Shown in pieces: positions 1 through 64,000 of a DNA stretch of 64,000 nucleotides. The stretch's first letter is position 1. Each line of letters begins with the position of its first letter. Location: assembly GCF_006345805.1 (NCBI RefSeq), contig NC_042997.1, forward strand, positions 175,770,001 to 175,834,000, given 5' to 3'. The position numbers and the translations under genes were made by a program. Under the pieces are notes generated by a model that did not search any database, was not told where the DNA came from, and saw nothing but the letters and a program-made list of their open reading frames with translations. This DNA is from Octopus sinensis (lineage: Eukaryota).

Positions 1-353
1 AAAGGATGAAAGGCAAAGTCAACCCTGATGGAATTTGGACTCAGAACATAATGAACTGGAAAAAATATTGATAGTATTTTGTCCCACACACGAACAATTC
101 TGCCAATTTACTACTTTAAAGATAATAATAATAATGATAATAATAGTTTTAAACTTTGGCACCAAGCCAGCAGTTCCTGGGAGGTTGCAAGTTGATTACA
201 TCAACCTCAGTGTTCAACTGGTACTTATTTTATCAACCCTGAGGATGAAAGTGAAGTCAACCTCAGCAGGATTTGAACTCAGAAAGTAAAGACAGACAAA
301 ATGCTGCTAAGCATTTTGCTGGGTCTGCTAACGATCCTACCAGCTTGCCACCC

Positions 354-387
<34 letters not shown>

Positions 388-498
388 TATGATTTAAAAT
401 TTTGGCACAAGGCAGTCGTCTCGGCAGAATTTGAACTCAAAACATAAAGATGGATGAAATGCTATTGAGCATTTTACCCGACGTGCTAACCACCTTGA

Positions 499-534
<36 letters not shown>

Positions 535-1058
535 CCTTTCTACTATAGGCACAAGGCTTGAAATTTGGAAGGAGGGACTAGTCAATTGCATCGATCCCAG
601 CACTTTATTGGTAGGATGCCCTACCTAACGCTAACCACTTACAGACTGTGATGAGTGCTTTGTATGTGGCACCAGCACCTGTATCAGTTTTGCAGTGGTG
701 GACAGGTCTTCTTGGTTCAGCAAGGCACCAGACATCTCAGTCCTTTGTCATCTTCTAAACTTAAATTACTATTATTATTGCAGTATTATATTCTGAGTTC
801 AACCTGTTCATGTTGACATTGACATTCATCATTCTAAGTGTTGATAAAATGGAGGGCAACTAAATCAATAATATCCTTCCTGCCAAAATTTTTGGTTTTG
901 TGTTTACAGTTGAGATCGTTATTAAAAATAATTTTATTTTCAATTTGTGGCATTTAGTATATCTTCTAAGGACAATATTTTTCAAATAAATTTATCTACC
1001 TGATTTAACAGACAGCTATTTCATCTAATTTATAACCTTTTATTTGTTTCCTTTATAG

Positions 1059-1190
1059 TCATTTACTATACATTCAATACTTATGTTGAACTTAAAAATT
1101 CTGGTAAAGAAAATGATTTTGGTCTCACTCCTGCATTTGCTGGCAACTTTGAGTATTACCTTGGTTTGGAACAGACCTGGTTGGCCGCTG
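1059..1190 (+). CDS. SLC44A2-like: CTL exon (IYYTFNTY...[12 protein letters not shown])
   Basis: tttatAG acceptor, GTGAGT donor; phase 1-1; resembles the CTL 'YL.L.QTWLA' segment. Confidence 0.88.
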
Positions 1191-2942
1191 GTGAGTCTTC
1201 GCTTTTTTTTACATAAAGATGCAATTGTGAATAAATTGTGTATTCTACAACATGCATGCACACACACACAAATATACACACACAGTTGCTTCAATTTAAT
1301 TCATATGCCTGAACAAATTAACTATAAGATTTTCTGTGTAAAATTAATGATTTCAACATGGTTTCAACCTTTTCAACTTACGATCTACAAATGATTTAAA
1401 TTGGAAATTAGTAGACTGCTTCTTTTTTTATTCTTAGGGCTTGGATTTCTTTTAATAGTTGCAAGTTTTTCTACTGATTCACAACATAATGCAACACAAA
1501 AATTAAAATCAGTCCTTCATTATGGACCAAATATATACATTTTCTTTTTTCTCCATTTTTATTTTTCAGGTATCATATGTTCAGTTATATTTGTGGTGTG
1601 TTTGCTTTTGCTGATATTTGTGGCTAAGAAATTGTGCCTTGCCATTGAACTCATTAAAGAAGCAAGTCGGTAAGAGGCAAAGCAGTTTCTATAATTTATT
1701 AATTGTGATATCGAAAACTAGTCATCAATAATGATAATATTCATCAACACAACCATGATGCCTCACATTTGACCCTTTAGCATTCGGATTACCTCTCGGG
1801 GCCGGTGCGCATTGATGCCGTCGAGAGGTAGGCCCCGAAACGGCACGCATTCTCTCCTGATGACCCCATACACTTGCTAGCTTCCAGTATACAGAGCTTT
1901 TAACTGGTAGCACTTGCATGTGCAAGTTGTTTGCAAGACATGTCAAATGTTAGACTTATTTATTCACATTGTTTTGAATTATTCATACATTCAAAATTTT
2001 GATAATGTGATTGCTTCTTTTTAGTGTTGAGTAGGTGTGAGAGGCCAAATCAAGCCAGTTTGAACTGAAAACATGTGGAATATTTTGGCCAGATATGACT
2101 GCCTTAAATGCTAAAGGATAAAAGAAGAAAGCTGGAATTATTACATTCATATGCTCCAAATTGTTAACTGAAACGCATAGCTGACCTGTTCTCCAAATTT
2201 TTGGTGAACTTAGAACAAGTTAATAACAATAATAGTTGTTTTTAACATGGGCACAAGGCCTGAAATATGTGATTGTGGGATTACTGATATTATTGACTCA
2301 ACTGGGCCTTAAGTTTATTGTCTCCAAAGATTGAAAGGCAAAGTTGACTTTGGCAGGGTTTGAACTCAGAATGTAAAGAGCAAGCATGTGTGGCTGTGTG
2401 GTAAGAAGCTTACTTCTCAGCCATATGGTTCCAGGTTCAGTCCCACTGCATGTCATCTTGGGCAAGTGTCTTCTACTAAAGTCTCAGGCCGACCAAAGTT
2501 GAGTGGATCTGGTAGACAGAAACTGAAAGAAGCCTGCCGCGTATATATTTACTCTTTTACTTGTTTCAGTCATTTGACTGCGGCGATGCTGGAGCACCGC
2601 CTTTAGTCGAGCAAATCGACCCCGGGACTTATTCTTTGTAAACCCAGTACTTATTCTATCGGTCTCTTTTGCCGAACCGCTAAGTGACGGGGACGTAAAC
2701 ACACCAGCATCAGTTGTCAAGCAATGCTAGGGGGACAAACACAGACACACATACATATATATATATATATACATATATACGACAGGCTTCTTTCAGTTTC
2801 CGTCTACCAAATCCACTCACAAGGCATTGGTCGGCCCGGGGCTATAGCAGAAGACACTTGTCCAAGATACCACGCAGTGGGACTGAACCCGGAACCATAT
2901 GGTTGGTTAGCAAGCTACTTACCACACAGCCACTCCAACTCG

Positions 2943-2982
<40 letters not shown>

Positions 2983-5900
2983 GTGTGTTGCAAGATTCCT
3001 GTAAAATCATGGTATTGAAATAGTTAATGTATTTTAGAATGGGTTTTTTTTTTTTTTCTTTTGATGGTGCTCCAGCATGGCCGCAGACTGTAAAACAAGT
3101 AAAAAAAAATAAAGCAATAAACACTTTTACAATTCTGCTAGATACTGTTTATTAAGGCAGAATAATATTGTGCTTAGTCAGTAGTGTGCTGACTCACAAT
3201 TTCTCTCATTAATGAAATTTAACCTCTTGAAAAGTGAGAGTGTAGAGGTTAATATTATGTGCAAAAATTGTGAAGGAGAAAAGAGGGGAAGAGGTGGTTA
3301 TGAAGGAATTAATGGAAGAGAAAAGGGAGAAAGGACAGTGAATAGTGTGGTAGGTGATGTGATAGAGCGGGAGAGGGATGGTTAAGTTTGTAGCAAAAGT
3401 CAGGTCAGTTGAAATGGGAGTAAGGTGAAGGGTAGTTAAGGCAGGGTGAAAAAGTGATGAATAAAAGAAATAATGAAATAATACATACCACAAGTAAGGA
3501 GGAGGGAATGAACTAGCAGTCTGGACAAATTGGTGAGGAAAGTAAGGAAGAGAGAGATTGGTCAGAATTGGAAAGAAAAATGCATATCGAAAGCAGTCAG
3601 ATTAATATAGTTTGTAGGAAAAGGGACACTTTGTTGAAGTAAACAAGTGCAAGAACTACGTGTTTTAGCAGCATTGTATATACAATCTTATACACAGTGT
3701 ATGCACAAATTATACACAACAATTAAGATCAAACAGTATACATGTATACATACACACACACATAACATAACATAACTCTAACAAAAGTAGAAAAGAATAT
3801 AAATAGAATGAATATATTTAAAATAGGACAACAGTGTGTTCAGCACAGTATTAGGTGCAGTGTAAGTCTTTAAAAGACTTTGTTTGTATTAAAATCTTCC
3901 GTCTTAGTTTCATATGTAAAAACCTTTAAGTTTTACTCTAAACAGCCAACTTTCATACTCAATGAATGAAAAAGTGATGATTTTTTTATTTACAATCTCT
4001 GAATTTTTTTTTTTTTTTTTCATTATTTTGAGAAATCATCATTATCAGTTAACATCCATCTTCCATGCTGGCAGGGGTTAGAGAGTTTGACTGTGGCATC
4101 AGGCTCCTTGTCTGCTTTGACATGGTTTCTATGGCTGGATGCCCCTCCTAATGCCAACCACTTGCAAGAGTGGAACTGAGGGAAGTGACAGGTTAAAGTA
4201 TAAATAGAAGGCGGCGAGCTGGCAGAATCATTAGCACACCGGGCAAAATGCTTAGCAGTATTTCGTCTGCCGCTACGTTCTGAGTTCAAATTCCGCCGAG
4301 GTTGACTTTGCCTTTCATCCTTTCAGGGTCAATAAATTAAGTACCAGTTTACGCTCTGGGGTCGATATAATCGACTTAATCCCTTTGTCTGTCCTTGTTT
4401 AGCCCCTTGTGGGTAATAAAGAAATAGGTATTTCGTCAGCCATTATGTTCTGAGTTCAAATTCCACCAAGGTCGACTTTGCCTTTCATCCTTTCGGGGTC
4501 AATAAATTAAGTACCAGTTACGCTCTGGGGTCGATATAATCGACTTAATCCCTTTGTCGGTCCTTGTTTGTCCCTTCTATGTTTAGCCCCTTGTGGGCAA
4601 TAAAGAAATAAGAAATAGATGTCATTACTAAAGAGGAGATACTTGGCTACTACAGTAGGAAGACAAATGAGAGAAAGATGGACAGTCAGCATGAGAGAGA
4701 GAAATAGATGGTGTTGGAGATGCATCAGGAGTGTGGGGACCTACCCACAAGGAACAGTGGTTGTGGAAGTATAAGTGGTATAGAGGGGGACAGTAGGGAG
4801 AGTGTAAATGAAACAAAAGTAATTGGAATATTTTGGTAGTACATTGTTATTAGAAAATAATCATATAAGGTTTAAACTGATAATTATATTTCAGTATTAG
4901 TAACAACTCTGTTAGACTACTAACTGCACAACAGTATTTTATTTCATTATGGTTATAAGTTCAACTATATACCCCCACCACTCTAAAAATTAACTTTTTG
5001 TTCACATTCAAAAAAAATTAGTATTTATTTTGCATGAGAGAAATCAGTAAGTAGAGAAGAGGAATTAATTTCATATAAATTATGAAGATACTGTTCTAAG
5101 AATTGAAGAGGAATCTGCTGTGTGTAATTATTATTTTATACCAGATTTCTTCTGCTTAACTTTAATTAAGTCAACTTCCCTGTGGTTTGTTTTCTAGGCT
5201 AGAGTTTATAAATAGGGCAAGCCTTGAAAGGCTCAGTTTGTGGTGACATTTGCCAATGAAATTGAAAGCTAGCAGGGTTCAATAGCATAATTAGGGAATG
5301 CACTAGGTGACATAGGTTCAAATATCATTCTACAATGACTACTCCACTGCCTACCACCACAACTTTATGTCCTGTTTTCCTGCCTATGCAGATCTGTATA
5401 TATTTTCACTGGAAAGCCACTGGTTAACTCCCAAGGAATTGATACTGCAGCAGGATTTTACTTCTCAGTTGATGGAGGTTCTTTCATCTCACTTAAATTG
5501 TTGATATTCATGTGAAAGACATACTGTCACAACTTCACATTTCTTTTTTTCCTAAGATTATATGGCTTTTGTGCCCAGTTACAAAGAAAGCAATATAATA
5601 AACAAATATATTGCTTGAAGATTCATTTGTTATAATTTATATTAACAGTTGAATAGATCTTGTAGTTAAATCATTTAGGTACATCATCATCATCGTTTAA
5701 CATCCATTTTCCATGCTTGCATGGGTTGGATGGTTCGACCAGGTCTGGGAAGCCAGGAGGCTGCACCAGGCTCCAGTCTGATCTGGCAGTGTTTTTACAG
5801 CTGGATGCCCTTCTTAACGCCAACCACTCCGTGAGTGTTGTGGGTGCTTTTTATGTGCCAGGGGAGGCTGGCAACGGCTACAATTGGTTGGTGCTTCTTA

Positions 5901-8900
5901 CGTGCCACCGGCACAGGTATCCAACTATAATTTCCATTTGATTTTTATTTGATGTTGATGTACTTGACTCAATAGGTCTCCTCAAGCACAGCAGGTTGCC
6001 CTACGATCCAAGGTAAGCACAGCAGGCTGTTCTGCATTCCAAGGTACTTTGGATGGGCTGGGGCTGCTATGTGAAGCTGGTGCAGGAAACAGCCATGAAC
6101 TCACATCATTTGTCGGGTCTTCGCAGTCACAGCATATCTCCAGAGATCTCGGTCTTTTGTCATTGCTTCTGTGAGGCCCAACGTTCGATGGTCATGCTTG
6201 ACCATCTCATCCCATGTCTTCTTGGGTCTACCTCTACCCCAGATTCCTTCAACTGTTTGGGAGTGGCACTTCTTCACACATCTCTCCTCATCCATCCGTT
6301 GTACATGACCATACCAGCGCAAACGTCTCTCTTGCACGCCACATCCAATGCTTCTTATGTCCAGCATTTCTCTCAGGGCACTTTGAAAGTAATTTGCTAT
6401 TTGATATATAACTGTGTTTGAATATAGCAGTTGGTCCTTTTACATAAACACTGTTAATACTTTACAAAGTTAGCTAGAAAATTTTCTACTTTCCTTGTTT
6501 CCTTGGCACCAGTGTGAACTGTCATTATTTTAATACATCTTTAAAAAAAATTTTTTTTAATTTTTTTGTAGTGCTTCAACAGCCATGATATTCACATTCA
6601 TTTGGCCATTTGTGCCATTCTTACTGGAAGCTGGAATTCTCTTTTATTGGATTACCAGTGCAATGTATCCTTTCACCATTATTTATGTTTTACCTATTTT
6701 CACTACCCGCACTCTTGAAACTCGCCCTTGTTCCATATCATTGACTTGCCTTTTATTCAATTCAATCTTGATTAAAAAATACTCAATCAAGGACCAGGCA
6801 GTGGTGTTAAACTGGGGAACAAATTATTACTTAAATAATGGTTTGTATTTTTCATTTTTAACACTATAGTGTCATCATTCATAATATTAAATAAATGGTA
6901 TGTAAACTCATCTCAAAATTTTATTTCCTTAATGAATGTAAGATATCTTGCTACCATGGGCCGACCTGAGACCTATCGTAATGTTGTCAATATTAGCCAT
7001 GGAATGAAGAATTTGTCCAGAATTCATTGTAATAACCACAATGTAAGTATTCCTTTTGTCTTAGCTAAACTATCTAAAAGATTTATCATTACCATCATCA
7101 TTTAACGTCAGTTTTCTATGCTGGCATGGGTTGGGTGGTTTGACTGGTAAGCTGAAGAGCTGCACAAGGATCCAGTCTGTTTTGGCTTGGTTTCTATGGC
7201 TGGATCATCATCATCGTTTAACGTCCGCTTTCCATGCTAGCATGGGTTGGATGATTAGACTAAGGGCTAGCGAACCAGATGGCTGCACCAGGCTCCAATC
7301 TTGATCTGGCAGAGTTTCTACAGCTGGATGCACTTCCTGACGCCAACCACTCCACAGCGTAGTAGGTGCCTTTTACATGTCACTGGCAGGGGTGCCTTTC
7401 ATGCGTCACTGGCATATGAACTTCCCTTTTGCTCCCTGCACTCCCAGTTTTTCATTTAACAGCCCAAAATGAACAAATAGTCCAAGCAGAACTATTAGTC
7501 TGTGTCATAATGATAAATTTCACATGCACATAGTTAAATAAAAGGTTATTCTAGCAAAGTGTCATCATCTTCCTCATTATTCTCATTTGATGTCCGCTTT
7601 TCTGTGCTTGCATGAGTCAGAAGAAATTTGTTGAAGCAGATTTTGTACTGCCAGATGCTCCTTCTTGTCACCAACCCATACCTGTTTCCTAGAAAGGGAA
7701 TATTTTCCCATAGTAGACTTTTTTTTTTTTTTTTTTGAAGACTCCTCTAGTATGATGATAATGCTCATTTACAACCATCATCGGATGTCTAGACAAAGGT
7801 GCACATCCACAAACATACATACAGATATATGTATGTATGTATATAATATCTGAGTAATAACCTTATAGCATGCTTTACAAAGCTCCTCAACAGGTGTTGT
7901 CATAGGGCAGGAATTCTTCTTTTACTTGATATACATTTGGAAATCCATTAGTATTTGAAGAAATTATACAAAAAAAATTATAATACAAGATGGAATGAAC
8001 AGGCTTTAATCCAAATCACTACAATTTCTGTGTATTAGTATCAGCTTCTAATTGTCAAGTGTTTCACATTTTAATGCAATAATGTGCATAACATGTGAAA
8101 CATTCAGCAATTACTAGCTGATACTAATGCACTGAAACAATTGTTGTGATTTGCATTAAAACCTGTTCATTCCATCTTCTTGTATTATATACATACAAAC
8201 ACATATATACAGAGCAGGCTTCTTTAAGTTTCCATCTACTAAATCCATTTACATGGCTTTGGTTGACCCAGGACTATAGTTGAAGACTACTTGTCCAAGG
8301 TGCCATGCAGTGGGACTGAACTCAAAACCACATCATCATCATCGTTTAACGTCCGTTCTCCATGCTTGCATGGGTTGGACAGTTCGACCGGGGATCTGGG
8401 AAGCCAGAAGGCTGCACCAGGCTCCAGTCTGATCTGGCAGTGTTTCTACAGCTGGATGCCCTTCATAACGCCAACCACTCCGTGAGTGTGGTGGGTGCTT
8501 TTTACGTGCCACCTGCACAGGTGCCAGGCGAGGCTGGCAACGGCGACTGTGTTTCTACAGCTGAATGCCCTTCCTAACGCCAACCACTCCGTGAGTGTAG
8601 TGGGTGCTTTTTACGTGCCACCTGCACAGGTGCCAGGCGAGGCTGGCAACGGCCACGATCGGATTGGTGCATTTTACGTGCCACCAGCACGGAAGCCAGT
8701 CAAGGCGACGCTGGCATCGGCCACGATTCGGATGGTACTTTTTACGTGCCACCGGCACGGAAGCCAGTGAAGGTGGTGCTGGCATCAGCCACGATTTGGA
8801 TAGTGCTTTTTACGTGCCAATGGTTGAGAAACCATACAGTTGTAGCTATTTTGTAGTTTAAATACAAAACCCAATGCAAATAGAGCTGCACTGTAAAGTG

Positions 8901-11900
8901 TAGTGAGAGCACACAATATAAAAAAGACTGTTAAAAAATTACAATGATAATGAAGCAACAGCTGTTACATGATAGCCAGAAGCATAATTATGGTGACATG
9001 ATCTTCAAACATTGTGACAGCAGCACCTAGAGCAATAACATCAGCTGAGCAAAACTGTAATTATAATTGCATTAATCTAATACACACACTCACACACATA
9101 TTTTTATACTTGTGCCCACACATAAATAAGTAAAGACCCCCTTCAGTCATGAATGACCATGGGATTGCACCTAGAAAGTTACCCTCCTAGACACAAGTCC
9201 GGGCGAGGTTGTTTATGGAAGACCAGCAGTCGCCCATGCATACCGGCCTCCCCTCTCCACGTCACCGATGTTGTCCAAGGGAAAGGCAAAGGGGCCGATA
9301 CAGCTTGGCACCAGTGATGTCGCAACTCATTTCTACAGCTGAGTGAACTGGAGCAACGTGAAATAAAGTGCCTTGCTCAAGAACACAACACGCAGCCCGG
9401 TCTGGGATTCGAGCTCACAACCTCACGATCGTAAGCTCGACGCTCTAACCACTGAGCCATGCGCCACACATAAATAGTACTGATATAATTAACTAAAACT
9501 GACTTGGCACAATTTATGAATTTAATATTTTTTTTATTTGCATAAACTACAGTACAGATACTACATATAAGTATATGAGGCAAGTGAAAGCGAAGTCGGA
9601 ATCAAACTCGATTGCGAAGACCTGTTGAGGCACGTGAAATCGAAATCAAACTCGGTGACTGGCATCTGTTGCTAGTGGAGCGCTAAGAGTACCATACGAG
9701 TGAGATCGTTGCCAGAGCAACAAACTGGCCTTCGTGCCGATGGCACGTTAAACACACCATTTGAGCATGATCATTACCTGCGTCGCCTTACTAGCACTTG
9801 TGTTGGTGGCACGTGAAAAAAAAAACAAAAACAAAAAAAAAAAACATTCGAGCAAGGTCATTGCCTGTGCCACTGGACTGGCTCCTGTGCAGGTGGCACA
9901 TAAAAAGCACCATTTGAGCGTGGCCGTTGCCAGTACCACCAAACTGGCCCTTGTGCCGGTGGCACGTAAAAGCACCCACTACACTCTTAGAGTGGTTGGT
10001 GTTAGGAAGGGCATCCAGCTGTAGAAACTCTGCCAGATCAGATTGGAGTCTGGCTCGCCAGACCTCAGTGAAATCATCCAACCCATGCTAGTATGGAAAG
10101 CAGACATTAAATGATGATGAAAAAAATGATGGGTGTGCTGAAAGTGTAACTGCTAGAGTAAGAATAGCCTGGACAAAGTTTAGAGAGCTCTTACCCCTGC
10201 TGGTGACAAAAGGCCTCTCGCTCAAAGTAAAAGGCAGACTGTATGATGCATGTGCATGTACAGCCATGCTACATGGTAGTGAAACTTGGGCTGTGACTGC
10301 TGAGGATTTGCGTAAGCTCGCAAGAAATGAAGCTAGTATGCTCCGATGGATGTGTAACGTCAGTGTTCATAATCGACAGAGTGTAAGTACCTTGAGAGAA
10401 AAGTTGAACCTAAGAAGCATCAGTTGTTGTGTGCAAGAGAGACGTTTGCGCTGGTATGGTCATGTGATGAGAATGGCTGAAGATAGTTGTGTGCGAAAGT
10501 GCCACACCCTGGCAGTTGAGGGGACCTGTGGAAGAGGTAGACCCAGGAAAACCTGGGTCGAGGTGGTGAAGCACGACCTTCGAACTTTAGGTCTCACCGA
10601 GGAAATGACTAGAGACCAAGACCTTTGGAAGTATGCTGTGTGTGAGAAAACCCGGCAAGACCAGTGAGAACAGTCAAAATCAAAATCAAACCAAATCAAT
10701 TCATATATCAGAAAGCAGAACCAAATTGAGGTCGATCAACAACTGGGAATTGCAGCTGTGGTTAAGCGAACCATCCGATCGTGGTCGTTGCCGGCGCTGC
10801 CCCGTCTAGCCTCCGTGTCGGTGGCACGTAAAAGCACCATCCGTTCGTGTCCGTTGCCAGCCTCGCCTGGCCCCCGTGCAGGTGACACGTGAAAGCACCA
10901 TCTGTTCGTGTTCGTTGCCAGCCTCGCCTGGCCCCCGTGCCGGTGACACGTAAAAGCACCATCCGTTCGTGGCCATTTGCCAGCTCTGTCTGGCCCCCGT
11001 GCCGGTGACACGTAAAAGCACCATCCGTTCGTGGCCGTTTGCCAGCCCTGTCTGGCCCCCGTGCCAGTGACACGTAAAAGCACCATCCGTTAGTGGCTGT
11101 TTGCCAGCTCTGTCTGGCACGTAAAAAGCACCCAATACACTCACGGAGTGGTTGGCATTAGGAAGGGCATCCAGCCGTAGAAACACTGCCAGATCTGACT
11201 GGGCCTGATGAAGCCTTCCAGCTTCACAGACCCCAGTTGAACCTTCCAACCCATGCTAGCATGGAAAACGGACGCTAAATGATGATGATGATGATATAAA
11301 ACCACCATCATCATTTAACATCCATTTACCATGCTGGTATGAGTTTACATATATATGTGTGTGTGTGTATGTATGTATGTACTTCAATTAGTATATTTTT
11401 TATTGTAAACCTTGAATTATTTTCTTTATGTTTTACATTGTCTTGGTTTTCTTTCAATACCTTTAGGGTAAATTCGTTGAGGATATGTGTGACTTTGTTC
11501 ACTATGGTGATAGCAAGTAAGTTTAAACCAATTTTTCATTTTATTTGGGATATTCAACCTATTTAAACCAATATCTTGCTCAATTCTGTAATGGGTTGTT
11601 TTTTTTTTGTGTAATTTATTCTCAAATTTTGCATAAGTTCCCATTCATTGTGATGGAGAATTTTTGTTTTTTATTGTTAAGCTCATTGATAATGTTTTTG
11701 TCAAGCCCTGCATTTCAGATAATTCCATGTCTCACTAGATGCATTTTTCTTGTTTAAGTTATATTTATGGGCTTAGACTGGATTTGAACTCACTAACCAG
11801 CTTTAGAACATGTAGCACCGGATGATGTACATTTGAAACCGTTTTTTTTTTTTTTTCACCTTAACATAACAGGAAAAACAAGCTCAATTATCTAAATTAT

Positions 11901-14900
11901 TTCTACATTGGTAATAATAATTATTTATCACAGAATTTAAACAATTTATTTCCAACCACTTTATACTTTTAAAAAATTGTAACACTAGAAAAACTAAAAA
12001 TCCTTTTGTTCACTGTTATATCTTTGTAAAAATATACTTATGTTACAAAATCTAATTATCTTATCAACTGTTAACTATTTAAAAATTTGTAAAAGAAATG
12101 TTTAAAGTTATTGTTCTTAACTGATACTGACTTTATATATGTGTGTATTTACATCTATCTATAGATATGCTGTGGCCTTTGAGGTATTCCTTCTGTTTAT
12201 GGTATTCTGGTTAATCAGTTTTGTTACTGCTCTCAACCAAATGGTCCTTAGTGGTGCTTTTGCCACTTATTACTGGTCTTACAACAAAAAAATGGACATA
12301 CCAACATTCCCAATCCTGGCTTCATTTGGACGAGCTATCAGGTAACATCACTTCTTATCAACATTTAGATATTTATACAGTACACACAAACACAACATTA
12401 TATATATATATATACCAGGTGGTACTATTGGGCCTATACTGGCCAAAACCTATCAAAGTTATATACACAGGGGCTGGACAAAATACTGGAAAGACCTAGC
12501 ATGATAGCATCATAATTTTGAAATATCTATAAAACCATCAAAAGCTTATTTTTATGCCTTTTGATTTTTTTATTATTATTATTATTATTATTAGTGTTGC
12601 TTAATATCTTTTTCTAAAATTGCTGTTTCTTTTCAGATATCATTAGAAAAAGGTAATTAAAATTCATTAAAATGATGGATCTACTGGACTTTCAAAGAGG
12701 TCAAATATAATGAAAACAGCTGAAATGTCTTGAAAAAAACAGCTGGTGTCTTGAAAGTAATGACAGCCTTTGAGAAAGAGGGTAAAACCTCCTCGTCGAA
12801 ACAAAACTCCAGAAGAAAACCCAAACTTTTAGATAGGGACCGTCAGATTCTTATGCAAATTGTTAGAAAGGATCACAAAAGTACAGCTCCCAAAATTACT
12901 GCAGAGCTTAATGACCAGCTCGAGAACCCATTTTCCACAAAAACTGTTTGCCAGGAGCTGAAATCAGAAAACCACTACTTTCAAAAACAAATGTTGCAAA
13001 GCTTTTAGAGTGGAGTAAAAACCTACAGAATTGGTCCCTAGAGCAGTTGGAAGAATGTTATTTTCTCAGACGAGTCATCCTGTACCTTGTTTCCAACCAC
13101 CGGCCAAGTATATGTGTGGAGACAGCCAAAAGACACATCTGACCCAGACTGCTTTCTTCCAACTGTTAAACATGGAGGAAGATCTGTGATGATCTGGGAT
13201 GCTATATCTTGGAAATCTGCTGGCCCAATGTTTTCCCTTCATGACAGAATTAATTGTCAAGATTATTTAAACATTTTATCTGATCAAATCCATCCTATGG
13301 TTGCGGAACTGTTTTGGGAAGGAAGCACAATCTTTCAGGATGATAATGCACAATTCACACACCCAAAACTGTTACTGAATGGCACGAGGAACATTCTAGT
13401 GCAGTTGAACATCTTATCTGGCCATCACAGTCTCCACATCTCAATATTGTTGAACATTTTTTGGTGCATTTTAGAAAAACAAGTAAGGAGTCGATATCCT
13501 CCACCATCATCACTACAAGAACTGGAGACTGTTTTAGCTGAAGAATGGACAAAAATTCCTTTGGAAACGATTCAGACTTTGTACGAGTCCATACCTTGTA
13601 GAATTCAAGCTGTAATGTACTGCCAAAGGCAGTCCTACTCCATATTAAAGTAAATTTGTTTGAAATTGTAAGGCATTTCCATTATTTTGTCCAGCCCCTC
13701 TATATATATATATATATATATCAGTTTGATTCAGCTTAGTGCAGCTTAAAGTTTTGTGGGGCCTCTAACAGAAACTCATCTCTTTCAGGCTTTAGATTGC
13801 CAAATTGGTGATCTAGAGCCTGAAAGAGATGGGCTTCTGTTAGAGGCCCCACAAAACTTTCAGTAGCATGGAATCAAATCAAACTGTTTACATAATACAT
13901 GTAACTCATAGTAAATGTGTTGGGTGCCCTTTTCTTTCATTTGTCCACTCACTCGTGTGTGTGAGTGTCTGTATACATACATACATACATACACACACAA
14001 ACATACATGTAGGTATGTATGTATGTACGTAGGTATGGGTGTAATCGTGTAGTAAGAAGTTTGCTTCCCAGCCACATATCAGGTTCAGTCCCACTGTACG
14101 GTACCTTGAGCAAGATTCTTTTACCATGTGTGCTTCAAGATTCAGTTCCCCCCAAAATCATTGTTAATATCATTCCAATGGGTCCTCATCTTATGTTCTG
14201 AGCCCAAATCCCACTAAAGTAAATTTTGCTTTCCATCCTTCTGGAGTTGATAAATTAAAGTACCCGTTATGTACTGGGGTTGATTTAAGTTATCTTCCAC
14301 AAATTTGTGACCTTGTGTCTAAGTTGCATGTGAATATTATTATTATTGCTGTTATTTTTTTTTTTATCTAGTTTCAGCTCACGAGCTGTGGCCATGCTGG
14401 GGCACCGCGATTTATCTATATGTTATCTATATTATCTTTTTCAAATTTTTAGGTACCATCTTGGTTCTCTTGCCTTCGGTTCCTTAATTGTCGCCATTGT
14501 GAAATTCATCAGAGTCATCCTTGAATTCATCAGCTACAAACTGAGGAATTCACACAACAAAGTGGCCAGGTTTATGCTGAAGTATGTATAAAATATTATT
14601 TTGCTTGCTCACTTTACTCTTTTAAGATCCTATTTCTAATGTAATACTCAGCCGATGTTTGAATTAATTTTGGAAATATCTGGAGGGATTTAGTAAAACA
14701 ATTTCTTCAATTATTAGTATGTAAACATGAATACTTTTTATAGAAAATTAGATTGAAAGGTTGGATTTAGCTTAAATATGAAAACTATACCATGGATCGT
14801 TTTGAATCCTAGGCAGTGGTGGTCTCAGTAGGTTAGTGTAGTTAAAAGTTACCTTTTTAAGTCATACTGACCCATAAGGGCTGATTTTCCAGTTTCATGG

Positions 14901-17900
14901 CATATTTATTCCCCACCTGAACAGGACTCTGGTCTGTCACAGGATAACCCATTTTTGCCATTTGAGTGGACTGGAGTAATGTGAAAAGAAGTGTTTTGCT
15001 CAAGAATGCATTATGTTGCCTGGTCCAGGAATTGAAACCTTAATCTTACAATCATGAATGCAACACCCTAACCACTAAGCTACATGCTTCCACATAGGTT
15101 AATGTCACAAGGTTTAAATATCTCCCTTCAGTGATACTTTATTAGGAAATATTGATATTTATAATTGTATTACATGTCCTTTAGTTGTTGTTAAACACCA
15201 AACAGTGCTGAACAGGTAGACCAAGGCATTTCAGATATGGCTATTGGATCTTATTTTTAATTTATTCAGACTTAATGTATTTAGGACTACATTGTAAATA
15301 ACACCAACTACATCCCAACATCTTAAAAGGATGAATACGTTAGAAAATGTAGACCTAGATAACTGCAGAAAGATAAAATTATTGTGAATGATATACCTTT
15401 GTCATCAGTGTGCTTAATCAGGATTGGTCTGATAACAAAAGTGATTAATAACAAAAGTGATTAATTATAGCTCCTTGGAGTATGATGGTGCTTCAAGATT
15501 GCATTGTTGATATACACTAGGCTTTTCATGGCTTGATGGCAAAACCAAAAAGGAGATTTATGAACACATTCCACCATCTGTGCTAATGTTGCTCAATGCA
15601 GGGTAGACTTTTCTGGCCATTACTATCATGTTGAAGACCAGGCCATATTGGTTTATATTTTGGATACTTCCACCATTTTAATAGAGGAATACCATTCAAA
15701 TACCTTGATGCTAATGGCAAAGACAACATGAAACCAGTTGAAGTTTATGAGGAGACCAAAGATTCTTGGCATGATGTGGTGCAATGATGCTCGAATAAGA
15801 ATATAGCTACTCAAAAATTTCCGTTTTTGAAACATTTCCAGCCTTTTCCTCGTGGTTGATATTCCTTCAGTTTAGCTTTCTCACTCAAAATTACTTATTC
15901 AAATTTAACGTAACAAATTTATGTATGAAAATACATTAAAAAAAAAAATATACAACTATATCATGATTTTGTTTTTCTGTTTTATTTAGGTGTTTTTCTT
16001 GTTGTTTTTGGTGTCTGGAAAACTTCCTGAAGTTCCTCAACAAAAATGCTTACATCCAGGTAAAGCTTATTTTTAAATTACTTTATTTTGTAATAGGTTT
16101 CAATCATTAGACTTCTGCCCATGCTGGAGTCCTACATTCAAGAGCTTTAGGTGATAACATCAGCTTCAGTACATATTTCAGTCTGGTACTTATTTTATCA
16201 ATTTTTATTTGTTGAATGGCTAATAAATTGTTATTTAGCTCCAGGTTACATATGACTGAAGCCATTCAAGCCTTGCTCATCTCATCTTCTTGTGTCTCTA
16301 GAATTACATGTCCTTCCTGTTTTAAGAGAAACAGTAGATGTGATGAGAATGCATTTAGAACAAATTCAGATGAATTGAAAGTATTTTAATAACAGTGGAA
16401 GAGACAACTAGGACAAAGTTTCTTAAAAGGGACAAAGAATAAGTCCTGGGGACCGATTTCTTCAACTAAAGGCGGTGCTCCAGCATGGCTGCAGTCAAAT
16501 GTCTGAAACAAGTAAAAGAGTAAAGAGTACACTTATGCAACTTAGATTGACACTAGATCATTGTAGTAAGCATCTTCACTAAGATTTTAATGTACACCGC
16601 TAAATTTTCAAAACCATCCAAACTATGCTAACACACACACAAACATTCACAATATAAAAAGAACAGGGAATTTTTTTGGTCAAGGGGATAATGTATGTAT
16701 GTATGTATGTAAGCCTTTCAACTGAAGAGTTATGAGTTTGTATATCATCAATAGCATTGTATTGTATCCTCTGTAAGTCAATAACAGCACAAAACCACAT
16801 ATATATGTTGAAAGGACCCAGCAAGGGTGCCTCTCTGTAGTTTGCTTAGCATCTAAATCTCCTTCAGATCAAGCTCTATCATGGTAAAAAAGGAAGGGCA
16901 CATTGTCATCACAGAAAATAGATGAATCAGAATACCTTTGATCATAGGTCAGTTTCACTGGTGTTGGCCTGTGGTTAAATCATGAGACCAACAGCCCTAA
17001 TTATACAACAAAATTACAGGAAAGGACAGAGATTGAGGAAATAATTGAAAACTTGTATGTAGTTCATAGGTGAATATAAATTCATAAAATAGGAAGGAAA
17101 ATGCTACATTTTTCTCTTCTCCAGTACTTCATTTGTGGTATTTCTATTCTTTTGTCTTTTCATTGATTTTTGTTTTTAATTTCAGATTGCCATCCATGGT
17201 AAAAGTTTCTGTGTTGCAGCAAAGAAAGCATTTGCCCTGATTATGCGTAACCCTCTCAAGTAATTAATAATTTTTAACTTTGTTATTAATTCATTTATTT
17301 ATGGGCCTATCTGGTCATTTAACCTACTATATCTAATAGATTGAATAACCTAAAGGGCACTACTAAAGCCCCTTTGATCTTGGGTATATTTGATCGGAGT
17401 TGACCTAGGGTTAAACAGTAGTTCAATTGTTTTATTCAATTAACCTTGAACAAAATCAACCTGATTTTGTGATTTACTTATGCCTATTTATAAAATCTTT
17501 TATTTAAGATACTGGCATTAATGTTGTATTTATAATCTTCATTTGGAAGAAATTTTAGAAAAATTTACATTAAGTTACTTGCTGAGGCCAACTTTGCCTT
17601 TCATCCTTTCGGGGTCAATAAATTAAGTACCGGTTGCATACTGGGATCGATATAATCAACTGACCCCCCTTCCCCAAAAATGTTGGGCCTTGTGCCTAGA
17701 GTAGAAACGATTATTTTATGTCCATTTTCCATGCTGGTATGAGTTGGACTATAGCTTTTCATCACTTGTTTCAGACTTTTATCAAAAACTACTGAGAAAA
17801 CAGCCAGTCTTTGTGTTTTGTATGTCATGTGTCTTTTTCACATGGCTTTCATGGTTGGAAACTCTCTCTGCTATCAACTACCTTATAACATTTTATCATA

Positions 17901-20900
17901 CTAACAGCATTAGAGATGTGGGCTTATTAAAGAGACTCCTCCACCTTGTGTCTGTTTTATATGGTATCAGTTGATAGGCAGCTCTTCAGGTACATTAGAA
18001 CATGGCTCTATTTGTGGCTATAACCTATGTTCAGCACTTTTTACCACACAATTCATTCAGAAAAAAAACTCTGGATGTAAAACATACATTGTTATAGTTT
18101 GTGGATGGGTAAGCGACTCCTATTTTGTAGAACAAGTGTAAAAATAAATGCTTATTTACAAAAGAAAACTTGAAAAAATCAGTATATTTAAAATGATTTA
18201 TCTATGTATTGCAGTACTGTTATAATGGACAAAGTTACTGATCTGATTCTTTTCTTGAGCAAGCTCATGGTAACAGCTGCAGTTGGTGAGTATTCTTCTT
18301 CTTTGATTTTTATTTTTATTTTCATGTCATAAACCTCAGAAGTATAGATAGTAAAAAAGACCATAGTTGGATTAAAAAAATTTTTTTTATATGGTACAAG
18401 GGCTAAAGTGGTTGGGGACAGTATATGGACAAGATAGAAAACTGTGAAGGATTTTCATCAAGTGAAAAGAAAACTAACAAAAATAAAAATAGATAACAAA
18501 GAAAAGGTCCCCAGCAGTGGGAGATAGCCACCTACAGCCAGTCAAACAACCCACAAATCCAAGATTACCCTAAGTCTCTCTCTATCCGCTCAGTCGAAGT
18601 CGACTCTCGGTCACTCGTTGGATCAGTGTCCTCCAGTCAGTTCTATCCTGGGCCGCTTCTTTCAGATTGGCTATGTCCATTCCGGTATCACTCTTGATGG
18701 TGTCAAGCCAGCAGGTTCTTGGTCAGCCTCTTCCTCTCTTGCCACTGACCATTCTGAGCATGATGTCCTTCTCCAGGGATTTTCTCCGCATAATATGACC
18801 GAAATATGCCAATCTATGCTTGGTGATCCTAGCTTCTAGCGACATTTTCGGCCTTATCTGCTAAGTATCAAAGGTAATTGCTCTCTCCCAGCTGTATTCT
18901 CTGGCTTACAGAAGCATGTCACAAGTAGAACATGCTTGCCACTCTTCTGTATTTCAACAAATTAACTGAAGGGCAGCACCTTTTCCCTCTCCACTCTCTT
19001 TACTCTTCAATTGGAATTTGTAAAAGTTAATGAGAGCTTGGATGATAAAGAGGACAGTATATGTCATCAGTCCTTTCATTCACATCCACGTCGCACTTAA
19101 TCTTGTTTTGCCCACCTGAGGAAAACTACCTTTCCTGACTTAAAAATTGGTGTAATCATCAGAATGTACTCAGCTGATATATACAAGAACTGTTCTACAG
19201 CTATTGTATACAGGGCAGAGCAGCAATGCTTGGACACTGGACAAGTATGTGCAGAACAGTTTTATCATAACAGGTGCATCTCAAAAGGGTTAGGATTAAG
19301 GTTGACTGATGGTGTTTCCATATAGAGTCTGTCATAGACCAGTAATGCCTCCTCTTGCACTACTGGTCAGGGATTTCTAGAAGTTATTGTTATTGTCTCT
19401 ATAATTGTGGTTTTATAGCAATGCTACCACTTCCTGGCTCAGTACTGGGAATTCTGCCAATTACAGTAGATGTCTGTCAAGACATCAGCAATCAAGTCTA
19501 GCATGTATATGTAAAGCTTGTAGGTTAGGCCATCCAAAACAAGGGATTTGCCTTCTGCTCGACCACTTACCATCTGTGTATCTCAGCTGCTAGTAATTGC
19601 TTTTCACAGCACTTTATGTATCTTCTGCTGAGAGGCAGGGTAGCCTGTTAAAATAGGCTCTAAACTCTACTACTGTTTTTTGTCCATAACCACCACCACC
19701 ACCACCACCATTTGCTCTGAATTGTTGAACAAAGTGCCTCTGGAAAACTGCACACATCTGCTTAGAATTGAACTTTCATTAAATAGATTATTGGGTGTTT
19801 ATTTGTCACAAAGAAAATCTAACATTTTGAATCAGATTTGTTTGGAGAAAGGAACATAAAACATAAGAATTCTCTTCCCTCATTAACATTATGCATACAT
19901 GCCACTATTCTTCTCTTTAGATAATGGTGTTTAACCCTTTAGCGTTCAAATTGATATGTCAGAAGTAATCCTTATTCGTTCACATTTTAAAAAATTAATC
20001 TGGTATTATTATCTTGTAGCTTCAAGATTTGAATGATGTAATTGTTTATTTTTAGAATGACATTGCAGGGTAGGTGTGAGATACTGGTTCTGGCCAGTTT
20101 GAGCATAAAATGAGTAGAATATTTGGGCCAGATATAACCGGTTTAAACACTAAAGGGTTAATCTTATCTACTATTTGTTTTATTGAAGGATGTTGTAATA
20201 AAAGTACATTCTAAAGAATATTCCATTTTATTTTTGGTGTTTTATTTTTTTGAGATATCTTTATGGAATATGTTCTGATGAAATGTCTAATTTGCAAATA
20301 TGGAACTGTCACTGGAAATAATAGCTTTTGTCACAATTTAGCATGAAAGCTTGTTGATTCATATTTCTGGAAATCTTAGAGAAAATGACTGACAGAGCAA
20401 GGAAATAGTAAATGTTTATATTCTTATTATAGATTAATAAGGCCTTTGTTCCTTATATTCTAAAGTATAACAAAGCCCTCTACAAACAACACCTCTGACT
20501 ACACATTACAGAATTCTACTCACAGCAGTTACCGATTTCAGTTTTCCATTGGTAGCATGAAATTACTCTTCATTAGCGTCATTATCATAATTATCATTAC
20601 ATCTTGCTTAGCATGGTGTCTTTCTCCCTATTTGGTCTGAAATGTGGACAAAAACTTCTCGTAAGAAACATGCCAACATTATTTTCCAATTAACAGTCAT
20701 ACAACTATTACCTTTGTTCCAACATTTATTTTACTTGTAGCTTTCATTGCTATTGCTGTTCTACAACATGATCCTAACCTCAGTGATATTCAACCTGGAT
20801 ATCTGACTCAAGACAAGCCTTTCTCTATTTTAAGTCTGTCTGTGAGTACTAGTGCACATGTCACTTTGATAGATGACAGACTAGATCCATAACCCCATCC

Positions 20901-23900
20901 TACTTTCACTTCCTTTTGGGCATGACTATATATCTTTGTGTTTATCAGTTTTTTTTTTTCGAAATTTTGCTTTCTATATTTCATCACCATCTGAATGCTA
21001 TTTTTCTCATTCTACTATTTTACTACAAGTTCAGTTAAAATTAGTTCAAAAATCAAATATTTTCTATAGTCTCAAGTGTTAGTTGACTGCAGTAAACCTG
21101 TAAACATTTAAGCTGAAAGATGAATATTTTTTCTGAATTGACTTATATAAAAATGATTGACCAGCTTAAAGAACTTCAGAGCAAACATCATGTGTAATAT
21201 TTTACTTGGAGGTGGAGGAAAACCCTGAAAATTTGAAACTGTTAAGATAAATTCTCTACTAACAAATTATTATTATCTCCAAATTGTTATCTGTTTATTG
21301 TAATGACTTTCTCCAGTATCTTTACCAAACTTCTGCAGGTCTAGAATATGACAGATCTACATTATAGCAATTTCTCTTTGGAGACTAGCACTTGAGACAT
21401 TGCTTTCCCAAATATTTATTTATGTCTATACAATTCCAGATATTTTATTTGAGAATTAGCAAGCTCAGTTTTGCTTTGTTTCATATTTGTTTTTTATATT
21501 TTAATCCATACCCACAATTAGGAATACTTTTATATTTCAGTTTTTGCATAGTTTCATAGACGTCTTTAAAGAATAAAACAAATATTATGTAGCATGATAA
21601 AATGGACTAAACTGTAATTTTTGAAATGATAGGATTCCCTGTCAATTTCAGCAATGAGCAATCAGTTGTTCAACCAACTGAATTCTTGCTTGTAAAATTA
21701 ACATATAAACGGTAGAGTATTTCTCGGACACATATAACTATAACTCAGTTCTCAAGTCACATCAGCATGACACATTGTGACAAAGTTGGACCTTATAGTA
21801 ACAAATTGACCCTTGTGCTGGACTGGTATTTTATTTGTCAAACACAAAAAGATGAAAGGCAAGGTTGATCTCTGTGGAATTTAAACTCAGAGCTAAGAGG
21901 GCCAGAATGAATATTGTAAGGCATTCTATCTGATGCTGTAATGAATCTACCAATTCTTCACCTTCTAGCTTTTGCAATTATCCAAATACCAACAGTATAT
22001 TTTCCATGCATTGATATAGATATAGATATATATATTATATTATATCATATCTTTATAATCATTAATGCCCCTGCACACTTTCACAACCTTTTTTTCCTCT
22101 TTAAATGCCATCCTCACTCACATATTCCTCAAATGTTTTCCTTTCTCAGTAAGCCATAACAAAATTATAGTCCAGATTTATCTTCTTGCTTTCATAATAA
22201 TTGTTTGTCATTCTTATTCAAATATTGTCTCGTGTTTTCCTTCACTTATTAATGTCATTTTCTGGCACAATGTCCAATGTATTACGTAGTCTTGCTTTTT
22301 TCATTAGACACATTTTTGCATGCACATTTCCAGGAATCGCTGCATTTTACTGGGTTCGTGGAAAGATTCCTTTTATCCCAGGAACCGTAATTCCACGGTT
22401 TAACTATTACTTATCTCCAGTTACTGTGAGTATACTCTTGTTTCACTCTTAAAAATCATCTGTATGATTTCTGTGCTCCCTACATAAACTATATTTGTTA
22501 TGTTAAGTTTTATATTGTATTGCAATATTTTCTGTTTCTTTTAAAGCTGTTAATCATGTAAAAATTATATAAAAAAAATTACTTCTGTTTAAATATATTT
22601 TAATAAATTAGTAAACAGCTACAACAACTATACTGTTTAAGAATGCCTCTATTATAAAAAGTTAATCGTTCAAATGTTTTTTTGTGAAAGCTGTAAGCTG
22701 TTATTTCATGAAAATTATATTAGAAAAGAGTTGTGGTTATTATTTTCACCAGTTGATAATACAGTTCACAACTCTTCATAATATATATATATTAATGAAA
22801 TGAATGTGTTTTAACTGAATGAAATCGATTTTAAATTTACAGAAAATTAATTTCATATTGAAACTTTCTATGCACTAGTTGAAATATTTGACTGTTCTCT
22901 AAGCTGTTCATGTACAATGTGAAGTACCTTTCTTATAATTGATGTATTGCAGGGAAACTGAGCTAAGTAAATCTAATTTATTATCCATTTTTTAAATTTA
23001 TTAATACCCTGCAGAAAATACCATAATACAGTTAAAATATAAACTTTTCACTGTAAAATATATAATTAGAATAGATAGTATTGAATTGAACAGTGCCATT
23101 ATATGTATATTGATATATAATTGCTGGGTTTTAAGATTGTACAGCTGATTTTAGTTACTGGAAATTTGTGTGAGCCAGCTGATAACAGAAATATGATTTT
23201 TGTCCAGTGATTTCGATGAGTATCTCTATCTTCAAGACTTGCTCTGGAAGAAAATGAGGTGGGAGTGAATTAACTTTTGTAATTTGCTGGAAAAATACAT
23301 AGATAAACTATTTTGTCGTTTCTGTTTCATTCTCCTCAAGTGAAGGAAATAATTGAATTGATTGTATTGTTTCCATTTCAGGTGATAGTTATCGGGTCGT
23401 ACTTCATTGCAGACTGCTTCTTCTGTGTTTATGAGATGGCTGTTGACACTATTTTCCTCTGTTTCAGTAAGTTGATTCTCACTATTTTTTAATGGACCTT
23501 CGAACATGATACATAATATTAACATACAATAGAAGGTAAAGCTGAAATGACCCAAGTGGGTAGCTAGACATTAAAGACGTTGGCCAAAATAAGCAGGAGG
23601 GAAGACAGTGCTGGTTGGCATGTAATACAAATAGATAGGTGTTGGGTGAAAATCGTACCATATTCTGACTGGAAAACAAATGAAGAAGAGGTATACTGTT
23701 GAAAGACATAGAAAGAAGTAATAAGGTCATATTTCAGGATGCTGTACTTCAGATGTAAGATGACAAAATATCAAAATAGTGGCAATATGCTGTAAAGCAG
23801 ATCTAATTCCTGTTGGAATAGAGAAACAAGTCATATATTATACTCTTTTACTTGTTTCAGTCATTTGACTGCGGCCATGCTGGAGCACCGCCTTTAGTCA

Positions 23901-24814
23901 AGCAAATCGACCCCAGGACTTATTCTTTGTAAGCCTAGTACTTATTCTATCTGACTCCTTTGCAGAACTACTAAATTACGAGGACGTAAACACACCAGCA
24001 TCGGTTGTTAAGCGATGTTGGGGGGACAATACAGACATACAAACACACACACACACACACACACACGCATATACATATATACGACGGGCTTCTTTCAGTT
24101 TCCGTCTACCAAATCCACTCACAAGGCTTTGGTTGGCCCTGGTGCCATGCAGTGGGACTGAACCTGGAACCATGTGGTTGGTAAGCAAGCTACTTACCAC
24201 ACAGCCGCTCCTGCACCTATATATTGAAGATCAATTTTCATTGGGCTTTTAATTGCTGTTATATAAATACTTAAAAGATTTTGATTACCTGGAAAATGGC
24301 ACAAAAGCTAAAGGTACAGTGTTCAGTGATACAACAGTTAATGGTGAATACTTTCAATAAACTATTAATGAATTAAAAACCTACATGGTAGCACTAAAAT
24401 GTAGTGATCATTGTTTAGTAGGACTAAGTACCTTGCCAAGTGGATTGTAAACCAGATTAGACTCTTAGTTGAAATTGTTCAAATTTCCTGATCCAGCTAA
24501 ATTGTTTCTGTTGCAAAACAAACCCAAGACCTTGAACCAGTTTTTGAAATCAATTTTGTAATCAATATATGCTTAATAATATATGTTGTACAATGTAAAA
24601 TTTATATATATTTATACTGTCCAACCCATGCCAGCATGGAAGGTCGATGTTAAACAATGATGATGATGATGATATAAGATATTTATTTCTCATTTCAGCT
24701 GAAGACACAGAGAGGAATGATGGCTCTCCTGATCGTCCCTATTACATGAGCACACAGCTGATGAAGATTTTGGGGAAGAAGAACAAGTTGCTTAATAGCA
24801 ACAATTCAAATTAA
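1059..24814 (+). CDS. SLC44A2-like: Choline transporter-like protein (CTL/SLC44A2/4/5 family), 3' part of a multi-exon gene; 5' exons lie upstream of the window
   Basis: Exons 1059-1190, 1570-1669, 6572-6664, 6943-7042, 11467-11516, 12165-12341, 14453-14581, 15990-16059, 17186-17259, 18215-18285, (20741-20841 or 22334-22425), 23382-23466, 24699-24814 join in frame at AG/GT sites. Family motifs: [100 protein letters not shown]. Confidence 0.95.
1570..1669 (+). CDS. SLC44A2-like: CTL exon (GIICSVIF...[10 protein letters not shown])
   Basis: ttttcAG / GTAAGA; transmembrane stretch plus IKEAS motif. Confidence 0.93.
1769..2121. mobile_element. TTAA-CCCTTT MITE family B (piggyBac-type ends), interrupted by a ~150 bp insert (about 1792-1940)
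   Basis: ends ttgaccctttagcatt / aatgctaaaggataa; body matches 19931-20161 and 27703-27921. Confidence 0.75.
2385..2935. mobile_element. Two tRNA-derived SINE-A copies in opposite orientation (2385-2545 +, 2550-2935 -)
   Basis: head GTGGCTGTGTGGTAAG...GGTTCAGTCCC (A/B boxes); matches 33200-33575 and 55530-55948. Confidence 0.85.
4208..4617 (+). mobile_element. tRNA-derived SINE-B with duplicated body
   Basis: GGCGGCGAGCTGGCAGAATC...GAGTTCAAATTCC head; GCCTTTCATCCTTTCGGGGTCGATAAA core occurs twice; other copies near 1-352, 17585, 39045-39280, 56875-57085. Confidence 0.85.
5682..6380 (-). mobile_element. RTE-clade LINE 3' fragment (RT C-terminus + 3'UTR + (ATG)n tail)
   Basis: ORF 6101..6367 [15 protein letters not shown]...GRGRPKKTW...DRDLWR. 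Confidence 0.9.
6572..6664 (+). CDS. SLC44A2-like: CTL exon ([12 protein letters not shown]...YWITSA)
   Basis: tttgtAG acceptor; ends at U12-type donor GTATCCTTT. Confidence 0.92.
6665..6942 (+). other. U12-type (minor spliceosome) GT-AG intron
   Basis: 5'SS GTATCCTTT, branch site TTCCTTAAT at 6925-6933 about 10 nt before an AAG 3'SS, no polypyrimidine tract; splicing preserves frame (AT+A = Ile). Confidence 0.92.
6943..7042 (+). CDS. SLC44A2-like: CTL exon ([11 protein letters not shown]...HCNNHN)
   Basis: in frame after the U12 intron; GTAAGT donor. Confidence 0.88.
7979..8189. repeat. Foldback/inverted repeat, ~95 bp imperfect arms
   Basis: AAGATGGAATGAACAGG...CCTGTTCATTCCATCTT and ATTAGTATCAGCT...AGCTGATACTAAT. 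Confidence 0.85.
8330..8820 (-). mobile_element. RTE 3'UTR-derived repeat with internal duplication and tandem units
   Basis: same terminus as 10128-11295; block 8440-8545 is repeated at 8549-8652. Confidence 0.8.
9135..9470 (-). mobile_element. tRNA-derived SINE-C
   Basis: reverse strand GGCGCATGGCTCAGTGGTTAGAGCG...GAGCTCGAATCCC; related copies at 14860-15095, 35060-35366, 36985-37275, 51057-51222, 60420-60724. Confidence 0.8.
9585..10120 (+). mobile_element. RTE 3'UTR fragment with diverged tandem units
   Basis: collinear with 58735-59247; ends AAATGATGATG. Confidence 0.8.
10128..11295 (+). mobile_element. RTE-clade LINE 3' end: RT C-terminal ORF, 3'UTR with ~60 bp tandem array, (ATG)n tail
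   Basis: ORF 10203..10667 MLHGSETW...[13 protein letters not shown]...GRGRPRKTW; array about 10790-11135. Confidence 0.92.
11467..11516 (+). CDS. SLC44A2-like: CTL 50-nt exon ([16 protein letters not shown])
   Basis: ctttAG / GTAAGT; phase 0-2 is needed to bridge the neighbouring exons; supplies the C-x-F loop cysteine. Confidence 0.85.
12165..12341 (+). CDS. SLC44A2-like: CTL exon (YAVAFEVF...GAFATYYW...FGRAIR)
   Basis: ctatAG / GTAACA; hallmark motif. Confidence 0.95.
12468..13700 (+). mobile_element. Tc1-family DNA transposon, near full length, frameshifted transposase
   Basis: TIRs CAGGGGCTGGACAAAATA / TATTTTGTCCAGCCCCTC followed by TA; catalytic remnants [31 protein letters not shown] (DD34E type). 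Confidence 0.92.
13748..13860. repeat. 113 bp near-perfect hairpin
   Basis: AAAGTTTTGTGGGGCCTCTAACAGAA...TTCTGTTAGAGGCCCCACAAAACTTT. Confidence 0.9.
14453..14581 (+). CDS. SLC44A2-like: CTL exon ([12 protein letters not shown]...ARFML)
   Basis: tttttAG / GTATGT; hallmark motif. Confidence 0.95.
15990..16059 (+). CDS. SLC44A2-like: CTL exon ([23 protein letters not shown])
   Basis: atttAG / GTAAAG; hallmark motif. Confidence 0.95.
17186..17259 (+). CDS. SLC44A2-like: CTL exon ([24 protein letters not shown])
   Basis: tttcAG / GTAATT. Confidence 0.95.
18215..18285 (+). CDS. SLC44A2-like: CTL exon ([23 protein letters not shown])
   Basis: ttgcAG / GTGAGT. Confidence 0.95.
18578..18862 (-). 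mobile_element. RTE (BovB-like) LINE 3' fragment
   Basis: reverse translation [29 protein letters not shown]...RGRG*PRTCWLD; near-identical copy at 56165-56390. Confidence 0.85.
19931..20161. mobile_element. TTAA-CCCTTT MITE family B
   Basis: TTAACCCTTTAG...CTAAAGGGTTAA. Confidence 0.85.
20741..20841 (+). CDS. SLC44A2-like: Putative alternative (mutually exclusive) CTL exon A ([34 protein letters not shown])
   Basis: ttttacttgtAG / GTGAGTA; open in the required frame; same 1-0 phase and similar length as exon 22334-22425. Confidence 0.7.
22334..22425 (+). CDS. SLC44A2-like: CTL exon B, family-like version ([31 protein letters not shown])
   Basis: tttccAG / GTGAGTA; resembles the CTL 'P.LNYY..P' segment. 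Confidence 0.93.
23382..23466 (+). CDS. SLC44A2-like: CTL exon ([28 protein letters not shown])
   Basis: tttcAG / GTAAGT; hallmark motif. Confidence 0.95.
23840..24220 (-). mobile_element. SINE-A
   Basis: reverse complement of the 33200-33575 family. Confidence 0.85.
24699..24814 (+). CDS. SLC44A2-like: CTL last coding exon ([37 protein letters not shown])
   Basis: tttcAG acceptor; stop TAA at 24812-24814. Confidence 0.95.
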
Positions 24815-27290
24815 GCTCTTTACATTTGCTCATATAGCATTTACCATAAGAAACAAAACATTATTGCAGTTATACACCTATTGCAGATTATCTTATGTGA
24901 CTGAAGCACTCCCAGAGAAAAGCTGGAGTCGTCTTAATTTATTTCCTATCATTTCTTTTTGTTTGTTCTCGTTTTGTTTTAGTTATAAGCTAAACATTTT
25001 CTTACACACTACATTTAAAAAGAAAGTATATGAATTACTTATTTTTACTCTTTTGTTCTAGTGAAACTAAGTTTTTACAGATGTTAACATTCATAATTTC
25101 TGTTGCCTTTTCCATTCTAATTCATTACATATTTATTTGAGAATTTTTCTTTTTTGTCATAAACCCACATAGTTTAAAGTTCGACCTAGACTCCTTGAAA
25201 TATTCATTTGATTAGTATAAAGAGGAAATTTTGTTGGTTGAGTGTTCTTTTAAAAATTTGTTAAGATTGAATGTTTCATTAACGAACATTGTTATATGTA
25301 AAGTTGAAAGAGTTATATCAGTGTTATGGAATATTGATTTATAAACGTATTCCTGTCTCTTTTCCTTATACAAAATCTGTACTAATGTAAAAAAAAAAAA
25401 AGAAGTAATTTCTTAGTTTGTAGAAAGATCAGTTTATAATAATTTTATTGATTGTTTTATTCTATCAAAATCTGATCATCCATTTGATGAGTTCCTCTAT
25501 TGGATTTTTATATCAACTGCTCCTGACAAAATCTTTCACTTCAAATATCACGTGAAAGTTAATTATTCATCCATTCATTGGAGTTTGCTGAATTTCCATT
25601 TCTCATTATCATCTTTATATATATATATAATATCTTTTGATTGTCATTACATTTAACTCTATATTTTGTTTAATCAATGTATTTCTTTATACATTAAGTA
25701 AACAAATATTTCTTTTCTTAAAAGTAAAACTGCCACTATGTTTTCTGTTTTTTTCTTGCCAACTCACTGTGAATAGAACATGCTAACTTTAGATTGATAA
25801 AAAAAATCTGTACAATAGAATTAATGAGTTATTTTAATCCAGTTTTTTGTACTGAAACTGTAAAAAGACAAATAGACTGGTTTTTAAATGTTTCTGTCTC
25901 ATAATTTGGATTAAAGTTTTGTATTCCTGTAGATATCCATCTTTTCCCTTTGTTATCATTGCATAAGTTGAATATTAATTTCTTACATGCTACAAAAACA
26001 ACAATATTCTACAAGATATTAGTTAATTTCATAAAAAAATTCCAGCAAATGTTGCACAGTAGAGTGAGTGAGTGAAGCTGCTGACAAACCAAATCTAGTT
26101 TGGTGTTTTAATTCCCAGATAGCAAACCATCACGACCTCCTAATTTCTGCTGCTATAAAGCAAAGCGATGTTGTAAGAAATTAATATTGAAAGAGATGAC
26201 TAGTTTCAGTTTTGTTTTCAAATCAAAAGATTTTTCTATCTTCTACTTTATAGAACTGACACATTTCTTAACCCACCTACCAAACTCATCTTAAGTGTTT
26301 TTATCAATTTGATGACAAGCTAATCCACGCTTGCTTAATGTTACTCAGATTTTAATTAACTGACATTATGTTATATGGATTAATTTGTATTTCCATTTGA
26401 TACATATATATGCTCATAGAAAAACCATATACATCTGCTAATATTTGGTGTTTTTACACTTTGCCTTCCCATCTTTTCAAGAGATGGCTATCTCACTTGT
26501 CAAAAGTTGACCCTTTGCTAAGGGCATTTTGCTTTGTGGAGAAGTTACTATAGATTTGTGATTATCTCAGAAACTGTACCACAAAGTAATTGAATATTTC
26601 ACCAAATTGCTAACCAGTCTCCACTTTCGTTTCCAATATCATTACATTCATTCATTTAAATCTTTTTTTTTTTCCTTTCTAAATACTTCATATATTGAGA
26701 TTCTGCTGCTAACTGCTCTATTTCAGCTGCTCAACCAAATGTATGAGACAGCTTGTTTAATTTCCATCATTTCTGCAAAAGCATCATTATAAAATCATTA
26801 TCTGGCCTTTTCTCACAAACCATTATCTGGCCTTAACAAGCAGTGTTTAAGAAAAACTGAATTGTGAAGTGACTTTTACTATTCAAAGTCAATATAACTT
26901 TCTATTAATTAACATTTCACTGAGATATTTCTAAATTCCACATTAGCTTAATGTATTTTTAAATGACTGGATATTCACACTAGTTACAAATTCATTAATT
27001 AAAAAAAAAGAAACAAAGTGACAAATTTTTATCTCTGTATCAGTATTTATCAATGTTTGTTTTTCATTGTATTCTACATGTTCAAGAAGTTTCTCCGCAA
27101 TTAGAAATGAAAAACTCTGGAAGAGATCTTGCACTTGAGATATATATAATTTAGCTGAACATTGGAAAAAATATATATAAAGTAAAAGCAATAATTTGGT
27201 TTCAAAAGCTTTTAATCAAATATTTTTCCATTTATTTTTATGTGTGTGAATATCTTTGAATAAAGATGTCTGCATTCTTCCATGTTTTTG
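24815..27290 (+). promoter_or_regulatory. Probable ~2.4 kb 3'UTR with polyA signal AATAAA at 27259-27264
   Basis: AT-rich stretch with no recognisable transposons after the stop; AATAAA followed by T/GT-rich sequence; repeats resume at 27479. Confidence 0.55.
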
Positions 27291-27478
27291 AAGTTATAAA
27301 TTTTGCCCAGATTTTTTCAATGACTTGGTTATTGTTTGTTATATACTGATGGTAGTGAAATAATTTTATTATATCTCAGCATAGAGAAACAGACATGTGA
27401 CACTGGTGACTGCAAGGGAGGGAATAAATGCTTGCAAAAGTATCTGCACTAAACACATTCGAAGACCAAATGATGGTA

Positions 27479-27921
27479 TTAACCCTTTTGTTACTGTATT
27501 TATTTTGAGATGCTCTGTGTTTGTTTCAATTAATTTTAAATATAACAAAGAATTTAGTAAAATAACTTAGTTGTCATTCAGCTAGTGTTAGGAACATAAT
27601 TGTGACTAAGGTTTGATGGAAGATTTTAATTCAAAAGTTATGGAAACAAGACATTTGTACTCAGAGCCAGAGCCGGTTTCAGCCGGGCTGGTAACAAAAG
27701 GGTTAACTCTTTAGTTTTCGCATTATTCTGCCAAAATTAATGCCTTTTTATCCACATTGTTTTGAACTAATCATGCATTATCTTGTAGCGATGAGATTTT
27801 GATGAGGGAATTGTTAATTTTTAAAATGATATTGTAGAGTTGGTGTGAGAGACCAGATCTAGCTAGTTTGACCATGAAACAGGCAGAATACTTTTGGCCG
27901 GTTTAAATGCAAAAGGGTTAA
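27479..27921. mobile_element. Two adjacent TTAA MITEs (family A 27479-27706, family B 27703-27921) sharing one TTAA
   Basis: TTAACCCTTTTGTTAC...GTAACAAAAGGGTTAA followed directly by TTAACTCTTT...AAAGGGTTAA. Confidence 0.85.
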
Positions 27922-28582
27922 ACCAGATGACAGATTAAGTTTAACACCTAAAACAGGTACAGTCTAACTGACAGGCTTCCACATACTGACTTCTATTGAG
28001 ATGGCTAGATCCAACCTGAGAGTACTGGGGGTACAGGGCAGATATTGCAATTAGTCTGATTGACAGTTAACAAGTGTTACTTATTGCACGAGAGTTAAAG
28101 AATTTGTATTAAGAAAAGACTTCTAAAACTAAAATTAAAAAATGCTTATTCCAACAAGTGTTAAACAATACATTGATGAAACCCTTTTCACCAAACTACC
28201 TTGAATGCCCATCATATATATGTGTGTGTCTGTGTCTGTTTGCCCCTGTAATTTAGCAATTTGGCAAAAGAGACCGATAGAATAAATACCAGTTTAAAAA
28301 AAAAAAAGCACTGGGGTTAATTCATTAAACTAAAATTCTTCAAGGTGATGCCCCAGCATGGCCACAGTCTAATGACTGAAATATAAAAGGTAATGGTTGT
28401 ATAAGTAAATGGTTAAAAGTATTTCAGACAAGAATGGGGACCTTTTTGATATATTTCCATGGATATGATATTTTTTCATTTCCTAGTACCAGAAACCAAA
28501 ACCAGAAAGTGTAAAGTTTATTGAAAAAGGAAGTCATAGAATGTTCTGGTGTATTAAATTCTCATTGATTTCTGTGCATATT

Positions 28583-28797
28583 TTAACTCTTTCATTACTT
28601 TGAAACCAACTCTGAGTACAAATGTCTTGTTTTCATAAGTTTTGAATTAAAATCTTACACCAAACCTGAGTCAAAAATTATGTTCCTAACACTAGCTTAA
28701 TGGTAACTATATTATTTTACTAAATTCTTTGTTATATTTAAAGTAATTGAAAGAAATACAGAGCATCTCAAAATAAATACAATAATGAAAGGGTTAA
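28583..28797. mobile_element. TTAA MITE family A, opposite orientation to 27479
   Basis: reverse-complement match to 27479-27706. Confidence 0.8.
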
Positions 28798-29744
28798 ATA
28801 GACAAAACAGTTTTTTTAATGTAACACTACTCAAAGAGAAGACAAGTCTCTCACTAATTACAAAGCGGACACTACATGAAAACTCAGTGAGTGGTTTACT
28901 CCAGTATCACTGGCAGGAAATAGATGGGATATAATCTTCACTTCAATGTTAGGTTAATTTAATGCAGGTGGGTAACTAGATTATCTCTGGAAAACAGGGG
29001 ACCTATTCAATAAATCTAGGTGGACTGGGAACTGAACAATATATTTGCAGGAAAAAAAGCAAATTATTCTGGCAGCCTCTTGAACAACATTTGTAGCACA
29101 AGTATTCTCGAAAATTATAAAGAAATTATCATGAAATTAATGTTTTGGGAAGTGTTTACAAGCCTATGTTTTAGAATAAACTGTGGCAAAAAACAAAATT
29201 TAATTTGGGTTTAAGGAGATGCAAAGAAATATATTGTGAAGTTTGAAGTTAAAATCTCTCCTGCACTCTCTCGTGTTTTCCCTCTTTTTTTTTTTTTTTT
29301 TACTTTTCAAAATATCTATATCCAGTACTAATATATATGCACGAATTGTTAGAATTTTCTATCCTACTCGGCCTCTTCATACCGCTCAAAGAAAGAAATG
29401 ATGCATATTTGTGCAGATAATGTAATGATTGTCAATATATTTTTTAAAAGTGCATAATCCAATACAAACTTCAATTTTACTATCTCAAGGACCAGAGAAT
29501 ACATGCTAACGATCCAGAACTTAGCTAAATCAGTTGACTGTTTTAACTACCAACAATTAAATGGTTACTCCAGAATTTCATGTCAGTGATTCTGGACATC
29601 TATTCAAATGATTTCAACCGTACTATTTCTTAAAGGAGCAAAACCTTGGAGATTATATAAAGTGCTATATTAAAAGCACCCAGCACACACTGTAAAGCAG
29701 TTGGCATTAGGAAGGGTATCCAACCATAGCAACTAAGCTAGAAA

Positions 29745-30160
29745 AGGCGGCGAGCTCGCAGAATTGTTAGCACGCCGGGCGAAATGCTTAGCGGTATTTC
29801 GCCTGATGTTACGTTCTGAGTTCAAATTCCGCCTAGGTCAACTTTTACCTTTCATCCTTTCGGGGGTCGATAAATTAAGTACCAGTTACGCACTGGGGTC
29901 GATGTAATCGACATAATACCTATGTCTGTCCTTGTTTGTCCCCTGTATGTTTAGCCCCTTGTGGGTAATAAAGAAATAGGTATTTCGCCTGTTGTTACGT
30001 TCTGAGTTCAAATTCCGCCTAGGTCAACTTTTAACCTTTCATCCTTTCGGGGTTGATAAATTAAGTACCAGTTACGCATTGGGGTCAATCTAATCGACTT
30101 ACTCCCTTTGTTTGTCCTCTCTTTGTTTAGCCCCTTGTGGGTAATAAAGAAATAAGAAAC
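29745..30160 (+). mobile_element. SINE-B with duplicated body
   Basis: same structure and junction as 4208-4617. Confidence 0.85.
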
Positions 30161-30885
30161 TAAGCTAGAACAGACTGGAATCTGGTGCAAGTGCAACTCT
30201 CCAGCTTGCCAGTTCTAGTCAAAACTATCCACCCCATGGAGCATGGAAAGCAGACATTAAAGGATGACGGTGATGATGTAGGGTGGTGAGTAGGAGGCAG
30301 ATCCACTAAGAAATTACTATCACATCCTGGAGCAGCAACAACATCTAATCATATTCATGTTTTATGTTTGCTTTCTTTAAAAGAAGGAATATTTATTATC
30401 CTAAGAGAATTGGTAATGTTGTATTGGATAAAATAAACAGTTTAAACTAGGTTGCTCACACTTCATGCTGCAAAATGGGATGAATAACTACATTAAATGA
30501 TTGATAACTACATAAATATCTATAAAGCTGAAATGCGAAAAAGTTGTTGGATTTCTTGGTTATTTGTCTCATTTTGGGATGGGAACAGTTTAAGGGGCAG
30601 TAGATGGGGTCGAATTGGCACCAAAATTTACAATGGGGTGGGCAATGATGTGAGAAGGGTTGCAAGTCGCTCGGGGCTATCGTTTGGTTACCATGGTGAG
30701 GAATATGGGAAAAGGAGAAAAGAAAGAGTGGAAGAAGATAAAGACGAAGAAAAAATAAGAAAAAGAAAAAGAGGGCAATAAAAAGAACCAGTCAAAGAAG
30801 AAAGGGAAAAAGAGACAACACCAACCCCCAAATGAAGCATGGGTCAAAATAGCTTGTCACTACAATAACATGAAAAAGTTTTTCA

Positions 30886-31236
30886 GAGGCGTGGCTGTGT
30901 GGTAAGAAGCTTGCTTCCCAACCATGTGGTTCCAGGTTCATTAGCACTGTGTGGCACTTTGAGCAACTGTCTTCTACTATAGCCTTGGGCCGACCAAAGC
31001 TTTGAGTGGATTTGGTAGACGGAAACTGGAAGAAGCCCTTCGTATATATTTGTGTGTCTGTGTTTGTTCCCCCACCACCATCGCTTGACAACCGATGTTG
31101 GTGTGTTTATGTCCCTGTAACTTAGTTGGTTGGCAAAAGAGACTGATAGAATAAAAGTCCTGGGGTCAATTTGCGTGACTAAAAAGGCGGTGCTCCAGAA
31201 CGGCCGTAGTCAAATGACTGAAACAAGTGAAAGAAT
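30886..31236 (+). mobile_element. SINE-A
   Basis: tRNA-like head and GGCGGTGCTCCAG...ACTGAAAC tail. Confidence 0.85.
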
Positions 31237-32242
31237 GCTCTCTGCGCAAGTAATGTAGTTATGTGAATGTGTGGAGGGGAGACCCAGGATTTCATGCATA
31301 CATACATAGAGAACTTCTCTCTCTCTTTCTCTCACATACACACACACACCAGCAACATTATTCTCTCTGCCTCTTCACACACACTAACTAAAGAACTTCA
31401 CATACACACCACACTGTCCTGTCTCGCACACCCCTTCAAACACACACACATACGGCACGCCAACTTCAAAAGAACTTCCCTGATCCAATCGCGCTCTCTC
31501 AGTCTCTTTCGCTTTCACGCCAACTTCAAAAGATCCCCTTTCCCCTCACCCCACATATAAAAAAAAAATTTAATTTTTACGGAAAGCGGCTATCTTCGGA
31601 AACAAACAAATACACGTGCTTTAAGAAGTGATAAACACAGTTCTCATATCGAAAGATCACCACTAAAAGTTCTATAAGGTGGTACCCCAGCATTGCTGCA
31701 GTTCAATGAATGAAACAAGTAAAAGATAAAAAGTTATAATAAATCTCTGAATGAGGTTATATTTGTATTAAAAAATGTCCAAAACCCAGCTTTAATGACG
31801 AGTGAAGATATGCAAGAGAGACAACTCCAAAATTCAAATTATTTGAATGATGCATGCTGTAGAGACAGCAATGATTTCTGACAAGAACTAGAGTGGTTCA
31901 AACTTAAAGGCAGAATTCTTCAAACCGTTAAATGGAATCAAATTATAATAAAACTATGAAACACCATGCTAACATGTTATGGTTATAATATAAATATAAG
32001 TAAATTTAAGTTTCAACGAATGTCTAAATTGCAGCCAAAAGAGAGAAATAACATGAATTCCATCACTATAAAATAAAGCTATTGAGAATGGTAATGCAGT
32101 CTTGTTAACTCTGACGTTTAAGACCCATAACCTCTAATATAGTTTAAAATAATTTCCAAGAAATATTCGGATATCACAACAAAGTTTATGAACTGTAAAA
32201 TTAGTTGTTTTGACTGGAATAGGGCTTACCATCAGCTATAAT

Positions 32243-32470
32243 CATCATTGTTCGACCGTAGTCGAAACAATGGCATTTACTATGTTACGCCAGACTTCAC
32301 GGTCCATCATAGCATTACGGAGATCCTGTTGCTGGATGCCTGTATCCCTGGAGATTACATTAGGGTAGGAGAGTGTGCGCCCTCTGGTATCGCGATCAGA
32401 TGGCTTCCAGAAGAGAAGGGTAGAAATTATCTCGTTTTCAGCTCTGCAACAATGTCCAGCAAACTGTAAA
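32243..32470 (-). mobile_element. Third RTE-like LINE 3' fragment
   Basis: reverse translation LLFWKPSDRDTRGRTLSYPNVISRDTG...AMMDREVWRNIV, then ATGATG tail. Confidence 0.7.
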
Positions 32471-33199
32471 TGTTATTAGAGTTTTGAGATCTCTTGTTTT
32501 TAGGTAGTTGAATATATTGGCATTTTGTCTACAATAGGACATGGAGCAGATATAATGAAAACTTTTCATTGTCCTAGACTCTAGAAGTGTCCAAAATCAT
32601 GGACCATGAATTATCATAAAACTTGTTGTAGCAGGAATATTAAGCAATCACCCAATGTTACATTCACTACAATATTGCCCATGTGATCCACTAAAGCTGA
32701 TTAATCATGACTTTGTGGTGAATAGGCTCCAGCAACAATCTCCTCTCTTGGTGTACTTCCTTCTGAACCTATCAACCAGTATAGTTTCTACACACTGTGG
32801 CTACTAGACTTTGGGATGCAGCAGAGTGTTGATAAGCACTATTGGAGTTGGCCAACAGAGATTGTGGACAGCAGCTGATAATACAAAGACAATGAACAGA
32901 CAGGTGAACATTGATTGACATTAGAAGTCAGCAGCTGGCAAGCAACTAACAACACTTTATCTGCTGCAACCATTACACCAGGAACAAAAACTCTTTCCAT
33001 GTTTTGTTGTACATTGTAATGACAACATTCATTTTTTGCATACAAAAAAACAAAATTTTGTTTATCAAAAGTCTCAACAGACTCCAGTATTCTTCTTTGT
33101 ACAACTGGTGACCATGTGATCAGGTTGGTGAGTGCACTGGCCTCCTCAGCTTGTGCAGTACAGTACATAAAAAAAAGAGAATTTTCTGTCAATGTTACA

Positions 33200-33575
33200 C
33201 AGGTGCAGGAGTGGTTGTGTGGTAAGTAGCTTGTTTACCAACCACATGGTTCCAGGTTCAGTCCCACTGCGTGGCACCTTGGGCAAGTGTCTTCTACTAT
33301 AGCTTCGGGCCGACCAAAGCCTTGTGAGTGGATTTGGTAGACGGAAACTGAAAGAAGCCCGTCGTATATATGTATGTGTTTGTGTCTGTTTGTCCCCCTA
33401 GCATTGCTTGACAATCAATGCTGGTGTGTTTATGTCCCCATCACTTAGTGGTTCGGCAAAAGAGACCAATAGAATAAGTACTGGGCTTACAAAGAATAAG
33501 TCTCGGGGTCGAGTTGCTTGATTAAAGGCAGTGCTCCAGCATGGTCGCAGTCAAATGACTGAAACAAGTAAAAGA
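33200..33575 (+). mobile_element. SINE-A, full length
   Basis: A/B boxes, central (TG)n, LINE-like 3' stem-loop tail. Confidence 0.88.
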
Positions 33576-34375
33576 GAGAGACCATACATATTTATTTTTG
33601 TTCTTTACTTTTCACATTCCTGGTTTTGCAGATTTTCCAAACATAAACTTGTAAAGCATTTTATGCACAAGACAGCATTGTGTACAAAAACATCTGATAA
33701 TATTATGCAATTTAACTAACATTCTTAATCTTGCATTCACCCTTTTCAAATGCATGCTTCTTTTATACATTTCACATCTGCAATCTTTACACTATTCTTA
33801 TCATTTTGTTCATTTCACCATGACCAAGAATTTTACTGGCTGAAAAGTCATACAAAATACAAAATGGATCAAATCCTGTAAAAGCTCATTTTCATTCCTT
33901 AATGCATTATGCAATATATTCCTTGAGCAAACAGGTATCATAGGGTAGGGAGGAGATTTTAGTCTCGTAGGGAACAAGGCAAGCTCATTAGAATTTGTGC
34001 CACAATAAAATACACCCAGTCTGTACTGTCTGTAAAGTAGTTTGTGTATGAACAAATGAAGACACTCTGCAATAGAGAAGACTCTACTGCACATTGCCAG
34101 GAACACCTCTAGAATGCTTATGCCCACAATGAAATGCACACTGTACACTGTAAGTGGTTAGCATTAGGAAGATTAAACTGTAGATATTGGGTTAAAAATA
34201 GAATTTACCAAGGAGACTTGGTACCTGACCTACCTAGAAGGGCAGGAATTCCAAACAAGAATGCTTCCTGTTTGTGATGACCAATCCAACCTAAGCCAAC
34301 ATAGAAAGTGGGTGAGTATGTGCGTGTGTGCAACGATGAACATGTGCACACACACATGTATATATCATTTAAACC

Positions 34376-34414
<39 letters not shown>

Positions 34415-36169
34415 ATCTATGCATAGATAAGTTGTGTTGTATAAGTATTTAGTTCTTTGCTTATCTGCAAATATTTCCCCACGCAATGTAAGGTCATGAC
34501 CTTTTTATCTGTTTAACCACTTAAGGGACTGGCATCTACTCAAAGCTGATACTATCTTTATGTTCAACACACCTTTGTATTATTTCTCATTCTTTTTTTC
34601 TGTTTCCCTTTATTTCTTTTGTCATCCCACTCTCTCTCTCTCTCTCTATTTCCCCCCTTTTTCCTACACCCCTCCCTCTCTCTCTTTCTTTTCCTCCCTC
34701 ACTTCAGTCTCTCACTAATTTCCTTTCAACATACTTAGTTTTACCATTGAGCCAACTACAAGCATTAAAACAATGTAATAAAAGTTTTAATTGCTAGCAA
34801 GGACACAGCATTTCGTTTAACTCCTCTAAATGCACTCTACTGCTTGACTATTGACTCTTATAAGTTCCTCCACCCTTTGACAAGTTTTGTTTTCCATCCC
34901 ACTGGCTGTCCAAATCATCCTCCTCACCAAGCCAGCATGTTGGGGTTACCTGTTTAGTCACTGGCGAACTGACCATGTGACAAGTTGCACTGAGTTATAT
35001 GTTACCAGTAGCACTCAAGGATAATCTCACACGCATACACACACACACCACACACACTATGTTGTTTGTTCCTTCTCGAGCCATGCCTGGCTCATAAGGG
35101 CCGGTTTCCTTGGTTTCCTTGGTGTATAGGTTCCCCACCTGGATGAGACGCCGGTCTGTCGCAGGTAAGCTGCAAGATGCAGGACGAAAGAGTGAGAAAA
35201 AGTTGTGCCATAAGAGTCAGCAGAAGTTCGTCATTAACCTCTGCCGGAGCCGCGTGGAGCTTAGGTACTACGCTCATAAACATACACATCGCCCAGTTTG
35301 AGATTCGAACCCGTGATCCCTCGACCGCGAGTCCGCTGCTCTAACCACTAGGCCATGCACCTCCACACACACACTATGGGCTTCTTTCAGTTTCTGTCTA
35401 CCAATTCCACTCATCCAAATTCAACTGAAGCTAACCTTTATGCTATGTAGTCAACCAATATATGCTGGAATATCATAATAGAGTGACGTTTCATGTTTCA
35501 AAAATTGTCAAAGAATCACAGTAATTTCTGATGGTATTTCTACACTCTTTCATATGACTTTTAAAATTCATTATTTAAATGACATCTGGTATTATGTAAA
35601 TGCTTTGTTACACCTTCCAAAATAAAAAAAAAAAAACTTCAGTAGTTTTAATTATCAAATCTGTAGCCAAAATGGCAAGTAAGGGAAAGTTTATAGAGTT
35701 ATCTACTCACACACACACACACAAGCCTATATACAGAGGGCAAGAGCTATTTGAAGACATATTTGGTGATTTAGTAAAACCACTCTAATCTAGCAAAAAA
35801 CTTTTAAACTTCGTATACTGGCAGAATGTGTTTATAAAACATCTTTTTGTCTTTGCTTTATTGAGAAAATTCTATAGTTTGTAAGATATTTGTTGTTTTT
35901 TTTCTTCAATTTCTGCAATTTCAACCAATCAGTGACGTCTATTTAGTTAAAAAGTATTCTGTGCCATATGAATATGTTCCTTGTTTAAGAAACAGATTGG
36001 GTTTATTTACATTTGTGACGAAAAAAAGATACCCTTCTCTCCACCCCCAACCCTAACCCTAAAAGAAATTGAAATGCAATAGATCGATTCTAGGGTCATA
36101 ATTATGGGTGACAATTTCATATGACACCGCTAGAAAACACTGCCGTTCAAACCGAAAAGATCCACCTTC

Positions 36170-36970
36170 AGTGAAGGTATGGTTTTATGAGAATGTTGAT
36201 TAGTCTCCCTTTCAACAATGCTCCAAATGTAGTAGTCCTTGGGATGTAAATCTGGCGTTTTTTATGCAGGCCACAAATTTGGTTATATGATCACAAAGAT
36301 AGTCTGAAATCCATTCTTCAGTTACATGAACGTTGTGAGAAAGTACCAAGTCATATAGCTTTCCACTATACATTTCATCCAGGGCTTAACAACTGTCTCC
36401 AGCCATCAACATATCTAAAAATATAAGTTCTAAAATCCTGTGGAAAGATGTGAGGTGGCATAACATGACCTTTATTACTCACCACTTCTAAAACCATTAC
36501 AGTTGCTGGAAACTTAGTATGCATTAGTCGAAGGACATCAGAAGGATCTGCACGTAACCAACTGTTATTTCTCCTGTTAGACTTTTGGTCTTGCTGAAGT
36601 TCTCCTCATCAGAAAAGTATCAAAATATACTATTTTTGTGAGAGTTTTTAATCTTAAGTAATTACTTAGTGTGAACCAAACAGCTTTCTTTTATCTTTTC
36701 AAACATGAATTGGCCTCTCCTCAGTAAATACAACTTGTTTTGAATGTACGTATGCACCACAGTTCTGGTAGTCCACTTTGACACCTGAAGTTCTTTGATG
36801 ATGGCCTTCATTGATTTTCCAGGATCATCATTTATAAAGTTTTGAACTAGCCGGATGAATTGCTGAGTACTTATAGTATCCAAATATTTAAAATGCTGTT
36901 GCTGTTTGTTTGTTTGTTGAATGAAGCAGTCTTCGTCCCAGAGTGGGAGAAGTCTGAAATGTGGTCCTTT
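36170..36970 (-). mobile_element. Degenerate Tc1/mariner transposase (maT/DD37D-like)
   Basis: reverse strand remnants KSMKAIIKELQVS (HTH), FSDE, TKFPATVMVLEVVSNKGHVMPPHIF, PDLHPKDYY. Confidence 0.75.
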
Positions 36971-38655
36971 GCTATTCATAAGACCCGCAGAAGAGAAAGC
37001 AGGTCAACCCCCAACACCAAGAGCATCGACAGATGGATGAATGTGTATCCAGGCTCAGCGGTTGTGTAGGAAGTCAGGGATAAGAAACAGGAAGAAAGAG
37101 TGAGAGAAAGTTGGAGCGAAAGAGTGCAACAGGGGTCGCCCCCCCCCTGCCGGAGCCTTGTGGAGCTTTTAGGTGTTTTCGCTCAGTAAACACACACAAC
37201 GCCTGGTCTGGGAATCGAAACTACAATCCTCCGACCACAAGTCCGCTGCCCTAACCACTGGGCCATTACGCCTCCTTGCTGTTGCTGTTTAAACTTTAGA
37301 TCATACCTGAGAACTTAGCTGATAAAATTTGAGTTGTCATTAGCTTTCTCTGAATTTCAAAGAATATGTCTAGATGCTGTATTTGATCAAGTATCAAGAA
37401 CTAAAAGGTGAGCAGGGGGAACACTTTGGAGCAGTATGATGCTAGTCCAGGTTTTCCATGAGGATCTCCTTACAGATTCCTTAACTAATGCCAGTCATAT
37501 GAGAAAGTGATAGATTATTCACCATTATAAATAGATTATTCACCATTTGTCCTCAAGAAGGAGTTCATGATTTTTTTAATTCTCATATTATGTAGTGTTT
37601 TGTTAGTGATTAGTTGCCCTGAAAGCTCATTTCAAACCAACACTTGACCAGCCTTGAAACATGCCACTAATAAAGCATTTCGAGGGTCTTAGCAGCAAAT
37701 TTGCTGTGTTTCATGCAGGCTTATGGCTTGAATTTCTTAAAAATCACCAAGCTGTTCTAATGCAACATTACAAACCCATGTGTACTGATTAAACATGAGT
37801 AGGTGGTAGTTATGCAATCCCTCGTAGGCAGTTGTCTATGCTTATCAGCCACTTACTGATTTCTGATAAAGAGTAAATACAACTACAGCATGAATAGCCT
37901 AGAAACACTTCCTGATACATATATGTATATAGACACATATATCTATATACATATATGTATACATGTGTGTGTGCCTGTATATGTGTGTGTGTGTATATAT
38001 ATATATATAATCCAGTGTTTTAACTCTGGGTTTTGTCCCCATTAATGGGAGTGGCCGGATCTACCTCAATGCCATAGCAACTGAGGTAGGCAGGTACAGC
38101 CCACCCCAAATTTTGGGCTGGCTTGTGCCCATTCTTCTTTGATGTCATGAGGCTTTTTTGGAGCTGGATTTTCTATGGAGAACATGCCTTTGCTTACCCC
38201 CAACCTCAGTTTCTAGATATGAGTGGTCCCATGACCAAGGCCTCTACCACAATTTTTAAGAAATGTGGTGGAAATCTAGCTCAGGAAGGCAGGGACGCTA
38301 CTCCTTGAGACCCTTTTCGGAGCCCCCCTACCTATATCATCATCATCATCATCATCATCATCATTTAACGTCCGCTTTCCATGCTAGCATGGGTTGGACG
38401 GTTCAACTGGGGTCTGGGGAGCCTGAAGGCTGCACCAGTCCAGTCAGATATAGTTATAATTTTCTTTCACAACACATAGACAGTGTATAAGTGCTCAAGT
38501 TGAACCTGAGGCATTAGATAAGTATAATGGATACAATAGAAAAAGTTCAAATCAGGCAAACTACAGCTAACACCAGACATTTCTACATTACTGCATGTAC
38601 TTTATATGCACTTTCTGACAAGTTGTGGTGCACCTGAGCACTGTATACAATAATT

Positions 38656-38687
<32 letters not shown>

Positions 38688-38879
38688 TATGGATTTAAGA
38701 TAAAAATAAGAATTGTCTAAGTTGAAATATATATTGATATATTAGAGATATAAAAATATATGATTACTAAAAATATGGACATATAAATATATGGTATATA
38801 AACATTATAATAATGGAATATAGATGAAAACATTATTTTTTTAAAAATTAAAATATGGTATAGAGAAAATAATAGGCAT

Positions 38880-41158
38880 TAAAAAGAGTTTGGGTTACAT
38901 GTTAGAAGAAATTAAAGTATTCCAACGATCATTTCTGGAGTTCATTCGTCCAGATAACAAATGAATCTTAAGGTTCATTTTCAGAGGATGTCTCCTTTAT
39001 CAGAGAAAAATGATACATATGCTAGATATGCATTCAGTTTTTTTACCTCTTTCTTTACTACCCACAAGGGGCTAAACACAGAAGGGTCAAACAAGGACAG
39101 ACAAACAGATTAAGTCGATTATATCGACACCAGTGTGTAACTGGTACTTATTTAATCGACCCCGAAAGGATGAAAGGCAAAGTCGACCTCGGCGAAATTT
39201 GAACTCAGAACGTAACGGCAGACGAAATGCTGTTAAGCATTTCGCTCGGCATGCTAACGATTCTGCCAGCTCGCTGCCTATTCAGTTTTTTTTTTTTACC
39301 AAGGTATGAGGTAATTGGATGCTTTTATAGAAGAGCGGTTATAACTATGCAAATAATGGAAATCTTTATGAGGGCTGATGGGAGTAAAACTAGATTGCTT
39401 ACTGTCTTTCTTAAAATTTATATTTGTATTAGCAACATATTTTTATAAGCGGTAGAACTGTTTTATTATTACCCACAAGGGGCAAACATAGAGGGGACAA
39501 TACAACCTGATGTGGAGTCAGATTATAAGCGGTAGAATGTTTAGTTGTGCAACAAAAATTACTAGGGTTATTGTTAAGTGGATTCAGATTTAAATCGTCT
39601 CATGAAAGTTGAGAAGTGTTTATGGTTGCACAAATGAATAGCGTCAGAAAGCTTATTTATAACAGTGGAATTATACCTGCAAAGGATAATGTATGATCCT
39701 TTTATGCAAATTCTACATCTGCCCGTAATTGTGTTGTATGGTGGGGCCTCATCTATAATAGACCAAGATAATGAGTAATTAATTTTCTGTAATTTTAAGT
39801 CATGCATATATGTAGCTAGTGCTGTTGAGTTTTTATATTTTAACTTATTGAAAGAATTTAACTGTGTTCTATATCGTCTATAGTGCTTCCTATGTATACT
39901 CTAGCTTGATGTTTGTTATTTGCCACACTGCTGTTATAGATTACGTTTTTACGTAAACAGAAACCAGCGAGTGGACATAATTCAGGGGCCCTACAATTAC
40001 AGGTGTTTGCATTCCTATCTATAATTTTCGTTTTATTAATATTATTTGGACTTATATGGGGTAGCTTACGGTGATCTATGCTTTTAGTCATTTGGAGTTG
40101 GATTTTATTTCTGTTTGTAGATATGATAATCGAACCCAAATTAGGCATGGTAAGATAATTTTATAGAGGGTTTAATAAATATAGGGTAATATTTATAGTG
40201 CTTAGCAAAATTTAATTTCAGAATTTTAAAGAACAGTTTTGGTAAACTTTTGACTTTGAGAGAAAATGGTGGAGGCAACCAAATAATTTCTCTTTTTCTA
40301 GATTTAGAGTGTGTTACCACATTAGAGTTTTCAGATATAGAGGGAATATATTTATTACGATTACTAAAATACCCATTATAAAATTTAGTACGGTTTACAA
40401 ATGTTTTCTTATAGGTTTGTAATCCAAGGAAGAGATCGTTTTAGTCATATTAGAATTAATGTCAGATGTTAGATTAGCTAATTTGGTATTACATCTCTTT
40501 TATCCATATCTAGATTCTCAATTTTTTTTTTTTTGTAATTTTTTAATACATATCTAACATAGCTTACATTAAAATACAATTATGTATATCCCTTCGAATA
40601 ATCTTTTCTAGAAATTAATTTAGCATTATCTCCCCTACATTATTAAATATCTAACCTCATAAATAAAACTTTTTTTTTTCACCGTAATGTTTTTTTCAAA
40701 ATTAATTCTAACAACAGCAAATATGTTTTCTCACTAAATTCTGTAATATTAATAACTATTCTTTCTTTTTTTTAGTCCTTCCTCCTAGACTTATTTCATA
40801 CAAACGAATATAATGCTACCTAACTATAATAAATCTTTTTTCCCCATTATATTGCCCCTCAAAATTCTTTTCCGTCTTTCGAATTTCAAGTAACTTATAT
40901 AAAATCATACTAGCTACCTATACTTCTTATTCTAGAAACCTTTTTTGAAAAACCAATTTCTTTTTAATATACACCATATTTTATTTTAAACCTTTTTCAT
41001 GGTAAATCACTCATAACTGTCAAATTACATAAATTTTAAATATGGCTGTGATGTCCAATTGGAAGCTTATTTTTTTATGTGTATACACATATGAATATAT
41101 GCGTATGTATGCACATATTGTGTGGGTACGTGTATATGTGTGTGTATATTTGTTTGTA

Positions 41159-41224
<66 letters not shown>

Positions 41225-41360
41225 GGAGTAAACACATAAATGTGAAACAAGGTGGAAAAAAGAGTACTCAAATACCAGTGGTAGAGTAATATGCTTTATT
41301 TAAAGCAGCAGAAAATTCAACAAAATCTGTTACTCTGAGTTTCTCGTTGCCGTTCATCAG
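38880..41360 (-). mobile_element. Penelope-like element remnant (GIY-YIG endonuclease) with nested SINE-B
   Basis: ORFs 39858..40148 (CNCR...CPLAGFCLRKNVIY...YIGST) and 39574..39807 (WSII...PYN...CRIC...CNH); hammerhead-like motifs near both ends; boundaries uncertain. Confidence 0.8.
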
Positions 41361-41397
41361 ATGTATATGTTTGTGTATATGTACCTGTGTGCGTGTG

Positions 41398-41453
<56 letters not shown>

Positions 41454-41716
41454 TTGTAATATATTTTATTCCTTATGATAAATGCTTTATATGGTATGTA
41501 TTTCACTATATTAATTATCCTCATATTGAGAGAATGTTTCTTAAACCTTTTTCACTTATATTTCAAATATCCACTTTTTCACTTATGTTTCAAAATACTT
41601 ACAATAGTAAGCTACAAATTTAATATGAATTATCTTATTAAAAATCTAACTTTGGTTCCCACCAAAGTAAAAGGATGAAATTGAACTCAACCTTTCTCAT
41701 GTGTATATATATATAT

Positions 41717-42375
41717 GTTGGCCAGGCGAGACTGGCAACGGACACGAACGGATGGTGCTTTTACGTGTCACCGGCACGAGGGCCAGGCCAGGCTGGCAGC
41801 GGACATGAACGGATGGCATGTAAAAGCACCATCCGTTCGTGTCCGTTGCCAGCCTCGGCTGGCCCCCATGCCGGTGGCACGTAAAAGCACCATCCGTTCA
41901 TGGCCGTTTGCCAGCTCTGTCTGGCACCTGTGTAGGTGGCACGTAAAAAGCACCCACTACACTCACGGAGTGGTTGGCGTTAGGAAGGGCATCCAGCCGT
42001 AGAAACACTGCCAGATCTGACTGGGCCTGATGAAGCCTTCCGGCTTCACAGACCCCAGTTGAACCGTCCAACCCATGCTAGCATGGAAAACGGGCGCTAA
42101 ATGATGATGATGATGATCATCATCATCATCTATATCATCATCATCATCATCGTTTAACATCCGCTTTCCATGTGCTGGCATGGGTTGGACAGTTTGACTG
42201 AGGGCTGGCAAGCAAGAAGGCTGCACCAGGCTCCAATCCGAATATGGCAAAGTTTCTACAGCTGGATGGCCTTCCTAATGCTAGCAACTCTGAGAGTGTA
42301 TTGGTGCTTTTTACGTGCCACCTGCACAGGACTAGTCAGGTGCCACTGGCAAGGATCACACTCGAATGGTGCTTT
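41717..42375. mobile_element. RTE 3'UTR insertion with 5' inversion (41717-42118), tail-to-tail with an opposite copy (42117-42375)
   Basis: 41720-41816 is the reverse complement of the units that follow; (ATG)n meets (CAT)n at about 42117. Confidence 0.8.
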
Positions 42376-42416
42376 ATAATTATATGAATATATATATATA
42401 TATATGAACATAAATA

Positions 42417-42475
<59 letters not shown>

Positions 42476-42624
42476 AATAATATATATATAAGAGATAATG
42501 GTATCATTGAAACCCAAAGGTGTCAGGTAATGCTGAATAAGTGCTATAGACAGACCATAGTTAAGTTCCAGATTCAGTAATATTGCGAATAAAAGGTTCA
42601 ACGTTGGTTCTATGTCAGCGTGTG

Positions 42625-42785
42625 TATATAAGAATTTTTTGCGTAATAAGATAAAAAACCAAGGCTGTGTGGATATTAGAGCATTTATAGATAGAAGGTC
42701 TTACAGCTTACCTTCTATCTATAAATGCTCTAATATCTACACAGACTTGGTTTTTTATCTTATCACACAAAAAATTCTTATATAT
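42625..42785. repeat. Foldback, ~75 bp arms, 10 nt loop
   Basis: GATATTAGAGCATTTATAGATAGAAGGT-cttacagctt-ACCTTCTATCTATAAATGCTCTAATATC. Confidence 0.9.
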
Positions 42786-42791
42786 TTTCTG

Positions 42792-42839
<48 letters not shown>

Positions 42840-43157
42840 CAGAAAAGAATAGCATACATGGTCAGATGGAATCTGTGCTGGCCCTCATTCATCAACTTAG
42901 CAGTCAATTCAATCATCAGGTGTTTGTCAGACGTCATCACATTTTCGGCCCTTAAACACAACCATTCTGTCCACTGGGCCCAGCCTGCCTGGGGTTTGGT
43001 GCCTTCTCAGTCAGACTGTATTGTTGACTGCTCTCTTCAAGGTGGTCACTATTCATGCCGATGCTCTTTCTGTAGCTTCTTGCAATTTTTATACGGCTTC
43101 TCTCTGCTCCTTTCCACTCAGACTAAGTTCGCCCACAAACCGACACATAGACATCCA

Positions 43158-43188
<31 letters not shown>

Positions 43189-44149
43189 AATCCAATTAGT
43201 GGTTAAATTAGCCTCATTAAGGGATGATATCATCCAATGAATTACTGGTTCAATACCTAATATTTGTTGTGAATAATAATATTCATAAAACAGTAGGTTT
43301 ATATATAAATCATGGTTTATAATCGTTCAAAAGAGAGTAAGAAAATGGAAATGTAGCATTTAACAAAAATTTATCTGCAAAAATCAAACACAGTTCTTAC
43401 AGCTGTTTCAATTGAGCCTAAATGATTAAATAGCAATTATTTAAATCATTATATTAGGCAAAATCTCTTCAAAGGGATAGAAAAAAGATATACCGTTAGG
43501 TTTTTTTATGCCTTGTATTTTAGAATCATCACAGCAGAGTCCACCATGTTGTTATATGCCTGTATGGTTAAGGAATGAAAACATTGATACAATTTTCTGT
43601 TATTATTATCTTTCCATAAGAATTACAAGCATTTGTAAATATAGACAAATAACCACTGATAAGAAAAAAAATGGAGAAAAAGAGGAAAAATGCACATATA
43701 TGTTTCCCTTTCTCTTCCTAGTACAATTCCTTTGTCTTAAACTTAATGTAATTCAATCCATCCCAGTCCATCCATTCACTTCCCCTACAAAAATTTTTTT
43801 TCGTTTTTCTTTTTCTTTTCTTGTCAACAGTTATTTGTTTTTTTTTTTTTTTTCTTGTCAACAGTTATTTGTGTATATTTAAAAATGTTTGCAATTCCTA
43901 TTATGGAAAGATAATAAATAGTAACTGAAAATTGTAGCAATGTTTTCATTCCCTAACCAGGCAGGCATATAACAACATGGCAGCCTAACTCAAGATCTTT
44001 AGCCAGACACAACTTTATGTATAGATGCACCTGATGAGACCCAAGCTGCAAAATGGATGCAGCACAACATGTTGAACAGAGTAGCACCCATAAGGGACAG
44101 TAGCAGGATAGGTCGAAATGACTATTGCAGAAAATATACATTAATACCA

Positions 44150-45163
44150 AATCCATCTTCTGCTTAAGTATTTCGATGTATTTTTCAGTGTTTATGGTTC
44201 CAACACATTCGATCATTCGATGACCATTGCTGGTGACAGCTCCCCATACCATTACAGAGATACCTATTTCCTTATTACCCATAAGGGGCTAAACACAGAG
44301 GGGACAAACAAGGACAGACATAGGTATTAAGTCGATTACATCGACCCCAGTGCATAACTGGTACTTAATTTATCGACCCCGAAAGGATGAAAGGCAAAGT
44401 CGACCTTGGCGGAATTCGAACTCACAACGTAACGCAGATGAAATACATTACAGAGATACCACCATGTTTCACAGTTGGTTGGAGTCATTTCAAATTAAAG
44501 TCTTGATTGGGAAGCCTCCAGACCCAAACACGTCCACTGTCTGAAAATAATGCAAATCTGGATTCATCTGAGAAAATTACTCTATCCCAAAATGTACTGG
44601 ATTTTTCTGACATCTCCTAAGCCGATTTATTTCTTTTCATGATATTAATTGGTTGAAGGAGAGGTTTTCTTCTAGCTGCTTGTCCATAACACCCAAGCTT
44701 ATGCAGGTATGTAACACATGTTCTTGGACTAACTTCTAGCTGTTTTGCAATGTCAGAAGCCTTCGAATGGGGTTCATTTTCCACAATTCTCTTCAAACAG
44801 CGAAGCTTTCTTTCTGAGGGCCCAGGTCAGCCAGGATGAGAAGCTGTTGATTCTTTTTCTTGGCTTTGAATTGCACTATAATTCTTTTAACAGTAGTAAG
44901 AGGAATTTGAAGATTTTCGGCAATTTTTTGCTGGCTAAGAGCAGCTTCAGTTAACCCAACAGTATGACCTCTTTGAAAATCTGACAGTTCTGCTGATTTT
45001 TTTTGCATGTGACATGGTTATTCTTCATGAATGTTTAATAAAATGGCACCTGGAATAAAAAAGAATAATTACATTGTAAATTCTACACCGCTGAAAACAT
45101 ATTAAAATGCTTAGATCAGAAATTTTGAAAATTAAAGGTGTCTATTTACTTCTTGCATGCCTG
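44150..45163 (-). mobile_element. Tc1-family transposon fragment interrupted by SINE-B (44265-44445)
   Basis: ELSDFQRGHTVGL...QKIA HTH, VIFSDESRF, SVMVWGA...INTEKYIEIL; SINE flanked by 15 bp TSD CATTACAGAGATACC (44250-44264, 44446-44460). Confidence 0.88.
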
Positions 45164-45531
45164 TGTATATATATATATATAGGCACAGGTGTGGCTGTGT
45201 GGTAAGAAGCTTGCTTCCCAACCACACGATTCCAGGTTCAGTCCCACTGCGTGGCACTTTGGGCAAGTGTCTTTTACTATAGCCTCGGGCCGAACAAAGG
45301 CTTAAGTGGATTGGTAGCCAGAAACTGAAAGAGGCCCATCATATATATGCGAATACAAATATATAAAGCACCCACTACACTCTCGGACTGGTTGGCGTTA
45401 GGAAGGGCATCCAGCTGTTGAAACTTTGCCAGATCAGATTGGAGGCTGGTGCAGCCATCTGGTTTGCTAGACCTCAATCAAATCATCCAACCCATGCTAG
45501 CATGGAAAGCGGACATTAAGCGATGATGATG

Positions 45532-45557
<26 letters not shown>

Positions 45558-45563
<6 letters not shown>

Positions 45564-45735
45564 AACAGAAAAGGGAGGAATATTGATCAACAACAATTAG
45601 CTTACATCAGTTATTATTTTTTAATTCAATACAAATAGACTGATGGGATACAGTCTATTTGTATTGAATTGAAAAATAATAAGTGATGTAAGTCAATTGT
45701 TGTTGATCAATATTTCTCCATTTTCTGTCTACTTT
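45558..45735. repeat. Foldback, ~85 bp arms, 8 nt loop
   Basis: AATTCAATACAAATAGACTG-atgggata-CAGTCTATTTGTATTGAATT. Confidence 0.9.
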
Positions 45736-46272
45736 AAATTTGATTCCTGATAAACTCATGTTTATCTTTGTAATCTATGAGCATAATATGCTTGCATATA
45801 TATGTTAACATAGGTAATTATACCTGTAGTATAATGAACACTTTTATGCCTTAGACACTTATTCCAACCTCTAACTCTACTAACCTTACATATATATATC
45901 ATCATCATCATCATCATCATCGTTTAACGTCCGCTTTCCGCGCTAGCACGGGTTGGACGGTTTGACCGGGTCTGGGAAGCCAGGGGCCGCACCAGGCTCC
46001 AGTCTGAATCTGGCAGAGTTTCTACGGCTGGATGCCCTTCCTAACGCCAACCACTCCGTGAGTGGATTAGGTGCTTTTTACGTGCCACCTGCACAGGGGC
46101 CGGAGGGTCCGGCATCGTCACGATCGGTTCGAGCATTTTAACGTGTCAATATATATATATATATAAAAATTCAGGGTGAGTACTTGATAATTGTAAGCAC
46201 CTGTATATACCGTTTGGTGGTGTAGGTGGTGGAGTAAATTAATCAAAATAAAAACATGATGCCAAGGATTCA

Positions 46273-46350
46273 GCGGTACATATGTTTCGGGCCTTTATTA
46301 GACAGATTTATAACAATGCATAATGTGTGTCTATGGCCTTCTTCAGCCAC
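46273..46350 (-). ncRNA. Type I hammerhead-like ribozyme motif (Penelope pLTR type)
   Basis: reverse strand GTGG-CTGAAGA-AGGCC...GGCCC-GAAA-CATATG-TA-CCGC: core, stem II, palindromic stem III, GUA site and 4 bp stem I. Confidence 0.65.
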
Positions 46351-46984
46351 GCACAATTACTACCTCAAGGACATGTATTACATCAAAAATTCTACGTTGG
46401 GGATGCAAATCCTCTCATTCGCGTACGACATAATGCGGCAACAGCATAAAAATGAAGCGTCCATCTCGTCCTTCTCTCAATGTAGAATGCGGAAGTTTGG
46501 ATGTTGAGGTATATAATATAAAAAGAATAAATAAATTTATACATATATAAATACAGACAGACGTGAAGGAACCTGGTAATAAGAGTAAATAGGGATAAAG
46601 ATGGAGGGGCGAGAATTCAGGACGAAGGATAAAAAAATATAAAAATGTGAAAAATAAGAATATAAGTATAGAAAAATAGAAAAATATAGAGTATAAAGAT
46701 ATAAAGAGATATAAAAAAATATAAATGAGTATAAAGATATAAAGTTATAAAAAAATATTAAAAAATTATCAGAAATATAAGAATATAGAAATGTAAAAGA
46801 ATATAAGGATAAGGGATATAAAGTTGTTACAGACCAACATGGTGATCAGGAAAATGACAAATTCTGGTTGTAGAAGCCGTGGGTGTCATAAATCAACCGG
46901 GGCGTCTGGGGACCTAGTGTATTGTAAATTAGAGTTGTTTGGTTAAACCGCTTATCTAGTTCATCGTAACGTATCAGGTGGTCA

Positions 46985-48861
<1,877 letters not shown>

Positions 48862-50790
48862 TAACTTAGAATAACTTAGAAAGGTTTTTGGCCAGTATTG
48901 GCCCAGGCCATGTCTAACTTAATAGCACCACCTGGCGAAGTCTTTCAGTTCAGGATTTGGGCACCAAGGCCCATTCGAGCAGAGAGTTATTGTTTGCGGA
49001 GACATATCCGGGTGTGGGTGGTTTGTCCGGTACTGTTTGAAGAAATTGTCCAAAGACTTCTTGAATTTTGTGTGGTCAGTTTCTTTTTTGACGTGTCCTG
49101 GTGTAATGTTGAAGAGAGCGGGTCCAATTGAGGTGAAATAGTTGTGCCGTATTGTCGTTATGTGATGCGATTTAGATTTTTGTTGTGGACGGATGGCACG
49201 TGGTCCAAGCCTTGGATGCATTTTGAAGGTGATGCCAACATCATTCGGACAGTGCTGATGGATATTTTCCACATCATACAGATAATGTAGCGTTCACGGC
49301 GTCGTTGGAGTGAATACAATTTCAGCTTCTCTAGTCTACCCCAGTAGTCAAGGTCTGACATGCCATCTATATTTTTTGTGATTGACCTTTGGGGAGCTTC
49401 AATTCTCATAATATTTTGTTTTGTGTAGGGAGACCACAGTGGACAGCAGTATTCAAGGTGGGGTCGGGCAAAAGTGGAGAAGAGAAGGATACTAGCGTGG
49501 GAATCTCTCGACTGGAAGGTTCTGAGAATCCAGGAACACATTCTGCGGGCCATGTCAACTTTGCTGCTTATATGTGTAGCCCAGCTTATGTTGTTGTCCA
49601 CTGTTACTCCCAGGTCTCTGATGTTGTTGGATGCCATGAGAATTTCTCCAGAAAGAAGAGAGTATGGGAGTTTCAGAGCGTCCTCCCTTCCAAAGTGGAT
49701 CAGTTCGAATTTGTCTTCATTTAGCAACATGTTATTCTTTTCCGCCCATTGGACAACAGCCAGTAGGTCTGACTGAAGGTTTATTCGGTCATCCACGCCA
49801 TTGATGACCTTCTGGAGCTTGGAATCATCAGCGAAGGTTCTGATGTTGCTGTGTTTGATGGTGTCAGTAATATCATTTATGTAGATGATGAAGAGAAGTG
49901 GGCCCAACACAGTGCCTTGTGGGACACCACTGCTGACTTTGGCTGGGCTGGATTTGACTCCTTCGACTACAACATGTTGGGTTCTGTTAGAGAGGAAGCA
50001 CTTGATCCATTGCAGCAGCTTTCCAGTGACACCAATATTGGACAGCTTTCTCAGAAGGATCTTATGATCAACCCTGTCAAAGGCCTTGCTGAAATCAAGG
50101 TAGATGACATCAGTGTTGGAACCCTCTCCCAAGGCTCTCAAAATGTCATCAAAATGATGCAGTAGCTGCGTCAGGCAATCTCTCCCATTACGGAATCCAT
50201 GCTGGTTGGGGTTCAGCATATTATGACTCTCAAGGAAGTGAGTCATACGCGATCTCAGCACCCCTCAAATACCTTGATGATATGAGAGGTGAGTGAGATT
50301 GGACGGTAATTCACGGCAAGCGATTTGTTTCCTTTTTTGAAAACTGGGACAACAGACTGGGATAGAAGGTCTTCTGTATATATCCAGCATCCAATGAGTT
50401 CCGCCACAGATTGGCTAGAGGGGGTGCAAGTTGGTTTTGACACATCTTCAAGACACAAGCAGGGAACCTATCGGGACCTACTGCTGAATTATGCTTCATT
50501 CCTTTATTGCTGCTAAGACATCAGGAGCGCCAAATGTTATGTCCGATAAAGTGTATTGGGGAGTAACATCACTGATACAGCCCAGATCAGTCATATCAGG
50601 ATTGCTGAAAACAGAGCAATATTGTTTCTGCAATATTCTCCCATGGTTTTGGCATTGTCTTGAAGAGTACCATTTTCATCAATCAGAGGGCAACAGTAGA
50701 ACCAGTGTTTTTTTGCAAATGAAAAGAACACTTTGGGATTGAGTTTGATCTTCTCAATGGCCCAGGCCTCTTCAGCTCTTCGCTGACTAT
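48862..50790 (-). mobile_element. CR1/L2-type LINE, 5'-truncated, RT domain with frameshifts
   Basis: ORF 49158..50261 NQHGFR, YLDFSKAFDRVDH, GVPQGTVLGPLLF, FADD, RPHLEYC; tail (TTCTAAGTTA)2; short 3' remnant also at about 12419-12460. Confidence 0.93.
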
Positions 50791-50799
50791 TGATGATAG

Positions 50800-51680
<881 letters not shown>

Positions 51681-51870
51681 TATGTATGTATGCCTGTGTG
51701 TTTATATCCCCATAACTTAGCGGTTTAGCAAAAAAGACCAATAGAATAAGTACTTGGCTTACAAAGAATAAGTCCTAGGGTCGATTTGTTTGACTAAAAT
51801 GCCAGTGCTCCAGCATGGCTGCAATCAGATGACTGCAACAAATAAAAGAATATATATATATATATATATC

Positions 51871-53563
51871 TGATTGATTGATTGATTGATTCTAGTTTCA
51901 GCTCACGAGCTGTGGCCATGCTGGGGCACCGCCATTTGGTGTTGCTACATGGTTTTACTTCACAAGTGCTTTTTAGCAACTGTCATTTGGTGCATGAGAG
52001 AGTTCGATGCAGCTGCCCTCATCTGCACCTCCTGCCGTGAAGTTGGTTCATCTGGGATACCTGACAAGAAGAGATCCAGTTTCATTTTAAAGACATCTGC
52101 ATCTACCCCATGCAGGTCTCTTAGGTTCTTCGGGAGGATATTGAAGAGCTGTGGGCCTCGGAAGCCCAGGCCATCACAGTATCTTGTCCTACATCTTGAT
52201 GGCAAATTTGGAGTCCTTGACACCACGCAGTGGCGCCCAGTTCTGGCATTTGTGTAACTCTTGATGCCAAAGTTTGGGACAAGTCCTTCCAGGATCTTCC
52301 AGATGTATATTATGGCATATCTTTCTCGCCTACGCTCCAAGGAATAGAGTTTTAATCTCTTGAGTCTTTCCCAGTAGCTTATATGCTGCACAGAGGCTAT
52401 CTTCTACGTGTAGCTATGTTGGATCGCCTCAAGTTCTGTGATCAGCTTGACACTGGATGGTGACCATAGCTGAGAGCAATAGTCAAAGTGGCTTAGGACA
52501 AGTATCCTCCAGAGGACCATCATGGTTTCTTGTTCTCTTGTTCTAAAGGTTCTAAGAATCCATCCGGCCAGTCGTCTACATTTCATTGCCAATTTAGCAA
52601 CATGTACACGAAAGGTTGCGTCATCACTCATGTAAATACCCAGGTCACGCACTGATTGTGCCTCTGGGATTGCAATTCCTCCAGGTCCAGTGTATTCATT
52701 GGGTATTGCATTTAGTTTTGCATGCTGATAGCATAAAGCTTGAAACTTTTCAGCATTGAACTGCATGCTATTCTTTTCAGCCCACTTGTATATTTTGTCC
52801 AGCTCACATTGCAGGTGTTTAGTGTCCTCAGGGTCCTGTATTGCCTGTGAAACTTTTGTATCATCTGCATAACTTGTGATCATGGCTCTCTGCGTGGCTG
52901 AGGGCCATTATGAACAGTAGTGGTCCCAAAACAGTGCCCTGCGGAACACCGCTCACTACTACCACCTGACTTCTATCTTTCAGAAAGTCATGAAGCCATT
53001 CTCCCAGTTTTCCAACTATGCTAAGATCACGCAGTTTGTGACATATCATTCCATGATCAACTTTATCAAAGGCCTTTGCAAAGTCGAGATATATCACTTC
53101 CACATTTGAGTGGTTGAGCAGTCGTTTCAGCACTCAGTCATAGTGTTGTAGGAGCTGAGTTAAGCAACTTCTTCCTGGTCGGAAACCATGTTGGGTGTCA
53201 GGCAGCAAGTCATTTTCTTCAAGGAAGGTGATCAGTTTCCTTCTGACTATTCGTTCCATGACCTTGCTGATGTGTGAGGTCAGAGAGATAGGTCTGTAGT
53301 TCTTGGCCTCCGCTCTGCTACCTCCTTTATGAATAGGGCATATTTTACCTTCCTTCAGTTTTCTTGGAAGTTTGCCAGCTGCAAGGAAGCTCTAAAAGAG
53401 GAACTGCAGTGGTCTTGCTAGGACTCTCTTACATACTTTTAGGGGCCAGTAGCTGAGTCTGTTTTCATTTCATCTATAGCCTTTATTACATCGTCTTCCT
53501 TTATATCGATGTAATCTATCGTCGCTGCCTCTGATTTTATATCTGCAGTGGTAAAGAAGTCAG
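51871..53563 (-). mobile_element. Second CR1/L2-type LINE family, 5'-truncated, frameshifted RT
   Basis: YLDFAKAFDKVDH, GVPQGTVLGP, YADDTK, LYSLERRRERY; (AATC)n tail. Confidence 0.93.
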
Positions 53564-53579
53564 TTATATATATATATAT

Positions 53580-53793
53580 ACTCCTTACTTGTTTCAGTCA
53601 TTTGACTGTGGCTATGCTGGAGCACCGCCTTTAGTTGAGCAAATCGACCCCAGGACTTATTCTTTGTAAGCCTAGTACTTATTCTATCGGTCTCTTTTGC
53701 CAAGCCGCTAAGTTACAGGGATGTAAGCACACCAGCATCGGTTGTCAAGCGATGTTGGGGGACAAACACAGACACACAAACATATTTGCACAC

Positions 53794-53832
<39 letters not shown>

Positions 53833-54005
53833 CATATTTACAATGGGCTTCTTCCAGTTTCCGTCTACTAAATCCACTCACAAGGCTTTGGTTGGCCCAA
53901 GACTATAGTAGAAGACATTTGCCCGAGGTGCCACGCAGTGGGACTGAACCCAGAACCATGTGGTTCGTAAGCAAGCTACTTACCACACAGCCACTTCTAC
54001 GCCTA
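53580..54005 (-). mobile_element. SINE-A
   Basis: family match. Confidence 0.85.
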
Positions 54006-54469
54006 TATATATATGACATAGGAGAGTAAACTGCCAGTAGATCTGGCTATAAAGAATATGTATTAATGATTACTGCTGAAGGAGGGTGAGACAAGGTGAT
54101 TATCTCCAATCATTTTCATTAGCCATGAGATGTTGAAAGCGAAGGTAATTGGCAGAGTTAGGTTGCTTTTCTTGGCAATTGGTTACACAGTCACAGGTGC
54201 AGGTATGGCTGTGATTAAGAAGTTCACTTTGCAACTATGTGGTTTTGGGTTCAGTCCCACCTGGGGCCAGTGTGTTCTACTACATCCTTGGTCAATTAAT
54301 GCTCTGTGACTGAATTTGTTAGATAGAGACTGTGTGGACCCAGCAAAATCAAACCATTGTTCAATTTCATCTTTCTCTCTCTCTATTAAAATATATATGC
54401 ATTTGTAGGTCGTGTGTGTGTGTGTGTGTGTGTGACTATAATAAATTCATACGTCCATCATTCATACAG

Positions 54470-54795
54470 CCCTGTGTCGGTGGCACGTAAAAGCACCATC
54501 CGTTCGTGTTCGTTGCCAGCCTCGGCTGGCCCCCGTGCCGGTGACACATAAAAGCACCGTCCGTTCGTGGCCGTTTGCCAGCTCTGTCTGGCACCTGTGC
54601 AGGTGGCACGTAAAAAACACCCACTACACTCGCGGAGTGGTTGGCGTTAGGAAGGGCATCCAGCCGTAGAAACACTGCAAAATCTGACTGGGCCTGATGA
54701 AGCCTTCCGACTTCACAGACCCCAGTTAAACCGTCCAACCCATGCTAGCATGGGAAACGGACGCTAAATGATGATGATGATGATGATGATGATGA
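54470..54795 (+). mobile_element. RTE 3'UTR fragment with three tandem units
   Basis: matches 10810-11295; further copies near 7090-7420, 38337-38450, 45365-45533, 45898-46147, 57400-57682, 61822-62080. Confidence 0.85.
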
Positions 54796-55529
54796 TCTCA
54801 ATGTTATAATCATCAGAATTGTTTTCCCACCATCTTTTATACTGTGTTTCTATTTATCTTTGGTGATTCTCTCATAATTAAAATATTTTTTGATAATATA
54901 ATAAAAAAATTGTACTGTTGATACTGAATTGATGTGATGACAATAATGACAATGATGATGATGATGATGATGACAATTATGAGGAGGATAGTCAAAAAAA
55001 AATGATAAGACTGACACAAACGAGATCATTCCTGCCGTGTTTCTCAAACAGTGAGGATATCAGAGACTGCTACATATTTGATTTTAAACCTTAATTCTAA
55101 TACAAACTTTAAATTTAGTTTTTCATTATAATGTCATTCACTCTTTGTTGACCAGTTATAGATTAATTTGATATTTTTCTAACTTAAGACAGCTTTTTGT
55201 TTTGCTTTTGTCCTTATCAGCTTGCCATTTACAGTTTTATAGGTTATCAGAGTTGGCTTGGCAACCAGCAGCATTTATGTAAATGCTAGCAATTTTAATA
55301 ATAATAAATATGCAAGAACAGCCACAGTGGATGGGAGATTAAAGTGTCTGACGACTAGTTTCCAAGTTGTATGTTCAACCCTTACAATTGATACAATGAT
55401 GTCCCTGTTAACCAAAGTGTATCACTCTCTTTGTGATTCTTACTGATATTCTCCACCTCCCCAACTACAAATTGGTACCTTTACTACTATATGATTAAAT
55501 AACCCGCTTTTAAAAAGAAATATTTTAGT

Positions 55530-55948
55530 TGGCGCAGGAGTGGCTGTGTGGTAAGTAGCTTGCTTACCAACCACATGGTTCCGGGTTCAGTCCCACTGCA
55601 CCCGGAACCATGTGGTTGGTAAGCGAGTGTCTTTTACTATAGCCTCGGGCCGACCAAAGCCTTGTGAGTGGATTTGGTAGACAGAAACTGAAAGAAGCCC
55701 ATCATATATATGTATATATATATGTATGTATGTGTGTGTGTTTGTGTGTCTGTGTTTGTCCCCCTAGCATTGCTTGACAACTGATGCTGGTGTGTTTATG
55801 TCCCCGTCACTTAGCGGTTCGGCAAAAGAGACCAATAGAATAAGTACTGGGCTTACAAAGAATAAGTCCCGGGGTCGAGTTGCCTGATTAAAGGCGGTGC
55901 TCCAGCATGGCTGCAGTCAAATGACTGAAACAAGTAAAAGAGTAAAAG
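55530..55948 (+). mobile_element. SINE-A with an internal templated inversion
   Basis: family match except 55600-55624. Confidence 0.88.
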
Positions 55949-56164
55949 ACAGTATGTGATCTAGTGGCTAAGATGTTGGGTTTATGATCATAAGGTAGGG
56001 GGTTTGATTCCACATGTCTTTGAGCCAAGTATTGCTTCTCATGTTGCTCCAGTCAACTCAGTTTGAGTAGCTCGCTTTCACTTCAGCTCTGTAATATTCA
56101 AAGTTTCACCAGGTCAAGGATGGGAAGGATGAGATAGAGTTAATGTTTGCTCACAACCATATCT

Positions 56165-56390
56165 ATCTATCTATCCACTCAGTCGAAGTCGACTCTTGGT
56201 TACTCGATGGATCAGTGTCCTCCAGTCAGTTCTATCCTGGGCCGCTTCTTTCAGATTGGCTATGTCCATTCCGGTATCACTCTTGATGGTGTCAAGCCAG
56301 CGGGTTCTTGGTCAGCCTCTTCCTCTCTTGCCACTGACCATTCCGAGCATAATGTCCTTCTCCAGGGATTTTCTCTGCATAATATGACCA
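56165..56390 (-). mobile_element. RTE (BovB-like) 3' fragment
   Basis: near-identical to 18580-18800. Confidence 0.85.
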
Positions 56391-58169
56391 AAAATAATTA
56401 GCAAAAGTATGGTACACGCAACCAGGTTGTACTCACTTGCAAGTGATGGTTATTATTTTTTTTAAATATACTAGTACCAACAATATCATCATCATCATCA
56501 TTTAATGTCCATTTTCCTTACTGGCATGAGTTAGTTTGACAGGAGCTGGTAATTTGGAGAGCTGCACCAAACCTCAATTGTCTGTTTTGATGTGGTTCCT
56601 ACAGCTAGATGCCCTTCCTAATGCTGACCACTTTACAGAGTGTATTGGGTGCTTTCTATGTGGCACCAGCATGGGAGCTTCTTACATGGCACCAGCACAG
56701 GTGCTTTCTATGTGGCACCAATCCACATCTATGTCAGACAGTGGCTGCCAGAAAGTTGGATTTGATAAATTTGGGTTTTATATTGTTGATGTCGTGAAAA
56801 TTTTAGAAACTTTTGAGAGAGTGTGAAATAATGAATAGTGGATCTTGAAGCATACATAAGGCTATTAATAATCCCTTCTACTATAAGCACAAGGCCTGAA
56901 ATTTGGTGGGAGGGGATAAGTCAAACACATCAACTCCAGTGTGTAACTTGTACTTATTTCATCGATCCTGAAAGGATGAAAGCAAAGTTGACTTTGGCAG
57001 AATTTGAACTCAGAACATAAGGACAAACAAAATGCAGCTAAGCATTTTGCCCAGTGTGCTAACAATTCTGCCAGCTCACCACCTTAATAAAACTATTAAT
57101 AATAGCATGTAAAGTTTATAAAATTGTTATGACATCAACAGCATACACTCACTGGTAAGAATAAAGTTCCTAAAATGGGTCGAGAAATTTAAGGGATTGC
57201 TTTGGTCCAATGGTAGAACACCAGTCATGTCTACAAGAGAAGTGGGTTCATATCCCACAGACAGCTTTTGACATTTTCTATCCAAAAGGGATTTTCAACC
57301 CATTATTTACAAGCTGGTATTTATGGGATTCATGTGTTTCATCTGTATGGTAATTCTAATCAGAACATCCACACTTAAAAGTTAAGTTCTCTAATTCAAG
57401 CTAATGTCGCTGGACTGGCTCCTGTGCAGGTGGCAGATAAAAAGCACCATTTGAGCGTGGCTGTTGCCAGTACCACCTAACTGACCCTCATGCCGGTGGC
57501 ATGTAAAAGCACCCACTACACTCTCAGAGTGGTTGGCGTTAGGAAGGGCATCCAGCTGTAGAAACTCTACCAGATCAAAATTGAAGCCTGGTGCAGCCAT
57601 CTGGTTCGCCAGAACTCAGTCAAATCGTCCAACCCATGCTAGCATGGAAAGGGGACGTTAAACACGTTAAACAATGATGATGAATTATTATCTACATGGT
57701 TATTATCTAATAAAAATAGTAGCCTTACTAATAGAAATAGTAGCCTTATCTCTCACATATCATTTCCTGTTTTAAAAATAAATGACCCCAGCCATATAGC
57801 TGAAATGAATAAAAGAACAAAAGAATTGATAATACTATAATTATTGTTTTAATGTTCAGTTTTCAATGCTTGATTGGGTCAGATGGAATTCATTGAGGCA
57901 AATAAAAATTGGATGACCACAATATGATGCATAATTAGACTGTTTTTGGTTTATTGGTTGAAGAAGGATTGTATAGAATGCTTAGTATAAAGAATAGAGA
58001 AACTTTAAAACAGTGATTGTATGAGCCTAAGAGATAGCAAGTTGGTAAAAATGGCTACCATCTTAAAAAAAGAAAGGACATATTAAACAATATGGCCTTA
58101 GGTATTCAAAAAGATAGGATGGTCATATCTAGAAAGCCTTTGATCTAGATCTATTCAATCACAACAGTT

Positions 58170-58533
58170 ACAGGTGCAGCGCCAACAATGTGTACCCAAG
58201 GAAATACATTGGGTGTACTGGGAATTCTTTCAAGCAACGTGTTTCCAACCATAAATCCTCCTTCAGGTTCCTGGAAAGAAGATACATAACATTGCTGGCC
58301 AGTCATGTCTTGCAACTAAGAGACAACAGAATCCCACACTCAATCTCATGGAAAATCCTCAAAGACCCAGGCCCCTACATCAACAGGACAAAGTGCTGCA
58401 AGTTATGCATAGCTGAACACACGAGAGTCCTAAAAGACTCGCTTGAGCCAGGGAGCATTCTTAACTCCAGAACAGAGATTTTCAGACCATGTTTCCACTT
58501 TAGGAAATTCCTGCTAGTATTTTGGGATCCACA
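58170..58533 (+). mobile_element. Penelope-like GIY-YIG endonuclease C-terminal fragment
   Basis: KYIGCTGNSFKQRVSNHKSSF...ISWKIL...CKLCIAE...LNSRTEIFRPCFHFRKFLL. Confidence 0.88.
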
Positions 58534-59247
58534 AGACCTGGGATGAAGTGGTGAAGCACAACCTTTGAATATTAGGCCTCACCGAGGCAATGACTAGTGA
58601 CCAAGACCTTTGGAAATATGCTGTGCTTGAGAAGACCCGGCAAGCCAAGTGAGACCATAACCTCATGGCCTATGCCAGTGGCATATAACCAGCCCACTTA
58701 TGAGTACCCTTCATTTATTAGACAATAAACTTTGCTTGCAAAGACCTGTTGAGGGAAATGAGATCGAAATCGAAATCAAATTTGATGACTGGCATCCGTG
58801 CTTGTGGAACGCTAAGAGCACCATCTGAGCGTGATCGTTGCCAGAGCAGCTAACTGGTTTTCATGCCAGTGGCACATAAAAAGCATCATTCAAGCGTGAT
58901 CATTACCAGCGTCGTCTTCCTGGTACTTGTGCCAGTGGCATGTGTAAAAAGATTCAAGCGAGGTCATTGTCAGTGTCACTGGACTAGTTCCTGTGCAGGT
59001 GGCACGTAAAAACACCATTTGAGTGTGGCCATTGCCAGTACCACCTGACTGGCCCTCGTGCCGGTGGCATGTAAAAGCACCCACTACACTCTCAGAGTGG
59101 TTGGCGTTAGGGAGGACATCCAGCTGTAGAAACTCTGCCAGATCAGATTGGAGCCTGGTGCAGCCATCTGGTTCACCAGTCCTCAGTCAAATCGTCCAAC
59201 CCATGCTAGCATGGAAAGCGGACATTAAACGATGATGATGATGATGA
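58533..59247 (+). mobile_element. RTE 3' end (KTWDEVVKH...[17 protein letters not shown]) plus 3'UTR array and (ATG)n tail
   Basis: homologous to 10550-10667 and 9585-10120. Confidence 0.88.
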
Positions 59248-60799
59248 TAGATTACATGGTTGGAATTCTTAACCACACAGCCACACCTATATCAATTACA
59301 CAGGACAGAATACCATAAAAATATCATAAATAATTTGTCCTGGAATTCTATTGTTTCTGCTAATTTTCTATCCTTTACAAAGCAATTATTAACTGCAAAA
59401 GGTTCTAGATTATTGAGAGTCCTATTGTTGTTAAAACAAAGTCTACTTTAATATTATCTAATTTCAATGAGAATCCATGTTTACAGCAACTATTAGATAT
59501 GCACAAATCATAAGCAATCATAAATCAAAGTTTAACTCATTAGCTGCAACAACCCAGAGACAATGATAAAATACTTTGAAGTATTAAGTGAAGCTAGAAA
59601 CATTTACAAGTTTCCTGTTCACTTAAATGTAACCTTTTCTAAATACCATTATACTGGTGTAATTTTGCCAGTGATATTCTGAATCTCATATTAAGTTTTG
59701 TGACTGGTCAACATGCTAAAGAAGAAAATATCTTGTAAGATTCATTACTCATACAACATATACGCCAACATTTTAACCAACCAGTTTTATCATTAAATTT
59801 TTTAAAAATCTTATTTTCTTTTCACTTGATGGAAACTACAAAGAGTGACCCGGAATTTGATGGGTAGTATTCAACAAAATCATTGAAGATTTGTACCTAT
59901 TTCTATCCTCTAACTTTTTTTTTCTTTTTCATTGTATATGGCCTGATCTTTCTTGCATATCAGTTTCTACAATATTGTGTGTCTTAATTAGGTTGTATTA
60001 CTGACCTAAAATCCAATCAGGAGAAGTGCACTTTATCCTTTGTGGAGAAACGAGTGTATTAAATTGTACTAATAGAACAATACTATTTTTACCTTGTTGA
60101 ATGTGGAGAATGAGGAAGAAGCCATAGCTTTTACAGGCTATCTGAGACCAGAGAGACTGATAACCTTAATGTCTCCATATATACCCCTGATGTGCTTTCA
60201 CAATGCAAAAGCTGTTCCTACTTGTTTGGACATGAACTCACCAGGAAGCATCTGACTGAGCATACGAAATGTTCAGTAGGTAGTCGACACCCATAGCTAA
60301 CAGTTGCATATTGTCCTTCTCTTCCAGATTGTGAAAACTTACCATAACATTTAATCTAAATACAGTGAAATTTTAAGACTTCATTTTTTTATGGGCATAT
60401 ATGGGTTAATAAAAACGTCGCCCTTTTCAAGCCTAGCCAGGCTCATGGGCCCGGTTTCCTGGTTTCTGTGGCGTATGTGTTCCCCTCCCCCAGCTGGACG
60501 GGACGCCAGTCCATCACAGCGTTACTCAAGAAACAGGAAGAGAGAGTAAGAGAAAGTTGTTGCGAAAGAGTACAACAGGGGTCACCACCACCCCCTGCCA
60601 GAGCCTCGTGGAGCTTTTAGGTGTTTTCGCTCAATAAACACACACAACACCCGGTCTGGGAATCAAAACTAAGATCCTCCAACTGCGAGTCCGCTGCCCT
60701 AACCACTGGGCCATTGTGCCTCCATATAGGTTAATACATGCAGGAAAAACATGAACAGAGATTACCAGAAACCCAATATTCTGGGATAGGGGAGGTTAG

Positions 60800-61100
60800 G
60801 CATTATAGTTAGTGCAGGGTTTGGGGAAATGAGGTTGAACACAACATGACTGATGAGAAGGGGTGAAGCAATGAGTGGAGTGTTTGAATAGAAGTGACAT
60901 GGGCCCAACCAGATCCAAGGAACAGAAACAGTTTTAGTAGTGATAGAAAAGGCAGAGAGAGGAGAGAGAATGCCTGTGAGCTAGTGGCTGGAAGGATTGG
61001 AAGAGAAGTGGGATAATATTTGAGTGACATTATGTCAATCAACCAAGTGGCTTTTCTCGGGATGCACTCTAAGGTATGTGTGCAGCAGCACCATCCCTGG
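60800..61100 (-). mobile_element. Old LINE RT C-terminal remnant
   Basis: reverse strand LQPLAHR...SSLCLFYHYY-like stretch; similar purine-rich relic at about 4625-4810. Confidence 0.45.
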
Positions 61101-61237
61101 TGTGGAAGTAATGCACCACTGTGGGACTCACCTCAGCTTTGTGGAGTGTCACTAATTGTTGGTGACTGAAGTAACTCTTAGACCTGAAGAGAAGGGAGTT
61201 TTTTGGGGATGTGGCACTAGCTTGGCAGTTTTTTGTG

Positions 61238-61466
61238 TTAACCCTTTCGTTACTGTATTTATTTTGAGATGCTCTGTGTTTCTTTCAATTAATTTTAAAT
61301 ATAACAAAGAATTTAGTAAAATAACTTAGTTATCATTCAGCTAGTGTTAGGAACATAAATTGTGACTAAGGTTTGGTGGAAGATTTTAATTCAAAATTTA
61401 TGAAAACAAGACATTTGTACTCAGAGCCAGAGCCGGTTTCAGCCGGGTTGGTATCGAAAGGGTTAA
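61238..61466. mobile_element. TTAA MITE family A
   Basis: TTAACCCTTTCG...CGAAAGGGTTAA; nearly identical to 27479-27706. Confidence 0.88.
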
Positions 61467-62699
61467 TACTGCTTACAGTGGTTCGCTACACTATATTGTA
61501 ATACTTACTTAGAAGTGGGTAGACTTGACTACTGAGAGTGCAGTGGTCTTAGATCTGGATACACTTCAAGTGCTGATAGCAAGACATGAACTGCCAACCT
61601 CTTGTCTAGTTATCTATTAGTCTATGTACTCCAACTTAAGAGTTTACCACTTGTCAGTGCAGGAACACATTGTTCCAGATACTTATTGGTTTAAAAAGAG
61701 CTGATTTTCACATTGTAAAATTTAGACCCATGACAGAGTTAACCGTTAACACAGATCAAATGAAAAAAGGATGAAATTATTTGGAGAAATGGTGCAATCT
61801 AAACCATTGCAACATGAACAAATCATCATCATCATCATCATCATCGTTTAACGTCCGCTCTCCATGCTAGCATGGGTTGGACGGTTCAACTGGGGTCTGG
61901 GAAGCCAGAAGGCTGCACCAGGCCCAGACTGATCTGGCAATGTTTCTACAGCTGGATGCCCTTCCTAACACCAACCACTCCGTGAGTGTAGTGGGTGCTT
62001 TTTACGTGCCACCGGCACAGGTGCCTGACGAGGCTGGCAAATGGCCACGATCGGGTGGTGCTTTTTACATCCCACCGGATGATGATGATAATGGATGCTG
62101 ACATCATAGCCACTGCTGCCAACAACAACAACAATAGTGATGCATTGATCACATAAGCATGAAGTCAAATTTTTCTCTTAGGGGAATGGAAATTAACTTC
62201 ATATTCTAGTTTTGATTCAACTGAATATTTAAGTACTTTTTAATTAAAGATCAAAGTCAAAAGAATCTTGGTCTCTCTAACTAAAAAAAAATCGATTTTT
62301 AAAAATCAAGAATGCAATGGTGTAGCTATTCGCTGGAGCAGGGGTAAATTGAAGTCTTAGGAGAAACTTTTTACACCAATTTATCAAATTATTCCTATTG
62401 CCGAAATTTAAGTTTGATTTTAAATGCACATTCTAGGTAATATATGTGATTTTTTTGTGCTCTTAATTCAAAATAAAAAATAACTCATTTTCAACAATAT
62501 TTACACTAATTTGTTGATGAAAGAACAAAGTTGTAACGAATACGTAACTACTCAGGTTCTACAATCCTTGCCTTATACCAAGAATAAAATATAATGTCCC
62601 CTTAAATTTACTATAGCGCATTTTATAAAATTAAATTTACTATAGTTCATTTTATAAGATTAGATTCACTGTAGCTCATTACCAAATAAAGTGTAAATT

Positions 62700-62870
62700 T
62701 AACTGGAGTCAGTGTCAGAGTCAGTATAGTTTTAATGACTCTGACTCCAGCTACCCCTTAACTGTTTCTGACTCCAATTCCATGACTCCAACTCTGACTC
62801 CATGACTCTGATTCTGACTCCATAACTCCGACTCCATGACTCCGACTCCATGACTCTGACTCTGACTCCA
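62700..62870. repeat. Degenerate (GACTCY)n hexamer repeat with a short inverted start (GGAGTCAG)
   Basis: TGACTCTGACTCC, GACTCCATGACTCC repeats. Confidence 0.75.
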
Positions 62871-64000
62871 CAGTCCTGTTTTTGAAAACTGATGTGACCA
62901 ACCTCACTCTTTCTGAGTAGGACTGGCCATGTCATTTCTCAACACAGAGTTTTGAGTAAAGCTCCTTTCTTCCTATAGCTCTAATATAACAGTAAACTAG
63001 AGTGAGGTTAGAAACTTATCAATATTTTACATGAAGTGATTGGCTGCTATTTAGACATAAGCAACTAGATCAATAACAGCAGGTCCAAGCATGATCTAAA
63101 CTACGATTATATGCTTAGCTTATCATGGACTTACGTTGTCAAGATTTCTGTTTTTCACAATATTTTTGTTTATCATGGTACAAATTTGACTGAGCGTCTA
63201 CTCCTGAAATACTTAGAAACTCATCATGAGCAATATACAACTGCAACCCACAAAACCTAGATATTAGAGCATCAGAAAATTTTTTATGGTAACATTTCAC
63301 TTTCTCGCATCTTAGACTGCTTCAGACTTCAGTGTTAGGAAATATACCTGTCTTGTGCACAACTAAAACTCTACATAATCCAACGGTGTGTTTATCTAGA
63401 CTACCACTGACACATAGAGAATAAATTATCAATCACAATAAACACATAAGCTTTAAACAATATTGATCATATACCTAGAAGGCTATCTCCTTTGTAGATA
63501 AGCCTTTACTCTTTTATAATCTCATATCTGGATGACTCATTTATAAGTAAATATGTTCGTGAGTGTTGTGTGAGCATTTCCTGAAATAACAGCATGTTCA
63601 ATTCTCTTCAATGTTTAATAGAAATCATTTCAATTTTACTTTATTGTAATCACTTTACCCATGATAATCTGAAAGGAAAAGTAATAAATTTCATGATATT
63701 GTGTGTATGTGTGTGCCAGAAATTTTTCTCTTGTTCTATTGTGCTTGTTAATTAGTGGATTAATAGTAATTTCTTACTTTCAGACAACACAGTTGCAAAC
63801 TTGTTGAAGAAGACAACATATACACATACTTACAGAAATAAGTATACACATAAAACACACACACATGCACATAAACACAAAATCCCATTTGTAGCACGTA
63901 AGTTGTTATACATGGTGGAAATGAACTTGTGGCTGAGTTTGATTGCTACTTAGAAACAGTGGTCAAAGGCATGGCTGAGAGTTTAAGAAGTTCATTTCAC

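Follow-up and report, generated by a model that had tools for sequence, protein, structure and literature searches.

The nearest described counterparts of the RNA reported here are the type-SGC ribozymes (HRIMA-1 and a variant), active non-circularly permuted hammerheads discovered by Eckert et al. 2023 (PMC10085705) on metatranscriptome contigs associated with hairpin ribozymes; here and below, what is said of published systems refers to excerpts of the cited texts. In hammerheads of types I to III the core blocks follow the circular order C-G-S, where block C carries CUGAnGA, block G carries GAAA and block S carries the NUH triplet, while type SGC has the order S-G-C with all core bases and an additional, fourth helix by which stem I is linked to stem II. 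Eckert et al. assume that hammerhead blocks cannot be interrupted, and describe the known hammerheads as free of insertions of more than 1-2 nt beside CUGAnGA (PMC10085705). In the excerpts of text and supplement consulted, the supplement mentions neither octopus nor Hero, and retrotransposons occur only in the reference lists of both.

Ribozymes known from R2-group non-LTR retrotransposons are HDV-like and belong to the 5' UTR, and the RNA that carries them is linear and primed at its 3' end (PMC6765202). Within that group, elements of the Hero clade have a single ORF encoding a reverse transcriptase (RT) followed by a restriction-like endonuclease, lack target site specificity and are heavily 5' truncated (PMC3636483, PMC9004415); Hero has been reported in cephalopods and, as the only R2-group clade, in bivalves (PMC10294476). 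Hammerheads are found in the pLTRs of Penelope-like elements, which form partial tandems with a hammerhead near the repeat and an internal start of reverse transcription (PMC11167929, PMC7761336), and in retrozymes, small non-coding elements with type I or III hammerheads; in the cycle proposed for retrozymes the hammerhead cuts the RNA, the product is ligated into a circle, and cDNA of more than unit length is made (PMC7761336). The hammerhead of a Penelope element was dispensable for insertion in vitro (PMC11167929), which, like the rarity of insertions beside CUGAnGA, counts against the reading proposed below.

The sequence described here shares features with each of these systems, and the explanation that we favour is a conserved, non-circularly permuted hammerhead in the 3' UTR of a LINE, likely self-cutting, with the ligated circle as the likely template for reverse transcription. 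The window analysed is a stretch of 64,000 nt of the Octopus sinensis genome (NC_042997.1, positions 175,770,001 to 175,834,000, forward strand), and coordinates are given within it. An earlier note on this DNA had described a GC-rich insert of about 150 bp that splits a MITE. The split is confirmed by the terminal inverted repeats of the MITE, which flank the insert on its two sides (1768-1784 and 2107-2123), and by three empty MITE copies that run uninterrupted across the insertion point, and the extent of the insert is corrected to 144 nt (1798-1941, plus strand), with the left part of the interrupted MITE at 1768-1797 and the right part at 1941-2123, neither of them assigned a strand. The insert lies in sense orientation in an intron, following an exon at 1570-1669 that has AG/GT ends and a weak match, short of the cut-off, to choline transporters (PF04515, E 0.004). 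A search of Rfam with positions 1-5000 of the window (E up to 10) returned no hammerhead and no other relevant family.

Identity to other copies identifies the insert as the last 144 nt, and thus the 5'-truncated 3' UTR, of a 3.63-kb R2-group, Hero-like non-LTR retrotransposon, in agreement with the earlier suggestion of a retrocopy. Searching the 2.7-Gb genome gave 1926 candidates, 39 other places that were scored are 97-100% identical to the insert, and one 22-mer of the element has 725 exact matches. A further 29 copies that were retrieved have a common 3' end and all extend beyond the insert on its upstream side, by different distances, the longer ones reaching an ORF for RT and endonuclease. 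That 3' end is fixed and without poly-A, 53 of 60 genomic copies ending no more than 3 nt from one position. A tRNA-like SINE head and an HDV-like fold had been considered for the insert by eye and were dropped once the upstream ORF appeared.

The 3.63-kb unit has a single ORF with a weak N-terminal C2H2 finger, an RT domain (RVT_1, E 7.9e-7, 29.4 bits, marginally below the 29.6 cut-off), a CCHC-like finger and a PD-(D/E)xK-type end, and its finger and endonuclease-type motifs are conserved. PDB matches of the protein were to R2 proteins only (E 6e-5 to 1e-3), and its 104 homologous matches come from marine metagenomes, Argonauta, oysters, Clytia and fish. The element is an R2-group non-LTR retrotransposon, with one ORF encoding RT and then a restriction-like endonuclease. 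It resembles the Hero clade in this layout, in its lack of target site specificity, in its heavy 5' truncation and in its distribution, which includes the oyster homologues; we call it Hero-like, a tentative label drawn from distribution (PMC3636483, PMC9004415, PMC10294476) rather than from a tree with named HERO references. The Takifugu protein BAC82598, which we take to be HEROFr, is placed among the ribozyme-bearing rows of our protein tree. A related-locus search found no relatives in viral and prokaryote collections. One degenerate pattern match in viral contigs lacked stems when inspected by eye.

The earlier note had located within the insert every part of a hammerhead in a non-canonical order, and all of the motifs that it named are present. 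GGGGCC (1798-1803) is the 5' strand of stem II, from G10.1 onward, and lies apart from CUGAUGA. Block S (1816-1828) consists of TGCCGTC (1816-1822), with the stem III strand and the GUC triplet, and the stem I strand GAGAGG (1823-1828), the predicted cleavage falling between 1822 and 1823. A linker of 2 nt (1829-1830), which tethers stems I and II as had been noted, leads to block G (1831-1845; GGCCCC-GAAA-CGGCA), made up of the 3' strand of stem II, GAAA and the other stem III strand, and the stem I strand with CUGAUGA, the first half of a split block C, follows at 1851-1863 (TCTCTC-CTGATGA) with CCCC directly next to it. The order is S-G-C, which is not that of types I to III, as the note had also recognized. 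To its stems I, II and III, which covary (see below), we add a fourth helix that it had missed, the stem I/II interaction helix (5' strand 1804-1810, partner 1846-1852), which is present in 14 of 14 representatives as a helix of 4-11 bp with differing sequences.

Judged from the window by itself, the stem II strand is separated from CUGAUGA, and the earlier note proposed that the insert was copied from a 66-nt circular or tandem RNA in which the two would be joined, or that it was a one-off template-switch scramble of an ordinary hammerhead. We consider this reading scarcely credible. The joined form CTGATGA-GGGGCC, or a tandem 66-mer, was found nowhere in the genome and in none of 330 loci, the 725 exact copies stand in a LINE context with CCCC next to CUGAUGA, and the block order is conserved in distant relatives. 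The full copies of the element offer another solution. Directly upstream of GGGGCC they have GGGG together with a hairpin of 6 bp. Helix IV is formed by this GGGG and the CCCC that comes next to CUGAUGA, the hairpin forms helix V, and stem II adjoins helix V with zero unpaired bases, giving a gap-free four-way junction between A9 and G10.1. This junction would complete the hammerhead core in the linear monomer of full copies. If helices IV and V stack together and stem II stacks on the core G-A pairs, A9 and G10.1 would come to lie side by side despite being on different strands.

The 3' strands of helix IV (1864-1867) and of an outer closing helix (1873-1880) occupy 1864-1880 and have their partners, like hairpin V, upstream of 1798; both helices have a pair probability of about 0.9 in a full copy. 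Nested folding recovers helices III and IV and the outer helix and cannot display the crossing stems I and II. Since 5' truncation removed the sequence upstream of 1798, the copy in the window lacks helices IV and V of the four-way junction, so the earlier description of it as incomplete stands, and it is probably a weakened or dead relic. Further downstream, hairpin VI (1883-1896; UCC...GGAG), found 13-19 nt past the core in five of the 13 descriptor matches described below, in nearer relatives, is a candidate protein-recognition element. A last hairpin, VII (1912-1927), together with the fixed 3' end defined by mapping 60 copies, makes up 1912-1941, the presumed start point of reverse transcription, 121 nt past the scissile bond. 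In several families the loop side of hairpin V can pair, by eye, with CUGA(U) (L158, 1340-1350, and relatives), a possible off-state of the ribozyme.

A total of 77 metagenomic loci were fetched, and the 40 with a match reaching the end of the ORF, plus one copy of the octopus element, were scanned with a descriptor that allowed gaps at the junction. Thirteen of the 41 matched (12 of the 40 metagenomic loci), in each case behind the ORF and with zero unpaired junction bases, whereas none of 2600 sequences made by dinucleotide shuffling of the first 300 nt did so. By eye, four of the remaining metagenomic loci had the motif with defects and two were cut by contig ends, and the motif was absent from 22 of the 40, three of which have less than 125 nt after the ORF. 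The same architecture occurs in two further families of the octopus genome. These families 2 and 3 (L248-L259, L271-L300 and L239, L301-L330) have GUA triplets and fixed 3' ends, and family 3, with 1678 search candidates, carries a GAAA tetraloop on helix V.

Fourteen representatives, 49-87% identical in RNA to the family in the window, were compared; ribozyme-bearing elements are 34-53% identical in protein. The core bases that define a hammerhead are present as CUGANGA in 13 of the 14, with all four bases at N7, and as GAAAC and GUH in every one, the H being C, A or U and never G. The G10.1-C11.1 pair is found in 13. Each of stems I to III is paired in 69 of 70 cells, helix V in 56 of 56 and helix IV in 55 of 56, its first pair being G-C in seven, A-U in five and G-U in one of the 14, and several pair types occur in every stem. 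Because 12 of the 14 had been picked by a descriptor that demands stems, these proportions are partly by construction, and the variety of pair types carries more weight. An independent MAFFT alignment of six sequences had two-sided changes at 8 of 16 pairs (0 of 500 shuffles); only stems I to III were counted on it since helices IV and V are misregistered there. The pair counts do not include L072, which nearly duplicates L069, or L074, which has a long insertion. On a protein tree of 38 labelled rows, where the label of L244 is that of its family, two changes suffice for the motif compared with a shuffled mean of 12.9, and it may have had a single origin. With the shuffled controls and the covariation of the stems, a chance origin of the core is untenable; we regard the conserved RNA structure as real with near certainty.

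A conserved structure could also be a non-cleaving tail recognized by the protein of the element, with mere likeness to a hammerhead and with the strand after CUGANGA held in helix IV. LINE 3' UTRs bind their own proteins, as established for R2 (PMC6765202), none of the 14 representatives pairs the strand that follows CUGANGA with the one that precedes GAAA, the first pair of an ordinary contiguous stem II failing in all of them, and the literature searched (open PMC and bioRxiv text) contained no described hammerhead with such a junction. Against this, stem II is complete by way of another strand, begins with G-C in 13 of 14 and adjoins a gap-free junction; the positions that vary and those that do not are as catalysis requires (N7 varies freely, G is never found at H17) among elements with proteins 34-53% identical; and 11 genomic copies begin at the predicted bond. 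We therefore consider a recognition tail quite improbable, and the fold itself likely self-cleaves.

The fold resembles type SGC in its order, its core bases and its fourth helix, and the type-SGC interaction helix may come straight after stem III, as it does here (PMC10085705). The linker between stems I and II is 2 nt here and typically 3 nt in type SGC, and unlike the unbroken block of type SGC, block C is split between A9 and G10.1 (PMC10085705). Also peculiar to the present fold is that the stem II and interaction strands lie 5' of block S and that helices IV and V bridge the gap.

If the RNA is cleaved at GUC, some genomic copies should begin at the next G, 121 nt before the 3' end. Of 97 copies sampled by position from the matches to the 22-mer, 16 start at 98-220 nt from the end, four of them at 121-122 nt and none at 98-120 nt (P 0.0015 under a uniform null, a value that overstates the case because other truncation points also recur, 188 and 214 nt three times each and 147 nt twice). 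A pattern search for breaks at the predicted site gave 12 matches, eight of them exact truncations; a control pattern 8 nt upstream gave one match, which was not a truncation. Altogether 11 distinct copies in the genome have their start at the bond predicted to be cut, 121-122 nt from the end, one of which (L356) has a 16-bp target-site duplication ending there, while the 30 best-scoring 3'-end matches include no copy beginning at this site. This class of breakpoints is likely a footprint of cleavage in vivo; a structural stall of the RT could also be a source of such ends. About 96% of copies read through the predicted site, a result to be expected of uncut RNA too.

The copies that extend to the 5' end provide clues to the shape of the template. 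Of 40 matches to the 5' UTR, three are truncated within it and 37 reach its start, and all 37 have the element's own 3' end just upstream, at one precise junction, in pieces of 7-983 nt. These reduce to 23 independent cases after merging a cluster of 14 copies and one pair with a common flank, and 15 of the 23 cross the ribozyme site a second time while none stops there. In one copy (L141) the two units are 99.6% identical and have private variants in common. The distant-family loci L069 and L072 also run from the ribozyme into the start of the ORF; no tandem junction occurs among the listed part of 30 copies each of families 2 and 3. The fourteen clustered copies (L148-L157, L166, L167, L171 and L173, mostly on contig C18) have one 5' breakpoint and the same internal deletions, and since the three tested have more than 1 kb of common flank, they represent a segmental duplication. 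Contigs of 14 sequencing runs guessed to be RNA, a status that is uncertain, cover the stretch, and one of them bridges the 3'-5' junction by 31 letters, which fits a circle and read-through alike.

Since copies end 121 nt past the site, a cut linear monomer can give the short class only, and longer copies need a template that is sealed or uncut. An uncut template is the basis of the alternative in which the ribozyme is active and no circle forms: long read-through transcripts of partial tandems would be copied from an internal start, and cleavage would limit or process a fraction of the RNA. It accounts for the scar-free read-through and for the 121-nt class, and agrees with in vitro work on Penelope, in which RNA that had not been processed was the main substrate (PMC11167929), work which supports internal initiation as well as this alternative. 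However, an uncut read-through template would erode the upstream piece, which could only shrink from parent to daughter, yet it is kept in 37 of 37 copies at 7-983 nt, whereas a circle would rebuild it in every generation. No array of two full units was found among the copies examined, and the common upstream host flank expected under this alternative was seen only in the duplicated cluster and in one pair (three pairs tested). We regard a purely uncut template as improbable, and a circular one, from the arrangement of the copies, as fairly probable.

The RNA might also be cut and left unligated, its paired ends forming a nicked circle, with the RT jumping the nick end to end as the R2 RT can. 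The pseudoknotted stems would keep the ends together, and template switching at that end is apparent in three copies that start at the site: upstream of L340 and L400 lies internal sequence of the element from near position 650, and upstream of L374 an inverted copy of its own tail, as if folded back. End-to-end jumps by the R2 RT usually add bases. For that reason the copies spanning the site count against a nick, as 110 of 119 distinct copies do so, 84 of them exactly, three with deletions and none with an insertion, and the nicked circle seems to us very unlikely.

A ligated circle as template suggests the following cycle. The read-through transcript of a partial-tandem copy would be cut at both ribozymes to a 3.6-kb monomer, whose 5'-OH and cyclic phosphate would be kept paired through the pseudoknotted stems and sealed by the ribozyme or a host ligase. 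The element's protein would nick DNA and begin reverse transcription at the fixed internal point. On cut, unligated RNA this would yield only the 121-nt copy; on circular RNA the RT would pass the sealed site, copy the ORF and be able to exceed one turn, so that the partial tandem is rebuilt each generation. The earlier idea of a circular template would thus fail at the scale of 66 nt and hold at that of the whole 3.6-kb element, where the 5'-complete copies are head to tail. Stated in full, and as a reading towards which we lean slightly, the element would represent a whole clade of autonomous R2-group LINEs, found from molluscs to fish, that replicate through a protein-coding circular RNA. 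Both the cutting and the closing of this RNA would be due to a hammerhead whose topology is not among the six permutations described, since a four-way junction divides its CUGAnGA block.

Such an element differs from the known R2 group in having a hammerhead-type fold in the 3' UTR, no free 5' start, no poly-A and a unit that is apparently circularly continuous (compare PMC6765202). With the Penelope-like elements it has in common the partial tandems, the hammerhead near the repeat and the internal RT start; those elements encode a protein of other descent (GIY-YIG, telomerase-like RT), and their hammerheads are of a minimal type I form that is often dimeric (PMC11167929, PMC7761336), in contrast to the complete permuted core in an R2-group LINE found here. 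The proposed steps of cleavage, ligation and longer-than-unit cDNA are those of retrozymes, which are small and non-coding, unlike this autonomous 3.6-kb unit with its RT ORF (PMC7761336).

No description of such a split-core hammerhead LINE was found in open PMC and bioRxiv text, and Rfam and standard descriptor searches miss the fold despite its hundreds of copies. If our reading is correct, it adds a hammerhead topology that the discoverers of the non-circular permutations had excluded by assumption, and provides the first chromosomal, animal examples of the non-circular order in the literature searched. It would also mean that LINEs can use target priming without a linear template on which synthesis starts from the 3' end, and would allow the long-open role of the hammerhead in elements of the Penelope type to be tested in another lineage, unrelated to them. 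A circular template would account directly for the partial-tandem copies, and a protein of compact, R2-like form with internal priming on an RNA that closes itself would be relevant to RNA-templated gene insertion.

Several of the copies and relatives show additional features. Six internally deleted units of about 0.6-1.5 kb (L147, L160, L161, L164, L165 and L172) keep the 5' UTR and the ribozyme and run for more than one turn, the left breakpoints of five of them lying at 646-829 of the unit; by eye their deletions have no GT-AG ends, and they are candidate non-autonomous mini-circles. On the minus strand of L141 (4955-5617) an open frame begins about 17 nt past the 3'-5' junction, and its first in-frame ATG is absent from L142, so that the ORF may be translated from a non-AUG start, as expected of an uncapped or circular RNA. 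Finally, four relatives without the ribozyme (L076 and L080-L082) have instead a ubiquitin C-terminal hydrolase domain directly after the endonuclease, which in L080 matches PF00443 with an E value of 1.7e-11.
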